DNA from: an uncultured Candidatus Peribacteria bacterium
Lineage (GTDB): Bacteria > Patescibacteriota > Gracilibacteria > Peribacterales > Peribacteraceae
Direction: 5' to 3'
NCBI GenBank assembly: GCA_964488165.1
Contig: CAZATU010000002.1
Location: forward strand, 137,334-201,333
Length of the DNA stretch: 64,000 nt
Shown piece after piece: positions 1-64,000 of the stretch. Each line of letters begins with the position of its first letter. The stretch's first letter is position 1. The notes under the pieces are model-generated. The model had not been told where the DNA came from. It saw only the letters and a list, made by a program, of their open reading frames with translations, and did not search any database. Position numbers and translations under genes: made by a program.

Positions 1-1271
1 CGGGCGTCGTCGCGCGCCTGGCTCTTCTTGATCGTCTCGATCACCGCATCGATGTTGTCGAGCGCGGTGCAGAGGCCTTCGAGGATATGCGCGCGCTCCT
101 TGGCGCGGTCGCGGTCGAACGTCACGCGGCGCGTGATCACCACGCGGCGGTGGTCGATGAAGATCTGGAGCAATTCCTGCAGGTTCATCAAGCGCGGCTG
201 CAAGCCGTCGGCGAGCGCGATGCAGTTGTAGCCGAAACTGCTCTGCAGCTCGGTGTGCTTGTAGAGCTGGTTCAGGATCTTCTGGGGATACGCATCCTTC
301 TTCATCTCGATGATGATGCGGATGCCCTCGCGGTCGGATTCGTCGCGGATATCGGAAATGCCAACAATGATCTTCTCGTTCACGAGCTCCGCCATGCGTT
401 CGATCATCGACGACTTGTTCACCTGGTACGGGATCTCCGAAATGCGAATCTGGTAGCGGCCCTTCACCTCCTCGATCTCGGCTTTGCCGCGCATCATCAC
501 GCTGCCGCGGCCGGTGAGGTACGCCTGCTTGATCGCTTCTTTGTCGTACACGATGCCGCCCGTCGGGAAATCCGGGCCCTTCACAAACTTCAGCAGGTCC
601 TCGACGGTCGCCGTCGGCTCCTCCAGCAAATGATGCAACGCCTCGATGAGCTCATTGAGGTTGTGCGGCGGGATGTTGGTCGCCATACCCACGGCGATGC
701 CGACAGTGCCGTTGAGGAGGAGGTTCGGGATCTTGCTCGGCAGGACCGACGGTTCCTTGCGGCTGCCATCGTAGTTGGAGCGGAATTCCACCGTACCCTT
801 GTCGATATCCTGCAGCACCTCGTCGGTGATGCGGGCCATCTTGGCCTCGGTGTAACGCATGGCGGCGGCGTTGTCGCCATCGATGGAACCGAAGTTCCCC
901 TGGCCGTGAATCAGCGGATAGCGCATCGAGAAATTCTGCGCCATGCGCACGAGCGCCTCGTACACGGGAGAGTCGCCGTGGGGGTGGTACTTACCCAGAA
1001 CGTCACCGACGACGAGGGCGGACTTGCGGAATTTCGAGGTGGAGCGCAGGCCCAAGTCGCTCATGGCGAAGAGGATGCGGCGATGCACGGGCTTGAGGCC
1101 GTCGCGGGCGTCCGGGAGGGCGCGGGCGACGATGACGCTCATGGCGTAATCGAGATAGCTCTCCTCCATTTCTGCGACGATGGGCCGCGGTTTGACGCGA
1201 CCAATGCTGGAGAGGGTTTCTCCAAGGGAGGGCTGCTCGACGTTATCTTGCGGAAGAGACGCTTCGGCCAT
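1..1271 (-). CDS. gyrA: DNA gyrase subunit A, N-terminal part (ORF continues off the left edge)
   Basis: Hand translation from ATG at 1271-1269: [13 protein letters not shown]...[32 protein letters not shown]...[41 protein letters not shown]...; canonical GyrA motifs. Absent from the ORF track because it is edge-truncated. Confidence 0.95.
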
Positions 1272-1454
1272 AGAGAAAAGCGGTTTGAAGCCAACAGATC
1301 ATACCGGAAATTCGCCCGTGCGAAAGCCCTTCCAAAGGGCGACGGTGCGCACCGGCCCCGCAGCCGCGCATTGCCCGCAACGCATGGCCGGAGCACACTA
1401 CGCCCCGTGCACAGCGCATCTCAGAACACAGCAAAACCGCTCTGGTGGCGAGCC

Positions 1455-2972
1455 ATGATCATCGGCTGCATCGGCGCGCTCTGGGTCATCGGCATCGCGC
1501 ATCCCATCAACATCTATAGGACGGATATCGGGCGCCATATTCGCAGCGGCGAAGTGATCCTCCAAACGGGCAGCGTTCCCTCCACCAACCTCTTCTCCTA
1601 TTCCGCCCCCAATTTCCCCGTTCCCAACCATCATTGGGGATCGGCGGTCCTCTTCGCGCTGGTCCATCGCGCATGGGGGTTTGTGGGCTTGTCGCTGCTC
1701 TTCATCGCCATGCAAACGGCCACGTTCCTGGTGGCGTTCGCTTCGGCGCGGCGCGTGGGCGGGTTCACGAGCGCAGCGCTGCTTGCCGTCGCCGCCGCGC
1801 CGCTCATGGTCTGCCGCACGGAAGTACGCCCGGAAATGTTCTCACATTTCTTTCTGGCAGCGATGATCGCGCTGTACCTGGCCCATGCCCAGGGTCGCAT
1901 GGGTCCGCGATGGCTGCTCGCCGTGCCGCTCATAGAAGTACTCTGGGTCAACGTCCACATCGTGTTCCCCGTCGGTGCCATGGTCGCCGGCGTGTTTGCC
2001 GTTGCAGCGGCGTGGCGCTGGTACGCGGAGCGGTCGGCATCGGCGAGGCAACATTTCTGCTGGCTGGCGGCCGTTGCCGCGGCGACCGCCCTGGCGATGA
2101 CGGTCAATCCGTTGGGCATCGAAGGCGCACTCTATCCGTTCCTCATCGTCGGCAAGCTCAGCGGCTACCAGCTCTTTGAGATGCAACCGACGTTCCACAT
2201 GTTCACAGCATTCCCGCCTGCAATCGCTTTCACGCTCCTGTGGAGCGTGAGCCTGCTGGGCATCGCTCTCACCTGGCAGCGGCGCTTCGCCGAGCGCCCG
2301 GCGCTCACGCTTGCCTTGGCCGGCCTCTTCGCCATCGGCACGGTCTTCGGCTGGATGGCGCTGCGCAACCTGCCGCTCGCGGCGCTCCTCCTCCTGCCCG
2401 CTGCGGCGGACGGATGGTCGGCGTCCGGGGCACTCGCATGGCTGCGCGGCACGGCGCTCCGCGGCCGCAGCGTGGCCGTCGTCCTTGCGGCGCTGCTCAG
2501 CTTCGGCATCACCCCGCTCTACTGGAAAGGCGCCATGGCAACCATCGGCATCGGGCTCTTCCCCGGGAGCCTCGACGCCATCCACGCCTACCGCGAAAGC
2601 CTCATGCGCGGGCCGATCTTCAACAATTACGACGTCGGCGGGGGCTTGATCTACGGCCTGTACCCCACGGAGCGCGTCTTCGCGGACAACCGCCCAGAAG
2701 CGTATCCGCCCGGATTCCTGGAGCACGTCGTGCTGGGCGCGCAGCGCGACGAACGAACATGGCAAACCGTGCTTGCGAAGGAGCGTTTTCAGAGCATTAT
2801 CTTCGCCTGGCAGGAGCGCACGCCCTGGACCATCCCATTCCTGCGCCGCCGCCTCGCCGACGGCATGTGGAGGCAAGTCTACGGCGATGAGAACGTCATC
2901 CTCCTGCGCCGCATCAAGGCACTCCCGGGCGAACAAGGCTTCACCGTCTACAAGAACGCTCCCCCTCGCTGA
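1455..2972 (+). CDS. polytopic membrane protein, function unknown (large-loop glycosyltransferase-like topology)
   Basis: C-terminal part of listed ORF 87..2972. The region upstream of 1455 is antisense to gyrA. From MIIGCIGALW there are many hydrophobic helices and high GC3. Start chosen at the first ATG after gyrA. Confidence 0.6.
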   Translation: MIIGCIGALWVIGIAHPINIYRTDIGRHIRSGEVILQTGSVPSTNLFSYSAPNFPVPNHHWGSAVLFALVHRAWGFVGLSLLFIAMQTATFLVAFASARRVGGFTSAALLAVAAAPLMVCRTEVRPEMFSHFFLAAMIALYLAHAQGRMGPRWLLAVPLIEVLWVNVHIVFPVGAMVAGVFAVAAAWRWYAERSASARQHFCWLAAVAAATALAMTVNPLGIEGALYPFLIVGKLSGYQLFEMQPTFHMFTAFPPAIAFTLLWSVSLLGIALTWQRRFAERPALTLALAGLFAIGTVFGWMALRNLPLAALLLLPAAADGWSASGALAWLRGTALRGRSVAVVLAALLSFGITPLYWKGAMATIGIGLFPGSLDAIHAYRESLMRGPIFNNYDVGGGLIYGLYPTERVFADNRPEAYPPGFLEHVVLGAQRDERTWQTVLAKERFQSIIFAWQERTPWTIPFLRRRLADGMWRQVYGDENVILLRRIKALPGEQGFTVYKNAPPR

Positions 2973-2974
2973 CC

Positions 2975-3649
2975 ATGCTCTCGGTCGTCGCCACCCCCAT
3001 CGGCAACCTCGGCGATCTGTCGCCGCGCGCGCTCGAAGCGCTGCGCTCCTGCGCGGCGATCGTCTGCGAAGACACGCGTTCGACGGGCCAACTACTCAAG
3101 CACTACAACATCGAGAAGAAACCCTTCCTCAGCTTCCACGGATACAGCGACCTTGCGCGCCTCGACAGCTTCGTTGCCCGGCTGCAGGCAGGTGAGCACC
3201 TCTGCCTCGTCAGCGATGCCGGCACACCGGGCATTTCGGACCCCGGCAACATCCTGGTGAGCCGTGCGGCCGATGCGGGCGTCCGCATCGAAGCGCTTCC
3301 TGGCCCCGCTGCCTTCCTCACGGCGCTCTCGGTCTCCGGCCTCCCCATCCACACGTTCACCTACCTCGGCTTCCTGCCGCTCAAGAAGGGGCGCAAAACT
3401 CTGATCAATTCTTTTGTACAAGAAGAACGCACGATTGTCTTCTACGAGTCGGTGCACCGCATCGAACGCACGCTGCTCGAGCTCGCCACAGCACTGGCAG
3501 CGGAACCCGAACGGCACATCGTGGTAGCGCGCGAGCTCACGAAAATGCATGAAGAAGTCGTTCGCACGACGGTCGCGGAGCTCCCCGAGGCGGCCAAGCG
3601 CATGGTGAAAAAAGGCGAGTTCGTCGTCATCGTCGCAGGCGCGCGCTAG
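2975..3649 (+). CDS. rsmI: 16S rRNA (cytidine1402-2'-O)-methyltransferase
   Basis: MLSVVATPIGNLGDLSPRALEALRSCAAIVCEDTR...DAGTPGISDPG: tetrapyrrole-methylase-fold RsmI signature. Confidence 0.85.
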   Translation: MLSVVATPIGNLGDLSPRALEALRSCAAIVCEDTRSTGQLLKHYNIEKKPFLSFHGYSDLARLDSFVARLQAGEHLCLVSDAGTPGISDPGNILVSRAADAGVRIEALPGPAAFLTALSVSGLPIHTFTYLGFLPLKKGRKTLINSFVQEERTIVFYESVHRIERTLLELATALAAEPERHIVVARELTKMHEEVVRTTVAELPEAAKRMVKKGEFVVIVAGAR

Positions 3650-4929
3650 AGCGACGGCAGCGCGTCGAGCGGATTCACGTTCGCCCCTTGGCGGATCACT
3701 TCGAAGTGCAGGTGGGATGCGGTGGTCATGGGGCCGGCACCAGGCGTCCCCGGGCGGCCGCCCGACAGCCCGATCACTTGGCCCGCGCTCACCTCCTGCC
3801 CCGCCGCAACGCCCACCGCCTGCAAGTGACCGTAGAGCGTAGCAACCCCGCCGCGATGGCCGATGAGCACGTAGGTATAGCCCGTGTCTCCCCCGTCGCG
3901 CACGAGGAACACGATGCCGTCGGCGGCGCTACGGACCTGCGTGCCATCGTTCACCGCGATGTCGATGCCATGGTGCGGCACGCCGAACGTTTCCTGGTAC
4001 GCCACGTCGAGGTATCCGCCGGAAATCCTGCCGTAGGCCGGCCAGCGTAGATCCGGCGCCGATGCAGCCATGCGCGTCGCGGCAACCGCAGAGGGATCGA
4101 TGAGACCCTTGGCCAACAGCTGTCGCTCGGCACGCTCGCGCAGCTGGGCATCGATGCGTTCCATCTGCGCCTGGAGTTGCAATACGTGGTCGTGCACGTC
4201 GCGCATGATTCCTTGGATCGTCCGGGCATTGCCCTCAGCGCGGGCCAGCGCGGCGGCGGACGTGTCGTAGGCATCAGCGGCGGTTGCCGTCTGCGCCAAA
4301 AGGTCGGCATGGCGCGTACGCAGCGCAGCGACATCGTCGTCGGTGACGCGGGCAATGAGCATCAGGTGGCTCTGCCGGGCGGCGAGCTCGCGCGCGATGG
4401 ATCGGTCGAAATCGTCCTGCAATGCGGTGATGGCCGAGCGGCCCTCAAGCGCAGCGGCGAACGCGGCGCCCGGCCCGCGCAGGAGCGGAGGCTCATAGGC
4501 GGCGCTCAGCGCGGTCAGCATCGGCGCCATTGCGGCGTCCGCTTGCGCTTCCGCATCGGTTGCAGGCAACCCCGTCACTGCATGCAACGCCTGGGCGCTG
4601 CGCTGCGCGGCGGCGATGGCCAGGCGCACGTCGCGCTTTTCAGCCATGAGAGCGGCGAGCTCCCGGGCGCTCTGCTGCAGCTCGTGCTTCTCGGTGCGGC
4701 TGCGGGTCAACGCCGCGGCACGGTCGCGGTAGCTCTCGGCCGCACGGTCGAGCGTGACGGTGAATTGCTCGCGCACGGCATCACCGCCGTTCTTGATGAG
4801 CAGCGCGCGGATGCCACCCACATCGAGAGGTGTGTGCATCGTGAGCGCCCCCAGCAATCCCATCGCCAGGACGGCCGCCGCGGGCGACCGACGGCGCAGC
4901 AGCGCAGTGCGGACGGTTTTGGTGTGCAT
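3646..4929 (-). CDS. M23 family peptidoglycan DD-metallopeptidase with coiled-coil N-terminal region
   Basis: C-terminus HHGIDIAV...TLYGHL...ASHLHFEV (M23 metal ligands). Signal/TM at MHTKTVRTALLRRRSPAAAVLAMGLLGAL. Start moved to the ATG at 4929; the listed 5' extension overlaps ruvA. Confidence 0.85.
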   Translation of the reverse strand: MHTKTVRTALLRRRSPAAAVLAMGLLGALTMHTPLDVGGIRALLIKNGGDAVREQFTVTLDRAAESYRDRAAALTRSRTEKHELQQSARELAALMAEKRDVRLAIAAAQRSAQALHAVTGLPATDAEAQADAAMAPMLTALSAAYEPPLLRGPGAAFAAALEGRSAITALQDDFDRSIARELAARQSHLMLIARVTDDDVAALRTRHADLLAQTATAADAYDTSAAALARAEGNARTIQGIMRDVHDHVLQLQAQMERIDAQLRERAERQLLAKGLIDPSAVAATRMAASAPDLRWPAYGRISGGYLDVAYQETFGVPHHGIDIAVNDGTQVRSAADGIVFLVRDGGDTGYTYVLIGHRGGVATLYGHLQAVGVAAGQEVSAGQVIGLSGGRPGTPGAGPMTTASHLHFEVIRQGANVNPLDALPSL

Positions 4930-4989
4930 TTCCGTACAGTATAGCGCAAAACGCTCGCTCGCGGAACGGGGCGTCTGTATACTCCGCCC

Positions 4990-5571
4990 ATGATCAGCCG
5001 CCTCCGAGGAACGGCCCTGCGCGAACGGCCATGCGAGATCACCCTCGATGTCGGAGGCGTCGGCTACCGCGTCCACACGCCGCTCAACGTCTGGGAGGCG
5101 CTGCCCGAAGGAATGGAAACGACGCTCTTCATCGTGAGCTACGTCCGCGAAGACCGGTTCGATCTGTTCGGGTTTTCCGACGTCCGCACCCGCGCGCTCT
5201 TCGAGCACTTAATCGGCATCTCGGGCATCGGCCCGCGCACGGCGCTCGAACTCTGCGGCGTGCCGCGCTCGCTCCTGGCGCAAGCCGTGGTGGAGGAAGA
5301 CGGCAGCTGCCTCACATCCGTCAAAGGCATCGGCAAGAAGAGCGCCGAGAAGCTCATGGTGGAGCTCAAATCCCTCGCCGAAAAAGACCCCGCGCTCTTC
5401 GAGGGCAGCGACGGTACGCCCGCGTCCGGGCTGCGCCGCGACCCCGACGCCATCGCCGCGCTCGCGCAGCTGGGGTACAAAACCGCCGAGATTTTGCGCA
5501 CGCTCGACCTGCTGCCTGGCTCGCTCCGCAGCACCGAAGAGCGCGTCGCCGCCGCCCTCCAACACCTCTAA
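4990..5571 (+). CDS. ruvA: Holliday junction branch migration complex subunit RuvA
   Basis: MISRLRGT...DVGGVGYRV...FGF...LIGISGIGPRTALELC...VKGIGKKSAEKLMVELK (OB fold plus two HhH motifs). Confidence 0.9.
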   Translation: MISRLRGTALRERPCEITLDVGGVGYRVHTPLNVWEALPEGMETTLFIVSYVREDRFDLFGFSDVRTRALFEHLIGISGIGPRTALELCGVPRSLLAQAVVEEDGSCLTSVKGIGKKSAEKLMVELKSLAEKDPALFEGSDGTPASGLRRDPDAIAALAQLGYKTAEILRTLDLLPGSLRSTEERVAAALQHL

Positions 5572-5574
5572 GCC

Positions 5575-6855
5575 ATGCTGCATCTCGATATCGCCGGCAC
5601 GCTTGCCAAGCTCATCACGCCGACCCACGGCATCCCCGACCAGGAGCTTACCGGGCTGCGCACGGCCATGCGCCGCTACGTCGCCGACTGGCTCCAGGAG
5701 CGCCGCGACGGGCAGCACGGCTGGGCAATGTGCCCCTACAACAAGCGCGTGATCGCGGCGTGCGAGAAGGTTGCCGAAACCGCCAAAGCCGAACGCATCC
5801 AAACCGTCGTGTGGATCGGCATCGGCGGCTCGGGCCTCGGCCCGCGCGTCATCCAGGAAGTGCTCGAAAGCCCCAAGACCGTCGAATTCCTCGTGCTCGA
5901 CACGATGGACCCCACGCTGCTGGAACACTACGCCGAGCTGCTCGACTGGAAGAACACGCTCGTCGTGGTGGTGAGCAAATCCGGCAACACGCTCGAAACG
6001 ATGAGCGGCTTCTTCTACTGCTACGAGCTGCTCAAAGCTGCGCGCGGCGCCAAGGCGCATGAGCGGGTGGTGGCCATCTCCGACCCTACCGAGAACCCCC
6101 TGCATGCGCTCGCGCTCAAAGAACAATTCGCCTTCCTGCCGATCCCGCCGGATGTCGGCGGCCGCTACTCCGTGCTCTCCCCCGTGGGGCTCCTGCCCGT
6201 GGCGCTGCTCGGCGGCGACGTGGACGCGTTCGTGCGCGGCGCGCGCGACTTCGATGAGCTCACGCAGCAAACCGTCCTCGAGGAGAACCCCGCGGCCATG
6301 CTCGCCTGCGTGCAATTCCTGCTCGATACCAAGCGCAACTATCCGATCCGCGTGATCATGCCCTACGCCCAGCGCCTCTCCTCGCTCGCGCGCTGGAACC
6401 AGCAGCTCATCGCCGAAAGCCTCGGCAAGAACGAGCTGAGCAACCCGATTCCCATGGCCGCCATCGGCACGCAAGACCAGCACTCGCTCCTGCAGCAGTG
6501 GATGGCGGGGCCGCGCTCGCAGTGGCACCTGTTCATCCGCGAGCTGGAGCGCCCGCGCGTGCAGCTCCCCGAAACGCTCCCCAAGCCCTTCGATCTCTAC
6601 GCCGGCAAAACCTTCGGCCAGCTCATCGACGCGTGCTACGAAGGCACGAGCCGCGCGCTCCTCTCGGTGAAGCGCCCGTCGGTGACGATCTCCATCACCC
6701 GCCTCGACGAGTACCACTTGGGGCAGCTGTTCTTCTGCCTGCTCGCGGAAGTGGTGTTCCTCGGCAAGCTCTATCGCATCGACCCCTACGGCCAGCCCGC
6801 CGTGGAAATCGGCAAGACCATCACCAAGGAGCTCCTGTCACGCGGACGCGCGTAG
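5575..6855 (+). CDS. pgi: glucose-6-phosphate isomerase
   Basis: IGIGGSGLGPRV..., VVVSKSGNTLET, DVGGRYSVLSPVGLLP, GTQDQHSLLQQ: SIS/PGI family motifs. Confidence 0.85.
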   Translation: MLHLDIAGTLAKLITPTHGIPDQELTGLRTAMRRYVADWLQERRDGQHGWAMCPYNKRVIAACEKVAETAKAERIQTVVWIGIGGSGLGPRVIQEVLESPKTVEFLVLDTMDPTLLEHYAELLDWKNTLVVVVSKSGNTLETMSGFFYCYELLKAARGAKAHERVVAISDPTENPLHALALKEQFAFLPIPPDVGGRYSVLSPVGLLPVALLGGDVDAFVRGARDFDELTQQTVLEENPAAMLACVQFLLDTKRNYPIRVIMPYAQRLSSLARWNQQLIAESLGKNELSNPIPMAAIGTQDQHSLLQQWMAGPRSQWHLFIRELERPRVQLPETLPKPFDLYAGKTFGQLIDACYEGTSRALLSVKRPSVTISITRLDEYHLGQLFFCLLAEVVFLGKLYRIDPYGQPAVEIGKTITKELLSRGRA

Positions 6856-6908
6856 CACTCTGCGCTGCGCCGGAGTACACTCGCTCCCGTTCGCTTCCCC
6901 CCGCAATC

Positions 6909-7226
6909 ATGTCCAACGTCACCGACGCCACCTTTGATGCCGAAGTCCTCCAATCCTCGACCCCTGTCTTGGTCGATTTCTGGGCTCCGTGGTGCGGACC
7001 ATGCAAGGCGATGCTCCCCATCGTTGAGGAGCTGGAAAAGGAGTACACGGGCAAGGTGAAAGTGGTGAAGATGAACGTGGATGAAGAGAGCGACGTGGCC
7101 GGCAAATTCAACGTGATGAGCATCCCGACGTTTGCCTTTTTCAAAGGCGGCAAGATCGTCAAAACCATCGTGGGCGGCCGCTCGAAGCAGGACATGAAAA
7201 ACGAGCTCGAAGCACTCCTGGCATGA
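6909..7226 (+). CDS. trxA: thioredoxin
   Basis: VLVDFWAPWCGPCKAM active site; 105 aa typical length. Confidence 0.95.
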   Translation: MSNVTDATFDAEVLQSSTPVLVDFWAPWCGPCKAMLPIVEELEKEYTGKVKVVKMNVDEESDVAGKFNVMSIPTFAFFKGGKIVKTIVGGRSKQDMKNELEALLA

Positions 7227-7483
7227 AGTACATCCTCTGCACCGTCGGCATCGTGGGTTCGTTCTACCTGCTCAAGTACCGCGAGCGCGTGGGCGACATG
7301 GTGGGCGACGCGGAGTGGATGCGCTATGTAGGCGGGGTCTACGGCCTGGTGACGGTCGTCGCGCTCATCATCTTCTTCTGGAGTATCGCGGAGCTCACCA
7401 ACACAACGGAAATCCTCTTCAGCCCGCTGTTGATGATCTTGCCTGCGGGGCGGCAGGTTCCGGCGGATCAGGTGGTGTTCTAG
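7223..7483 (+). CDS. small two-helix membrane protein, unknown function
   Basis: ATGA overlap with the trxA stop; two hydrophobic segments (ILCTVGIVGSFYLL, VYGLVTVVALIIFFWSI). Confidence 0.5.
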   Translation: MKYILCTVGIVGSFYLLKYRERVGDMVGDAEWMRYVGGVYGLVTVVALIIFFWSIAELTNTTEILFSPLLMILPAGRQVPADQVVF

Positions 7484-7511
7484 GAGATGTAAAGAGGGGT
7501 ATATTTGCTCC

Positions 7512-8576
7512 ATGCCTATTCAGAATACTGTTTTTATCTTTGGCGCTGGTGCCTCCTACGATGTCATAGGAAATCACACTTTGCCAAACTATGAATATGG
7601 CAATAAGTGGAAGCCGCCACTAACTAAGGATCTTTTTAAATCCACACAGGAATTTGACGATCTGGTAATTAATTACCCAGAACTATCCATCTTAACAGGC
7701 GACGTGCGGCGAGCAGTACAAGAGAAAAATATGGATTTTGAGAGCTACATGATGAATGTTAAGCAGCTCTCGGAGACTAACCCACTGCGCCATAGGCAGT
7801 TAGTACAAATGCGCTTCTATTTGCGTGAACTTCTCAATGAATGTTCCAACAAATACGTATATACGGCCAACCAATATGGCACGTTAATTGCAAGGCTCTT
7901 AGACATAAAGGGGGCTGCGAAAATCACTTTTGTCAGCTTCAACTATGACACGCTATTGGAGCAGGCAATGATGGCATGTCGCTTATTACCAGAACGCCAT
8001 TCACTCTCTATGGCTTCATACATCCATGCTGATATCCCATTGATCAAGCCACATGGTTCGGTCCAGTGGATATATAAAATCCCCCGTGACCGATACTCTC
8101 CTCAGTTAGGATGGAACAAATGGCTATTTGAAGTGCTAGCAAAAATTGAACCAGATGTATCAAAAATACCGATTGATATCGACGTATACTGGAAAAGTCA
8201 TGGTGAAATGGGAAAATTCGATGAGAACAATTTCTATTATCCAGCAATCGCGATACCGCTAAACAAAAAAACTGAATTCCTGCTGCCAAGAGAACATCTT
8301 GGAACACTTAAGACAGCACTGGTTGAAGCTCAAAATATTGTAACAATTGGATGGCGTGGTGCCGAAGACAAATTCTGCAACCTCATGAAGGAATGCCTCG
8401 CTGACCGAAGGCACAATCTTCATGTTGTGACCGAAAACCTTCAAAGCGCACAAGAAATTTGCGACCGCCTCCAAATAAATTATCTTGAGCAATCTAGCTC
8501 TCTACCTCGTGGTGGAGGCTTTTCTAAATTTTTAACAAACTTTGACAACCAGCAACTAGCTTCGATGCTCTCCTAA
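7512..8576 (+). CDS. stand-alone SIR2_2-type (SIR2-like) domain protein, putative NAD-consuming effector
   Basis: FIFGAGASYD (GAGxS), FVSFNYDTLLEQ (NYD), LIKPHGSVQW (catalytic His), IVTIGWRGAEDKF (GYS.xD-like). The ORF is conspicuously AT-rich compared with both flanks. Confidence 0.8.
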   Translation: MPIQNTVFIFGAGASYDVIGNHTLPNYEYGNKWKPPLTKDLFKSTQEFDDLVINYPELSILTGDVRRAVQEKNMDFESYMMNVKQLSETNPLRHRQLVQMRFYLRELLNECSNKYVYTANQYGTLIARLLDIKGAAKITFVSFNYDTLLEQAMMACRLLPERHSLSMASYIHADIPLIKPHGSVQWIYKIPRDRYSPQLGWNKWLFEVLAKIEPDVSKIPIDIDVYWKSHGEMGKFDENNFYYPAIAIPLNKKTEFLLPREHLGTLKTALVEAQNIVTIGWRGAEDKFCNLMKECLADRRHNLHVVTENLQSAQEICDRLQINYLEQSSSLPRGGGFSKFLTNFDNQQLASMLS

Positions 8577-8648
8577 GCCGCTGCGGGGAAATGTAGGTAG
8601 CAGAGAAACTCCTGCCGCCCCCGCTTCGCTCTGACTTCGCCGGGGAGG

Positions 8649-8888
8649 CTATAGCCTCTTCTTCGCAAATGCCCGTCCTGCATGCGATTTCAAATATCGC
8701 TCAAAGGCAAACGCACGATCTCGGTTGGCAAATGCCACATAGCTCTTGAGTCGCCATTGTCGACCCTCTCTACGGGTATGCGCTGTATGCCCGGCGTTGT
8801 GCTGAAACATGCGGCGGTCGAGGTTATTGGTCAGGCCAACGTACCAATGGAGGCCATCGCAGGATTCCAGAATGTACACGTACTGCAT
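8649..8888 (-). CDS. GIY-YIG nuclease domain protein (UPF0213-like)
   Basis: MQYVYILESCDGLHWYVGLTNNLDRRMFQHN...: GIY-YIG core. Start set at the internal ATG 8888. Confidence 0.85.
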   Translation of the reverse strand: MQYVYILESCDGLHWYVGLTNNLDRRMFQHNAGHTAHTRREGRQWRLKSYVAFANRDRAFAFERYLKSHAGRAFAKKRL

Positions 8889-9014
8889 AGGTACATGATG
8901 AAAAGCCCGGCTCCGCTGCGCTGCGCCGCGGCATCCGGCTTCGTTCGCCCAACCTCGATTTGCACTACGGATCCATCGCGGCATAGTTCCGTTCAGCAAC
9001 GGAACGAAGCCGGA

Positions 9015-9090
9015 TGGTGGAGCTGAGGAGATTCGAACTCCTGACCCTCTGCTTGCAAAGCAGATGCTCTACCAACTGAGCTACAGCCCC
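9015..9090 (-). tRNA. tRNA-Ala (anticodon TGC), CCA encoded
   Basis: Reverse complement GGGGCTGTAGCTCAGTTGGTAGAGCATCTGCTTTGCAAGCAGAGGGTCAGGAGTTCGAATCTCCTCAGCTCCACCA. Cloverleaf folds; G3:U70 identity pair; loop TTTGCAA. Confidence 0.95.
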
Positions 9091-9170
9091 ACAGGGTTAC
9101 AGTGATGATGGGAAAGACTCGGTCCGAGCACGGTATCTTCTGCTAGCGCGCCTCGCAAGCTGCGGCGCGG

Positions 9171-9191
9171 CCAACTGAGCTACAGCCCCAC
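9171..9191 (-). repeat. 21-nt exact duplicate of the tRNA-Ala 5' end (plus 2 nt upstream of it)
   Basis: ccaactgagctacagccccac occurs at 9072-9092 and again at 9171-9191. The second copy is not followed by a foldable tRNA body. Confidence 0.9.
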
Positions 9192-9225
9192 GTACGCGGG
9201 ATAGTACACAAAAACAGCGAAGTCA

Positions 9226-10374
9226 TCACGTCACAATTTCATGCAAACGCTGCTCACGCGCGGCGTCGCGGATTTCCTGCGCAATACGGTCCCCCATCGT
9301 CATCGGGCGGCCATGCAGGTAGCGCGAGTACGGCGTCGCGGCGATGCCCGGGCAGGTGGTGGGGCGGAAGCAGATGCCAAACAGCACGATGTCCTCGCGG
9401 CTGTTCTCCGACACGATGGCGCCCTGCAGCGTAAACGACCCGATCATCCCCTTGCCCGTGGGGTCGATCTCGCGCGGGAGCGACTGCGTGATACTGATGA
9501 AGTCCTCGCCGATATCAAACGCGCGCTCCAGGAGCGACTCGCGCAGCGTGCTCGGGATGTGCCCGATCTCCACCATCTGCAACGGCACGTGGTCGAGGGC
9601 GATCTTCTGCTGCGACGGCGTCATGCGCTGGAAGCCCTCCAGGTTAGTCTGGCGGCGGATATCGATGCCCAGCAACTCCAGCTCGCTGCGCAGCGGCGAG
9701 AAGAAGAAGTGGAAGTTCACCGGCGAACCGATGATGTATTCCTCGATGATGGCGTTTTTGAGGTCTTTCTCCGTGATTTGGCGCAGCTTGATGCGGCGGG
9801 CGGCCTCCTCGTCGAAGCTCTCTTTGTCCCACGCAAGGAAGAACACGCGCTCGTAGCCGCGGAGATCTTCTTTGACCTTCACGATGGAAAGCCGATCGAT
9901 CTGCGACGGGTCATTGAAGCGCTGCGGGATGCGGATGCCCGCTTCGGCAAGCAGGTCGCGGCTGGTGTAGGGCTGGTTGCGGCCTTCGAGGCGCAGCAAT
10001 GAACGCGACCCGAAGATCGGCACGTTGAATTGCTCCTCAATGGACGTGAAGCTCGGGAAGCGCCTCCAGAAATCCTTGCTCTGCACGAAGATCGTGTTGG
10101 CCGTGCGCAGGCGCTGCTGCAGGTCGGGGGCGAGGATGTCGGGGAATTCCTCCACGGCGATCACGTCATCGATGCAGCCCACCATCTCTTCGCCGCTCCT
10201 GCGGGTGCGGTAGTGCTTGGCGTAGAGCGAATCGCGCCCTTCGTGCGCCACGATGAGTGTTTGCATGCCGGCATCCTTGGCGCCGGAAGCGATGTCGAGT
10301 GCGTTGCGCCCGCCAAAGCAGCCCACCGTGAGGCGCGAAACGTCATAGCCGTCGAGGAGCTTCGCGGTATCCAA
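9226..10374 (-). CDS. purP: 5-formaminoimidazole-4-carboxamide ribonucleotide (FAICAR) synthetase, archaeal PurP type (ATP-grasp)
   Basis: VGCFGGRNALDIASGAKDAGMQTLIV..., IEEYIIGSPVNFHFFFSPLRSELELLGIDIRRQTNLEGF..., GSFTLQGAI: matches the PurP (DUF1246/DUF1297) family pattern from memory. Confidence 0.75.
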   Translation of the reverse strand: MDTAKLLDGYDVSRLTVGCFGGRNALDIASGAKDAGMQTLIVAHEGRDSLYAKHYRTRRSGEEMVGCIDDVIAVEEFPDILAPDLQQRLRTANTIFVQSKDFWRRFPSFTSIEEQFNVPIFGSRSLLRLEGRNQPYTSRDLLAEAGIRIPQRFNDPSQIDRLSIVKVKEDLRGYERVFFLAWDKESFDEEAARRIKLRQITEKDLKNAIIEEYIIGSPVNFHFFFSPLRSELELLGIDIRRQTNLEGFQRMTPSQQKIALDHVPLQMVEIGHIPSTLRESLLERAFDIGEDFISITQSLPREIDPTGKGMIGSFTLQGAIVSENSREDIVLFGICFRPTTCPGIAATPYSRYLHGRPMTMGDRIAQEIRDAAREQRLHEIVT

Positions 10375-10429
10375 GACGCGGGCAGTCTAGCGGTCTCGTC
10401 AAAAAAAGAAATGCCCTTTGGAATCATGG

Positions 10430-10504
10430 TGGAGGTGCCGGTGGGAATCGCACCCACGCATGGGGGTTTTGCAGACCCCTGCCTTACTACTTGGCTACGG
10501 CACC
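10430..10504 (-). tRNA. tRNA-Cys (anticodon GCA), CCA encoded
   Basis: Reverse complement GGTGCCGTAGCCAAGTAGTAAGGCAGGGGTCTGCAAAACCCCCATGCGTGGGTGCGATTCCCACCGGCACCTCCA. Loop CTGCAAA; discriminator U73, typical of Cys. Confidence 0.9.
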
Positions 10505-10596
10505 AGAGAGTGGGGGTAGCGTAGGGAATCTGTAGGTGTTTTTCCACCTGGATTTTAGCGACCCTGCGGGTTTCTTTGCTGCACACAGAAAACGCC

Positions 10597-11199
10597 TTTC
10601 CCACTTTTTGTAGAAAAAGAACGATGTTCCACCTTTGCCAACGCGGCAAAGGTGGAGCCAAAACGCTGGCCGTCAAAGCCCCCACTCCGCTTGCGGCACC
10701 ACCCCCGGCGTTGACGGCGGGCCACCCCAGGAGAGCATCGCCGCCTACTACTCTCCTAGGTATACACATCGGGAGGAGGTAGTGCGGGAGGGCCGCCGGG
10801 CTGCTCCATCGCAAAGAACTCCTCGAACATCCGAAGAGGGAGGAAGTTTTCCTGGAACCAGATCTGCTTCCTCAGAGCACCGTGGCGCGGCCCCGCCGCC
10901 ACGGAGGGTGTAGAGGGAGCCCCGCCGTGTCGTGGCGCAGCGAGTCGAGCTGCGCCAACGAGACGAGGAGACGGACGGGAAGCCCTCTACGAGGACTGCG
11001 TCCCAAGCCACTCAGGCTTCGCCATACGGCTCGCCTTCGAGAGCTTGGTCCTGGGAGCCTTGGACCGTCCGACGACGAGGCCCGGGGCGGTGCGGAGTGT
11101 GCACTTGGCGGCGGAGACTTTTCTTTCGCCGGTTTCTTTGCGTGGTTGGCAAAGAAACCGGCATCTCTCGTTACGGCAATTTTCTAAAAAAGTGGGAAA
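10597..11199 (+). repeat. structured non-coding repeat family, copy A (with inverted terminal A/T-rich motif)
   Basis: Shares a ~122-nt near-identical core (from 10627) with copies at 37618 and 41880 (rc), and the full length with copy B. Bounded by TTTCCCACTTTTTGTAGAAAA (10597-10617) and its inverse TTTTCTAAAAAAGTGGGAAA (11180-11199). Confidence 0.85.
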
Positions 11200-11254
11200 C
11201 CGTTTGATGTTTAAAACACCTGAAGCAGCAGAAAATGCGACGAAAGAGGAACCC

Positions 11255-11842
11255 TTACTCCTTCTCTTCCTCAACCCCCGCTGGTTCTTTCATCGAAACC
11301 GACTTCAACAGCAGCTGCACTTCCTCCGCCAACGTGTCCGGCGCGGAGAGCGGTAGCGCCGCGGTGAACACGTACCCCATGCTGCCCTTCACCATCGCGA
11401 GCTGGTAGAACCGCTGCTTGGGCTCATCGGTGAGCGGCTGCGCGCTGAACACATGGAGTTGCAGCGGCGTGCCGTCGATGGTGACATCCTGCACGTCGAT
11501 CTGGGTGTAGTCCTTCCGGCGCGACACCACGTCGATGCTCGCCTTGCTGTAGTCCTCAGAGGTCAGGGGGTCGCGCAGCGTCTCGGTGGTCACCGTCACC
11601 GTCGGGTACTGCCCGGCGATCGCCTGCACGGCCTGGAACGCGAACTGCACTTCGGGCGGCATGCCGCGGGCCTGGACTTCTTCGTGCGAGAGCGCGCTCC
11701 ATCCCGCCGGCAAACACGTACCGATGGTGCCGTCCCAATACGTCGACACACACTTCGCCGTCGGCGTACTGCTGCTGCCGCCGCAGGCCGTCAGGACAAC
11801 CGTGAGCAGCAATGCCGATGGAAGGAATCGTTCAAAACGCAT
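11255..11842 (-). CDS. lipoprotein, unknown function
   Basis: MRFERFLPSALLLTVVLTACGG: signal peptide with lipobox. Start set at the internal ATG 11842. Confidence 0.7.
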   Translation of the reverse strand: MRFERFLPSALLLTVVLTACGGSSSTPTAKCVSTYWDGTIGTCLPAGWSALSHEEVQARGMPPEVQFAFQAVQAIAGQYPTVTVTTETLRDPLTSEDYSKASIDVVSRRKDYTQIDVQDVTIDGTPLQLHVFSAQPLTDEPKQRFYQLAMVKGSMGYVFTAALPLSAPDTLAEEVQLLLKSVSMKEPAGVEEEKE

Positions 11843-11960
11843 GCGGCGATGATACTCCACGGCCCGCCGATGCGATTCTCCCGGCGCCGATGTGCGCTGG
11901 ACAATTCCTTCATTCTCTCGCAAAGAGCTATACCTGAGCATTGAGGGAACGGGCGGAATT

Positions 11961-11969
11961 TGCTATAAT
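11961..11969 (+). promoter_or_regulatory. extended -10 promoter element (TGCTATAAT)
   Basis: tgctataat lies 11 nt upstream of the ATG at 11980; implies a very short leader. Confidence 0.4.
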
Positions 11970-11979
11970 GACGGGATTT

Positions 11980-14415
11980 ATGCGCAATACCTTCGCACGA
12001 TTCCTCATCGCCGCGACGCTCGCACTGTCGCTTCCGATCGGCGCGCTCGGCGCGATCCGCATCGACATTGAAGACACGGTCGCGGGCCTCGGAGCAACGG
12101 CGTTCGCCCCCGATCTTCCGACGGGCGCCGATGCGCAGGCGGTCTTCGGCATTCCCGGCGGCGGCGAGCGCACGGTGCGCGTTGAACGCGGCGCCGACGG
12201 TGCCGCCCGCGCCGACCTCGCTGCATCCGACAGCACCAAGGCTGGCTCGTACACCGTGGAGTTGCGCGCAGGCGCTTCCGTCCTCGGCGCGGCGAGCTTC
12301 ACCGTGGTGCCCGACAGCGTCGACGCCGCCATGTCCGACGTCCGCATCGACCGCAGCGTCATCGACACCGACGGCGCAGACGCCGCCACCGTCACTGTCA
12401 CCCTGCGCGACCGCTACGGCAACGCGCTGACAGGCCGACCCGTCACGCTCGTCGCCAGCCGCAAGAGCGACCAGGTAGAACCCGTCGAACCTCAGACCGA
12501 CGCCAGCGGTTCGCAGCGCTTCTACGTGTACACCGACATGCCCGGCCATCTGTCGCTGCGCGCCATCGACCTCTTAAGCGGCGTCGTGCTCGAGTCCACC
12601 GCCGAGATCGACGCGGGCAACCCGCGCGCCGTCGGCGGCACGTACGACTACTACGCGCCCCAGGCCCCCGTCTACGCCCCGTACCCCTCGCCCTACGCCT
12701 CCTACGCGCCGCCCGCGGACACGCGCACGTTCTACACCGACGGACGCCGCGCGCCGTCGTACGGCAACTTCCTCGGCCAAGTGACGGGCACGTTCGACGT
12801 CGTCGACCACTTCGAGGTGACGGCCCCCGCCGAGCTGCCCATCGACGAAGAGGCGCCCAAGATCACGCTGCGCGCCGTCGACCGCCAGGGTCGCAGCGTC
12901 GAGAACTACCTGGGCACGGCGGTGTTCACCTCCACCGACCCCGACGCCATCCTGCCCAACTTCGGCGAATACACCTTTAAGGAGCGCGACCTGGGGCAGA
13001 AGGAATTCCCCCTCGTGCTGCGCTTCAAGACGCCGGGCGCGCAGACCGTACGCATCGAGGACAAGACCGACCCCAGCATCCGCGGCGAAGCCACAATCAA
13101 CGTCGCCAGCGGCGGCGACTCCGGCGCGGCCGGCACCATCGTCATCACCTCGCATAAGGACGGCGACGTGGTGAGCACGACCGATATCACCATCAAGGGC
13201 ACCGGCCCGGAATACACGAACCTCACCGTCATGGGCGGCACGCGCGACGTGCAGAGCGACACCGACGGCATCGGCAATTTCGAAGCCGTGATCCAGCTCG
13301 CGCCCGACCAGCAGGACTTCACGATCCGCGTACGCGACGACCAGGGCAAATTCGACTCCGGCCCCTTGCACCTGGTGCTCGACAAGAACCCTCCTGAGGT
13401 CGGCGCCATCACCTTCGACCCCTCGGAGCCCGAGGAAGGCGAAAACGTGCTCGTGCGCGTAGAAACGGACCCCGACCTGCCCAAAGTGGTCTTCCTTCTG
13501 GATGACGCGACGGCGGACCGTCCCACGGCGACCCTGACGGCGAACCCCGACGACGCGCGTATCTACCAGGCGTTCTTCCCCGCCCCCGGCCCCGGCGAGC
13601 ACCAAGTGAGCATCATCGCCAGCGACGCCTCCGGCAACCCGCGCGAAGTGCGCGCGGTGCTCGTGGTGAAGACGCGTGGCCTCCCGGTGGTGGCCGGCCT
13701 TACGGCCCAGGCGCGCACCAACGCCGTAGCGCTCCAGTGGGACCCGGTACCCGAGCAAGTGACGGGTTACCGCGTGTACGTCGGTGAACAGGAAGGCACC
13801 TTCGACTACAGCCTCGACACGGGCCGCCCCGTCACCAAGGCCACGGTCGCGGGTCTCCGCCCCGGCACAACCTATTACTTCGCCGTCACCGCGCTGCGCG
13901 ACACGATGGAGAGCATGGAAAAGAGCCAGGTGCTCAACGTGCAAACGCCGGGCCTCACCCTGCGCATCCGCGAGGGCGACACGGCCATGCGCCTCGAATG
14001 GGAATTCCCCGACGACATTGAGCTCAGCGGCTTCCTGCTCCAGTACCACGTCGACGGCGACGAAGACGTGCAGGAAGAGCGCCTGCTCGAAGGCAGCGCC
14101 CGCACCTACACCCTCCGCGACCTCTTCAACGGCTACGCCTACGTCGTGCGCCTTACACCGATCTCCGTGACGGGCGACCGCCTCGACGAGTTGAGTGCCG
14201 AAGTGACGGGCACGCCCAACGGCCCGGCAAACGGCTTCCGCGCCGGACCCTCCGACCCCGCTCCGTTCAACCTGGCCGCAGCCGTGCTCCCCCGCGTCCC
14301 CGAACACTCGCAGGAAGGCCTGCCGTCGATCATCGTGATCGGCGTGATCGGCGCCGCCACGATGGCAGTGCTGTATCGCTCGCGCCGGAAGGTATACTCG
14401 CAGCGTCCTCGCTGA
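11980..14415 (+). CDS. large cell-surface protein with Ig-like (Big) and fibronectin-III-like repeats and a C-terminal TM anchor
   Basis: N-terminal signal MRNTFARFLIAATLALSLPIGALGA. DAATVTVTLRDRYGNALTGRPVTLVAS (Big_1-like). VTGYRVYVGEQEGTFDY...YYFAVTAL (FN3-like). C-terminal IIVIGVIGAATMAVLYRSRRK. Confidence 0.75.
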   Translation: MRNTFARFLIAATLALSLPIGALGAIRIDIEDTVAGLGATAFAPDLPTGADAQAVFGIPGGGERTVRVERGADGAARADLAASDSTKAGSYTVELRAGASVLGAASFTVVPDSVDAAMSDVRIDRSVIDTDGADAATVTVTLRDRYGNALTGRPVTLVASRKSDQVEPVEPQTDASGSQRFYVYTDMPGHLSLRAIDLLSGVVLESTAEIDAGNPRAVGGTYDYYAPQAPVYAPYPSPYASYAPPADTRTFYTDGRRAPSYGNFLGQVTGTFDVVDHFEVTAPAELPIDEEAPKITLRAVDRQGRSVENYLGTAVFTSTDPDAILPNFGEYTFKERDLGQKEFPLVLRFKTPGAQTVRIEDKTDPSIRGEATINVASGGDSGAAGTIVITSHKDGDVVSTTDITIKGTGPEYTNLTVMGGTRDVQSDTDGIGNFEAVIQLAPDQQDFTIRVRDDQGKFDSGPLHLVLDKNPPEVGAITFDPSEPEEGENVLVRVETDPDLPKVVFLLDDATADRPTATLTANPDDARIYQAFFPAPGPGEHQVSIIASDASGNPREVRAVLVVKTRGLPVVAGLTAQARTNAVALQWDPVPEQVTGYRVYVGEQEGTFDYSLDTGRPVTKATVAGLRPGTTYYFAVTALRDTMESMEKSQVLNVQTPGLTLRIREGDTAMRLEWEFPDDIELSGFLLQYHVDGDEDVQEERLLEGSARTYTLRDLFNGYAYVVRLTPISVTGDRLDELSAEVTGTPNGPANGFRAGPSDPAPFNLAAAVLPRVPEHSQEGLPSIIVIGVIGAATMAVLYRSRRKVYSQRPR

Positions 14416-14418
14416 CCC

Positions 14419-15453
14419 ATGACGCCTGCAACGCCCGCCCATCGGCGCCAGGACGGCTCGCGCCGACCCCGGACGTTCTCGATCGGCGGAGCCACGTTTG
14501 ACCTCTTCGTGCACTGCCCCCACAACGTGATGTCGCTGGGCGACGGCACGCGCGCCTTTACCCTGCCCTTGGGCCAAAAAGTCGCTGCCGAACGCATCAT
14601 TGGCGCCTGCGGCGGCGGCGCATCGAACTCCGCGGTGGGGCTCGCGCGGCTCGGCTGCGAAGCTCATTTCAGCGGCGTCGTGGGCGACGACCAATGGGGC
14701 ACGGCGCTGCTCGACAACCTCAAGCGCGAAGGCGTGCACGCCGACACCGTCACGATCGTGGAGGATGAAACGTCGAGCTTCTCCATCATCTTCAACGCCG
14801 ACGGCGGCGAGCGCGTCATCGTCTACCAGACCGGCGCCAACCAGCACATGCACGACGCCACCTTCCCGCGCCACATGCTGCGCGAGGTGGACTGGGTGTA
14901 CTTCAACCGCATCCCCGAGCAAGCCTGCATGATCGAAAACGACATCGTCGACGCGCTCACAGCGGAAGGCGGACCCAAGATGACGTGGAACCCCGGCGGC
15001 TGCCAGATCGACATGGGCATGCGCTTCAAGCACCACATCGAACTGCTCAAGCGCACGGACCTCCTCCTGCTCAACAAAGAAGAAGCCGCCCTCTTCACGA
15101 AGACCTCTACCGTCCGCGACGCGCTCAAGAAGCTCAGCGCCGCGGGCGTCGCGATCGCCTGCATCACCGACGGCAAGAACGGCGCGACGGCAACCGACGG
15201 CAAGAACGTCGTCACCTGCCCCACGACGTCGGCCACGGTGGTGGACACGACGGGTGCCGGGGACGCCTTCGGCATCGGCATGACCTGGGGCCTGATGAGC
15301 GGCCTGGACTTGCCAAGAGCGCTGTGTGCGGGTACCATAAATGCGTCAAGCGTTGTCAGCGTCTTCGGGGCGCAAGCAGGACTTCTCACAGACACCGAGA
15401 TGCACGAACGGCTCGGCCGCCTGGACCTCCCCTTGGAGACAGCGCCCCTCTGA
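14419..15453 (+). CDS. PfkB-family carbohydrate/nucleoside kinase
   Basis: GGGASNSAVGLARLG and VVDTTGAGDAFGIG motifs of the ribokinase/PfkB family. Confidence 0.85.
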   Translation: MTPATPAHRRQDGSRRPRTFSIGGATFDLFVHCPHNVMSLGDGTRAFTLPLGQKVAAERIIGACGGGASNSAVGLARLGCEAHFSGVVGDDQWGTALLDNLKREGVHADTVTIVEDETSSFSIIFNADGGERVIVYQTGANQHMHDATFPRHMLREVDWVYFNRIPEQACMIENDIVDALTAEGGPKMTWNPGGCQIDMGMRFKHHIELLKRTDLLLLNKEEAALFTKTSTVRDALKKLSAAGVAIACITDGKNGATATDGKNVVTCPTTSATVVDTTGAGDAFGIGMTWGLMSGLDLPRALCAGTINASSVVSVFGAQAGLLTDTEMHERLGRLDLPLETAPL

Positions 15454-15486
15454 CGACTTCCGTCTTCCACTTTTCTCTCTCACATC

Positions 15487-16113
15487 ATGTCCGACGATTC
15501 GCTGCTCCACGTTCAAGAACTTTTGGAAAGCGCCCAGTCCTCGCTCAAGACCGCGAGCGCGCTGCTGCGTGAATTGACTGGCGTTTCCGATACGGGCCGC
15601 GAGCGTATGGCCACCCGCGCCAGCCGCATGGCGGGCCCCGTGAGCGGACGCGTCGTCGAAGGCGCCTTCGACGGCCAGAACATGGTCGACTCGGGAGGCC
15701 AGACGTACCCCGTCCCCGCCAACTACGCTTCCAAGAGCAAGCTCGTGGAAGGCGACGGCATGAAGCTCACCATCACCGAGGAAGGCAAATTCATCTACAA
15801 ACAGATCGCCCCCATCGAGCGCCGCATCGTCCGCGGCGTGCTCATCCAGGAGGACGGCCAGTACAAGGTGCTCGCCGAGGGCAAGGCCTTCCGCGTGTTG
15901 CTGGCCTCGGTCACGTTCTACCGCGCCGAAGTCGGCGACCAGGTGACGATCCTGCTGCCCACCGACGGCCCCGCAAACTGGGGCGCCATCGAAGCTGTGA
16001 TCCCCAAGCATCTCCTTCAGGCCACGATGGAAACCGGCCAGGAAACGGACACTGCAACCGACGGAGAACTGTCCCCCGTCGTGACGGAAAAACCGAAGAA
16101 GGGAAAGGCCTGA
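15487..16113 (+). CDS. hypothetical protein
   Basis: High GC3 and balanced composition; no family recognised. Confidence 0.6.
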   Translation: MSDDSLLHVQELLESAQSSLKTASALLRELTGVSDTGRERMATRASRMAGPVSGRVVEGAFDGQNMVDSGGQTYPVPANYASKSKLVEGDGMKLTITEEGKFIYKQIAPIERRIVRGVLIQEDGQYKVLAEGKAFRVLLASVTFYRAEVGDQVTILLPTDGPANWGAIEAVIPKHLLQATMETGQETDTATDGELSPVVTEKPKKGKA

Positions 16114-16125
16114 TGATGTGCTAGC

Positions 16126-17448
16126 ATGCGCGGCACCCACATGCCCCGACTGCCGTCCCGCATCATCGTGCCCATCGCCTTCGCCGTGGTCTGCGCCGTC
16201 GGCATCAGTGGCGTTTTGACGTGGCAGGCAGGCCGCACGCGCGCGCTCCTTGGCAGGCAGCTCGTCGCCATCCGCACGCAGGAGCAGGCCGATGACGTCC
16301 CCCTGGAAACGCTCCCAGCCGAAGATATCAAAGACGCTGCGCTCAACGCGCTGCGCGAGGGCGACCTCGCCGCGCTCGAGGGCGATTGGAAGCGCGCACA
16401 AACGCTCTACCAGCGCTCAGTCGACGCGCGAGGCGGCGTGCCCGCGCTGCGCAAACTCATGCAGGCGCAGCTCCAGCGCCGCGATATCCCCGCCGCCCGC
16501 GAAACGCTCACGCGCCTCAAGCTCGCAGGCGCCCGTCCGGAAGACGTCACGCTGCTGGAAGCGCTCATGCTGCTGCGCACGGGCGAGCTGCAGCAGGCGC
16601 AGCAATTCCTCAACACTGCCGACGAATCGCCGCAGCGTTCCTACGGAGAAGCGCTCCTGAGCATCGTGCAAGGCAGCCACGAAGCGGCGCAGACATCGCT
16701 CCATGCCGTGGAAAACGGTTGGGACCCGATCCTCCGCGCCAACGCGCGGATTTTGATGGGCGCGTACGAGGAGTACAGCCTCTTCCCCGAAAGTCCGAAC
16801 ATCCACCTCATCGCCCTGCTCTCGCGCGCACTCGCCCAGGTGCACGAATGCGAGCTGGCGCTGCCGCTGCTCTCGCAGGTCACCCGGCAGCAGGATGACT
16901 ACCGCGACGCATGGATCGTCCAGGGCTACTGCGAGCTGACCACCGAACGCCTGCCCGAAGCACTGTCATCGTTCGAGCGCGCGTACGCCCTCGACCCGGA
17001 GAAGCCCGAAACGCAGTTCTTCCTCGGGCGCACCTACGCCGCCCAAGGCGACCATGCCAGCGCCCTCACGTTCTTCCAGTACGCACTGAAAAACGGCTTC
17101 CAACCGGAGGCCGATGCGCGCCGCGCCATCGCCAAAGCAGCCTTCGCCTCGGGCAACACCACCGATGCGCTGGAGCAATACGATATCCTCACCGCCGCCC
17201 CCGACGCCGAACCGGCGATCTTCGAGGAATACGCCGACGTCGCGCTCAGCGTCCACCTCATCGAAGAAGCCCTCGCCCGCTCGACCACCGCCACCGAACG
17301 CTGGCCGAACAACGCCCGAGTCTGGTTCCTGCTGGGGCGCACCGCCGTGCTCGCCGACAAGCGCGACAGAGCCCGCTCCGCGCTGGAAAAGGCACTGGAA
17401 ATCGACCCCGACTTCACCGCCGCGCGGGCAGCACTCCAGGCGCTCTAG
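16126..17448 (+). CDS. membrane-anchored TPR-repeat protein
   Basis: N-terminal TM IIVPIAFAVVCAVGISGVL followed by repeated TPR-like A..Y..AL..DP segments. Confidence 0.7.
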   Translation: MRGTHMPRLPSRIIVPIAFAVVCAVGISGVLTWQAGRTRALLGRQLVAIRTQEQADDVPLETLPAEDIKDAALNALREGDLAALEGDWKRAQTLYQRSVDARGGVPALRKLMQAQLQRRDIPAARETLTRLKLAGARPEDVTLLEALMLLRTGELQQAQQFLNTADESPQRSYGEALLSIVQGSHEAAQTSLHAVENGWDPILRANARILMGAYEEYSLFPESPNIHLIALLSRALAQVHECELALPLLSQVTRQQDDYRDAWIVQGYCELTTERLPEALSSFERAYALDPEKPETQFFLGRTYAAQGDHASALTFFQYALKNGFQPEADARRAIAKAAFASGNTTDALEQYDILTAAPDAEPAIFEEYADVALSVHLIEEALARSTTATERWPNNARVWFLLGRTAVLADKRDRARSALEKALEIDPDFTAARAALQAL

Positions 17449-18866
17449 CGCTCCTCCGCAGCAACGGGCAGCGTAATCGTCACCGCCGTGCCGCGCTTCT
17501 TGTCGCTGCGCACGCGGATTGTTCCGCCGTGCGCCTCCACGATGCCCCGCACGATGTAGAGCCCCACGCCGTTGCCCACGGGCTTCGCCGTCGTGGCATC
17601 CGCGCCTCTGCGGAAGGGTGTGAAGAGGTCATCGATCTCCGCGGGCGACATGCCCTTGCCGTGGTCGGCGACTGTGACGGTCGCGCGCTCGCCCGACCGC
17701 GAAAGTACGATCTCGATAGGCGAACCCACTGGCGAATAATCGATCGCGTTCTGCACAATTTCCTGCAACACGCCCATCAAGAGTTCACATTCGATGGCCA
17801 CCGCCACGTCGGCAGCATAATCCGCGCGGACGACATGCTCGCGCCGATCAAGGTCCGCCTGGGCCGAGCGGACGGCAGCCTGGATCGCGGCCTGCGCGGA
17901 GCAGCGGGCGCGCGACGTGGTCGTGACGGCGTGGCGCTGCACGTCGCTCACGCGCATCAGCATTTGCACCAGCTGCTGCAGGCGCTGCAATCCGGCATTC
18001 AATTGTAGGTAGGCCTCCTTGCGGTCGTTCGTCGCGGCGGTATCGCGGTCTTGGAGCAACTCCAGCCACCACGACAGCGTAGCCAAGGGCGCGCCGATCT
18101 GATGCATAGCCAAGTCGATGAAGGCGCTGCGCTCACTGTCGAGCTTCCGCCGGAATTCCGCGCGGCGATGGAGGAGGAACAGCGCGACATACGCCGCGAT
18201 CAAGATCGCCACGACCAGCACGAGCATGAGGACAAACGGCGAGAAGATGCTGGTGGAAAGACGGAAGAACGTTCCCGCATCCACGTCGATCCCCAGGAGC
18301 GCAACCGCCTTGCCGCGACCATCGATGACGGGTGCATACCCCGAAATGAATTGGCCCCACTGGTCCTGCGTCACCTCGCTGTCGACCGAAGGGTGCTCCA
18401 ACCCTTCGCGCATCGAAGGAAAGGGGCCGACATCATAGGTATCGCCGGGGAGCGCCGGAGCTTCGGTGTCCTCCACGACACCATTGCCATTGGCATCCAG
18501 CTTTTCCGGCGGAGCGAACGTGTCGCCGTCGGCGATGAACGTCATGGTGTGCGGATCCTCGCTCGGACGCAGCAAGTAGACGAACTGCGCGTTGGGGAAG
18601 GCCATGCGAATCTTCTCGAGGGTCGCAAGCACCGCGGCAAATGCGGGCGTGTCGATATCGCCCGGGGCGCGGATGGCGTCGATCGCTTCGGTATCGAACT
18701 GAATCGCGCCGATGGTGACGGCGGTCTGCAAATTCTCCCTGAGCTGCTGCTGCATGAACGCCTGCGTGCGCAAGAAGAACGCCACGCCCAAATAGCTCAC
18801 CACCGCAAGCACAACCAACGCGGGAAGCACGGGACGCACCAGCCTGCGGACGGACGCGAGGAACAT
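17445..18866 (-). CDS. sensor histidine kinase (extracytoplasmic Cache-like domain, HisKA, HATPase_c), no adjacent response regulator
   Basis: Two TM helices flank a periplasmic domain. H-box FIDLAMHQIGAPL. N/G boxes EIVQNAIDYSP, DHGKGMS, GNGVGLYIVRGIVEAHGG. Confidence 0.85.
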   Translation of the reverse strand: MFLASVRRLVRPVLPALVVLAVVSYLGVAFFLRTQAFMQQQLRENLQTAVTIGAIQFDTEAIDAIRAPGDIDTPAFAAVLATLEKIRMAFPNAQFVYLLRPSEDPHTMTFIADGDTFAPPEKLDANGNGVVEDTEAPALPGDTYDVGPFPSMREGLEHPSVDSEVTQDQWGQFISGYAPVIDGRGKAVALLGIDVDAGTFFRLSTSIFSPFVLMLVLVVAILIAAYVALFLLHRRAEFRRKLDSERSAFIDLAMHQIGAPLATLSWWLELLQDRDTAATNDRKEAYLQLNAGLQRLQQLVQMLMRVSDVQRHAVTTTSRARCSAQAAIQAAVRSAQADLDRREHVVRADYAADVAVAIECELLMGVLQEIVQNAIDYSPVGSPIEIVLSRSGERATVTVADHGKGMSPAEIDDLFTPFRRGADATTAKPVGNGVGLYIVRGIVEAHGGTIRVRSDKKRGTAVTITLPVAAEER

Positions 18867-18887
18867 GGGTATGGATGTGTATAAGTA

Positions 18888-18916
18888 ATTATACTATATT
18901 TTATATATTTTGTCAC
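18888..18916 (-). promoter_or_regulatory. sigma70-type promoter of the histidine kinase gene
   Basis: Minus strand GTGACA-17 nt-TATAAT in an AT-rich block, ~20 nt upstream of the ATG at 18866. Confidence 0.6.
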
Positions 18917-18942
18917 TCGCTAAGAAACATCTCCGCATAAAC

Positions 18943-19291
18943 AAAAAGACCAGTACGGCTGGCCTTTTTGTGTTTGTTTTGTCGTCCTCCGCGGCTATCA
19001 ACACCATCATACGAAAGCGCTGAGCCACTGTTAGGAGGGGACGGAGGGAAGGAGCCCTCGATTCTCTGCCTTGCTCGGGTCTCTTGTTTCTCCTCGTGAC
19101 CGGACGAGGTCCCCGGACCGGTTCACCGACCCGGCGCGAAGGCTCAGGGGGAACACTGGGGAGAAGGGGGTACGCATCGCCGCACTCCTTTTATCGGCGA
19201 TACGATGCTTGCAGAGCAGAGAGGAGGGAGCGCGCGACCGATGCACGCACTCTCCCCTCTCGGGTCTTGGCGACGTTGTGAACGAACGAAT
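18943..19291 (-). ncRNA. candidate ~350-nt sRNA (orphan promoter-to-terminator unit)
   Basis: Minus strand TTGCGC(19326-19321)-17 nt-TACAAT(19303-19298) promoter. Intrinsic terminator GGCCAG-CCGUA-CUGGUC+U5 at 18964-18943. Hairpins with G-U pairs work only in the minus orientation. Confidence 0.45.
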
Positions 19292-19382
19292 CGGATCATT
19301 GTAGCGCAAGTGCTTTCCGTGCGCAACAGACAAGCGCGCCGACGCCCGAAATGACCGTGCATCCGCCACAGCGCTCCGTACA

Positions 19383-20675
19383 ATGGCCGCCATGGTTCGA
19401 CCCTCCCGCATTGCAACGCGCATCGCCGTCATGGCGGGCGTACTCGCCGTCGCCGGCTGTGCCGTCGGCGCGCCTCCCGCGGCGATCGACCCGTCCGCGC
19501 TGCTGCAAACAGACGACGTCGTAGCCTTCGTGCGCCACCCTTCGCCGCTCCTGCGCGCCTCGCTCGTAAACCTCCTGGAAGCACACGCCTGGCCCGATGC
19601 CGCCGACGCCTACGACGCCGTCGCTGTCGTGCATGACGGCGACACGCTCGGCTGGATCGGCTTCACGCTCCCCACCGACACCCGCGTGTCGCGCCTGCCT
19701 GCAGCCGAGGCCTCCCCCCCGTCGCTGCTCGCCCTGGTCGCCACGGGCGCGACGACGCTGAGCACCGACGCCTTCTTCCGCGGCAGTGCCGCAGCCGCGA
19801 GCGACGTGCGCTCATGGGCCTACGTCACGAAGCTGCGCGCCGATGCACCGCTCTCCGTGCACCCCGTTGCGATCCTTTCGGACACGGGCGCGCTCGCGTT
19901 CCTCTGGATGGATCACCGACCGGCGGCCATCGCCTCGGTGGGCGCCACGGTCCCGGCGCTGCCCGCACGGGGCGCCGTGTGGTTCGCCGACGGCGACGTG
20001 CTACTGAGCATGCGCTCGGCCCTCCATGAACACATCGGCCTTTCGATGGATGCATTGCTCAGCGCAGCCGTGCTGCAGACCTTCGGGGCTTCCACCGCGC
20101 CGCGCGAGCTTGCAGGCTTGCTGCGGGGCCCGGGCACGCTGCTCATCGGCCCGAAGGGTGGCAGCGGCTCTCCCGTGCTCCTCGCGGGCAGCGCGCGCGA
20201 CGACGTCGCGGAACGCATGGCCGACGTCCGGGAACGTTTCATCGCCAGCAGGCCGCGCATGGAAATCGACAAAGAGACATTTGAGCGGGGCTTTACCAAC
20301 AATGTCATCCGCACCTCGCCCAACGCCCCGACTGATGTCACCGACGCAACACTCAACGGCTGGACGCTGCATGCGGTCCGCCAGCCGTTCGACAATGCTG
20401 AGCTGGTGACGGCGGAGCGCGACGACGCGTTCGTTCTTGGCAGTGATCGGGCTACTGTCGATGCATTCCTTGTAGCAGGCACGGGAACGTTGGCTCTGCC
20501 GCGCGTCGTCAGCGGCACGCAGCGCGAGGCAGCCGGCGTCATCGACGCCGACGTCCTCCCCCCCTCCCTCGCCAAAGCCCTATCGCCGCTCTTCGACCCC
20601 CTCGGCGGGCAACGGCTACTCTGGTCGCTCGACCGCACCGGCGGAGCCACCGCGCTGACCCTGCGGGCGGAGTAA
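19383..20675 (+). CDS. secreted/lipoprotein, unknown function
   Basis: RIAVMAGVLAVAGCAVG lipobox-like signal; no C-terminal TM helices (not SecD). Confidence 0.6.
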   Translation: MAAMVRPSRIATRIAVMAGVLAVAGCAVGAPPAAIDPSALLQTDDVVAFVRHPSPLLRASLVNLLEAHAWPDAADAYDAVAVVHDGDTLGWIGFTLPTDTRVSRLPAAEASPPSLLALVATGATTLSTDAFFRGSAAAASDVRSWAYVTKLRADAPLSVHPVAILSDTGALAFLWMDHRPAAIASVGATVPALPARGAVWFADGDVLLSMRSALHEHIGLSMDALLSAAVLQTFGASTAPRELAGLLRGPGTLLIGPKGGSGSPVLLAGSARDDVAERMADVRERFIASRPRMEIDKETFERGFTNNVIRTSPNAPTDVTDATLNGWTLHAVRQPFDNAELVTAERDDAFVLGSDRATVDAFLVAGTGTLALPRVVSGTQREAAGVIDADVLPPSLAKALSPLFDPLGGQRLLWSLDRTGGATALTLRAE

Positions 20676-20723
20676 GCCAGAATGCCTTGGCGCACGGCGC
20701 GCCGCACGGTACCCTCACGTCCC

Positions 20724-21629
20724 ATGCGTTTCATCCGCTTCAGCATCGTCCTGATGATGTTCTCGGCCATCCTGGCCGCGGCATCCCTCGTTGCCATCGT
20801 TTCCCCGGGCCCGCGCCTGAGCATCGAATTCACAGGCGGCACCCTCATGGAGTTCGCCCTACCGGAGAACGCCACGCGCGATGACCTGCTTGTCGCGCTG
20901 CGATCGGCCAATGCCCCGCTTGCCGAAAGCGCCGTGCTCTCCAAGACGACCACCGACACCTACTTCGTCCGCACGAGCTCGCTGAGCAATGAGGAGCACC
21001 AGGCGCTCTTCGCCAGCCTCAGCAAAGACATGGGCGAGGGTCTCAAGGAGCTGCAATTCACGACGATCGGGCCGAGCGTCGGCGCCTCGCTGCGCACGCG
21101 CTCCATCATCGCGCTCATCGCCGCATCCATCGCCATCGTGCTCTACCTCGCGGTCATGTTCCGTTCGATGTCGCGCTCGGTAAGCTCCTGGAGCTTCGGC
21201 TTCGCTGCCATCGTGGCCGTGGTGCATGACGTGCTCATCACCAGCGGCATCTTCGTCGTCCTCAGCTACACGACCTCCTTCCAGCTCGATACGCTCTTCG
21301 TCACCGCGCTGCTGAGCATCATGGGCTACTCGGTCAACGACACGATCGTCATCTTCGACCGCATCCGCGACAACCTGCTGCTCGAGGGCAAGCGCCGCCC
21401 CTTCGCGGACCTCGCCGTCGACAGCTTGAAGCAGTCGCTCCGCCGCACGCTCAACACCGGCGTCGGCGCGCTCATTATGTTGACCGCGCTCTTCCTCTTC
21501 GGCTCCGAGTCGATCCGCTGGTTCACCCTCGCGCTCATCCTCGGCACGGTGATCGGCACGTACTCGTCGTTCTTCATCGCCACGCCGCTCGTGGTACTCT
21601 GGCAGCAGCGGGAAGCCTCCCGCCGCTGA
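20724..21629 (+). CDS. secF: protein translocase subunit SecF
   Basis: IEFTGGTLMEF, GPSVGASLR, AVVHDVLITSGIFVVL, LLSIMGYSVNDTIVIFDRIRDN. Start set at the internal ATG 20724. Confidence 0.9.
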   Translation: MRFIRFSIVLMMFSAILAAASLVAIVSPGPRLSIEFTGGTLMEFALPENATRDDLLVALRSANAPLAESAVLSKTTTDTYFVRTSSLSNEEHQALFASLSKDMGEGLKELQFTTIGPSVGASLRTRSIIALIAASIAIVLYLAVMFRSMSRSVSSWSFGFAAIVAVVHDVLITSGIFVVLSYTTSFQLDTLFVTALLSIMGYSVNDTIVIFDRIRDNLLLEGKRRPFADLAVDSLKQSLRRTLNTGVGALIMLTALFLFGSESIRWFTLALILGTVIGTYSSFFIATPLVVLWQQREASRR

Positions 21630-21635
21630 TCGCCC

Positions 21636-22922
21636 ATGCCTCCGAAGACTTCCGTCCAGCGGCAGAAGAACGGCAAGGTCGTGTGCACGGTGGTCTTTGA
21701 CACCGCCGACGTTGCCCCCGCCGAAGACCGCGCCGTCCGCTCACTCGGCCGCTCGGTGGCGCTCCCCGGCTTTCGCGCTGGCAAAGCCCCGATCGAACGC
21801 ATCCGCGAACGCCTCGACAAGGACCGCCTCTTCGAGGAAACCGTCCGCGAGCTGCTCTCGGGCGTGCTGCCCTCCATCGCCAAAGAACACGACATCAAGC
21901 CCATCGCGCCGCCGCGCATCGGCGCCACGAGCCGCGAACCGGTGACGCTGGAAGTGACGTTCATCGAACGCCCGCCCGTGCGCTGGAAGAAGGGCGTGAA
22001 GCTCGTCGTGGAAAAGAAGGAGCCCGCCGCCGATGAAAAAGACGTTCAACGCGTGATTGATTCCATGCTCAAGCGCGAGGAGAAGGCCGTTTCCGTTGAC
22101 CGTGCGGCCAAAGAAGGAGACCGTCTGGTGCTCGACTTCCGCGGCACGCTCGAAGACGGCACGGCGCCCGAAGGTATGACTGCGAGCGACTACCCGGTGG
22201 AGCTGGGCAGCAAGTCGCTCATCCCCGGCTTCGAAGAGCAGCTCGTCGGTGTGCAGAAGGGCGACACCAAAGATGTGCAGGTCTCCTTCCCCGCCGCCTA
22301 CCACGCCAAAGAATTGCAGGGCAAACCCGCGACGTTCGCCGTCACCGTCCGCGACGTGCAGGCGCTCGAACGCCCCGAGCTCACCGATGCGCTGGCCAAG
22401 GAACGCTTCCAGGCCGAATCAGCCGTTGCCTTCCGCGAGCAGATCAAGTCCTCGCTCGTCGGGCAGGAAGAGGAGTGGGAACGTATGCGCCGCGAACGCG
22501 CGCTCTTGGAGAAGATCGCCGAAGCCGTTGACGTCGACCTTGCCGAGGAGCTCCTCGAAGACGAAACGCGTGCGCTACTGCAAGACCACATCGACCAGCT
22601 TGAGAAGCGCGGCACGACGCTGGCCCAGTGGGTGGAGCAATCGGGTAAGGATCAGAAAGAGCTCCTGGCCGAGCTGCAAACGCAAGCGGGCAGCCGCCTG
22701 CGCACGCGCCTGGGCATCCAGGATCTACTCGAAACCAAAGACATCAAGCTGACCGACGATGAGGCCGAGGCCGCGATCCAGCTCGAAATCGATGCGCTGC
22801 CGTCCTCGCAGGCGGCGATGGCGAAAGAGCTGCGCAACCCCGCGAGCGACACGCGCCAGCAATTCCTGTGGCAGAAGCGCGTCGAAAAGCTCTTGAGCAC
22901 CCTGCTCGACGCAGCCAAATAA
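21636..22922 (+). CDS. tig: trigger factor
   Basis: N-terminal ribosome-binding GFRAGKAP motif; central FKBP-type PPIase (GDRLVLDFRG...IPGFEEQLVG); C-terminal helical arm. Confidence 0.9.
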   Translation: MPPKTSVQRQKNGKVVCTVVFDTADVAPAEDRAVRSLGRSVALPGFRAGKAPIERIRERLDKDRLFEETVRELLSGVLPSIAKEHDIKPIAPPRIGATSREPVTLEVTFIERPPVRWKKGVKLVVEKKEPAADEKDVQRVIDSMLKREEKAVSVDRAAKEGDRLVLDFRGTLEDGTAPEGMTASDYPVELGSKSLIPGFEEQLVGVQKGDTKDVQVSFPAAYHAKELQGKPATFAVTVRDVQALERPELTDALAKERFQAESAVAFREQIKSSLVGQEEEWERMRRERALLEKIAEAVDVDLAEELLEDETRALLQDHIDQLEKRGTTLAQWVEQSGKDQKELLAELQTQAGSRLRTRLGIQDLLETKDIKLTDDEAEAAIQLEIDALPSSQAAMAKELRNPASDTRQQFLWQKRVEKLLSTLLDAAK

Positions 22923-22929
22923 TCGCCTC

Positions 22930-24648
22930 TTACTCCGACCAGAGCACGTGCACGCGGCGCTCCGGGTTTGCCGTGCGCGCATGCTTGCACGAAGCGGTGT
23001 GCACGCGCACCACGCCGCGGCCCACGATGCCCAGCACATCCGCGCCCGGGTGCTTCTCGGGCTTGCAGCACTGCGCGGGTTGCAGCGGCAACTGCACGTC
23101 GATGCCCCGCCCCGCGGAGCGTAAAAAGAGCGGCTTCGCCTCGCGCTTCTTCTTTGCCGGCCGCCGTGCAGGGGCCGCAACGGTCGCTGTCTCTATCTCT
23201 GCGGGTTGCCCCTCACGTTCCTGCAGGTAGCGCCGCAAGCGCGAGCGAGCCGACGCGGTGCGCAACAGCTTCATCCAGCGCGGCGAGGGCTGGGGGTTGC
23301 TCGCCCGCAGCACCTCCACAACGTCGCCATTCTCGAGCGTGTGGTTGAGCGCCACCACGCCGCCGTTCACGCGCGCGGCGCGGTACGCGAGGCCGATATC
23401 GGTATGCACCTGGAACGCAAAATCAAGCGGCGTCGCGCCTTCCGGCAGCTCGATCACATCACCCTTGGGCGTCAGGACGAAAATAGAATCGGTCTCGCGC
23501 CCCGTGCTTTCGCCGAAGAGATCCTCATTCTTGTCCATCTGCTGCATCAGACGGAAACGCTGCAACGCATGCTCGGTGCTGCCGCCCTCTTTGTAATTCC
23601 AGTGGGCGGCGATGCCGAATTCGGCCTCCTCATGCATCGCGTGCGTGCGGATCTGTACTTCGACGAACACCTCCGGCGGCGCCTTGGGCAACCCCGTGAG
23701 CGTGGTATGCAGGCTGCGATAGCCGTTGGGCTTCGGGAACGCGATGTAATCTTTGAACCGATGCGACACCGGGTGCGAGAAGCGGTGGAGCACCCCGAGC
23801 GCCACGTAGCAGTCTTCTTCTTTCGTCACGATCACGCGCAGCGCAAACAGGTCGTACACCGCCGTCAGCTTGAGCACGCCTTTGCGGCTCATCTTGGTGA
23901 ACGCGCTGTAGGGCTGCTTCTCGCGGTACTCCACCGTAGCGGCGACGCCGTGCTCCCGGAGCGAGTGCTCCACGGCCTCCGCCAATTGGGGGAGGAAATT
24001 CTGGAAACGTTCCTGCACGCTCTGCTGCTGCTCCACGATGCGCTCGGCATCCGAAGGGTACGCCAGCGGGAACGCCTTGCCCTCCAGCTGGTGCTTGAGC
24101 AGGTACACACCCAGGCTCGCAGCCATCGGTGCAAGCACTTTGAGCGCCACGCGCGCGGCAATCCTTCGCTCGCTCTCCGAGAGCTTGTCGCTATGGTCCA
24201 GCGCCACGACGCGGTCACACAGAAAGACGATGAGCGCGCGCACGTCGTCGCTCGCGCGCACCATCATGCGGCGCAGGGCATGCAAGGAAATGCGGCGCGG
24301 GCGCGACAGCAATTGGTACAGCAGGTACTCCCCCGCCACGATCGCGCGCACCGAGGAGCCGAAACGCTCTTCAAGCTCCAGGAGTGTCATCTGTTTCGCA
24401 TCGACGGCGTGGTGCAGGATGCAGGCAATGACGGCATCCTCGTCGGGTTTGAGCGGCAGCAGTGTCCGCAGCACGGAGCAGCAATGCTCCAGGACGGGCA
24501 CTCCCGACCAATGCCGTCCGTCGGCGTAGAGCTCCGCCGCGAGCGCAAAGGCCTTCTCCACCCGTTTACCACGCAAGACCGGGATATCCGGATAGGCGCC
24601 GCGCAGGGCGGGGAGAGCGGAAGCCTGCAGGGCACTCATACCGGCCAT
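22930..24648 (-). CDS. RelA/SpoT homolog, (p)ppGpp synthetase with a degenerate HD hydrolase domain
   Basis: Synthetase motifs YREKQPYSAFTKM, DLFALRVIV, FKDYIAFPKPNGYRSLHT, EVQIRTHAMHEEAEFGIAAHWNYKEG. TGS domain IFVLTPKGDVIELPEGATPLDFAF. The HD position reads ILHHAVD. The listed ORF 22930..25902 is over-extended into antisense rplJ/rplL. Confidence 0.85.
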   Translation of the reverse strand: MAGMSALQASALPALRGAYPDIPVLRGKRVEKAFALAAELYADGRHWSGVPVLEHCCSVLRTLLPLKPDEDAVIACILHHAVDAKQMTLLELEERFGSSVRAIVAGEYLLYQLLSRPRRISLHALRRMMVRASDDVRALIVFLCDRVVALDHSDKLSESERRIAARVALKVLAPMAASLGVYLLKHQLEGKAFPLAYPSDAERIVEQQQSVQERFQNFLPQLAEAVEHSLREHGVAATVEYREKQPYSAFTKMSRKGVLKLTAVYDLFALRVIVTKEEDCYVALGVLHRFSHPVSHRFKDYIAFPKPNGYRSLHTTLTGLPKAPPEVFVEVQIRTHAMHEEAEFGIAAHWNYKEGGSTEHALQRFRLMQQMDKNEDLFGESTGRETDSIFVLTPKGDVIELPEGATPLDFAFQVHTDIGLAYRAARVNGGVVALNHTLENGDVVEVLRASNPQPSPRWMKLLRTASARSRLRRYLQEREGQPAEIETATVAAPARRPAKKKREAKPLFLRSAGRGIDVQLPLQPAQCCKPEKHPGADVLGIVGRGVVRVHTASCKHARTANPERRVHVLWSE

Positions 24649-24694
24649 AGTCGGGGAAGCGTACCACTCCGGGCGCCCATCGAAAAGCTTGGCC

Positions 24695-24722
24695 TTGACT
24701 TCCGGCCGACCGCGACTACAAT
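24695..24722 (+). promoter_or_regulatory. sigma70-type promoter of rplJ-rplL
   Basis: TTGACT-16 nt-TACAAT. Confidence 0.65.
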
Positions 24723-24927
24723 GACGCTTACGACCGAAGACCGAGGGCATTAGGCCGCAGGCCGAAGGTAAGCCCCTCCGAGGTATACAGCATCGCCCAC
24801 CCGGCTCCGGCTTGGTGATTCGTGCCGTGTACCTCGCTGGTCTCCCGGTCGTCCCGGAGACCAGTTTTGCTATGTGGTCTCGGGGACGGCTGGGATTGTG
24901 TTTTTGCACTCTCCACCCTTTCTCGTC
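24723..24927 (+). promoter_or_regulatory. rplJ 5' leader with terminator-like hairpin (L10-leader-type autoregulatory element)
   Basis: ~200-nt untranslated leader. 9-bp hairpin CTGGTCTCC...GGAGACCAG (24837-24864) followed by TTTT. The position upstream of rplJ matches known L10(L12)4 feedback leaders. Confidence 0.5.
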
Positions 24928-25452
24928 ATGGCTCTCACCCGCGCATCCAAGGTCACGCAAGTCGCCGACCTCACGCAGAAATTCCAGAAGGCCACCTCCG
25001 TGGTCTTCACCCACTACATGGGTCTTTCCGTTGCGGACGTCAGCGCGCTGCGCCGCTCGCTCAAGGCAAAGAACGCGGAGATGAAAGTCGCCAAGAAGAC
25101 CTTGATCCAGCTGGCCGCGAAGCACGCGGGCATGCCGGACCTCGATGAATCCACCATTCCGGGCGGCATCGCCTGCATCTTCAGCTTCGGAGACCCCGTC
25201 GCGGGAGCCAAGACCGCTTCCCAGTTCGGCAAGGACAACGCCGCGATGAAACTGATTGCCGGATACTTTGACGGCAAATACCTCTCCAACCGCGAAACGC
25301 TGGAGTTTGCGAACTTGCCGGGCCGCGAACAGCTCTTGGCGACGTTCATGAGCATGGTCCGCTCCCCCCTCTCGTCCTTCGCATCCATCTGTTCGTCGCC
25401 GCTGCGCGGCTTCGCGATGGCGGTCCAGGAAATCGCGAAGAAGAAGTCGTAA
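24928..25452 (+). CDS. rplJ: 50S ribosomal protein L10
   Basis: MALTRASKVTQVADLTQKFQKATSVVFTHYMGLSVADVSALRRSLK... Start set at the internal ATG 24928. Confidence 0.95.
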   Translation: MALTRASKVTQVADLTQKFQKATSVVFTHYMGLSVADVSALRRSLKAKNAEMKVAKKTLIQLAAKHAGMPDLDESTIPGGIACIFSFGDPVAGAKTASQFGKDNAAMKLIAGYFDGKYLSNRETLEFANLPGREQLLATFMSMVRSPLSSFASICSSPLRGFAMAVQEIAKKKS

Positions 25453-25485
25453 CCCATTCTTTATCTCCTTTTTTCCCCTCCCCGT

Positions 25486-25887
25486 ATGTCCGATCAAGCT
25501 ACCATTCAGCTCTCGAAGGAAGAGCAGGCCGTCATCGACGCGCTCGAGAAGCTTAACGTTGTGCAGCTCAACAACGTCGTGAAGTTCATGGAACAGGCGT
25601 ATGGCATCTCCGCTGCCCCCGTGGCCGCCGTTGCCGCCGCCGCTCCCGCTGCAGCCGCAGCAGCTGCCGACGAGAAGGCTTCCTACAACATTGAGCTCAC
25701 CGACGGTGGCGCTCAGAAGATCGCCGTCATCAAGGTCGTCCGCGAATTGACCGGCTTGCCTCTCGGCGATGCCAAGGCCGCCGTCGACGGCGCTCCGAAG
25801 GTCATCAAGGAGAACGTCGCCAAGGAAGACGCCGAGGTTATGAAGAAGAAGCTCGAAGAGGCCGGCGCCAAGGTTACGCTCAAGTAA
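25486..25887 (+). CDS. rplL: 50S ribosomal protein L7/L12
   Basis: Ala-rich hinge and C-terminal KIAVIKVVRELTGLPLGDAKAAVDGAPKVIKENVAKEDAE..KKKLEEAGAKVTLK. Confidence 0.97.
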   Translation: MSDQATIQLSKEEQAVIDALEKLNVVQLNNVVKFMEQAYGISAAPVAAVAAAAPAAAAAAADEKASYNIELTDGGAQKIAVIKVVRELTGLPLGDAKAAVDGAPKVIKENVAKEDAEVMKKKLEEAGAKVTLK

Positions 25888-25907
25888 ATCGCCGATTCTC
25901 AACGAAA

Positions 25908-25934
25908 CGACGACCCCTCACGGGGTCGTTTTTT
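25908..25934 (+). terminator. intrinsic terminator after rplL
   Basis: CGACGACCCC-TCAC-GGGGTCGTT followed by TTTTT. Confidence 0.85.
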
Positions 25935-26093
25935 CGTCCCCGCAATACCAGAAAATGTCCAGAATGATTGACGAATGACCAAAACCCTGTACGCTAAAGT
26001 CAGCAGCATTCCTTCGACCAGCCAATCGTCTCGAAAAGCGAGTAACTCGGAGAAGGCTCATCTGCATTCTTATCTTCCTTCTCCCCGTTCGGT

Positions 26094-26372
26094 ATGGCTG
26101 ATCAACAGCTTACCTGCCGCGATTGCGGTCAGACCTTCACGTTCACCGAGGGTGAACAGCAGTTCTATGCGTCCAAGGGCCTTCAGGCCCCCCAGCGCTG
26201 CAAGGATTGCCGCGCCAAGCGCAAGAATGATCGCATGGGCGAGCGCGAACTGTTCGACGCAGTTTGTGCCTCCTGTGGCGCTCAGTGCCAGGTGCCGTTC
26301 AAGCCGCGCCCCGAGTCCGAGGGCGGCAAGCCGGTGCTGTGTCGCGATTGTTTCATGGCCAAGCGCGCGTAA
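26094..26372 (+). CDS. zinc-ribbon protein (paired CxxC motifs, zf-trcl-like)
   Basis: CRDCGQTFTF...CKDCRAKR and CASCGAQCQVPF...CRDCF: duplicated CxxC...CxxC units. Confidence 0.8.
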   Translation: MADQQLTCRDCGQTFTFTEGEQQFYASKGLQAPQRCKDCRAKRKNDRMGERELFDAVCASCGAQCQVPFKPRPESEGGKPVLCRDCFMAKRA

Positions 26373-26398
26373 GCGTTCTTCCCATCGCAGACAGTTCC

Positions 26399-26424
26399 AA
26401 ACGGCGGGCTTCGGCCCGCCGTTT
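26399..26424 (+). terminator. hairpin terminator after the zinc-ribbon gene
   Basis: AAACGGCGGGC-TTCG-GCCCGCCGTTT, a perfect 11-bp stem with a short U tract. Confidence 0.6.
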
Positions 26425-26428
26425 GCGT

Positions 26429-26680
26429 ATGCAAAAGAAAGTCGTACACTGCCTCCGCATGCAGCAATTGCTTGCCCGTCCGTGGCTCACCTTCACGCTT
26501 GCAGCGGTAGGCATCGCTCTCGCCTACACCGCCTTCATCACGCGCACGGGTTCGTTGCAGGCGGCCAACGGGGGCTACTGCCCCGCAAAACAGGTGTGTG
26601 CCGACGGCGCGTGCGACAAAGCCAACTGCGCGAACGGGGACTGCAAGGGTTCCTGCGCACACTGCAACAAGAACGTCTAA
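26429..26680 (+). CDS. small membrane-anchored cysteine-rich protein
   Basis: TM WLTFTLAAVGIALAYTAFI, then CPAKQVCADGACDKANCANGDCKGSCAHC (7 Cys in 29 aa). Start uncertain (26429 or downstream ATG). Confidence 0.5.
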   Translation: MQKKVVHCLRMQQLLARPWLTFTLAAVGIALAYTAFITRTGSLQAANGGYCPAKQVCADGACDKANCANGDCKGSCAHCNKNV

Positions 26681-26692
26681 CCCTCCTTCATC

Positions 26693-27139
26693 ATGGCGTA
26701 CCGCATCCGCCCGCTTCCTCTGCGTTCCCCAATATTTTGGCAATGGGCGGTGGTGGCGATGCTTGCTGGCCTGCTGCTCATCGGCTGGGAGAGCGGCTTC
26801 TTCGCAGCGTGGATTTGGTCTCCGCCGCGCCCGCCCGTCGGGAAGGGTGAGATTGCGTTCTCCATGGTGCTGGTGGCGCTCCTAGGCGTCGTTGCCGGGT
26901 TGATCGGCGCGCGGCTGCGTGAAGGCAGTTGCCCTCGGGGCGTCCGCCGTGCCGCCGGTGTTGCGAGCGCGCTCGGCGCGCTGTCGTTGCTGTGCCCCGT
27001 GTGCCTCGCCTTGCCGCTGTCGCTGTTCGGCGGAGCCGTGACGCTGGCACTGCTCAGCCCCTTCGCCCCGCTCTTCCAGCTGCTCGCAATTCTAGTGCTG
27101 CTGTGGACGGCGTTGCTGCTGCTGCATGAGCAGCGGTAA
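26693..27139 (+). CDS. four-helix membrane protein with intramembrane CPVC motif
   Basis: Hydrophobic helices; GSCPRG and LSLLCPVCLALPLSLFG. Confidence 0.55.
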   Translation: MAYRIRPLPLRSPIFWQWAVVAMLAGLLLIGWESGFFAAWIWSPPRPPVGKGEIAFSMVLVALLGVVAGLIGARLREGSCPRGVRRAAGVASALGALSLLCPVCLALPLSLFGGAVTLALLSPFAPLFQLLAILVLLWTALLLLHEQR

Positions 27140-27890
27140 CACGCCAGCGGCGCGAGATCGCCTGCGCAGCCTCGACATCCTCCGTTCGACGGCGTTGCTA
27201 TCGATGACGGTATTCCACCTGTGCTACGACCTCGACGCGTACTACGGCATGCGCGTGATGGCGTATCTTGGCGCCTTCGCTGACATCTGGGCACGGTCGA
27301 CGGCATGCGTCTTTCTCGTGCTCTGCGGCATCGGCCTGGCACTCTCGCGGGAACGCGCGTTGCTGCGGGGGGAAGAGCGTAACGCATGGATGGCGCGCAT
27401 AGTTCGCCGCGGAATGGGCGTGCTCTGCTGCGGGTGCGCCATCAGCCTTGTCACGTTCCTGATCGACGCATCGACCTACGTGCGCTTCGGCATTCTGCAC
27501 TGCATCGGCTGTGGCCTCATCGTGCTGGCACCCCTTGCCGCGCGTCCGCGCAGAGCGGCATGGGCCGCAGTGGCCGCGACGGGCGCGTGGCTGGCGCTAC
27601 GTGGTACAACGGCGTCGACGCCGCTCCTGCTGCCGCTGGGCATCACGCCGCCGGGCTTTGTGAGCGTCGACTATTTCCCGCTCCTGCCCTGGGCGATCGT
27701 GCTGCTGCTGGGCATCGCCGCGATGCGCCCTTGCCGCGAGGCCACACGGTGGCTCGATGCGCACGTCTTCCCCCCGACGAGGGCCGTCGACTGGGCCGCG
27801 CTCCCGGGGCGCTGGTCGCTCGTTATCTACCTGGTTCATCAGCCGATCCTGCTCGCCGTGCTCACGCTACTGCTTGGCCTTCCGCGCTGA
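27126..27890 (+). CDS. DUF1624-type membrane acyltransferase-like protein
   Basis: RLRSLDILRSTALLSMTVFH... and a C-terminal LVIYLVHQP motif, typical of the heparan-alpha-glucosaminide N-acetyltransferase-like family. Confidence 0.65.
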   Translation: MSSGNTPAARDRLRSLDILRSTALLSMTVFHLCYDLDAYYGMRVMAYLGAFADIWARSTACVFLVLCGIGLALSRERALLRGEERNAWMARIVRRGMGVLCCGCAISLVTFLIDASTYVRFGILHCIGCGLIVLAPLAARPRRAAWAAVAATGAWLALRGTTASTPLLLPLGITPPGFVSVDYFPLLPWAIVLLLGIAAMRPCREATRWLDAHVFPPTRAVDWAALPGRWSLVIYLVHQPILLAVLTLLLGLPR

Positions 27891-28865
27891 CACGCCGGGC
27901 AGGTCGCAGATCACCGTCGGCGGAGCGACGGCATGCTCGGGTATTGCACCTGCCTGCCACTGCCCTATCGACGCAAAGCAGTCATCGAACATGTTCTTCA
28001 TACTCTCCTCGGCGTAGAACGCGATATGCGGCGTGGCGACGACATTGGGATGCGCAATAAGCGCGCGGCTCTCTTCGAAGACCTGCTCATGTTCCAGGAC
28101 GTCCAGCAGTGCATACCGCACGGCCCCCGTCTGGAGCGCCTGCAGGAGCGCGCCGGAATCGATCAAATCGCCGCGGGCGGTATTGACGATGATGACCCCA
28201 TGCTTGGCCTTCGCGAGCGAAGACGCGTTGAGCATGTGGCGCGTTTCGGGCGTGGCGGGAGCGTGCAGCGTGATGATGTCGCTCTGCTCCAGCAATGCCG
28301 GCAGCTCCACATACCGTACGCCGTACGCCTCTTCGAGCTCGACGGTGCGGCACTTGTCGACGGCAAGGATATGCATGCCGAAGCCATGGGCGATGCGCGC
28401 GACGGCGCGGCCAATCCTCCCCGTTCCGACAATGCCGAGTGTTTTTCCTTGGAGCGTGATGCCTCGCAGGCCGTGATAATCGAATTCCCCGCGCTGCACT
28501 TTGGCGCCGCCCTCGGGGATATGGCGCAAACGGCTGAGCAGGAGCGCAAAGACGTGCTCGGCGATCACATGGGAACCGTAATCCGGCACGTTGCATACCG
28601 TGATGCCGCGCTCGCGACACGCAGCAAGATCGATATGGTTCCACCCTACCGAGCGCGTGCACACGAGGCGCAGATCCGGCAGCCGTTGCAGCACCTCGCG
28701 GGTGAACTGTGTGGCAATGAAACACGAGACGACGCGCGCACCCGAGCAGGCCTCCACCAACGCATCTCCAGAGAGCGCGCCCAGATGCACGTCGGCATCG
28801 GGAAAACGCTCAACCACCCTGGAGCGATCTTCGGCATCGACTTCAAGAAAAACAATGGCAGCCAT
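27867..28865 (-). CDS. D-isomer-specific 2-hydroxyacid dehydrogenase
   Basis: LGIVGTGRIGRAVARIAHGFGM NAD-binding fold; catalytic R..E..H pattern (NTARGDLID, ATPHIAFY). Confidence 0.85.
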   Translation of the reverse strand: MAAIVFLEVDAEDRSRVVERFPDADVHLGALSGDALVEACSGARVVSCFIATQFTREVLQRLPDLRLVCTRSVGWNHIDLAACRERGITVCNVPDYGSHVIAEHVFALLLSRLRHIPEGGAKVQRGEFDYHGLRGITLQGKTLGIVGTGRIGRAVARIAHGFGMHILAVDKCRTVELEEAYGVRYVELPALLEQSDIITLHAPATPETRHMLNASSLAKAKHGVIIVNTARGDLIDSGALLQALQTGAVRYALLDVLEHEQVFEESRALIAHPNVVATPHIAFYAEESMKNMFDDCFASIGQWQAGAIPEHAVAPPTVICDLPGVSARKAKQ

Positions 28866-28939
28866 AGCGTGATTCTACCCCCGATACCGTGGCAAATCGA
28901 GGCTATGGAAACACCGCCCCTCTGCTACACTGTGCGCGC

Positions 28940-30466
28940 ATGTCTTTCCGCGTGCGTCGACTCTCCGACGACTCCCCGCGCCGACGCATTCCCTGGGGTT
29001 CACTTCTCCGAGGTGTACTCCTGGTCGCGCGGCCGCTGGCACTCCTCTATGGCGACTGGAAACACCGCCACGAAGAGGAGGAGCGCGCCGAGCGCAAACG
29101 GTTCTGGCTAACGACCGGGGCGACCGTCGTCGTCGCTGCGCTACTCGCATCGTTGCTCTGGATCGGCGTCAGCCGGGCGTGGACGTTGCTGCGCGGCGTA
29201 AGCCTCGGCGCGGCCTTTTCCGTTGCCAGCGCCGACATCCCGCAGGACGCCCACGGCCACACCAATCTCCTCCTCCTCGGCCAGGGCGACGAAGCCGGCG
29301 AGAACCTCACCGATACGCTGATGATCGCCAGCATCGACCCCGCGTCCCACAGCATGGTGCTGCTTTCGCTGCCGCGCGACCTGTACCTGCTCAAGCGCGA
29401 GGGCCTGCGCCCCGGCAAGATCAACAGCACCTACCGCGATTTCCTCGCGCACTTCAAGCGCGAAGGGAAGGAGGGGTCGGAAGCCTCCATGGCGGCGCTC
29501 GACGCACTCAAGAATGAGCTCGGCGAAGCTCTCGCGATGGATCTGCACGGCGTAGTGAAAGTCGGCTTCGACGGCTTCATTGCCGCGGTCGACGCGCTCG
29601 GGGGCGTGGATGTGGTAGTACCCAAGGACATCGTGGATACCGAGTACCCGACGGACAATTACGGATACCAAACATTCTCCATCAGCGCGGGCCCCCAGCA
29701 CCTCGACGGAGCGACCGCCCTCAAGTACGCCCGCAGCCGCCACACCACGAGCGATTTCGACCGCGCTGGCCGCCAGCAGCAACTCCTCGCCGCGATGGCC
29801 GCCGCCGTCCGCGAGCAAGGCATGCTCGGCAAAGCGCAGATGATCGTGGCGATCCAGGACATCCTCCGGCAGCACGTCGAAATGACGCTCTCGCTGCCCC
29901 AGCTCATGAGCCTGGCCAAGCTCGGCGTGCAGATCAACCGCGAACACATCCTCACCATGCAGCTCTCTGACCGCAACGGGCTCTACGGCGACATCGTACT
30001 GCCCGGCGGCTTCCTTTACACGCCGCCCCGCGACCAATTCGACGGGCAATCGGTCTTACTGCCCGTCTCCTTCCCCGAGTTCCCAGTGACCTGGAAGCAG
30101 CTCCAGGCCCTGAAAAACCTTCTGCTCGACACGCGCGAACCGTACCTCTCCCCCGCCACCGTCGCCGTGCTCAACGCGGGCTCCGTCAGCGGCTCGGCCC
30201 GGAAGCTGGCGAATGAAATCATCCGCTACGGCCTGCGCGACGTGGACTTCGTCGCCAATGCCACCATCGACGACCGGGCTGCCTCGGTCATTGCCGCCGA
30301 CGAGGCGGGCAAGCCGCTTGCGACCTTCCTCAGCACGCTCCTGGGCATCCCTCTCGGCGAACTGCCCCCCGAGCTGACGGCAGACGAGCGGCGTTCCATC
30401 ACGATTCTCCTCGGCGAAGACTACCGCTTCGCGCCGTTCCAGGCCGCCCTCACCGCCGCCCCATGA
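28940..30466 (+). CDS. LytR-CpsA-Psr (LCP) family protein with LytR_C domain
   Basis: TNLLLLGQGDEAGENLTDTLMIASIDP...LLSLPRDLYL, ALKYARSRHTTSDFDRAGRQQQ. Start set at the internal ATG 28940. Confidence 0.85.
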   Translation: MSFRVRRLSDDSPRRRIPWGSLLRGVLLVARPLALLYGDWKHRHEEEERAERKRFWLTTGATVVVAALLASLLWIGVSRAWTLLRGVSLGAAFSVASADIPQDAHGHTNLLLLGQGDEAGENLTDTLMIASIDPASHSMVLLSLPRDLYLLKREGLRPGKINSTYRDFLAHFKREGKEGSEASMAALDALKNELGEALAMDLHGVVKVGFDGFIAAVDALGGVDVVVPKDIVDTEYPTDNYGYQTFSISAGPQHLDGATALKYARSRHTTSDFDRAGRQQQLLAAMAAAVREQGMLGKAQMIVAIQDILRQHVEMTLSLPQLMSLAKLGVQINREHILTMQLSDRNGLYGDIVLPGGFLYTPPRDQFDGQSVLLPVSFPEFPVTWKQLQALKNLLLDTREPYLSPATVAVLNAGSVSGSARKLANEIIRYGLRDVDFVANATIDDRAASVIAADEAGKPLATFLSTLLGIPLGELPPELTADERRSITILLGEDYRFAPFQAALTAAP

Positions 30467-31398
30467 CGCCGCGAGAGATCATCGCCGCCGCATGGGCCAT
30501 CACCGGGCGCGAGAAATCGCTGCGCCGCTGGGGTTTCACGTCCTCGCTCTTCGAGACGCTGCTCAACGTCAAACTCGTCGTCTATCAGATTTACTTCTTC
30601 TACGAGCTCGCTTTCCTCGGCAACACCCCGGGGTTCTTCGACGTGGAAATCGCCATGTACCACGCGCTGCCCTTCGCCGTGTTCGCCACCATCGTCATCT
30701 CGTTCTTGCTGCTCGTGGTGATTGAATTCTTCATGCCGCATATCTGCATCGGCGCCATCATCGGGCTTGCCGCAAAGTCGTTCCGGGGCGAGGAAGTCAA
30801 AGGCGGCCTGGTGCTCGGCCTCTACAACTTCTTCCCGATGTTCGCCGTCCGCGAGCTCTTCTTCTTGGCGCGCACCACGACGGTGATTACGGCCATTTCG
30901 CTCATCATCCGCTACATCGACCACCCGCTCAAAATCCCCAGCATCATCACGCTCGTCATCCTCTGGATCTTCTCCAACATCCTGAAATTCTTCTCCAATT
31001 TCGCCGAGGAAGCCATCGTCATCCGCAAGTCGCACGTCTTCACCGGCATCGCCCGCAGCTTCAAATTGCTCATCAGCAACATGAGCCACATCATGTTCCT
31101 GGTGCTGCTGCTCCTGGTGATCTCGGTGCGAGTGCTCATCAATGCGGTCATGGTGCTCCTGATCCCCGCGGCGGCGATCGGCCTCGGCGTGCTCCTTGCG
31201 AACTTCTTCTCCCACGCACTCAGCTACTCCATCGCGGCGTTCGTCGGCCTGGGGCTGGTGGTGGGCGCGAGCTACTTCTTCGCCTACCTGCACGTCTTCA
31301 AGCAGACCGTGTGGACCATCACCTATCTCCAGCTCTCCGAGCAGAAGGACCTGGACCTGATCGTTGCCGACGAAGGCGGCGGCGGGGCCCAGCATTGA
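30463..31398 (+). CDS. polytopic membrane protein, unknown function
   Basis: ATGA-type overlap with the LCP gene; 6 or more hydrophobic helices. Confidence 0.6.
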   Translation: MTPREIIAAAWAITGREKSLRRWGFTSSLFETLLNVKLVVYQIYFFYELAFLGNTPGFFDVEIAMYHALPFAVFATIVISFLLLVVIEFFMPHICIGAIIGLAAKSFRGEEVKGGLVLGLYNFFPMFAVRELFFLARTTTVITAISLIIRYIDHPLKIPSIITLVILWIFSNILKFFSNFAEEAIVIRKSHVFTGIARSFKLLISNMSHIMFLVLLLLVISVRVLINAVMVLLIPAAAIGLGVLLANFFSHALSYSIAAFVGLGLVVGASYFFAYLHVFKQTVWTITYLQLSEQKDLDLIVADEGGGGAQH

Positions 31399-31461
31399 GG
31401 GCGAAGGGATGAGCAGACGAGAGGTCACGCCGGCTGTCGAATGCTTTCGCAGCGAGCCCTG

Positions 31462-31490
31462 TTGACAGTGGACACTCGTCCACCTATCGT
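31462..31490 (+). promoter_or_regulatory. lexA promoter with embedded palindromic operator (candidate SOS box)
   Basis: TTGACA(31462-67)-17 nt-TATCGT(31485-90). The spacer is filled by the perfect palindrome GTGGAC-ACTC-GTCCAC (31468-31483). Confidence 0.6.
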
Positions 31491-31516
31491 GGTGCACGAT
31501 CGTTCCCACCCGCTCC

Positions 31517-32131
31517 ATGCCGCTCACCCCTCACCAGCGCACCGTGCTCAACTACATCGGCGAGTTCCAGCGCAAGCGCGGGTATTCCCCGTCGCTCTCC
31601 GACCTTGCATTGGCTTTCGGCGTGCGTAGCAAGAACGCCATCGCCAAAGTGGTCAATGTCCTCGTGCGCGAGCGCTATTTGGAAAAAGACCCCAAGGGAA
31701 GGATCAAGATCCTCCACCGCGAAGAAGCCGTGGCGGAAGCCGCATTACCCATCGCGCTCACCCTCCCGCTCTTCGGACCGATTGCCGCAGGCTTCGCAGC
31801 GCCGGTGGAAGAACAGGCCGAGGAAATGGTGACGCTGGAGTCGTATCTGGTGAACGACCGTTCCACGACCTTCCTGCTACGGGTCAAAGGCGACAGCATG
31901 CTCAACGCCGGCATCCACGAGGGCGACCTGGTGATCGTGGAACGCAGCCGCCAGCCCAAAGTGGGCGACATCGTCGTCGGCGTGCTCGATAGCGAGTTCA
32001 CCTTGAAGCGCCTCAAGAAAGACAAAGGCAAGTATTACCTGCAAGCGGAAAACCCCGAGTATCCCGACCTCTACGCCCTCGAAGAGCTGCAGGTAGCGGG
32101 CGTCGTGCGAGGCGTCATCCGCAGGTACTGA
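31517..32131 (+). CDS. lexA: LexA repressor
   Basis: wHTH N-terminus (SLSDLALAFGVRSKNAIAKVV), AG cleavage site (IAAGF), S24 peptidase GDSM...KRL. Confidence 0.9.
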   Translation: MPLTPHQRTVLNYIGEFQRKRGYSPSLSDLALAFGVRSKNAIAKVVNVLVRERYLEKDPKGRIKILHREEAVAEAALPIALTLPLFGPIAAGFAAPVEEQAEEMVTLESYLVNDRSTTFLLRVKGDSMLNAGIHEGDLVIVERSRQPKVGDIVVGVLDSEFTLKRLKKDKGKYYLQAENPEYPDLYALEELQVAGVVRGVIRRY

Positions 32132-32168
32132 GGCCGCTCATCATCGCGTTCTTCTCTCTCCCTTCACC

Positions 32169-33446
32169 ATGTTTGCGCATGTCGACGCCGACGCGTTCTT
32201 CGCGTCTGTTCTTCAACGGCAGCACCCGCGGCTTCGCGGCAAGCCCGTGCTCGCGCTGGGCATGGGTGGTGGCTGTGTGATCGCCGCGTCGTACGAAGCC
32301 AAGGCGCACGGCGTGAAGACCGGCATGCGCCTCGGTGAGGCGCTGCGCCTGTGCCCCAGCGCGCTGCGCATGCCATCCGATTTCCGCGAAACGGGCATCG
32401 CCTCCACGCAGATCGAAGAGGTGCTCCAAGGCTTCTCCCCTCGCCTGGAACAAACCTCGGTGGACGAATGGTTTATGGACGTCGCCGCCGTCGTGGGGGG
32501 CATCCCCAGCCACCTCGACGCATGGGCGCAGAGCGTCCGCGTGGCAGTGCTCAAGAGCACGAGCTTGTCGGTATCGGTGGGCGTCGGCCCGAGTAAAACG
32601 CTTGCGAAAATGGCGAGTGAATTTCGCAAGCCCGGCGGCGTCACCGTGGTGCGCTGCCGCCCTTCCCCCCAGCAACACACACCTCCCCGGCGGGGCGGCG
32701 TTCCGGCCGCCCCGCCACTCGGCTCTTCTCCGGAGATACTGGATATCGCAGCATTCCTGCAGCAGCGCCCCGCCGCCGCCATCCCCGGCATCGGCCCGCG
32801 CCGGCAGAAAGCGGCGCTGGAACACGGGTGGACGACCGCCTGGGATATCGCCGCCGCCGACGCCGCGACGATTGTGCGTGTCCTCGGCAAGCCCGGCGAC
32901 GAACTCCGGCGAGAGCTCCTCGGCGCCTGCGTCTACCCTCTAGATACAAGCGACGCTCCGCCTCAATCGGTCTCGCGGGCGCGCAGCTTCCGCGCATCGA
33001 GCGATGAACGAATGCTCTGGGCCCACACCCTGCAACACCTGCAATACCTGGTGCTCAAAATGCGCCGGCACGCGCTGCGTTGCAGGGGGATTTCCTTCTG
33101 GCTGCGCGACAGCACGTACGTCCACCATGGCACCCACGCGAGCATGCAGCAGCCCGCCGATACGGAAGCGGAGCTCACGCCCGTGGTCCGCGCATGTTTC
33201 GATCGGCTCTGGCATCGCGATCGACCGTCCACCCAAGTGGGTTTGGCGCTGTGGGGGCTGCAAGAAGCGAGGGCGCGACAAGCATCGCTGTTCGATGATC
33301 CGCAGGAAACGCGCGCGGAAGAAGAGCTGCAAACGACGCTCGACGCCATCCGCACGCGTTTCGGCCGCGGCGCGATCCATCGTGGAGCGGCGCTCTCCGT
33401 AGGGACGGGCACGAGGAAAGACCTGGGCTTCTCGGTGTACGAATGA
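32169..33446 (+). CDS. dinB: Y-family DNA polymerase IV
   Basis: MFAHVDADAFFASV..., SVDEWFMDV, GVGPSKTLAKMASEFRKPGG. Confidence 0.9.
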   Translation: MFAHVDADAFFASVLQRQHPRLRGKPVLALGMGGGCVIAASYEAKAHGVKTGMRLGEALRLCPSALRMPSDFRETGIASTQIEEVLQGFSPRLEQTSVDEWFMDVAAVVGGIPSHLDAWAQSVRVAVLKSTSLSVSVGVGPSKTLAKMASEFRKPGGVTVVRCRPSPQQHTPPRRGGVPAAPPLGSSPEILDIAAFLQQRPAAAIPGIGPRRQKAALEHGWTTAWDIAAADAATIVRVLGKPGDELRRELLGACVYPLDTSDAPPQSVSRARSFRASSDERMLWAHTLQHLQYLVLKMRRHALRCRGISFWLRDSTYVHHGTHASMQQPADTEAELTPVVRACFDRLWHRDRPSTQVGLALWGLQEARARQASLFDDPQETRAEEELQTTLDAIRTRFGRGAIHRGAALSVGTGTRKDLGFSVYE

Positions 33447-33455
33447 GCGGGCCCG

Positions 33456-36155
33456 TTAGGCGCCGAGCGTCTTGATGCGCTCATCGAGCTTCGCCAGCTT
33501 CGCAGTCGCCTCATCGCGCTTGTCTTCTTCCGCTGAGATCACATGCGCGGGTGCGCGGCCGACAAAGCCCCGATCGGAGAGCTTCCTCTCAATGGACGCG
33601 AGGTACGAGAAGAGCTGATCTCGCTCGGCGGTAAGCTTCACGCGCTCTTTGCCGAGATCGATGATGCCCTCCAGGGGGATATGCACTTCGATGCCGCGCT
33701 CGAGGAATACGCTCACCGCGTTGGCATGCGCCTCTGGGACGGCGTTGAGCGTCCAATCGCCCACCTTGGCCATGCGCTGGATTGACGCGCGCTCCTCCTG
33801 CAGCGCTTCGAGCCAGGGGCTCGGCGCATGCAGGATCACCGGCACCTCCCTGCCCGGCTCGATGCCTGCGTCGGCGCGCAGTCTGCGCACCGCGGTGATC
33901 ACGTCGATCACGGCCTGGAACCGTGCAAACGCGTCGGTGTCCTCGCGCTCGGGCTTCACCGAGGGCGACGGCTGGAGCATGAGCAACCCCGCATCCTTCG
34001 GGCCGCAATGCGCCCACAGCTCTTCGGTGACAAACGGGCAGTAGGGATGCAGCAGCCGTAGGACGCGGCGCAAAACATGAACCAAAACGGCGGTGTTGGC
34101 GGTACCCTTGGACAGCTCCAGATACCAATCGCAGTACAGATCCCACACGAAGGCGTAGAGGCGCTCGCCCGCCTCGCTGAGGCGGTAGGCTTCGAGGGAG
34201 GCGATGACGTCGCGCGTGAGGGCCTCGGACGCATGCAGGATCGCCCGGTCGGGCAGCGACAGCTCCGCAACCGGCGGCAACGCCGTGATGGAACGGGGGT
34301 CGATCTTGGCCTCCTCGCACTTCATGAGCACGAAACGGCTGGCGTTCCAGAGCTTGTTCACAAAGTTGCGATACCCGGCGATTTTCTCCTCGTAGAGCTT
34401 GCCGTCATTGCCCGGGCTCTGGCCCACGATCATCGACAGGCGCAGCGCGTCCGCGCCGTACTTGGCGATCATGTCGAGCGGGTCGATCATCGTCTTCGGG
34501 TCGCTCTTACTCATCTTTTTGCCGTCGCGCGTGCGGATCAGCCCGTGCAGATACACCGTCTTGAACGGGAGCCGCCCCGTGGCGTAGGTGGTCATGAGGA
34601 TCATGCGCGCCACCCAGAAGAAGAGGATGTCGTACCCCGTCTCCATGACGGTCGTGGGGTGGTAGCGCTGGTAATCGGGGCTTTTCGCGAGGATCTCCTG
34701 CAGCGAGAGCGACGGATCGGCCGCGGCCTTGGGATCCACAAGCGTGCTCCAGGTCCACAGCGCGGAGGAGAACCACGTATCGAGCGTATCGGAATCCTGC
34801 TGCCAATCGCCCCCGGCGGGCGCTGCATGACCCGTCACCGTCTCCTCGCCGCGATACCACACCGGCACCCTGTGACCCCACCAGATCTGGCGGCTGATGC
34901 ACCAATCGCGCAGGTTATCGATCCAGTGGAAGTACGTCTTACCGAAGCGTTCGGGGATGATCGCGATATGCCCGTGGTGCACCACCGAATGCAGGATTTC
35001 CTTCAAGCTCATAAGCTGTGCCTGCGGCCCGTCAGCGGCTCCGGCTTGGGAATCCCATCGTACAACTTTTTTATTCACATCGATGAACCATTGCAGCTTG
35101 ATCTGCGGCTCGATAGTACCGCCGCCGCGCTGGCTCACCGCCTTGTTGTGCACGTACCCGTCGTCGACCTTCACGAGCAACCCCTTGCTCCGCAGCTTCT
35201 CTACGATGAGCGGCCGCGCCTCTTCGATCGGCATGCCCGCGAATTCCCCGGCCATCGGCAGGAGCTTGCCGTGGAAATCGATGACCTGCTCCTTCTCGAG
35301 CCCGTGACGCTCGGCGATGTCGAAGTCGATGGCCGTATGCCAGGGGGTAATCGTCATCACGCCGGTACCGAACGCCGGATCGACGGCGATATCTTTGATG
35401 ATCGTGGCACGGATGGGCCCGTTGATCCATTCCAGGTCAATCGTATCGCCGTGCTCGTACTGCGCGTAGCGCTCGTCATCGGGGTGCATCACCACGTACT
35501 TGTCGCCGAATTTCGTCTCCGGGCGCACGGTGCCGATCTGGAACGGACCGTACTGGAACGTGTAGAACGGCACGCTCTCCTCGACGTACACGAGTTCGTC
35601 GTCGCTCACGGTCGTTTGCAGTTTGGGATCCCAGTTCACGATACGGTGCCCGCGATAAATGAGCCCGTCGCGGTACATCGCGGCGAACACGTCGTTCACA
35701 CAGCGGTTCAGCGTGGGCTCAAGCGTATAGCGCTCACGCGTCCAATCGCAGGATGAACCCATTTTGCGCACTTGCCCGCGAATGGTGCCGCGGCTCTGCT
35801 CCACGAATGCGGCGATCTTGGCAATCAGCCCCTCGCGCCCCAGCTCCTTGCGGGGGTCACGCATACCCTCGGCTTTGAGCTGCTTAATCACCACGTTCTC
35901 CGTGGCAATCGCGGCATGATCGGTTCCCGGCACCCAGAGCGCATCCTTGCCCTGCATGCGGGCGAACCGCGTGAAGATATCTTCGAGGGCAAGCATCACC
36001 GCATGGCCCAAATGCAGATTCCCGGTGGCATTGGGGGGCGGCATGCTGATCGTAAACGGCTCGCCGTTGCCCGTGGGCGAAAACGCGCCCGTCTTCTCCC
36101 ACGCAGCGTAGATGCGGTCTTCGGTGGCCTGCGGGTCGTAGGCTTTTTCGAGCAT
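33456..36155 (-). CDS. valS: valine--tRNA ligase
   Basis: PPPNATGNLHLGHA (HIGH), KMSKSDPK (KMSKS), editing domain, C-terminal coiled coil. Confidence 0.97.
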   Translation of the reverse strand: MLEKAYDPQATEDRIYAAWEKTGAFSPTGNGEPFTISMPPPNATGNLHLGHAVMLALEDIFTRFARMQGKDALWVPGTDHAAIATENVVIKQLKAEGMRDPRKELGREGLIAKIAAFVEQSRGTIRGQVRKMGSSCDWTRERYTLEPTLNRCVNDVFAAMYRDGLIYRGHRIVNWDPKLQTTVSDDELVYVEESVPFYTFQYGPFQIGTVRPETKFGDKYVVMHPDDERYAQYEHGDTIDLEWINGPIRATIIKDIAVDPAFGTGVMTITPWHTAIDFDIAERHGLEKEQVIDFHGKLLPMAGEFAGMPIEEARPLIVEKLRSKGLLVKVDDGYVHNKAVSQRGGGTIEPQIKLQWFIDVNKKVVRWDSQAGAADGPQAQLMSLKEILHSVVHHGHIAIIPERFGKTYFHWIDNLRDWCISRQIWWGHRVPVWYRGEETVTGHAAPAGGDWQQDSDTLDTWFSSALWTWSTLVDPKAAADPSLSLQEILAKSPDYQRYHPTTVMETGYDILFFWVARMILMTTYATGRLPFKTVYLHGLIRTRDGKKMSKSDPKTMIDPLDMIAKYGADALRLSMIVGQSPGNDGKLYEEKIAGYRNFVNKLWNASRFVLMKCEEAKIDPRSITALPPVAELSLPDRAILHASEALTRDVIASLEAYRLSEAGERLYAFVWDLYCDWYLELSKGTANTAVLVHVLRRVLRLLHPYCPFVTEELWAHCGPKDAGLLMLQPSPSVKPEREDTDAFARFQAVIDVITAVRRLRADAGIEPGREVPVILHAPSPWLEALQEERASIQRMAKVGDWTLNAVPEAHANAVSVFLERGIEVHIPLEGIIDLGKERVKLTAERDQLFSYLASIERKLSDRGFVGRAPAHVISAEEDKRDEATAKLAKLDERIKTLGA

Positions 36156-36360
36156 GTGGCCAGGGTAGTGGAGCGCTCTCGCAAAAGGAACGGGGTTCTT
36201 GACAGCTTCGGAAAACTGGATATTCTGCGCGCGCCTCGCGAAATCATTGCCTCTGTGGCATTGATAGGTACGAGGTTACGCCTCCACTTTTTTCTTCTCC
36301 CCCACCGGAGAAAAAGAAGCGGAGGCAACTTTGGTGTGTAGCGAAAAAGCCAATAGGCAC

Positions 36361-36388
36361 AAAAAAAAGACCGCCCTTGCGGACGGCC
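36361..36388 (-). terminator. orphan intrinsic terminator in the valS upstream region
   Basis: Minus strand GGCCGUCC-GCAA-GGGCGGUC (two G-U pairs, valid only on the minus strand) followed by U8. Lies ~205 nt upstream of the valS ATG. Confidence 0.6.
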
Positions 36389-36590
36389 TTCTACAACGAA
36401 AAGAGAGAAAGAGCAGACTTCGCATCGTGTATGACGCGGAGCTGGGAAGGTATACCGCAGTGGGTGGACGCAGCGCAAGAGAGTTTTTCGTGATTTCCGA
36501 GGGAATCCCCGGAGGGAAGGCGCATGCGATGTTGCAGAATGTGTCGAGAGTACTAGACAAAATCGGGCGCAAGAGTAGGATTCCCGCGCA

Positions 36591-37028
36591 ATGCACAGCC
36601 AGTTTTCCGCCATCGGCACGCTGCGCGAGCATCGCCCCGTGGCGCTGATGAGGACCATGGGCGAGAATTTGCGGAATCTGGGCAATGAAGTGATCGACCC
36701 CGTGCGCGAAGCCGCAGAAAAGAAAGACGTGATCCAAGCGATCGGCGCCCCCGTTGCGGGAGCCGTGCGCCTTGTCATGAGCGGCCCCGACCACCTGTGG
36801 GCGGGCCTGTTCGATGAAAAGATCGAACCCACCAACGGCAGCCGCACCATGGACAGCATCGGGGAAACAGGCAAGAACCTGCTCACGTTCCACCCGATCC
36901 GTGCGCTCGTCCGCGCCCTCAAGATCCCCGGCGACGTGGTGGTGGATGTCACGGATGCCGCCTTCGCCTACCGCGGCTCCTCGCACTACCGCGCTTCGGC
37001 CGCAGCGGCTACCGATATGGCAGCCTAA
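36591..37028 (+). CDS. hypothetical protein
   Basis: High GC3 and normal composition, whereas the overlapping minus-strand ORFs are Arg/His-rich junk. Confidence 0.6.
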   Translation: MHSQFSAIGTLREHRPVALMRTMGENLRNLGNEVIDPVREAAEKKDVIQAIGAPVAGAVRLVMSGPDHLWAGLFDEKIEPTNGSRTMDSIGETGKNLLTFHPIRALVRALKIPGDVVVDVTDAAFAYRGSSHYRASAAAATDMAA

Positions 37029-37244
37029 TCGTGCATCTCGATGAATCCCCTTTTGCGCTGCTGGAACACACCTGGAACGCCGAGGTTGGTTCAACAACGG
37101 TTGGAGCAGTTGCCGTGAATGGCATCGTGCTTCTGGGCGCTGCGGCGCTGGCATTCGCCGGTATCCGCTGGGCCTTCGGCAAAGCGCTGGGCACGGGCAA
37201 CTGAACATCGCCTCGCAGAGGGTTTTCTGCTAGAATGAGGGGAA

Positions 37245-37553
37245 ATGCCGCTACCCGGAGCACCAACTTCCTTGCCGCTTCCCCCACCCGGCCCCGTGCT
37301 GCCGGGGCAGCCGCCGATGCTGCCGACGGCACCGATGATGCTACAACAGCCGGACATGATCAGTCAGGCCGCGGCAACGCGCGTGCAGTACATGAACGCG
37401 ATGCTACAGCGACCTGGTGTACTGCAAACAATGGCGAGCAGCGGCATCAATATCCTGAAAACTATCGCGCCCGTCGCCGGAATGCTGCTGCTCACCTGGA
37501 TTGGCATCAAGACGATCCTTGGGCAGCCGCCGAAGTTTTTGAGTGGGAAGTAA
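37245..37553 (+). CDS. small Pro-rich protein with C-terminal TM helix
   Basis: MPLPGAPTSLPLPPPGPVLPGQPP... then ILKTIAPVAGMLLLTWIGI. TGCTAGAAT and a GAGGGG Shine-Dalgarno-like sequence just upstream. Confidence 0.5.
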   Translation: MPLPGAPTSLPLPPPGPVLPGQPPMLPTAPMMLQQPDMISQAAATRVQYMNAMLQRPGVLQTMASSGINILKTIAPVAGMLLLTWIGIKTILGQPPKFLSGK

Positions 37554-37578
37554 GCTTTGTGTGCCCTGGCGATATCCA

Positions 37579-38107
37579 AAATCTTCGACCTCTCGTGTCT
37601 CGCTTGAGCAACCGTCAGGGGGCTTATTTCCACCTTTTCCAACGCGGCAAAGGTGGAGCCAAAACGCTGGCCGTCAAAGCCCCCACTCCGCTTGCGGCAC
37701 CACCCCCGGCGTTGACGGCGCACCACCCCAAGAGAGCATCGCCGCCTACCGTTGTCCTAGGTATACAGATCACGAGAAAGTAGAGCGGGAGGGCCGCCGG
37801 GCTGCTCCATCGCGAAGGACTCCTCGAACGTCCGAAGCGGGAGGAGGTTTTCCTGGAACCAGATCTTCTTCCTCAGGGCATCGTGGCGCGGTTCCGCCGC
37901 CACGGGGGGTGTAAGGGGTAGCCCCGCCGTGTCGTGGCACAGCGAGTTGAGCTGCGGCAACGAGACGAGGAGGCAAGCGGGAAGCCTTGGACCGCTTGTC
38001 GACGAGGCCCGGGGCGGTGCGGAGTGTGCACTTGGCGGCGGAGACTTTTCTTTCGCCGGTTTCTTTGTGTGGTGACAAAGAAATCGGCACACTTCGTCTT
38101 TTCTAAA
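37579..38107 (+). repeat. structured non-coding repeat family, copy B
   Basis: Collinear with copy A over its full length except a ~75-nt deletion inside one helix. Shares an extra 5' segment (ctctcgtgtctcgcttgagcaaccgtcaggggg) with copy C. Confidence 0.85.
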
Positions 38108-38183
38108 AAAGTGAGAATTGCTTTCTCTTTGAATAGCAAAGAAACCAGCATTTCATCGCTTATGAAATACAGAGAAAAGAACC

Positions 38184-38208
38184 AAAAAAAGCGCCCCTTG
38201 CGGAGCGC
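38184..38208 (-). terminator. intrinsic terminator of pnp
   Basis: Minus strand GCGCUCC-GCAA-GGGGCGC followed by U7, 22 nt after the pnp stop. Confidence 0.8.
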
Positions 38209-38229
38209 TTTCTTCAACAACACGAGAAT

Positions 38230-40455
38230 TTATCGACGGAAACCGCCTCCACGCGGAGGCCCACGATGTCCGCCGCCAAAGCCGCCGGGGCGCGGTCCGC
38301 GGGGGGCCGGCTCGGGCATGCCTTCGGGGCGCGGCGTCATCTGCTTGAGCGAGAGGCGCGTCTTGCCTTCGGCTGCGTCGTACTCAACACACATGGCATC
38401 GACTTCCTGGCCGAGCTGCACGACGTCCTCCACCTGCTCCGTGCGCTGCCACTGGAGCTCGCTGATGTGGATCATGCCGTCCTTGCCCTTGAGGAATTCG
38501 GCGATGGCGCCCACGCCCGGGATGATACGAACGACTTTGCAGTGGTACACCTTGCCCACTTCGGGCTTGGCGACGATGCCTTCGATCCATTCCTTGGCCT
38601 TCTTCATCGCCTCGCCATTGGCGGTGGTGATGAACACGAGGCCGCTGTCTTCGATATCGATCTCGGCGCCGGTTTCCTTGGTGATCTTCTGGATGGTTTC
38701 GCCACCCTTGCCGATAACCAAGCGAATGTCGTCGGGGTGCACCTGCACCGTTTCGATGCGGGGGGCGTACGGCGACATCGCGTCGCGCGGGCGGTCGATC
38801 ACCGCGAGCATCTTCTGGAGAATCTGCATGCGGCCCTGCTTCGAGCGCTCCAGCGCGTCGGCGAAGACAGAATCGGGCAAGCCCTTGATCTTGATATCCA
38901 TCTGAATAGCCGTGATACCGTTGCGGGTGCCACCGACCTTGAAGTCCATATCGCCGCCGAAGTCCTCCTCATCCTGCAGGTCGCTCAGCACGATGTATTT
39001 GTTCTTCTCTTCATCAGAGACGAGGCCGAGCGCGATGCCCGCGACGGGCTCGAGAATCGGCACACCGGCCGCCATGAGCGCGAGGGTGGAGCCGCAGGTC
39101 GCCGCCATGGACGAGCTGCCGTTGCTCTCGAGGATTTCGGTGACTGTGCGGATCGTGTAGGGGAATTTCTCCTCCTCAGGAAGCACGGGCTCCAGCGCGC
39201 GCTGCGCCAGGTTGCCGTGGCCGATCTCGCGGTTACCCACGAAGAGGCGGTTGCTGGTCTCCCCCACCGAGAACGGCGGGAAGTTGTAGTGATGCATGTA
39301 GCGAAGGTTGTGCTCGCCATCCATGCCTTCGACCAACTGCTTGTCGCCGGGCGAACCGAGCGTGCAGGTCGTAAGTCCCTGGGTTTCGCCGCGCTGGAAG
39401 AGTGCGGAACCGTGGACGCGGTTGGGCAACACGTCGAGCATGACAGAGATGTCGCGGATTTCATCGACCTTGCGACCGCTCATGCGCGTGCCTTCCTCGA
39501 GAATCAGGCGGCGCATTTCTCCTTTGACGACCTTATCGACGAGCTGGCCGCCCTTGGCGTAGAGCGCGGTTGCTTCATCTTCCTTGCCTGCCACAACGGG
39601 GAACTGCTCCTTGAGCTTCGCCTTGGCCTCATCCATCAATTTGGTGAAGATGGCGCGGCGCGTAAGCTTGGGCATCGGCGTCTTGATGGCCTTGGAAATC
39701 TCCGGAAGCGCCCATGCCTTGATGAAGGCGTACGCCTCGTCGTTGCTGAAGGCGGCGGGGGCTTCGAACTTGGGCTTACCGATTTCCTTCTGGATACCAG
39801 CGAAGAACGTGGCGACCTTCTGGGCCCACTTCTTGCCGAATTCGATGGCACGGAGCACTTGTTCCTCGGGCACCTGCTTGGCACCGGCTTCGATCATCAC
39901 GACGCGCTCGAGCGATGCCGTGACGTACATCGTGAGGTCGGACTTCGTGCGCGCTTCGCGGGACGGGTTCAAGACGAGCTCTCCGCCGATGAGACCCACG
40001 CACACCGTGCCCAGAGGGCCGTCGCAGGGGCAATCGGAGAGCGCCACCGAGAGATTAGCGGCGTTGGCGGCAACGACATCGTGCTCATGCTCGAAGTCGT
40101 AGCTTAAGACCGTGGCGAACACCTGGATGTCGTTGTGCAGGTGCTTGGGGAACATCGGGCGCAGGCCGCGGTCGATGACGCGAGCAAGCAGCACGTAGTC
40201 GTCGGATGGGCGACCCTCGCGCTTGCGGAAGCGGCTACCGGCGATCTTGCCTCCGGCGTAGTACTTTTCCTGATACACAACCTGCAGCGGCAGGAAGTCG
40301 ACCGTTTCTCGCGCTTTGGCGCTGACCGTGCAGTTGCCCATGCACACCGTGTCGCCGATCTGAGCGACGACCGACGCGTTGGCCTGGGTAGCCAGCTGAC
40401 CGGTTTTGACAATGAGGCGCTCGCTGCCGAGCTCCAAGGAATATTCCTTCAACAT
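38230..40455 (-). CDS. pnp: polyribonucleotide nucleotidyltransferase (PNPase) with RGG-rich tail
   Basis: Two RNase PH domains, KH (IGKGGETIQKITKETGAEIDI), S1 (GKVYHCKVVRIIPGVGAIAEF), C-terminal PRGPRPGGFGGGHRGPPRGGGFRR. Confidence 0.97.
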   Translation of the reverse strand: MLKEYSLELGSERLIVKTGQLATQANASVVAQIGDTVCMGNCTVSAKARETVDFLPLQVVYQEKYYAGGKIAGSRFRKREGRPSDDYVLLARVIDRGLRPMFPKHLHNDIQVFATVLSYDFEHEHDVVAANAANLSVALSDCPCDGPLGTVCVGLIGGELVLNPSREARTKSDLTMYVTASLERVVMIEAGAKQVPEEQVLRAIEFGKKWAQKVATFFAGIQKEIGKPKFEAPAAFSNDEAYAFIKAWALPEISKAIKTPMPKLTRRAIFTKLMDEAKAKLKEQFPVVAGKEDEATALYAKGGQLVDKVVKGEMRRLILEEGTRMSGRKVDEIRDISVMLDVLPNRVHGSALFQRGETQGLTTCTLGSPGDKQLVEGMDGEHNLRYMHHYNFPPFSVGETSNRLFVGNREIGHGNLAQRALEPVLPEEEKFPYTIRTVTEILESNGSSSMAATCGSTLALMAAGVPILEPVAGIALGLVSDEEKNKYIVLSDLQDEEDFGGDMDFKVGGTRNGITAIQMDIKIKGLPDSVFADALERSKQGRMQILQKMLAVIDRPRDAMSPYAPRIETVQVHPDDIRLVIGKGGETIQKITKETGAEIDIEDSGLVFITTANGEAMKKAKEWIEGIVAKPEVGKVYHCKVVRIIPGVGAIAEFLKGKDGMIHISELQWQRTEQVEDVVQLGQEVDAMCVEYDAAEGKTRLSLKQMTPRPEGMPEPAPRGPRPGGFGGGHRGPPRGGGFRR

Positions 40456-40617
40456 AAGAGAGGGGGTAAGAAAGCGTTTCGCTCACCCTCTCGGAGGATT
40501 CACACGTCAGAGCCGCAAAAGCGGCGCTGGCACGTAAATCCAAGAGGAGTGCGAGAAAAACGAGAAAGAACTGGACAGAGCCTACGCTCCACACGTACAA
40601 AATACCAGAACAGATTC

Positions 40618-40651
40618 TTGACAAAATACAATAAATTCGCTATCTTGTCAA
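40618..40651 (+). promoter_or_regulatory. promoter with overlapping inverted repeat
   Basis: TTGACA-17 nt-TATCTT. TTGACAA (40618-24) and TTGTCAA (40645-51) form an inverted repeat covering the -35 and -10 elements. Confidence 0.5.
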
Positions 40652-40877
40652 AGATACCTGTCTACGCTCTTTGCGCACCATCGGTGCGCGGTGACGGACG
40701 ACACTCAGAAACACGCACGGAACCGATCGTCGTACCGACACTGCGCTACCGCCCTTACCAGCGGTGTGTTCAAACACCGCGCCCTTCCCGTGGATTCTTC
40801 TGCGGTCGGGCGCAGAGGACACACCACGCCGTGAGGGCGGGCTACAACATCACTCATTCTGACGAAAGAGGTGCTCT

Positions 40878-41348
40878 ATGGGTGGCGGTCTCAACCCCAT
40901 CCCCCGCTGGTTCGCGGCCGCGCTGCTGCCGATGATGCTGCTCGCAGTGTTCATCGGTCTGACGCTCGACCCCAAGGCCAGCAACGTCCGCGCTCAGGAG
41001 AGCAAGGACAAGAAGGACGTCCCGGCCGAAAAGAAGGAAACCCCGAAGAAGCTGGAGATCGACCCGCTGAAGATCGTGATTCTGCAGCAGAAGGGCAACG
41101 ACGTGCGCATCATGATTCCGAAGGGTCTCGCGTACGAGGCCAAGGAGTCGCAGTGGATCAAGGTCAAACCGAAACTCGAAGACGGTGGTGAGGGTTGGAC
41201 CCTCATCCGTCTCGACAACGGCAAGACCCCACTGAAGGCGTGCGTCACCTACGAGGGCGGCACGAAGATGACGCTCACCCTCGCAGGTGTCCGAGAGAAG
41301 TACCTCATGATCGGCCTGCCGGAAGGCTACTTCTCGACGTACAAGTGA
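40878..41348 (+). CDS. membrane-anchored/secreted hypothetical protein
   Basis: N-terminal TM WFAAALLPMMLLAVFIGL, a Lys/Glu-rich linker, then a beta-rich domain. Confidence 0.65.
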   Translation: MGGGLNPIPRWFAAALLPMMLLAVFIGLTLDPKASNVRAQESKDKKDVPAEKKETPKKLEIDPLKIVILQQKGNDVRIMIPKGLAYEAKESQWIKVKPKLEDGGEGWTLIRLDNGKTPLKACVTYEGGTKMTLTLAGVREKYLMIGLPEGYFSTYK

Positions 41349-41376
41349 GTGACTAGTCGCTAGCACCCACGGCATT

Positions 41377-41406
41377 CCAGCCCTATCCCCCGACGGATAG
41401 GGCTGG
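41377..41406 (+). terminator. intrinsic terminator
   Basis: CCAGCCCTATCC-CCCGAC-GGATAGGGCTGG, a perfect 12-bp stem followed by a T-rich tract. Confidence 0.75.
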
Positions 41407-41439
41407 TTGCTGATATTCTATTTTTGAGAAGCAAAGACG

Positions 41440-41925
41440 TTTCCCACTTTTTTAGAAAAAGTGGGAGGAAAAAGCGTCGCTGAAGAAGACCTTCTGCGGT
41501 GTTCTCCGTGTGCTCGCTACGCAGGCAGGCTCCTCGCTTTCTCTGGAAAGCTCGTCAAACAGGTGCCTGCGCTTCACGCTGCGCTCACGGACACCGCAAC
41601 GAACGTCTTCTAGGCGACACGAGGGAACGACGGTTTGAGGAGGCAGGCCGTGTTGCAGCAACACTTCCTCCCGCTTCGAATGTTCGAGGAGTTCTTCGTG
41701 ATGGAGCAGCCCGGCGGCTCTCCCGCTCTGTTTCCTTCCGATGTGTATACCTAGGAGAGCAGTAGGCGGCGATGCTCTCCTGGGGTGGCCCGCCGTCAAC
41801 GCCGGGGGTGGTGCCGCAAGCGGAGTGGGGGCTTTGACGGCCAGCGTTTTGGCTCCACCTTTGCCGCGCTGGAAAAGGTGGAAAAGCCTAAGCCCCCTGA
41901 CGGTTGCTCAAGCGAGACACGAGAG
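41440..41925 (-). repeat. structured non-coding repeat family, copy C (inverted orientation)
   Basis: The reverse complement shares the 5' segment and ~225 nt with copies A/B. The 3' half is different sequence but ends in the same TTTTCTAAAAAAGTGGGAAA motif, here part of the hairpin CCCACTTTTT-CT-AAAAAGTGGG. Confidence 0.85.
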
Positions 41926-42042
41926 ATCAGAGGGGGTTGACGTGACCACAAGGAAATCAGCATGTCTCGCCATGAAAAATCCATTTGCATACAATCACTC
42001 CAATGTACTATCGTACCAGTACATTAGTACATTCCCCCCACT

Positions 42043-42411
42043 ATGGAACACATCAACGCCGGTGAAACCGATATCGAAACTCCCCAGGAACCCACAGCAG
42101 TCGCAACCCAGCTCCACACCACCGCAACCCAAGCCCGAACACTGCTCAGCAGCACCCAAATCGACGCTGCCCAAGGCTACGGCGCCAGTTACCACCCGCT
42201 CACGGGCGACATGCTGGTGGGGCTGCGCTTCGATCCGGCGACTGGCCGCTTCCTCAAAACCACGACAGCCGTGGGATTCGGCGAAAGCAGCGTGAAAACG
42301 AAGCAGCTCGACCGCATCGGCGACGGCGCAAGCCACGCGCTCGACGAACTGCCCCTCGCGCACTGGCTTTTCGACCCTCGCACGGGCGCAGCGCTCAAGC
42401 GCGCTTCTTGA
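42043..42411 (+). CDS. hypothetical protein
   Basis: Plausible codon usage; no family recognised. Confidence 0.5.
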   Translation: MEHINAGETDIETPQEPTAVATQLHTTATQARTLLSSTQIDAAQGYGASYHPLTGDMLVGLRFDPATGRFLKTTTAVGFGESSVKTKQLDRIGDGASHALDELPLAHWLFDPRTGAALKRAS

Positions 42412-42718
42412 GCCGCTTCTTCAGGAACGCCGCGAATCCCCCGCTGCCGTGCTGCAGCATGCGCGAGCCCCGCGTGACGGTGGCGATGCTCACGCCGAGC
42501 CGCTTGGCGATCTCGCGCTGAGGCATGCCGGAAGCCAGCATCTGCACCAGCTGCCAGCGCTCGGTGAAATGGTCGAGTTCCTGCGGCGTCAGTAAATCCT
42601 CCAGGAGCTGCCGGGCCTCTTTGGGCGAGTCGACAGACGCGATGAGATCGTAGAGGGCAGTGCGCTGGCGGGGCGTTGAGGGCATACGCCCCATCGTAGC
42701 AGCCCGGCGCCGAAACAA
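42395..42718 (-). CDS. TrpR-like YerC/YecD family DNA-binding protein
   Basis: LLTPQELDHFTERWQLVQMLASGMPQREIAKRLGVSIATVTRGSRML. The true start may be an internal Met (42694 or 42685). Confidence 0.8.
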   Translation of the reverse strand: MFRRRAATMGRMPSTPRQRTALYDLIASVDSPKEARQLLEDLLTPQELDHFTERWQLVQMLASGMPQREIAKRLGVSIATVTRGSRMLQHGSGGFAAFLKKRLKKRA

Positions 42719-42767
42719 AACGGACCCCGCTTGCGCAGGGCCCGGATCATCGTCGAGAAGACGGCGC

Positions 42768-43037
42768 TTACTTCTTCAGTTCGTGCGCCTCAAGCACCAC
42801 CTGGTACTCGGCGGGCTTGTTCATGCGCAGGTAGTTGAGCAGCTTGCGGCGGCTGGCGACCATGCCGAGAAGGCCGCGGCGTGCGGAGTGATCCTTCTTG
42901 TGGTCCTGGAGATGCTTGGTGAGCTCGGCGATCTGGATCGTGAGCAACGCGATCTGCACCTGGGGCGACCCGGTGTCTTTGCCGTGCGTCTGGTGCTTCT
43001 GGATGAGCTTCTTCTTCTTGGTGCGCTTGATGGACAT
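42768..43037 (-). CDS. rpsO: 30S ribosomal protein S15
   Basis: MSIKRTKKKKLIQKHQTHGKDTGSPQVQIALLTIQIAELTKHLQDHKKDHSARRGLLGMVASRRKLLNYL. Start set at the internal ATG 43037. Confidence 0.95.
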   Translation of the reverse strand: MSIKRTKKKKLIQKHQTHGKDTGSPQVQIALLTIQIAELTKHLQDHKKDHSARRGLLGMVASRRKLLNYLRMNKPAEYQVVLEAHELKK

Positions 43038-43194
43038 GAAAATGTGGGGGAACGCAGGAAGAGAGGCGCCGGGCGATGGGAGCGAATTCGCTTCCCGCAG
43101 CACGGACGCAACAGCCACAGTGTATGAATCGGGGTAAAAAAGGCAAGTCCTACGGAGTTTTCGGGGCTTTGGGAAGGCAAAAAAAGAACGCCGA

Positions 43195-43210
43195 GTAGAC
43201 GTTCGTCCAC
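43195..43210 (+). promoter_or_regulatory. second candidate SOS box upstream of rmuC-pcrA
   Basis: GTAGAC-GTTC-GTCCAC: 11 of 12 arm positions identical to the lexA-promoter palindrome. Overlaps a TAGACG-17 nt-TAGGAT promoter-like arrangement 45 nt before the rmuC ATG. Confidence 0.5.
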
Positions 43211-43254
43211 CATGGCGCTAGGATCGCATCGGCCACTGCTCTACCATCGCATCC

Positions 43255-44475
43255 ATGACGCCGCTGTACCTCCTCGCCGCCGCCGGTCTCTGCCTTCTCG
43301 GGTTCATCGCCTGGAAGGTTTCGACCGCAAAGAGCACCGGCGCGGACTCCCCCGAGCTCCAGCAGCGCATCGCCAAGCTCGAAGCGGCGCTCGACCAGAA
43401 AACGGGCGAGTGCGGCGAGCTCAAGAAGGCCGTGGAGACCGAGCGTGCCGAGAAGATCGAGCAGCAAGGCAAGGGCAAACAGCTCTTCGCGCAGCTCACG
43501 GAGGTGAAAGCCGAGCACGATCACCTGAAGAAAGAGCGCGACGCCCTGCAGAAATCCGTGAACAAGTACGAAGAGGCCGAAGCGCGCCAGCACAAAGAAT
43601 CCCAGGAGCGCATCACCAAGCTTGATGCGGCGCTGCGCGGCTTCGAGGATGAAAAGGCACGCGTGCGCCGCGAGGACGAGGCGAAGCTCCAGCGCGAAGA
43701 AGAAGAACGTGATCGCCTGTGGGCGGAGCACGAGACGAATGTCATCGCCACATTGAGCGAGCTCTGCAAAGTGCCGGAATACGCATTCTCGTCGTTTACG
43801 AATACGAACCTCCCCGACGGCTTCGAGGGCAGCCTCAAGCCGGACTTCATGATAGAATTCCTGGGGCAGTACGTCATTTTCGACGCCAAGGTTTCGAAGG
43901 CCGAGAGTTTGCAGACGTACATCAACGACGCCGTGAAGAAGACTGCCGAAAAAGTGAAGAAGAACGACAAAATCTTCCCGACGATCTTCCTCGTCGTGCC
44001 GTCTGCCGCGCTCGGCGAACTGAAGAAAACGTACTACCCCAAAGACGGCTTCACGTTCTTCGCCATCGGGCCGGAGGCGCTCGCGCCGATCCTCTACTGC
44101 TTCAAGCGCATCACGGCCTACGAGAAGATGGAAGCCATGGACCCCCAGCAGCGCGAAGGCATCGTGAACTTCATCGCCGACCTCGACGTGCACGTCAGCA
44201 TGCGCAACAGCATCGACGTGCTGATGACCAAGCAGGGCGTGGAGCTGCTCGATAAAACGACCAAGATCGACCCGGCGCTCGGCGAGGAGGTGGCCCGCAA
44301 GAAGCAGGAGAAGATCAAAAACCTGCCAACAATCATGAACAACGTGTTCAAGAAGCTGGTGGCAAGCACCGAAGAACAAGGCGAAGAAATCGAGAAGCTT
44401 GTTGCGCCGAAGGCTTCCGTGCAGCAGAAAGACCTGAACATGGCTCGTGAAACAGTGGTGCGAAAAATCCTCTGA
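43255..44475 (+). CDS. rmuC: DNA recombination protein RmuC-like (coiled coil plus PD-(D/E)xK-like nuclease)
   Basis: N-terminal TM, long Glu/Lys coiled coil, then LKPDFMIEFLGQYVIFDAKVSKAESLQTY, matching the RmuC PD..I...V.IDAK..L..Y pattern. Confidence 0.7.
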   Translation: MTPLYLLAAAGLCLLGFIAWKVSTAKSTGADSPELQQRIAKLEAALDQKTGECGELKKAVETERAEKIEQQGKGKQLFAQLTEVKAEHDHLKKERDALQKSVNKYEEAEARQHKESQERITKLDAALRGFEDEKARVRREDEAKLQREEEERDRLWAEHETNVIATLSELCKVPEYAFSSFTNTNLPDGFEGSLKPDFMIEFLGQYVIFDAKVSKAESLQTYINDAVKKTAEKVKKNDKIFPTIFLVVPSAALGELKKTYYPKDGFTFFAIGPEALAPILYCFKRITAYEKMEAMDPQQREGIVNFIADLDVHVSMRNSIDVLMTKQGVELLDKTTKIDPALGEEVARKKQEKIKNLPTIMNNVFKKLVASTEEQGEEIEKLVAPKASVQQKDLNMARETVVRKIL

Positions 44476-44508
44476 AATCCTTCTCGTTTCCGTCTACACT
44501 CTCGTCCC

Positions 44509-46752
44509 GTGGAGAGAACGAGCGACGACACAATTTTGGCCCCTCTGAATCCGCCCCAGCGCGAAGCTGCGACGAAAACCAGCGGACCTTTGCTGATCCT
44601 TGCGGGTGCCGGCTCGGGCAAGACACGCGCGCTTACCCATCGCATCGCGCATTTGCTCTCGCAGGGCGTGCAGCCGTGGCAGATCCTCGCGGTCACCTTT
44701 ACGAACAAGGCGGCAACGGAGATGAAAGAGCGTGTGCGCCACCTGCTGCAGATCTTGGACCCGGCCGATCAGGATTTGGAATTCGCCAGTCGTTCGTCAC
44801 GCTTGCCGGTCATGGGCACGTTCCACTCGATTTGCGTGCGCATCCTGCGGCGCGACGTGGAGAAGATCGGCCGCGAACGATCGTTTGTCATCTACGACAG
44901 CGACGACCAAGAGCGGCTCATCAAAAGCATGCTCAAGGAGCTGCATATCGACGAATCGGTGGTCAAAGCCCGCCCGGCGCTCAGCGCCATCAGCCGGTTC
45001 AAGTCCGAAGCGCTCAGCCCGCAGGAAGCCATGAAGCAAGCGACGAGCGACCGCATGCAGGCCATTGCCCGCGCCTATGCGTCCTACGACCGCGAGCTGA
45101 AGCGCGCCAATGCCATGGATTTTGATGATCTCATTCTCGAAACCGTGCATCTCTTCCACGAATGTCCGGACGTGCTCGATCGCTACCAGGAAACCTGGCG
45201 CTACCTGCACGTCGATGAGTATCAGGATACCAACCACACGCAGTATCTCTTCATCACCATGCTCGCGCAGAAGTATCGCAACCTCTGTGTGATCGGCGAC
45301 CCCGACCAATCGATCTACGGGTTCCGCGGCGCGGACATCCGCAACATCCTGGAATTCGAGAAGGAATACAAAGACGCCGGGCATATCAAGCTCGAGCAGA
45401 ATTACCGCTCCACGCAACCGATCCTCACGGCTGCCGACGTCGTGATCTCCGCGAACCCCAACCGCCCGGAGAAGCAGATGTGGACGGACCGCAAGGACGG
45501 CGCGAAGGTACTCGTGCACGAAGTGGCCGACGAGCGCGCCGAAGCCGACGAGATCGTACGCTCTGTGGAGCGCCACCGCTCCGAAGGCATGCCACTCAGC
45601 AGCCAGGTGGTGCTCTACCGCACGCACGCGCAATCGCGCACCATCGAGGAATCCTGCATGCGCCGCGGCGTCCCCTACCGCATCCTCGGCGGCACCAAGT
45701 TCTACGGCCGTCGCGAAGTGAAAGACGTCCTCGCCTACCTCCACGCATTGCTCAACGTCGACGACACGGTATCGCTCCTGCGCATCATCAACGTACCGGC
45801 GCGCAAGATCGGCGATAAGACGCTCGAACGCCTCCAGGGCTTCGCCGCCATGAACGGGCTCACCGTCTGGGGGGCGCTCCAGCGGGTCAACGAAGTCCCC
45901 GAGCTCGACAGCGGCACCATCGGCCGCATCACGAAATTCGTCGGCATCATCGAACGCGCCCAGGAGCTCGCCAAGGTGCAGCCAGTGAGCGATGTTGCGG
46001 CGCACGTCATCGAGGCCGCGGGCATCGAGGCGTGGCTGCGCGACGGCACCGAAGAGGGCGAGGAACGCTGGCAGAACGTGCTCGAACTGCAATCGGTGAC
46101 GCGGAAGTACGACCGCCTGGAGCCCTTCCTGTCGCTCGTGAGCTTCCTCGAAGAAGTGAGCCTCGTGGCCGAAACCGACAAGCTCGGCAACGGCACGGGC
46201 GACGCCCTCACGCTCATGACCGTGCACCTCTGTAAGGGCCTCGAATACGAGCACGTTGCGGTGTCGGGCTGCGAGGAAGGTATCTTCCCCCACGCCAACA
46301 GCCTCTACGACCGCGAGCAGCTCGAAGAAGAGCGGCGCCTCATGTACGTGGCGATGACCCGCGCCAAATCGCACCTAACGCTCCTGCTGACGCGCAACCG
46401 CATGCTGTGGGGCGAGCGGCGCCAGAACAGCCCAAGCCGTTTCCTCGAAAATCTACCCGAAGCGGTCACCGAGCGACGCAGCGATGACGTGCTCAGCGCC
46501 TTTGCATGGGCGAGCAAACGCGGCGCGGAGAAGATCGGCCCTGCCGCCACTCGCTGGAACGAGTTCGACCAAACACCTTCCCACGAAGCGGAAGGCAGCC
46601 AGATCGACGTGGACGAAGGCGCGCGCGTCGAGCATCCGTCCTTCGGCGCGGGCACGGTGCTCTCGCGGCGTGGCGACGTGGTGGACATCCGCTTCGACGC
46701 GGGTCAGAAGAAGACCTTCGCCCTCTCCATCGCCCCGCTCAAAGCGCTCTAA
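44509..46752 (+). CDS. pcrA: ATP-dependent DNA helicase PcrA/UvrD (SF1)
   Basis: LNPPQREAA, AGAGSGKTRALTHRIAHLL, VDEYQDTN, GDPDQSIYGFRGA, LEQNYRS, VLYRTHAQSR, MTVHLCKGLEYEHV, LMYVAMTRAK. GTG start. Confidence 0.92.
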   Translation: MERTSDDTILAPLNPPQREAATKTSGPLLILAGAGSGKTRALTHRIAHLLSQGVQPWQILAVTFTNKAATEMKERVRHLLQILDPADQDLEFASRSSRLPVMGTFHSICVRILRRDVEKIGRERSFVIYDSDDQERLIKSMLKELHIDESVVKARPALSAISRFKSEALSPQEAMKQATSDRMQAIARAYASYDRELKRANAMDFDDLILETVHLFHECPDVLDRYQETWRYLHVDEYQDTNHTQYLFITMLAQKYRNLCVIGDPDQSIYGFRGADIRNILEFEKEYKDAGHIKLEQNYRSTQPILTAADVVISANPNRPEKQMWTDRKDGAKVLVHEVADERAEADEIVRSVERHRSEGMPLSSQVVLYRTHAQSRTIEESCMRRGVPYRILGGTKFYGRREVKDVLAYLHALLNVDDTVSLLRIINVPARKIGDKTLERLQGFAAMNGLTVWGALQRVNEVPELDSGTIGRITKFVGIIERAQELAKVQPVSDVAAHVIEAAGIEAWLRDGTEEGEERWQNVLELQSVTRKYDRLEPFLSLVSFLEEVSLVAETDKLGNGTGDALTLMTVHLCKGLEYEHVAVSGCEEGIFPHANSLYDREQLEEERRLMYVAMTRAKSHLTLLLTRNRMLWGERRQNSPSRFLENLPEAVTERRSDDVLSAFAWASKRGAEKIGPAATRWNEFDQTPSHEAEGSQIDVDEGARVEHPSFGAGTVLSRRGDVVDIRFDAGQKKTFALSIAPLKAL

Positions 46753-47936
46753 CGCTTGAGCGACGTGCCGCGCACGACGGGCTGATCGAACGGCACCCAG
46801 GTGAAATCGTACTCGCCATCGGTCCAGCCAACTGCCCCGGCATCGAGCGGCGTACCGGGATCATTGATGGTGAAGCGCAGGAAAGCGTCTCCCGCTCCGG
46901 ACACAGCGACGTCGCCATAGAGGCGCAACGTCATGGGAGCCGTGCCAAGCGAACCGACGAAATCGGGAATCGAAGAGCATACGACTTCCCCGGAAACCAC
47001 ATCGCACGGCGTGCCGTCGGGTGTGCCTTCGGGGCGAAGCTCCACGTTGCTCACAGTCACTCCTCCGGAGGATTCGATCTGGAAGCGCAGATCGGTGAGG
47101 CGCACGCGCGCGCCGGCATCCGAACGCTCCGCAGCGAAGCGGAATTGCGCTAGTTGCTGCCCGGTATTCGCCACGAGTACGCCTTGATTATCACCGACGT
47201 TCGTCACGGACGCGATACGTCCGCGAGCAGTTTGGAAGGCGGGGAAGATTTCACTGGAAGCCTTGGTATACGAGCTGTTGCTCCACGCACCATCACCCTC
47301 AACGAGGATGGAATCCACCCGGACGAGCTCCCCGCTGACTCCGCCAGCATCGTGCTGCTTGAGGCGAAGGCGTGCATAGAGCGATATTTCCTTACGATAT
47401 GGCAATTGGAGCGCGCTCGTCGCAAGCGGCAGACGATAACTGCGATGCGCGGCATCGGTGCCGTCGAGCGTTGCGGCGCCGAGATAGCGCGCGTTCTCAT
47501 CGTAGAGAAGTACCTGGCTCACGCTCGCCATGGCGGCATCGAACATCACCACAACAGCGGTGGCATCAATCGGCTCCTGGTTGGAGAAGATACGCACGCC
47601 GGCAATGGATGATGAAACGCTGCCAAGCAACGCAAGATTTGACCGTACGGCCGTGTCGGACAGGGCATCGTACGTGGGATGCTCGACGCGCGTCGCAGGC
47701 GTCGTGACGGGGCCTGGGCGAGGTTCGACCTGCGGGCTGGGACGTGTGCTCTTGGTCGTGCGCTCCTTGAGGCGACGGGCACGCGCCTGCTCCTGCAATG
47801 CGCGACGCGAAATGCGCGACGCGGAAATCCTGCGCTGCGTCGTCACCGATGATTTTGCCGAAGCGGCAAGCGCTGGAGGGAGCGACGATGTACAAACGAT
47901 ACCGAGCGTGCCGATGGCGAGGAGAGTGGTGCGCAT
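46749..47936 (-). CDS. secreted hypothetical protein
   Basis: Signal peptide MRTTLLAIGTLGIVCTSSLPPALA. Start set at the internal ATG 47936. Confidence 0.6.
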   Translation of the reverse strand: MRTTLLAIGTLGIVCTSSLPPALAASAKSSVTTQRRISASRISRRALQEQARARRLKERTTKSTRPSPQVEPRPGPVTTPATRVEHPTYDALSDTAVRSNLALLGSVSSSIAGVRIFSNQEPIDATAVVVMFDAAMASVSQVLLYDENARYLGAATLDGTDAAHRSYRLPLATSALQLPYRKEISLYARLRLKQHDAGGVSGELVRVDSILVEGDGAWSNSSYTKASSEIFPAFQTARGRIASVTNVGDNQGVLVANTGQQLAQFRFAAERSDAGARVRLTDLRFQIESSGGVTVSNVELRPEGTPDGTPCDVVSGEVVCSSIPDFVGSLGTAPMTLRLYGDVAVSGAGDAFLRFTINDPGTPLDAGAVGWTDGEYDFTWVPFDQPVVRGTSLKR

Positions 47937-48001
47937 GAGTGGCGAGTATACCGGGCGCGAAGTGGGCCCGCAGCAGCGATGACGGAAAATCGCCGACATT
48001 C

Positions 48002-48721
48002 TTACACGCCGCCGAGCACGCTGTGCTTCGCGCACTCCTGCGCCAGGACTTCCATGGAATCGACGACCGGCAAGGCAATCCGCATATGTGCGGCTTCCAG
48101 CATGCCGGAGATGTCGGTGCAGCAGAGCGCAATGGTTTCAGCACCTTGCGCCGTCACGCTGTGCACTGCGGCTTCGCACGCCTCGCGGTCGTCATCGGTC
48201 ATCACGCCGGAACGCACGTAGCGAGCGATGGCGCTGTTGAGCGTTTCTTGCAGGGGGGCAGCGGGCTGTACGACGGCGATGCCGGCGGCGGCGAACCGTT
48301 CTTGATAGAACCCGGCCTTGACCGTCATGCCCGATGCCAGGAAGCCGACGGTAGAAACACCCGTCGTCGCCAGGCGCTGCGCCGTGACGTCGGCGATATG
48401 CAACAGCCTCACGCCGGCGGGCACGGCGAATTCGTCCGCAAGCGTATGGACGCTGTTACAGGGAAAGGCCAGCCACCGCACGCCCAGTGCACCCAAACGC
48501 CGCATGCCTTCATTGGCCAGCACGACGAGCCTGCGGGTGGCGCCGATATCCCCGGCGATACAGAGCGCCGCGTCGCTCATGGAAATGGGCATGCTTTCCA
48601 TGGCAAACGACGGCGCATGCTCCGTATCGCGCTGCTGCGCATGCTCGACGAGCTTGCGACAGAACACGGCGCTGGTGAGGGGGCCGTACCCGCCGATGAT
48701 GCCGACGCGTGGAGTGCTCAT
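48002..48721 (-). CDS. Asp/Glu/hydantoin racemase family protein
   Basis: VGIIGGYGPLTS..., two catalytic Cys contexts (AFPCNSVH, IALCCTDIS). Confidence 0.8.
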   Translation of the reverse strand: MSTPRVGIIGGYGPLTSAVFCRKLVEHAQQRDTEHAPSFAMESMPISMSDAALCIAGDIGATRRLVVLANEGMRRLGALGVRWLAFPCNSVHTLADEFAVPAGVRLLHIADVTAQRLATTGVSTVGFLASGMTVKAGFYQERFAAAGIAVVQPAAPLQETLNSAIARYVRSGVMTDDDREACEAAVHSVTAQGAETIALCCTDISGMLEAAHMRIALPVVDSMEVLAQECAKHSVLGGV

Positions 48722-49593
48722 TCGCAGAGTTTGGTAAGGGCGGCGCGCAGCAGCTCTTTGGCTTCATCGAGCGTTGCTGCGTCGTCGACGGCCTCAAGCA
48801 ATTCCGGAGGCAGCGGATCGGCGGCCAAGCGGCCTTCGTGCAGGACGCCGGGGTCCTGGCGCCCGAGAATTACGAGCGCGGTTTCCTTCCAAGTCTCCAG
48901 CGTGATACGGCGGACACCGGGTTGGATCTTTGCCAATTCTGCATCGATGCCGTTTTTCCGCAATGGAATGCAGATGCGTGATTTTGGCTTCTGCGTGTGG
49001 AGCAAATATGGAACGGCCCACTCGCCGTCGACGTCGCGATCGGCGGGCCCGTACAAGCAATCGATCGCCCACTCCTGGGGCAAGACGGCGTCGAATTGGT
49101 GTTCGCCCATGCGCTCACCCTCGTGCGTGGCCTGCCAGCCGTATTTCAAGCGACGACTGTACCCGTTGCGCAACAGCGTCGTACCCACGACCTCGGTCTG
49201 CCACAGCTTGTACTGGCCGTGCTGCTCGAACGACAGCAGATCCGCAAGTCCTGCAGACACGATGTCCTCCTGCACGCGTTCGCGGACGTCCTCGGGCAAA
49301 TCCTGCTCGGTCCACACCTGCATGCCGGGGATGAGCCTTGCGGCCAACTCTTTCATGCGGCTGATCCGGCGATTGATCACCGCGGGAGCCGTCCGCTCGC
49401 GCTGGTTGCCGATGAAGAACACGCCTTCGGCGCCATGCGCACGGCGCACGTGATCGGTGGCCAGCATGTACCTGGCGGTACCGAACGGGATCTTCTCGGC
49501 ATCATGGACGCCGTCTTTGCCTGTGGACGTGCCGGCCATCATGCCAACGGCGGGATGTTCTTCGGTGATGGATGCTTCTTCGATGGAACGCAT
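48718..49593 (-). CDS. hypothetical protein, first gene of the attenuator-controlled operon
   Basis: 291 aa with normal composition. Its stop overlaps the racemase start as ATGA (48721-48718). No family recognised. Confidence 0.65.
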   Translation of the reverse strand: MRSIEEASITEEHPAVGMMAGTSTGKDGVHDAEKIPFGTARYMLATDHVRRAHGAEGVFFIGNQRERTAPAVINRRISRMKELAARLIPGMQVWTEQDLPEDVRERVQEDIVSAGLADLLSFEQHGQYKLWQTEVVGTTLLRNGYSRRLKYGWQATHEGERMGEHQFDAVLPQEWAIDCLYGPADRDVDGEWAVPYLLHTQKPKSRICIPLRKNGIDAELAKIQPGVRRITLETWKETALVILGRQDPGVLHEGRLAADPLPPELLEAVDDAATLDEAKELLRAALTKLCE

Positions 49594-49613
49594 GGATAGG
49601 GGGAGTAGGAAAC

Positions 49614-49646
49614 AAAAAAAGAACCTTCCTCGTTGCGGGGGGAAGG
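49614..49646 (-). terminator. attenuator terminator (segments 3:4)
   Basis: Minus strand CCUUCC-CCCCGCAACGA-GGAAGG-UUC-U7, ending 20 nt before the ATG at 49593. Confidence 0.65.
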
Positions 49647-49674
49647 CGTCGTACGTGCGGTCTCTAGAAGATGA

Positions 49675-49752
49675 TCAAGCGCGCGCGGACTCCTTCCCCT
49701 CCATAAAGGAGAAGTAGAAGAAGCCGCTAAAGAATGCTGCGCTGCGCGTCAT
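49675..49752 (-). CDS. Phe-rich leader peptide (25 aa)
   Basis: ATG ACG CGC AGC GCA GCA TTC TTT AGC GGC TTC TTC TAC TTC TCC TTT ATG GAG GGG AAG GAG TCC GCG CGC GCT TGA = MTRSAAFFSGFFYFSFMEGKESARA. Six Phe and one Tyr within 10 residues. Confidence 0.65.
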   Translation of the reverse strand: MTRSAAFFSGFFYFSFMEGKESARA

Positions 49753-49762
49753 GAACGCCGGG

Positions 49763-49790
49763 ATTCTACTGACGGCGGCAACGGTGTCAA
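49763..49790 (-). promoter_or_regulatory. near-consensus promoter of the leader peptide/attenuator
   Basis: Minus strand TTGACA(49790-85)-16 nt-TAGAAT(49768-63). The ATG lies 10 nt after the -10 element (near-leaderless). Confidence 0.7.
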
Positions 49791-49838
49791 GCGCGGGCAA
49801 CCTTCCCCAAACGCCGCTTCCATGCAACCCTGCGCGCG

Positions 49839-50642
49839 ATGACACTGCGCGAAACCGTCACCGGCTTCTGCAAGAAGCACCGCATCGGCATGGATACCAA
49901 CGCCGGGCAGCACTTCCTGATCGACGAGGACGTCCTGCGCGACATCATTGCGGCATCAGGCCTGCGGCCAGACGACCATGTGCTCGAAGTGGGCGCGGGC
50001 CTCGGCATCCTCACCAAAGAGCTCGTGGCCCACGCCGGGCGCGTGACGACGATCGAGCAGGACCGCCGCTGGCTCGACCCGCTCAATGCGTATCTCAACA
50101 CGCCCGCGATTCCCAAGGGCAAGCTCGCGATTCTCAACGCGAACGCGCTCGACGTGCCGCCGCCGAGCGAGCCGTACATCGTGATCGCCAACATCCCCTA
50201 CCACATTACCGCGCCGCTCTTGCGGCAGCTCTTCTTGGAAAGCACGAGCCGACCGCGTTCTGCCACGCTGCTGGTGCAAAAAGAAGTGGCCGAGAAGCTC
50301 GCCGAAACGCCGCCGTCGACATTCCTCGGCGTCCTCGTCGCACTTGCAGGAACAACGCGGATCGTCCGCATCGTGCCTCCCGCAAGCTTCCTGCCGCCGC
50401 CCAAAGTGGAATCGGCGGTGATCCGCATCGACGCTCACGAGCCCGCGCTCGTCACGACCAGCGAAGCCAAAGCGATCCTGGGCTTCGCGTCGGCGGCATT
50501 CGCGGGCAAACGCAAGATGCTGCGCGGGACGATCGGCAAGCTCCAGGGCGGTATGGAACGCCTGGAAGCCGCAGGCATCGACCCGGAACGTCGTCCGCAA
50601 ACACTCACCATTGCCGAGTGGATTGCCCTGGTACGAGCCTGA
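49839..50642 (+). CDS. rsmA: 16S rRNA (adenine1518/1519-N6)-dimethyltransferase
   Basis: GQHFLID, VLEVGAGLGILT, IVIANIPYHITAP. Confidence 0.9.
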   Translation: MTLRETVTGFCKKHRIGMDTNAGQHFLIDEDVLRDIIAASGLRPDDHVLEVGAGLGILTKELVAHAGRVTTIEQDRRWLDPLNAYLNTPAIPKGKLAILNANALDVPPPSEPYIVIANIPYHITAPLLRQLFLESTSRPRSATLLVQKEVAEKLAETPPSTFLGVLVALAGTTRIVRIVPPASFLPPPKVESAVIRIDAHEPALVTTSEAKAILGFASAAFAGKRKMLRGTIGKLQGGMERLEAAGIDPERRPQTLTIAEWIALVRA

Positions 50643-50657
50643 AACGACGCTGAGGAC

Positions 50658-52160
50658 ATGCACGCCTACCGCTGGGGCATCGCGTTTTGTGCTGCCTGCA
50701 TCGCCACCATCGCGCTCGTCACCGTGATGCATTGGGAAGCAACGCATGCCGCGATCGCGGCGGCGGGGGCCGCCGGCGTCATCGCAGTGACGCGGCGCAC
50801 GCGGTGGACGCTCATCCTCGGGGCATGTTGCGGCGCGTGCGCGGCGATCGCGGCGTTGCACCTGGAACGCTGGCCCGCCTCCTCCCCGCTGCTGCCTCCG
50901 TTCGGCACCGTGCAGGTGCTCGGCGTCATTACGGAGCCTTCCGTTCCGCGAGGCTGGTACCGCAGCTACGTCATCGCAGCGGACACGCTGATCGACCGCG
51001 GCGTGAGCGTGCCCTGGCACGGCGTTGTTGCGCTACGCGAACAGTCGCTCCAACCCGCGATCGCCCAAGGGTCGCGGGTGGCCGTCCGTCTCCACGCCCT
51101 GCCGCCGCAATGCTGGATGGGGTCGCCGGGGGACCCCGCGTCCGCCGACGGCGAGATCATCAATGCCGCGAAAGGCGCAGGATTTGCAGCAGTGCTGGGA
51201 AGAGCACGTTTGGCCGTAGAGAGCCGCATTCAACGACTGCTACCCGAACCGCACGCGGGGTTGCTCACGGGGCTGCTTACCGGCGGGCAAGGGCGGTTGC
51301 CGGAGGCAACGCGTCTTGATTTTTCCAGCACGGGGCTTTCGCACATCACGGCGGTCTCGGGAACCAACATCACACTCCTGCTTATTCTGATCCAGCAGAT
51401 CCTCTGGTGGGCACCTCGCGGTGTACGCCTGGCGCTCGCGCTCGGCGCCGTGCTGTGTTTCAGCGTGTTCGTCGGTGGCTCGGCGTCGGTGGTGCGCGCG
51501 ACCATCATGGGGTGCATCGGCCTGCTCGCGCTGCACAGCGGGCGAATGGTGCACGCGCGTGCGGCACTGCTGTGGACGCTGACACTGATGATCCTCTGGG
51601 ACCCGTCAGCCCTGCGCGACGACCTGGGATTGCAGCTCTCCTTCCTGGCAACCCTCGGCCTCATGGAATCGGGGCCGATGCTCTCCCCACTTACCAAGAA
51701 GCTCCCCGAAGCCCTCGGCATCCAAGAAGCGGTCCACGCGACGCTCGCGGCGCAGCTCTGGGCCTCGCCCTGGTCGGCAAACGTGTTCGGCATGCTGCCA
51801 GCCATCGGAACACTCGCCAACATCCTCGTGGCTCCGCTGGTGCCGCTCGCCATGCTCTTCGGGGCGCTCAGCGTGCCAATCAGCCTCGTCAACATGACCG
51901 CGGGGCGCATCGCCGCCTACGTCGCATGGCTGCCGCTGGAAGGCATTCTGCAAAGCGCGTCGCAGCTCGCCAATGCGCCGGGGGCAACACTCGCCTGGCA
52001 GCCGGAAGTGACACTGCTGCTCCTGTGGTACGCGCTGCTCGCCGCCCTTTCCCTGCGACGGACGGTCACCAGCGATAGAGCAGCACCGTCTTCTGGCGCT
52101 TGCCCGGCACCTTCCACTCCCGCTCCGGCTTGCGCCCGGGGAACCGGAACGCATGGCTGA
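50658..52160 (+). CDS. comEC: ComEC/Rec2 competence channel protein (no C-terminal beta-lactamase domain)
   Basis: FSSTGLSHITAVSGTNITLLL, GGSASVVRATIMG. The C-terminal ~30 aa overlap the convergent gene and may be read-through. Confidence 0.8.
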   Translation: MHAYRWGIAFCAACIATIALVTVMHWEATHAAIAAAGAAGVIAVTRRTRWTLILGACCGACAAIAALHLERWPASSPLLPPFGTVQVLGVITEPSVPRGWYRSYVIAADTLIDRGVSVPWHGVVALREQSLQPAIAQGSRVAVRLHALPPQCWMGSPGDPASADGEIINAAKGAGFAAVLGRARLAVESRIQRLLPEPHAGLLTGLLTGGQGRLPEATRLDFSSTGLSHITAVSGTNITLLLILIQQILWWAPRGVRLALALGAVLCFSVFVGGSASVVRATIMGCIGLLALHSGRMVHARAALLWTLTLMILWDPSALRDDLGLQLSFLATLGLMESGPMLSPLTKKLPEALGIQEAVHATLAAQLWASPWSANVFGMLPAIGTLANILVAPLVPLAMLFGALSVPISLVNMTAGRIAAYVAWLPLEGILQSASQLANAPGATLAWQPEVTLLLLWYALLAALSLRRTVTSDRAAPSSGACPAPSTPAPACARGTGTHG

Positions 52161-52596
52161 CGACGCGGGTTCCGGGGCGCAGCTCGCGATCCATCTTCTC
52201 TTCCAGCGGCCTCATGACCAACGGCATCATGTAGAGAAACACGACATCCGCATCGCGCAGATCCTCGCTGCGCAGGTTCTTGCAGCGCAGATCGGCCCGC
52301 TTGCCCGCCCACCACAGCCGAAACTTCCCCAGGAGCCAGATGGTCGGGATGCACTCGCTCCCCTTCGCGCGCACCTGCGGACACGCATCAAGCGCGGCGA
52401 TGAGCAAACGCGCGTCACCCGCGCCCAGGTCGTACACGGTTTCCCCGGGCCGGAGTTCGGCGGCGGCGATCATCGCCTGCACGACGGGGTACGGCGTGGG
52501 AATGTAGGGAACCACGATGAACAAATGGGCGATGATCGTGATGGCCAACACGAGCGTCAGCACCATCAGGGCCAAAATCACAAGATCGATCCACAC
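52066..52596 (-). CDS. membrane-anchored class I SAM-dependent methyltransferase
   Basis: N-terminal TM, then VYDLGAGDARLLIAA (motif I) and ADVVFLYM. Confidence 0.7.
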   Translation of the reverse strand: MWIDLVILALMVLTLVLAITIIAHLFIVVPYIPTPYPVVQAMIAAAELRPGETVYDLGAGDARLLIAALDACPQVRAKGSECIPTIWLLGKFRLWWAGKRADLRCKNLRSEDLRDADVVFLYMMPLVMRPLEEKMDRELRPGTRVVSHAFRFPGRKPEREWKVPGKRQKTVLLYRW

Positions 52597-52651
52597 GCGC
52601 GTATCGTAGCGGCCTCTCGCGCCGACGGAAACAATTGCCTAGACTCCCATC

Positions 52652-53572
52652 GTGGACACATTCGAGCGAACATTGCGGCACTACGCGTATCGCATGCAGG
52701 CGCCGTTGCTCACCAGCCCGACGCAAGAACTGTTCCCGCCTGCGCGCCTGACGCACATCGGCGGCGGCGTCTTCCAGCGCGTCTATCGGCTGCGCGATAC
52801 GCCGTGGGTCATCAAGGAGGCCCGCTGGGACCCCGCGCTCCCCGTGGGAACGATGGAAGTGCCGCTCCCGGGAGAGTCGCTCCACCAGCTGCTCTCGGTG
52901 TTTTCGACGGGGTTTTTGCCAACGCAAGAAGAAACGTTGCGGCAGTACGGGGAATACCTCGAATTCTCCCGGTACTTCGGCTGGAACGCCGAGACGGAAG
53001 AGCCGGACACCGCTCCGGATTTCGCCGCCATCCGCAGCGATCAGATCGCCATCCGGGAACGGCTGCTGACGCGCTTTGCGGACCTCGAACGCGAGTACGG
53101 TGCGCGGTTGCCCGCAAGTCTGCAAACCATCCTGGAGGGAGAGAGCGCGGCGCACAATTTCCTGCCGCGAGAATACCTGCTGTGGGGCGCGGCGATCGCG
53201 CCGGAAAACGGCGGCAAAGAAACCGCGTTTATCGTGCAGGAATTCGCGGAGGGAAAAACCCTGCACGACATGAAAGAGCACGAACTGTTCCAGTCGCCGT
53301 GGCGCGAACAAATGACGCTCTTGTGCTACCTCATTCTCCTGATGCAATTCGAGAAAGGCGTCTTGCCGGACACGCGCCCCCGGCAGCCCCTCTGGCAAAG
53401 CTACGACTGGCTCCTCAAAACCGACAACATCATCGCGGGCGGCCGCGGCATCACGTTCATCGACACGCGCTGGCTGTGGCGGCGGGGCGCCAACCCCGTA
53501 CTGCGGGGGTTCGTCATCCCGGAGCTCATGACGCAATCCTGCCTCAGCACCATCGGCACGCTCTGCGATTAA
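52652..53572 (+). CDS. hypothetical protein with protein-kinase-like features
   Basis: GTG start. IGGGVFQRVYRL...WVIKE (Gly-loop plus Lys), IVQEFAEGKTL (hinge-like), TFIDT (DFG-position-like). Weak, motif-level only. Confidence 0.55.
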   Translation: MDTFERTLRHYAYRMQAPLLTSPTQELFPPARLTHIGGGVFQRVYRLRDTPWVIKEARWDPALPVGTMEVPLPGESLHQLLSVFSTGFLPTQEETLRQYGEYLEFSRYFGWNAETEEPDTAPDFAAIRSDQIAIRERLLTRFADLEREYGARLPASLQTILEGESAAHNFLPREYLLWGAAIAPENGGKETAFIVQEFAEGKTLHDMKEHELFQSPWREQMTLLCYLILLMQFEKGVLPDTRPRQPLWQSYDWLLKTDNIIAGGRGITFIDTRWLWRRGANPVLRGFVIPELMTQSCLSTIGTLCD

Positions 53573-54066
53573 CGCATGAGAAGCGTCAGCAGCGCCAAGC
53601 CCGCGGCGGCGCACCCTCCGGCATAGATGTCATCAAGAAAGACCGATCCCGGCGTGCCGCGGCGGTCGACGGCGCGGATGCCGAACGGTTTGAAAATGTC
53701 GAAGAGGCGGAAGAGTACGAACGCGATCGTCAGGTGAACGAACGTCCCCGATGCCCAGAGCCCTCCGGGCGCGGCCGCGACGAGCATCCCTGCCACTTCA
53801 TCGAGCACGATGGATGGATGATCGACGTGCAACCCCGGGCGCGTGACGCGGCGCAAGATCACCGTGCCCGCCAACGCGATGAGCCCCGCAACGCCCCACA
53901 GCAACAACAGTCGCGTGAGCAAGGCATCGGGCAAATGCGCCTGCAGCACAAACACCGCGAGAGCAGCGCACGCACTCCCCCAGGTGCCGGGCGCGGGCAG
54001 CGCCGTACCGACCGGACCGAGCGTGAGAACGTTCCAAATCAGCCGACGGTAGAGGGGGTTGCGCAT
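53569..54066 (-). CDS. pgpA: phosphatidylglycerophosphatase A
   Basis: LGPVGTALPAPGTWGS..., IVLDEVAGM, FRLFDIFKPFGIRAVDR, VFLDDIYAG. Start set at the internal ATG 54066. Confidence 0.8.
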   Translation of the reverse strand: MRNPLYRRLIWNVLTLGPVGTALPAPGTWGSACAALAVFVLQAHLPDALLTRLLLLWGVAGLIALAGTVILRRVTRPGLHVDHPSIVLDEVAGMLVAAAPGGLWASGTFVHLTIAFVLFRLFDIFKPFGIRAVDRRGTPGSVFLDDIYAGGCAAAGLALLTLLMR

Positions 54067-54068
54067 GA

Positions 54069-54611
54069 TCAGTACCAGACCTTCTTCCAGCCGATCATAT
54101 ACGAAAGCCCGTTGGCGATACGGCTGAGAACGGGCCCCAGGATCAACAGGAAGACCGCGCCCAGCGGATGGGGGAAATACAGCGGCCAGAGGCAAAGCAG
54201 CGCGCCGATCATGTAATCGACGGCGTCCCAGGGTATCCATGGCGTCCCCGGGGGTCTGCCCAACGCGCGTTTCACGAAGCTCTTGGCAAGATCGCCGAGC
54301 AGGGCCCCCGTGCCGAGCAGGAAGCCAATCAAGACGCTCTGCGTGAACGTATCGTGCAGGAGGGTCACGGTGGAAAACGGCTCCGTCGCACGCAGCGCAT
54401 GCTGCGCCATCGACACGACCACGGCGGCAACGATACCCGTCACGAGCCCTCTCCATGTTTTGTGCGTACCGAAATGCCGTTCATCGATCGGCGCGCTCCA
54501 GCGCCGGAGGCCCGGGAGCTTGGCGGCGATGATCGGCATCGCGTTCGCGACGAACGCCGGTGTGAAGAGATACGCCAACCGCAATCCGAACAGCATCATC
54601 AGTAAAAGCAT
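54069..54611 (-). CDS. CDP-archaeol synthase-like protein (CarS/DUF46 family CTP-transferase)
   Basis: PIDERHFGTHKTWRGLVTGI, GALLGDLAKSFVKRALGRPPG...PWDAVDYMIG, and C-terminal ...YMIGWKKVWY parallel the A. fulgidus CarS layout recalled from memory. Confidence 0.7.
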   Translation of the reverse strand: MLLLMMLFGLRLAYLFTPAFVANAMPIIAAKLPGLRRWSAPIDERHFGTHKTWRGLVTGIVAAVVVSMAQHALRATEPFSTVTLLHDTFTQSVLIGFLLGTGALLGDLAKSFVKRALGRPPGTPWIPWDAVDYMIGALLCLWPLYFPHPLGAVFLLILGPVLSRIANGLSYMIGWKKVWY

Positions 54612-54657
54612 ACGACACTCGCTCGTCGGGTCCAGTGAGAAGCGGTACTATCTACGC

Positions 54658-55338
54658 ATGCGCATCGACGGAGCCGTATGTGTCATCACCGGCGCAAGCC
54701 GTGGCATCGGCCTGGCGCTTGCAACATCGCTCTTGGAGCAAGGCGCGGTTGTGCACGGATTCAACAGGGAAACCGGCCCCCTTTCGCACCCGCGGTACAC
54801 CCACCACAGCGTCGACGTGACCCGTTCTAAGGACATTCGCGAAGCACTCGCAGACTTCGACGAGCCGATTGACGTGCTGATCAACAATGCGGGTGTGATG
54901 CACCGCGGCAACATCCTCGCGCTTGACGAGGATGCGTTCGACGACCTCTTCAACGTCAACGTGAAAGGCTCCTGGCTCATGCTCAAGTATGGCCTCCCAC
55001 GCATGCAACGCGGCGGCATCGTCGTGCAAGTCAGCTCGCGCCACGCCGTGCGCCTGCCCGAGAACCCCGCCGCGTACGGGCTCACGAAGCTTTGGGTACT
55101 GCATATGGCCGATCTCGTCGCTCGCCTGGCACCGCACATCACGGTCAAAACGCTGTGCCTCGGCCCGGTCGATACCGAGCTGTCGCGCAAGGACGTCTCG
55201 CCCGAAGCCCTCGCGGAAAAGCGTAAAATTATGTGTGCGCCGGAGCAGATCGCCACGGAAATCACCGCGATGCTGCAGAACGAACGCGGCTCAATGCTCG
55301 TCTTCAATCCCCGCACGCATCGCCACGACATTCGCTGA
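54658..55338 (+). CDS. short-chain dehydrogenase/reductase
   Basis: VITGASRGIG, NNAGV, S...YGLTK catalytic triad context. Confidence 0.9.
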   Translation: MRIDGAVCVITGASRGIGLALATSLLEQGAVVHGFNRETGPLSHPRYTHHSVDVTRSKDIREALADFDEPIDVLINNAGVMHRGNILALDEDAFDDLFNVNVKGSWLMLKYGLPRMQRGGIVVQVSSRHAVRLPENPAAYGLTKLWVLHMADLVARLAPHITVKTLCLGPVDTELSRKDVSPEALAEKRKIMCAPEQIATEITAMLQNERGSMLVFNPRTHRHDIR

Positions 55339-55912
55339 TGCGACTATCGACGAGCAGGCTCGAGGGACGCGCGCGCCGCAAATCATCGAACACCGACAAC
55401 CCCACGCAGAATGCCATGAGGAACAGTGCTGCCGACGAGGAGATGCACCAGCCGATCGTTTGGATCGAGATCGCGAACTCTCCGATCATGCCGCCCGCGC
55501 CGATCACCCCGAGCGGAATGGCAACGGATTGCATGACGGTTTTGAGCTTGCCTGGCCAGCGGGCGGGGATCACGACGCCGCGCGCATAGGCGTAGCTGCG
55601 ATACCCGTCCACAAGCAGTTCGCGCCCCACGGTGAGCGCCACGATCCACGCGGGAATCACCTCCTGATACTGCAAGCCGATGGCATAGCCGAGCACGAGC
55701 AGTTTGTCCGCTAGCGGATCGAGGAACGCGCCCCAGTCGCTCTGGAGGCGATGCTTGCGAGCGATGTAGCCGTCGAGCGCATCCGTGATCGCCGCCACGA
55801 TGAAGACGCCAAGCGCAATCGCCATCGCATGCGGCACAGGGAAGAGCAGCGCCGCCACACCCACCGGGGTGAGCAGCATACGCAATGCCGTGAGGTGGTT
55901 GGGTGCTACCAT
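55304..55912 (-). CDS. pgsA: CDP-alcohol phosphatidyltransferase (PgsA-like)
   Basis: DALDGYIARKHRLQSDWGAFLDPLADK = D-G-x2-A-R-x8-G-x3-D-x3-D motif. Start set at the internal ATG 55912. Confidence 0.88.
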   Translation of the reverse strand: MVAPNHLTALRMLLTPVGVAALLFPVPHAMAIALGVFIVAAITDALDGYIARKHRLQSDWGAFLDPLADKLLVLGYAIGLQYQEVIPAWIVALTVGRELLVDGYRSYAYARGVVIPARWPGKLKTVMQSVAIPLGVIGAGGMIGEFAISIQTIGWCISSSAALFLMAFCVGLSVFDDLRRARPSSLLVDSRISECRGDACGD

Positions 55913-55999
55913 ACGCCGGCCATGGTACCGCCCCAGCGCCCGCACCGCACGGAAAACCGAGTTGGCCTCTACGCCTGGGCGGGGCCGGACACCATCCGC

Positions 56000-57259
56000 A
56001 TGACGCGCCTGAAGTACGGCGACGGCAGCCGCATCGACGAGCGCAGCTTCCTGGAGCTCTACGATGCGCCCGCGCTCCACCACCTGCGGGCAACGCTTGG
56101 CGTCACGGATATGTGGGTCACCTTCTCCTGGGGTTTCGGCGACGCCGTCGAACGGGAGCAGCGCACGTTCCTGCGGGATGCCCTGCCGCGCTTCCGGGAT
56201 GCCGGCATCGCGACGCACGCCTACGTGCAAGGATTCAACGTGGTCACAAACGACTTTGCCGAGTGTGATTTCTTCTGCAAAGACGCGTTGGGCCGGATGC
56301 AACCCTACGCGCGCGGGCGCAGCTTGATCTGCCCCAATGCGCCGGCCACGCAAACGCTACTCAAAGAGCGGGTCGCCGCGGCGTGCGCCGAAGACGTCGA
56401 CGGCATCTTCATCGACAACATGCTTTTCGGCATGCCTCCCGTGGCGGCCTACAGCGATTTTCTTCCCCCGTTCGGCTGCGCGTGCGCATGGTGTGACGCG
56501 GCGTTTATGCGGCGTCACGGCGCACCTCTGGCCCGAAACGGCTTCCGGGGCGAGCGCGCCGTTGCCGATATCCTGCGCTTCCGGACGGACTCCATCGCAT
56601 CGGTCATCGCAGAGTGCTCGCACATCGCCAGAAACGGCGGCAAGCAATTCGGCGTGAATCTCTACGACCCACTGCATCACACGCCCGAGCTCTACTTTGG
56701 CTACGGCCTCGCGGCCATGGAACCGCATCTCGATTATCGGCTGATCGAAAATCATGCGCTGCGCCCCGACGGCACGATGGAAAACGCGCACCTCGCCCCC
56801 CTCATCGACGGAAAAAAACCGACGTTCGTGGTGTCGTACCGCAATGGCATCGGCCGAGACGGAGCCTATGGGCAAAGCGATATCGACGCGATCTTCGCGG
56901 ATGCGAAACGCCACGGATATGCGCCATGCCTCAAAGCGAGCGAATATGTGACTCGCGGAGTGTGGCACGCGCTGCGCTGGAAGCAGATCGACACGCCGAA
57001 ACCCCTGCAAGACGGGCTGCACCCCTGCGCTGCGCCGCCGCCGTTGCATGCAAAGCCCAGCACCGCCTTCGGCCGCGCCCTCACGACGTGGCTCGGCCTG
57101 CGCATGGCGCGCCTGAGCGCATGGTCGTTCGCCTGCGGCCCCATGCGCACGATCGTCGCGCGCAGCCCTCTGTATACGGCGCTCGTGCGCAAATTCCGCC
57201 TCATTGATCCAGGCGTCTGGGGCCTTGGGGAAGACGCAGACACGACACGCGAAGGATGA
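56000..57259 (+). CDS. hypothetical protein (possible TIM-barrel glycosidase-like)
   Basis: Start chosen at the ATG at 56000, downstream of pgsA. The fold guess rests only on alternating beta/alpha composition. Confidence 0.55.
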   Translation: MTRLKYGDGSRIDERSFLELYDAPALHHLRATLGVTDMWVTFSWGFGDAVEREQRTFLRDALPRFRDAGIATHAYVQGFNVVTNDFAECDFFCKDALGRMQPYARGRSLICPNAPATQTLLKERVAAACAEDVDGIFIDNMLFGMPPVAAYSDFLPPFGCACAWCDAAFMRRHGAPLARNGFRGERAVADILRFRTDSIASVIAECSHIARNGGKQFGVNLYDPLHHTPELYFGYGLAAMEPHLDYRLIENHALRPDGTMENAHLAPLIDGKKPTFVVSYRNGIGRDGAYGQSDIDAIFADAKRHGYAPCLKASEYVTRGVWHALRWKQIDTPKPLQDGLHPCAAPPPLHAKPSTAFGRALTTWLGLRMARLSAWSFACGPMRTIVARSPLYTALVRKFRLIDPGVWGLGEDADTTREG

Positions 57260-57277
57260 TCTGCTAGGCTGTCTGGC

Positions 57278-57889
57278 ATGCGCCGAAACGTTCTGATCGG
57301 CATTGCCGCCGTCATTGTTCTTTGCGGAAGCTGGTGGCTGCTGAGCCCCCTCTTCTTCGACAAGACGATCAATGAGGCGTCGCCGGGGCAGGAACTCACG
57401 GACGCCGAACGCGATCTCCTCCAGCGCATCGAACAGCTCACGCCGCAGCAGATGGAACGCATGCCAGCAAAGCAGCGCGAGGAGACCGTGCGTACCTTCG
57501 CCACATTGCAGGAAAAAATGCCTGCCGTGCGCACGAATGACCCGGCGCCGAAGCAGGAGACAGCTATCCTTGCGCACGGCGCCCTGCGCGACGGCGACGC
57601 CCTGCACAAAGGCGCGGGAGAAGCTGCGATCCTGCGCTTGCGCGACGGCGCGCTCGTGCTGCGGCTCAGCGACCTTCTGCTCACCAACGGACCGGCGCTG
57701 CACGTCTACCTCACCGTGGATGAAAATGGCGGCACCGACAGGGGCTTCGTCGACCTCGGCCCCCTCAAAGGCAACCGCGGCAACCAGAACTACGACATCC
57801 CGGAAGAGGTCGAAATCTCCCAATACAAAGGGTTGGCAATTTGGTGCGTGCCGTTCGGCGTGCTCTTCGCCTCGGCGCGATTGTTGTAA
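57278..57889 (+). CDS. DM13 domain protein with N-terminal TM anchor
   Basis: HKGAGEAAILRLRDGALVLRLSDLLLTNGPALHVYL...LKGNRGNQNY...AIWCVPFGVLF matches the DM13 pattern. Confidence 0.7.
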   Translation: MRRNVLIGIAAVIVLCGSWWLLSPLFFDKTINEASPGQELTDAERDLLQRIEQLTPQQMERMPAKQREETVRTFATLQEKMPAVRTNDPAPKQETAILAHGALRDGDALHKGAGEAAILRLRDGALVLRLSDLLLTNGPALHVYLTVDENGGTDRGFVDLGPLKGNRGNQNYDIPEEVEISQYKGLAIWCVPFGVLFASARLL

Positions 57890-57989
57890 AGCCCGAGAAA
57901 TTGTGTTTCTAAGACAATAAACAATCCGATGTTAAATCCTCTTGCGCCTACGAGGCAGCAGGAATAGAACGGTCCGGCCTCTCACGGCT

Positions 57990-59312
57990 ATGGATACTGG
58001 GAACCTCATCCAGTATTGGCTGCCGATCGTGGTCTTCGGCTTCGTCTTCGCCGGAGTCCTGCTCGAACTCACGGAAAAATCGCTCATCACGGCGATCGGC
58101 GCGTTCGTGCTGATTCTCCTGCACAGTATCGATCAACATGACGCGTTGGCTATGATCGATTTTGATACGCTGACGCTCCTCTTCGGCATGATGATCGTGG
58201 TCGAAGTAGCTGCCAAAGCTCGTCTTTTCGAATGGCTGAGCATTGTCATCCTCCAGCTGACAAAAGGCAGGCCGCTACTCATCTTTGTGCTCTTCATGGC
58301 CAATACGCTGGTGCTGTCGTCGTTCCTCAATAACGTCACGACGATTCTCATCATGCTGCCACTGACGATCGAAATCGCGAAGGGCATCGGCCTCAACATG
58401 CGCCCGTTCGTCATCGGTGAAATCATTGCAGCGAATATCGGTGGCCTGCTCACGCTCATCGGCGACCCCGTCAATACCATTGTGGGCTCCGCGGCGGATC
58501 TTGGCATGACATCTTTTACGATCAATCTGGGCATCCCCGTCGTCATCATCGCCTGTGCTACCACGTTCTTCCTCTGGGCGACGGACAAAACATCGTTCGC
58601 GGATATTCGAACCGATTTCGTCAAAGTGCTCCATAACCTGCTTGTCCTGAAAAACGTGGAAAACCGCTTCAAGAGCCTGCCATTCGACGTCACGTTGCTG
58701 CGCATCGCCATCGCCTGCCTCGCGCTCACCATCGGCGCATTTATCGCCGCGGAGCCTCTCGGCCTTTCCCCCGGGCTCATTGCGATGATCGGTGCGACGG
58801 GCGCGATGATCGCCACACATCACCGCGTGCCCTTCAGCACGATCATTGGCGGCATCGAATGGCAAACGCTGCTCTTTTTCGGCGGGCTGTTTGTCGTTGT
58901 GGGGGCAGTGGAACAAACCGGCGTACTGGAGCAAATGGCCAACGGCATCGTCGCAATAACCGCGCATCCGGCTTCGTTGCTGGCGATTATTTTGGTCAGC
59001 ACCGCCGTGATTTCGGCAATCGTCGACAACGTGCCGTTTGTCACGCTGATGATCCCCATCATCCGCTCGATCCAAGAGCAAAGCATCTTCCCCGACGGAT
59101 CAGTGCTGTGGTGGGCGCTGTGCCTCGGCGCTGTCATCGGCGGCCTGGCATCGCCGTACGGCTCTTCGGCGAATATCGTTGCGGTCGGCACGGCGCGCAA
59201 AGCGGGATACAAGCTCAGTAATGGAACCTACATGCTCTACAGCGTGCCGATTTCCATCGGCGGCATCCTCGTAAGTTACGCCTACCTTGCCATCGCCTAC
59301 CTCCGCCCATGA
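57990..59312 (+). CDS. ArsB/NhaD-superfamily anion permease
   Basis: 10 or more TM helices; LSSFLNNVTTILIMLP and GGLLTLIGDPVN repeats typical of the CitMHS/ArsB fold. Visibly lower GC than the surroundings. Confidence 0.75.
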   Translation: MDTGNLIQYWLPIVVFGFVFAGVLLELTEKSLITAIGAFVLILLHSIDQHDALAMIDFDTLTLLFGMMIVVEVAAKARLFEWLSIVILQLTKGRPLLIFVLFMANTLVLSSFLNNVTTILIMLPLTIEIAKGIGLNMRPFVIGEIIAANIGGLLTLIGDPVNTIVGSAADLGMTSFTINLGIPVVIIACATTFFLWATDKTSFADIRTDFVKVLHNLLVLKNVENRFKSLPFDVTLLRIAIACLALTIGAFIAAEPLGLSPGLIAMIGATGAMIATHHRVPFSTIIGGIEWQTLLFFGGLFVVVGAVEQTGVLEQMANGIVAITAHPASLLAIILVSTAVISAIVDNVPFVTLMIPIIRSIQEQSIFPDGSVLWWALCLGAVIGGLASPYGSSANIVAVGTARKAGYKLSNGTYMLYSVPISIGGILVSYAYLAIAYLRP

Positions 59313-60280
59313 ACGCGCAGCTCGCCAATGCACGGACACACTTCAATGCCCTGCTTATCCGGCTGGAGCAGGAACGCGGCACGCGCGAAACATGCTCTCA
59401 AATGCTGTCCTGCCTTCGCGAGGCGCTCGCATTCACCAAATTTCGCTCCGCGGAGGACATGTGCCGGCAATTCGACGCATTTTACGACATGTTCATGCAT
59501 ATGAAGCCGCGCATGGCCATCATTCAAAATTACCTCGACCAACTTGTCGAATCGCACCTGTGCCACTCAAAGGGAACGCTCGAAAGCCTGCAAAGCATAC
59601 TTCTGAAAGATATTGATGCGGCCGAGCGCGACATTGCCGAGCGAGGCAAGGCACTCGCCAAGAATATGGCGGCGGCACTCCCAAACCACTCGCATATTCT
59701 CATCCACAGCAACAGTCGCAGCGTGCGAGACGCGCTGGAGGCCGCTTCGCATACGCACAAGAAATTCGACGTCATCATCGCTGAGCAGGAAGCCAGCCGC
59801 ACGCTGGAAATCGCCAAGGATCTTACCCGCCGCAAAATTCCCTTTGTCGTAGTGCCCGAATACATGCTCGGCTGCATCGAAATGGATATCACCTGCATGT
59901 TCATCGGTGGCGTCACGCTCAAGAAAGACATGCACGTCATTGTCGACCCGGGTACCAAAGCTGTCGTCTCGGAAATGAACGTCGCTAATATTCCCGTCTA
60001 TCTCCTGATCACGACGAACAAATTCAGCTATTGGGACACGCGCATCGCTCACCAGACCCTCAAGAGCGTACGGACGGTGGCGGACCCCGAAAAAACAATC
60101 TCCTTTGAGCGCATCAAATTTTCGCATGACCGCCTTCCCCTCCAGCAGGTGACGCACGTTGTCACCGAGGAAGGGATCTTCTCGCCGGCGTCGCTCGAAC
60201 AATGCTACAAACAGAAGCTCGAAGAATACCGTCGCTTGCATCAAGCGATCACCAAGCGCCTCGACCATCGCAAGCTCTGA
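59309..60280 (+). CDS. eIF-2B alpha/beta/delta-family protein (sugar-phosphate isomerase-like), divergent
   Basis: ILIHSNSRSVRDALEAA...FDVIIAEQEASRT...IPFVVVPEYMLG...MFIGGVTL...VANIPVYLLITTNKF follows the family layout with substitutions at usually conserved positions. Confidence 0.6.
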   Translation: MNAQLANARTHFNALLIRLEQERGTRETCSQMLSCLREALAFTKFRSAEDMCRQFDAFYDMFMHMKPRMAIIQNYLDQLVESHLCHSKGTLESLQSILLKDIDAAERDIAERGKALAKNMAAALPNHSHILIHSNSRSVRDALEAASHTHKKFDVIIAEQEASRTLEIAKDLTRRKIPFVVVPEYMLGCIEMDITCMFIGGVTLKKDMHVIVDPGTKAVVSEMNVANIPVYLLITTNKFSYWDTRIAHQTLKSVRTVADPEKTISFERIKFSHDRLPLQQVTHVVTEEGIFSPASLEQCYKQKLEEYRRLHQAITKRLDHRKL

Positions 60281-61483
60281 TCAGAGCACCATGAGCGCCG
60301 CCGGGCGCAGGAGCAGCAAAAGCCCCAGGCCAATCATCAGGATGCCTCCGAGCACGTTGGAAGCGCGGGCGTATTTGTGGGTGGCGTGGATCTTCTCGGC
60401 GCTCCAAATGGCGAGTCCGAACACGATGAAATCGTCGAGCATGTACCCGGCGATGTAAATCGCCATCAGCGCTTGGCGCAGCAGGAACGACGGTCCGTTG
60501 ATGTCGAGGATTTTGGTGAATGCCTGGGGAATGCCAATGGAGCAGGCGAACTCAATGATGTTCACGGAAAGCGCCAGGCCGATAACGCCCATCGCCGTCA
60601 GGAGGGTGAACGGCCGAGCCGCGATATCGCGGATCTTCTGATGCGTTTTGCGGCGCTGTTCCAGGTTGGTGACTTTGCAGGTACCGTCAGAATAGATCCC
60701 TTCCCAGAGGAAAAAGCCGCCGCCGCCGATGGCGAGGAGCCCCACAAGCGGCGTCACGATGCCGTCGAGGCCGATGAAATCCCATGTCGTAAACCACACG
60801 TTCAAGATCAGGTAGTACATCACCGCTTCGGCGATGACGAACAGGCCTGCGATCTGCCATACGCGTCGGCGGTTCGGCAGCTGCAGCAGCACGATGAGGA
60901 AGGTGACGAGCACCCACATGGCGCAGGGGTTGAAGCCGTCGATGGTACCGAGAATGGCCGCAAGAATGGGCAGGGAATAGCGGCGCGCGTCGATGGTGCC
61001 GACGAACGGCACGGGGATCAGAAACGACGACGCGTCGACCGTGCACGGGCTTTCTCCGCTTTCATCGCAGGCGCTCGCGGTACCGAAGAGCGATGCCGGG
61101 GCTTTGCCGGACAGCACGTCGTCCAACGTCGGGGCGTCGTCCGCTGCCGAAGCAAGCATCGATTCAATCTGCACGCCCGTGGATTCCGGCGTGGCAAAAC
61201 CCTGCAGCACGCGTCCGCCAACGACGGTGAGCGGCGTGGATTTCGAAAGCTGCAAAAGCTCCACGACGCGGTCGAACTTGGCACGTTCGGCAGCGTCGGC
61301 GATATCGTGCAATGCCACGACCGTATCGGGCTTGCGGGCTTGGAGATCGGTCAGGAACGCTTTTTCATCACGACAATGGCCGCAGCCCTCGCGGACAAAC
61401 ACGTGCACCGGCACCGCGGCGGCGGCGAAGGACGGAGCGGCAAAACCCGCAAAGAAAAGAAGGGTGAGGAAGGCGCGTCGCAT
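60281..61483 (-). CDS. thioredoxin/glutaredoxin-fold domain fused to a DsbD/CcdA-like membrane domain
   Basis: Signal peptide, VFVREGCGHC (CxxC), then membrane domain with GFNPCAMWVL and EFACSIG. Start set at the internal ATG 61483. Confidence 0.7.
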   Translation of the reverse strand: MRRAFLTLLFFAGFAAPSFAAAAVPVHVFVREGCGHCRDEKAFLTDLQARKPDTVVALHDIADAAERAKFDRVVELLQLSKSTPLTVVGGRVLQGFATPESTGVQIESMLASAADDAPTLDDVLSGKAPASLFGTASACDESGESPCTVDASSFLIPVPFVGTIDARRYSLPILAAILGTIDGFNPCAMWVLVTFLIVLLQLPNRRRVWQIAGLFVIAEAVMYYLILNVWFTTWDFIGLDGIVTPLVGLLAIGGGGFFLWEGIYSDGTCKVTNLEQRRKTHQKIRDIAARPFTLLTAMGVIGLALSVNIIEFACSIGIPQAFTKILDINGPSFLLRQALMAIYIAGYMLDDFIVFGLAIWSAEKIHATHKYARASNVLGGILMIGLGLLLLLRPAALMVL

Positions 61484-61522
61484 GCGCCGACAGGCTATCC
61501 CTACCGTCGCCAAACACAAGCG

Positions 61523-62398
61523 TTACGGGCGCTTCGCCTGCCGCAGCGCGACGCCTGGCATGAGACGCGCGATTTTGGCGCGCAATTGGTCGGCCTTGGC
61601 TTGCGACAATGTCACGGAAACAGTAAACGGCGCGGGGATATCAAGGATGTTCTCAAACACCGCAGCGTCCCAATCGCGCGCCGTGCGCACGCTGCGAAAC
61701 AGCAGCACGAGGTGATCGGCGATGGCCTTCGGGAAGACGCATTCCACGACGTACGCGCCGAAGACGTTGAGGTTGTAGCCCTCTTTGGGGAACGGCGAAT
61801 GATCGGTGAGCGCGATGGCGAAGATTTTTTTGAAACGCTCCATGGCTCGGCGGTCGAGAAACGTGTCGTTGCCGATGAGCCAGGAACAGGCAACCCCGCG
61901 CGCCGCGATGCGCTCGTAAAAGGAAGCGTCCCCGCCCTTGTCCTGCAACAGCCACCACGCGTGGGCGTAGTACTTGTGCAGTTCCCGACGCTCGGCGGCC
62001 GGAACGATGCGGTTGAGCTGAATGAGTAAGTTGTGCCACACGGCCTGCATCTCGCGCATCGACCGGGCGGAAAACGTGACACGCTTGCCCTCTTCGAGCG
62101 AAGACAGCGCATGCACGTCAGCGCCTTCGAGCAATTGTTGTTTGGCGCTCTGGGCGAAAAGTTCGATGTGAGAAAGCCAGAGTAGGTTGAGCGACAACTG
62201 GCGTTTGCGCTTGATCAGAATCTGCGCCTCAACGAGGCGCGTCACCGTGCGGTACACATGCTGCAGCGACACATCGATGCCCGCGTGCTGCTTGAGTCGC
62301 TTGCGGACGTCCGCGATGGAAATGCCGGGATGCTCGGCAACGATTTCGACCGTGGCGTTGAAAAGCGGCGTCAGTGGATCTAAGCAGAACATATTCAC
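61523..62398 (-). CDS. hypothetical protein with N-terminal winged-helix-like segment
   Basis: ISIADVRKRLKQHAGIDVSLQHVYRTVTRLVEAQILIK resembles a wHTH; the rest is unknown. Confidence 0.55.
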   Translation of the reverse strand: MNMFCLDPLTPLFNATVEIVAEHPGISIADVRKRLKQHAGIDVSLQHVYRTVTRLVEAQILIKRKRQLSLNLLWLSHIELFAQSAKQQLLEGADVHALSSLEEGKRVTFSARSMREMQAVWHNLLIQLNRIVPAAERRELHKYYAHAWWLLQDKGGDASFYERIAARGVACSWLIGNDTFLDRRAMERFKKIFAIALTDHSPFPKEGYNLNVFGAYVVECVFPKAIADHLVLLFRSVRTARDWDAAVFENILDIPAPFTVSVTLSQAKADQLRAKIARLMPGVALRQAKRP

Positions 62399-62416
62399 AT
62401 TATAGGTGAATTCCTA

Positions 62417-62433
62417 TTCCACTGGAAGTGGAA
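62417..62433. promoter_or_regulatory. palindrome in the divergent intergenic region (possible operator)
   Basis: TTCCAC-TGGAA-GTGGAA lies between the divergently transcribed 61523..62398 (-) and 62515.. (+). Confidence 0.35.
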
Positions 62434-62514
62434 ATATTTTGCTGCAAAGAGCCACCTTTTCGACATCAACAGAACATAGCATGAAATCGGTTTCTATTTC
62501 TTAACAACATTTGT

Positions 62515-64000
62515 ATGGAACCGATTGATCGCTCCACCACCGGCATGAACGCTCTGGAAATACTGGCGGATTCCATGGCATCGCTCGAGCAGCGAGAAAC
62601 CCCGCTGAATCAACGGCGATTGGCTGTAGCGATCCATGTGCGAACGGCCCTGGAGACGCTCTCTTCGGATGACAGAAACGTCCTGGAAACGCTGCTGGAA
62701 GCACGAGGTGTCGCCGGTGTCGCCATTGATCGCATCTTGTCGCTCCCCCCGCCAAAGGCCATGAACACGCCTTCATTGCCGTTTGCGCACAGCGAACGCT
62801 ACCAAGTGCTCGCCGCGTCCATGACGCCCCGCGAGGGCTTTTCGCCCGAGCGCCCGAACTACCCCCAGGGCGTCGCTCCGCACCTTGATTCACATCATGA
62901 CCAGCTGACGCAGCTGATCAATGCCGGCAGCATTCCTGCGGAATTCGCCTCAACATTGCGCCTCTTCATTGAGTTGCATGATCGCGGCTACGCAGGGCGA
63001 ACCGATGTCTTACAGGCAGACGAGTTCGCAGCAGCAGCCGACGAGTACACGGCGACATATGTGACGATGGGCGCCTCCAAGGATCAAGCCGATCGGATGG
63101 CGGAGTACGTGCTTGCCGGCCTGCGCGCCACCGACAATCCCGTGAAGCAACACCTCGTCGGACGGGTCATCGGTCATGGCGTGAACAGCGTTCGTTTCGG
63201 CCGTGCCGTGCTCGCCGACGAAGGCGGCATGAGCCCCGAGCGGGCAGATGCACTAGCCACGCTTTTCGCTACGCATCATTTGGGCTACCCCCTGACGCCC
63301 TTGGTCGACGGCTTCGCAAAGGCCATGGGAGGTGAGATACCCCCAGACTTACGCTCCACGTTCTTGGTTGGTGGGGCTCCGGCTGATGCAACGCTCCCAG
63401 GGGCAAAGCGTGAGGAAATCAGCCAGGACCGCGCCGATGCCATCCGAGCCGAAATCGCCGACCGCGTGGCTCCGACGCTCGGCATCAGCACTGCCGATGC
63501 GCGCGCCATTGCCGTGCTCGCCTACGCACTCGACCGTACCTCACCCGCTCGGCGCATGCGTACATTCTCGCTCGCAGAAGATGACTCCATAACATGGGCG
63601 GGCGGTGAAACACAAAAGAAATATCCGCTCATCGTGGGCGATATCAATGCTGCTTACGGCAACGCCGCCATCCGGCAGAAACCCGAAAAGCATGTAAAAA
63701 CTGTCTATAACATCGCTTCGGTGCAATACGGCAAGGAGCGTGACGCCGCCATCCGCACGGCGCGCAACCTGGGCGTCACGGGCCTGGAAGAAGTGATCCG
63801 CGAGCATGCCGCCCGCGAAATAGCCGCCACTATCGATGTGCAACGCCGTGCCATTGGCATTGCCGACCGGATGGGCGCGGGCTCATTCGCCACGATCGAC
63901 GCCGACATCGCGCGCATCACGGAAGAATACCGTCGCGCATCGCAAAACCCCGAAGATACGGACGATATTGATGCCCTCGGCTACTTGCTCGGCACGCTCC
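62515..64000 (+). CDS. large hypothetical protein, N-terminal 495 codons (runs off the right edge)
   Basis: Hand translation from ATG 62515 (MEPIDRSTTGMNALEILADSMASLEQRETPLNQRRLAVAIH...) shows no stop up to 64000. Absent from the ORF track because it is edge-truncated. Confidence 0.7.
   Translation, partial: MEPIDRSTTGMNALEILADSMASLEQRETPLNQRRLAVAIHVRTALETLSSDDRNVLETLLEARGVAGVAIDRILSLPPPKAMNTPSLPFAHSERYQVLAASMTPREGFSPERPNYPQGVAPHLDSHHDQLTQLINAGSIPAEFASTLRLFIELHDRGYAGRTDVLQADEFAAAADEYTATYVTMGASKDQADRMAEYVLAGLRATDNPVKQHLVGRVIGHGVNSVRFGRAVLADEGGMSPERADALATLFATHHLGYPLTPLVDGFAKAMGGEIPPDLRSTFLVGGAPADATLPGAKREEISQDRADAIRAEIADRVAPTLGISTADARAIAVLAYALDRTSPARRMRTFSLAEDDSITWAGGETQKKYPLIVGDINAAYGNAAIRQKPEKHVKTVYNIASVQYGKERDAAIRTARNLGVTGLEEVIREHAAREIAATIDVQRRAIGIADRMGAGSFATIDADIARITEEYRRASQNPEDTDDIDALGYLLGTL

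Follow-up and report, generated by a model that had tools for sequence, protein, structure and literature searches.

The window, by which we mean the whole 64-kb stretch of DNA that was analysed, is probably about 5% of the genome. Its host is a Peribacteria-like CPR bacterium, sampled in a bioreactor metagenome. The window contains a CarS-like gene close to genes for bacterial phosphatidylglycerol synthesis. The features are as follows.

52652..53572, plus strand: gene for a lineage-specific 306-aa protein, convergent with pgpA (4-nt overlap)
53569..54066, minus strand: pgpA, phosphatidylglycerophosphatase A, 165 aa; PF04608, 97.7 bits (GA 28)
54611..54069, minus strand: carS-like gene, 180 aa; PF01864 family, putative CTP:lipid-phosphate cytidylyltransferase with five TM helices
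54612..54657, 46 nt: divergent carS/SDR intergenic spacer, presumed, from the gene arrangement alone, to be the carS-pgpA promoter region
54658..55338, plus strand: gene for a classical SDR, 226 aa; PF00106, 101.9 bits
55912..55304, minus strand: pgsA, 202 aa; PF01066, 129.6 bits; TIGR00560, 126.6 bits (cut-off 109.1)

The carS and pgpA genes are probably co-transcribed. Read base by base, the carS stop codon TGA has its last base at 54069 and is separated by two bases (tc) from the pgpA ATG, at positions 54066..54064 of the same strand. The PgpA protein scores below the E. coli-type equivalog NF008288 (57 vs 226). For pgsA, the 3' end is 692 nt, and the 5' end 1.3 kb, from the start of carS. 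Note that the public gene caller assigns pgsA a product of 191 aa, starting at 55879. The initial annotation had described the 2 nt junction, the shared strand, and a pgsA-like CDP-alcohol phosphatidyltransferase gene 1.3 kb away; our reading agrees on each count, and the transferase passes the TIGR00560 cut-off. Absent from that annotation was the SDR gene, which is on the opposite strand and separates pgsA from carS. It is divergent from carS, across the 46-nt spacer, and convergent with pgsA, with a 35-nt overlap. PDB relatives of its product are generic SDR/FabG-like proteins only. A consensus scan of the spacer found no sigma-70-like site.

Judged by profile comparison, assignment of the 54611..54069 product to CarS is far beyond chance. 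PF01864 matches residues 10-180, corresponding to model positions 6-175 of 175, with a score of 84.2 bits (GA 22, E=1.4e-23). The protein has the motifs HKTWRG (residues 50-55), GDLAKSFVKR (106-115) and WDAVDY (128-133), and a C-terminal WKKVWY. A profile of 40 homologs, compared with the PDB, has ApCarS (5GUF) as its sole match (E=5e-30) and fails to recover TmCdsA at E<=1. The CarS/DUF46 layout proposed for 54069..54611 is thus exact in coordinates and motifs, and a genuine member of the family is present in a bacterial genome. The more specific NCBIfam equivalog NF003114, for CDP-2,3-bis-(O-geranylgeranyl)-sn-glycerol synthase, gives 112.6 bits, less than its cut-off of 148. A 52%-identical relative, at locus L086, scores 110.9 with the same model. 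The match to the CdsA model, PF01148, is confined to residues 51-118, around the catalytic core (model 170-229 of 264, 34 bits), and the NF008635 score is 17.3 against a cut-off of 385.

Eight residues (K51, T52, G106, D107, K114, R115, D129 and D132) are invariant in the 40 homologs, and correspond to positions with a conservation of 88% or more among 120 canonical CarS proteins from archaea. The window protein and the canonical enzymes also have N167 and K176 in common. By analogy with the ApCarS structure, as summarised in PMC9385802, the K-T (after TM1), G-D and K-R (TM3), and D-x-x-D (before TM4) residues form a putative CTP/Mg site. Six positions invariant in canonical TACK CarS are changed (E54R, R116A, R121P, Q130A, F133Y and H163S), and the D-x-G...D-G loop after residue 43 (D43) is missing. 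These differences are specific either to the clade of the window protein or to the CPR/DPANN clade. The AF2 model (pLDDT 95) has five long helices. Foldseek aligns it with 5guf at E 4e-5 (TM 0.69/0.78, rmsd 2.4 A); the equivalent TM values for TmCdsA 4q2g are 0.49/0.35. We conclude that the protein is predicted to have the five-helix ApCarS-type fold, not the nine-helix fold of CdsA.

The protein thus resembles the CarS enzymes of Aeropyrum pernix (ApCarS, 5GUF) and Archaeoglobus fulgidus (AfCarS) in family (PF01864), length (~175-180 aa), number of TM helices, and the K-T, G-D, K-R and D-x-x-D motifs. Conversely, its gene is in a bacterium, beside bacterial pgsA and pgpA, its NF003114 score is sub-threshold, six residues are substituted, and the loop is gone. 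It would probably use diacyl phosphatidate instead of DGGGP. CdsA, as found in Thermotoga maritima (TmCdsA, 4Q2E/4Q2G) and E. coli, belongs to the same superfamily, and we propose that it shares a reaction and pathway position with the window protein. However, CdsA has ~270-285 aa and nine TM helices, compared to 180 aa and five TM helices here, and the window protein has neither the N-terminal domain nor the signature of CdsA. That signature, in PROSITE form, is S-x-[LIVMF]-K-R-x4-K-D-...-H-G-G-x-D-[RK]-x-D. The window protein has SFVKR but not HGG-x-DR-x-D.

Gene linkage was counted at 80 species-level loci, while cdsA was sought at 84 loci with flanks of ~12 kb. A CDP-alcohol phosphatidyltransferase gene is within 1.5 kb of carS at 56 of the 80. 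Same-strand adjacency of carS and pgpA occurs at 12 of the 80 (10 Peribacteria/Gracilibacteria and two other CPR), and also at L085. Many Peribacteria and Gracilibacteria have the contiguous order pgsA-carS-pgpA; at L012, L013, L015, L019, L038, L040 and L084 the genes share a strand, and their stop and start codons overlap. The 57%-identical relative at L085 has the order found in the window, pgsA(+) SDR(-) carS(+) pgpA(+). An SDR gene also adjoins the cluster at L005, L008, L010 and L074, and an extended-SDR/epimerase gene follows pgpA at L012, L015, L019, L038 and L084. In Saccharibacteria the arrangement is pgsA-X-carS, and a PHP phosphoesterase replaces PgpA (7/10 loci). At L086, the order is psd-pssA-carS, beside a YegS/DgkB-family lipid kinase gene, and PssA exceeds the TIGR00473 cut-off (137 > 107). 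Hence, the enzyme would feed more than one CDP-diacylglycerol-dependent head-group route. Three tandem PlsC-type acyltransferase genes follow carS at L072, and a PlsC-family gene flanks the cluster at L015. Such PlsC and lipid-kinase linkage occurs at few loci, and has no instance in the window. Gene clustering of the 80 loci gave, as other recurrent CPR neighbours, unrelated housekeeping genes; the remaining families were left unannotated.

The closest relatives outside the CPR, with 35-40% identity, are CarS proteins of DPANN archaea (Woesearchaeota and Nanoarchaeota). In a neighbour-joining tree, crude given its 165 columns and biased sampling, CPR and DPANN proteins group together in a single clade that excludes TACK and euryarchaeal CarS. 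The two groups interleave outside the subclade of the window protein, which is purely bacterial. A plausible origin of this shared CarS type is inter-domain transfer between organisms of similar lifestyle. In DPANN too, carS has a CDP-alcohol phosphatidyltransferase gene within 1.5 kb (15/18 loci), and the organisms are host-dependent with minimal lipid synthesis. However, PgpA is missing from all the DPANN loci, the transferase genes are a separate sequence cluster, often on the opposite strand, and the membranes are expected to be archaeal.

We think it rather probable that the window protein is a CarS-type CTP:phosphatidate cytidylyltransferase, which takes over the role of CdsA by providing the bacterial head-group enzymes with CDP-diacylglycerol. 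The enzyme, whose activity we infer, would convert phosphatidate and CTP to CDP-diacylglycerol. A lipid kinase or PlsC might generate the phosphatidate, starting from diacylglycerol or lysolipids that the cell scavenges; alternatively, phosphatidate might be taken up directly. In keeping with this reading, Peribacteria have no fatty-acid synthesis (PMC4736985), and Saccharibacteria have been proposed to interconvert the head groups of diacyl lipids that they scavenge (PMC6031116). The neighbouring PgsA would then join CDP-diacylglycerol and glycerol-3-phosphate to form phosphatidylglycerophosphate. Dephosphorylation of this product, by the translationally adjacent PgpA, would yield phosphatidylglycerol. 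Hence, the protein would work like CdsA, yet belong to the archaeal CarS branch. Gene context supports such a pathway position, at which the enzyme feeds PgsA/PgpA and PssA/Psd. The wiring of carS to a phosphatidylglycerol head-group pathway, suggested by the initial annotation, is therefore upheld by gene linkage, and extends across many CPR species.

No cdsA was found in the window, as previously claimed, either in a Pfam survey of ~50 ORFs or in a six-frame scan for a CdsA-type signature. Likewise, no canonical cdsA was found in the ~12-kb flanks of the 84 loci, and the PROSITE-type signature pattern matches no frame of the window or of these loci. Replacement of CdsA, raised in the initial annotation, is thus favoured, though short of proof, by conserved linkage and these local absences. 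Presumably the whole genome lacks a separate CdsA, but the window covers only ~5% of it, and a canonical gene may lie in the remainder.

An alternative is that the protein is a true CDP-archaeol-type synthase. Mevalonate-derived isoprenoid, possibly ether-linked, phosphatidate analogues would be activated, and PgsA and PgpA would make an archaetidylglycerol-like lipid. The family and fold fit, and the CarS enzymes that have been characterised show selectivity for DGGGP. Those of A. fulgidus, and of M. thermautotrophicus membranes, strongly prefer unsaturated archaetidic acid to phosphatidic acid, and AfCarS failed to rescue a cdsA mutant of E. coli (see the reviews PMC9385802 and PMC4244643). 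Hence, family membership alone argues for an isoprenoid substrate, and counts against the reading that we prefer. Furthermore, Peribacteria have no fatty-acid synthesis and a near-complete mevalonate pathway, the products of which have no assigned purpose (PMC4736985). CDP-archaeol can also be processed by bacterial PgsA and a PGP phosphatase, according to work cited in PMC7852524. Against this, the window has no gene for GGGPS, DGGGPS/UbiA or G1P dehydrogenase, and clustering of the 80 loci gave, outside the unannotated remainder, no recurrent CPR neighbour family other than those described above and unrelated housekeeping genes. The carS genes of relatives are instead tied to PlsC acyltransferases, a DAG-type kinase and PssA/Psd. 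The clade has replaced several canonical TACK invariants and lost the conserved loop. In addition, lipidomics of a CPR-dominated cell fraction detected acylglycerol lipids only (PMC7242380). We infer an acyl, not isoprenoid, substrate and regard a CDP-archaeol-type synthase as unlikely. It is a little harder still to believe that Peribacteria activate self-made isoprenoid phosphatidates with CarS, for conversion by PgsA and PgpA to phosphatidylglycerol-like lipids, and so constitute a natural bacterial lineage with an archaeal-style or mixed membrane. The ether or isoprenoid CDP-lipids offered as the second option in the initial annotation thus find no support in the context. Therefore, its link to the mixed-membrane debate holds only indirectly, by way of the substrates that CarS-family enzymes accept; nothing found here points to a mixed membrane.

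Less readily dismissed, though we doubt it, is promiscuity: the cytidylyltransferase would activate any scavenged phosphatidate, acyl or isoprenoid, with either glycerol stereochemistry. CPR and DPANN would then share near-identical enzyme types because of this promiscuity. The single clade, with its interleaving, the phosphatidyltransferase gene next to carS in both groups, and the host-lipid dependence thought to apply to both, are consistent with this. However, the tree in question is crude, and the purely bacterial subclade of the window protein, with its clade-specific substitutions, suggests specialisation rather than promiscuity. The CTP-transferase superfamily also includes CTP-dependent dolichol and phytol kinases. 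Given the heavy investment of Peribacteria in polyprenol-linked envelope synthesis, a dolichol-kinase-like enzyme, phosphorylating polyprenols or other lipids for recycling of cell-wall carrier lipid, might be envisaged in place of a glycerolipid cytidylyltransferase. This is very improbable: the CarS match is full-length and specific, the cytidylyltransferase motifs are intact, the conserved partner, a CDP-alcohol phosphatidyltransferase, needs a CDP-activated substrate, and there are no linked peptidoglycan or carrier-lipid genes. Finally, nothing but the archaeal family name speaks for an assembly or binning artefact, in which an archaeal fragment is fused to bacterial DNA, and we give this almost no credence. 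At least four sequencing runs yielded, in independent assemblies, the identical gene with its neighbours, and four bioreactor runs contain them. The region has uniform GC content, the flanks are bacterial (pgpA, ComEC, KsgA, trigger factor, SecF, LexA, RelA/SpoT, LytR and M23 peptidase), and dozens of other CPR genomes have the same arrangement.

Database annotations already include the family and its occurrence in CPR genomes; the operon wiring of carS in CPR was not found in the searchable literature. In the usual account, CarS and CdsA separate archaeal and bacterial lipid pathways at CDP-activation (PMC9385802). Here, a large bacterial radiation has a CarS-type enzyme in operon-like clusters with PgsA, PgpA, PssA, Psd, PlsC and a DAG-type kinase, and the CPR carriers are reported to have fatty-acid-based membranes. 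If diacyl phosphatidate is used, as in our preferred reading, then specificity for isoprenoids is not intrinsic to the CarS family. The substitutions peculiar to the clade would be candidate determinants of tail specificity, and CPR reconstructions that list 'CdsA' or 'CDP-archaeol synthase' would need to be re-read. The genes would amount to a minimal 'head-group remodelling' module, one that would let episymbionts scavenge lipids from a host and turn them into phosphatidylglycerol of their own.

The 306-aa protein encoded at 52652..53572 has no Pfam or NCBIfam match. Its family has 32 members, almost only from Peregrinibacteria/Peribacteria, and homologs are encoded near carS at L010, L018, L021, L023, L025 and L043. 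For the AF2 model (pLDDT 89), the top Foldseek matches are all kinases, but weak (E 6e-3, TM <=0.36). The predicted fold is faintly protein-kinase-like; the protein is possibly an accessory to the cluster.

Reading the minus strand of positions 53500-55960 alongside the ORF list gave four genes.

55912..55304, minus strand: pgsA, 202 amino acids (191 from the Met at 55879 chosen by a public gene caller)
54658..55338, plus strand: classical short-chain dehydrogenase/reductase (SDR), 226 amino acids
54611..54069, minus strand: carS-like gene, 180 amino acids
54066..53569, minus strand: pgpA, 165 amino acids

On the minus strand, two bases separate the carS stop codon from the pgpA ATG, the spacing reported in the initial annotation. 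Because of this 2-nt gap, we infer that carS and pgpA are co-transcribed. The divergent carS and SDR genes are separated by a 46-nt spacer; the SDR gene and pgsA are convergent and overlap by 35 nt. Note that a promoter and terminator scan of the cluster found no sigma-70-like site and a single hairpin, at chance level. Among sequencing runs, DNA metagenomes alone contain the region; no RNA runs were found.

All four motifs on which the CarS-like assignment had been based are present in the protein. Pfam family PF01864 matches its whole length with 84.2 bits (gathering score 22), and the CdsA family, PF01148, gives a partial match of 68 residues only. With the NCBIfam CarS equivalog the score is 112.6, below the cut-off of 148. 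Searching the PDB with a profile of 40 homologs matched one sequence, Aeropyrum pernix CarS (5GUF, E=5e-30), and did not reach Thermotoga maritima CdsA (TmCdsA) at E<=1. The AlphaFold model (pLDDT 95, pTM 0.89) has five long helices. Its top structural match is again 5GUF (TM 0.69/0.78, rmsd 2.4 A), with TmCdsA second (TM 0.49/0.35). Together, these scores and matches place the protein in the CarS branch of the CTP-transferase superfamily; it is not a short CdsA. The neighbouring products matched PF04608 (PgpA, 97.7 bits), PF01066 (PgsA, a CDP-OH_P_transf protein, 129.6 bits) and adh_short PF00106 (SDR, 101.9 bits). PgsA also exceeds the cut-off of equivalog TIGR00560 (126.6 against 109.1).

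The surrounding DNA is bacterial in content. It encodes trigger factor, SecF, RelA/SpoT, LexA, a Y-family polymerase, ValRS and PNPase, as well as KsgA, ComEC, LytR and an M23 peptidase. GC content is 58-69%, and the standard genetic code reads well. Complete Peribacteria genomes are 1.25 Mb with 58.5% GC (PMC4736985), so the window covers about 5% of such a genome. Among the best 80 of 385 loci, from one-per-species genomes, the nearest CarS homologs are from Ca. Peregrinibacteria, Peribacteria and Gracilibacteria, with identity of at most 51%. The same contig was recovered in assemblies of at least four bioreactor metagenome runs. An assembly artefact, or contamination, was considered as the source of carS and rejected; we give the former a negligible chance.

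The window was said to contain no cdsA. This holds for Pfam searches of about 50 ORFs and for a six-frame scan with a PROSITE-type CdsA signature, both negative. Nor does the 64-kb window contain genes for GGGPS, UbiA-type DGGGPS, G1P dehydrogenase, PlsC or PlsY. Similarly, the CdsA-type signature had no match in any of 84 carS-bearing loci fetched from other genomes (L numbers below; ~0.9 Mb).

The main new evidence is conserved linkage. A synteny scan of species-representative genomes confirmed 385 carS-like loci, of which the best 80 were analysed; HMMs built from the window proteins were iterated on six-frame ORFs and the matches mapped. In 56 of these 80 loci, carS has a CDP-alcohol phosphatidyltransferase (CAPT, pgsA-like) gene within 1.5 kb.

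CAPT gene no more than 1.5 kb from carS, by group (best 80 of 385 loci)
Peribacteria, Peregrinibacteria and Gracilibacteria: 17 of 30
Saccharibacteria: 9 of 10
Other candidate phyla radiation (CPR) bacteria: 6 of 7
DPANN-labelled archaea: 15 of 18
Doubtful TPA taxon labels: 9 of 15

In the same 80 loci, PgpA is found within 1.5 kb of carS 14 times, in CPR only. The order pgsA-carS-pgpA on one strand occurs in L012, L013, L015, L019, L038, L040 and L084. Consecutive ORFs overlap in L013 and L015, where ORFs were listed, which suggests that the three genes form an operon. The window's own order, inverted SDR included, is reproduced exactly in L085, which carries a 57%-identical relative. Saccharibacteria have no PgpA nearby; in 7 of their 10 loci a PHP-domain phosphoesterase gene is directly upstream of carS. 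It falls between pgsA and carS in six of these seven (L039, L055, L074, L080, L081 and L082), and the other, L071, has no CAPT match. Possibly, the phosphoesterase is a non-homologous PGP phosphatase.

Often, the pgsA-carS-pgpA block is preceded by a YdjM/Zn-dependent phospholipase C-like hydrolase and followed by a NAD-dependent epimerase-type SDR. The former, a 163-aa membrane protein, is encoded immediately upstream of pgsA in L012, L013, L015, L031, L038, L040 and L084, and might free diacylglycerol or phosphatidate from scavenged lipids. The latter, a 319-aa NAD-epimerase/3-beta-HSD-type SDR, directly follows pgpA in L012, L015, L019, L038 and L084. An SDR is also attached to the cluster in the window, L005, L008, L010, L074 and L085. 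For the classical, 226-aa SDR of the window's lineage, PDB and NCBIfam relatives are generic. An orphan 'fabG' is the sole fatty-acid gene in the Peribacter genome paper (PMC4736985), and may be this cluster-attached SDR. It is speculation that the SDR supplies the missing G3P/G1P or acyl-DHAP reductase activity.

Other loci place carS beside acyl-lipid and second head-group enzymes. In L072 (Kerfeldbacteria), carS is followed by three tandem PlsC-type acyltransferase genes on the same strand. The L015 cluster is flanked by genes for a PlsC-family protein and an alpha/beta hydrolase. In L086, encoding a 52%-identical relative, the order is psd-pssA-carS, then a convergent YegS/DgkB-family lipid kinase; pssA scores 137 bits with TIGR00473 (cut-off 107). 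Thus, carS-like genes are wired to both the PG and PS/PE branches, and to enzymes that turn acylated precursors into phosphatidate. By gene order, this is the position of CdsA in ordinary bacteria.

We consider it rather probable that the CarS-like protein is a CdsA-like CTP:phosphatidate cytidylyltransferase. It would make CDP-diacylglycerol for PgsA, whose product would pass to PgpA. The host would be a lipid-scavenging CPR bacterium, and the enzyme CdsA-like in its work but CarS by family. In a small-cell fraction where CPR were 165 of 186 organisms, polar lipids were acylglycerol only, and complete lipid synthesis is missing from CPR genomes (PMC7242380). In a soil Saccharibacterium, a 'putative phosphatidate cytidylyltransferase' was proposed to act with PgsA and other enzymes in interconverting scavenged diacyl lipids; the paper does not state whether that enzyme is CarS-like (PMC6031116).

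Some observations oppose CdsA-like activity. Characterised CarS enzymes prefer DGGGP, the archaeal isoprenoid substrate, and A. fulgidus CarS failed to rescue a cdsA mutant of E. coli (PMC9385802, PMC4244643). Furthermore, Peribacteria, which are without fatty-acid synthesis, possess a mevalonate pathway that is nearly complete and has no assigned purpose (PMC4736985). A true isoprenoid-lipid CarS would suit these facts, but the lack of GGGPS, DGGGPS and G1P dehydrogenase genes in the window and the PlsC-type neighbours elsewhere speak against it; we regard it as improbable. A promiscuous scavenger enzyme is somewhat less improbable, though still unlikely. For a protein of CarS family and fold, activity as a polyprenol kinase has very little to recommend it.

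We aligned the window's clade with further homologs from CPR and DPANN and with 120 archaeal CarS of the TACK type. The clade shares the polar core N23, K51, T52, G55, G106, D107, K114, R115, D129, D132, N167 and K176 with canonical CarS. Differences were counted at positions where conservation among the canonical sequences is 90% or more. Briefly, E54 is replaced by R (as in all CPR/DPANN sequences), R116 by A, R121 by P, Q130 by A or G, F133 by Y and, in the last helix, H163 by S. A loop of ~9 residues after position 43, with conserved D and G, is lost. According to a review of the A. pernix CarS structure (PMC9385802), the lipid grooves that set CarS apart from CdsA owe their shape to the last helix. 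Hence, these changes are candidates for altered lipid specificity.

A rough neighbour-joining tree (104 sequences, 165 columns, no bootstrap, sampling skewed to relatives of the query) separated CPR and DPANN CarS, as a single clade, from those of TACK, Thermococci and halobacterial archaea. The window protein is within a purely bacterial Peribacteria/Gracilibacteria subclade, the one with PgpA linkage. Other CPR sequences are intermingled with those of Woesearchaeota and Nanoarchaeota. This topology is compatible with CPR-DPANN inter-domain transfer. Some TPA MAGs named 'uncultured Methanosarcinales archaeon' or 'uncultured Gammaproteobacteria bacterium' (L022, L027, L035, L045, L050, L051, L063-L065, L067-L069, L073 and L075) have CarS that clusters with Woesearchaeota/Nanoarchaeota or CPR, and these labels are probably placeholders. 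In six Gracilibacteria- or Peribacteria-labelled loci (L011, L016, L018, L021, L025 and L043), one in-frame stop interrupts carS (~6000-6520) when table 11 is used. Code 25 (UGA=Gly) reads through, consistent with known Gracilibacteria recoding; the window uses the standard code.

The presence of the CarS family in CPR is not new, since many CPR proteins already carry the name 'CDP-archaeol synthase' in databases. Outside the subscription literature, we found no paper on CarS in CPR/Patescibacteria or on its operon context, and Coleman 2019 did not analyse CarS. The gene had been said to bear on the mixed-membrane debate; mixed membranes are not demonstrated by the CarS finding itself. Rather, CPR CarS offers a directly testable natural case of whether CarS-type enzymes are intrinsically isoprenoid-specific.

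Several other window genes deserve mention. A 306-aa orphan protein (52652-53572, plus strand), whose gene converges on pgpA, has no Pfam match. Its family, of 32 members, is found almost exclusively in Peregrinibacteria/Peribacteria (Peribacteraceae), with homologs near carS in six other species. All top fold matches of its AF2 model (pLDDT 89) are protein or lipid kinases, although weak, and invariant K55, D240, N259 and D271 could form a kinase-like catalytic set. A 176-aa membrane-anchored methyltransferase (52066-52596, minus strand; also in L005, L008, L010 and L023) repeatedly adjoins the lipid cluster in Peribacteria. Its best NCBIfam match is an archaeal protein-lysine N-methyltransferase model (61 bits, cut-off 200). 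The ORF at 9226-10374 (minus strand) matches DUF1297 and DUF1246, which we take to be domains of the PurP-type FAICAR synthetase that is typical of archaea, in which case the window would contain a second archaeal-type enzyme. Finally, the RelA/SpoT homolog (22930-25902, minus strand, 990 aa) has its HD, synthetase and TGS domains past residue 450. The first ~450 residues have no Pfam match; either the protein has a long extension here or its ORF was called too long.
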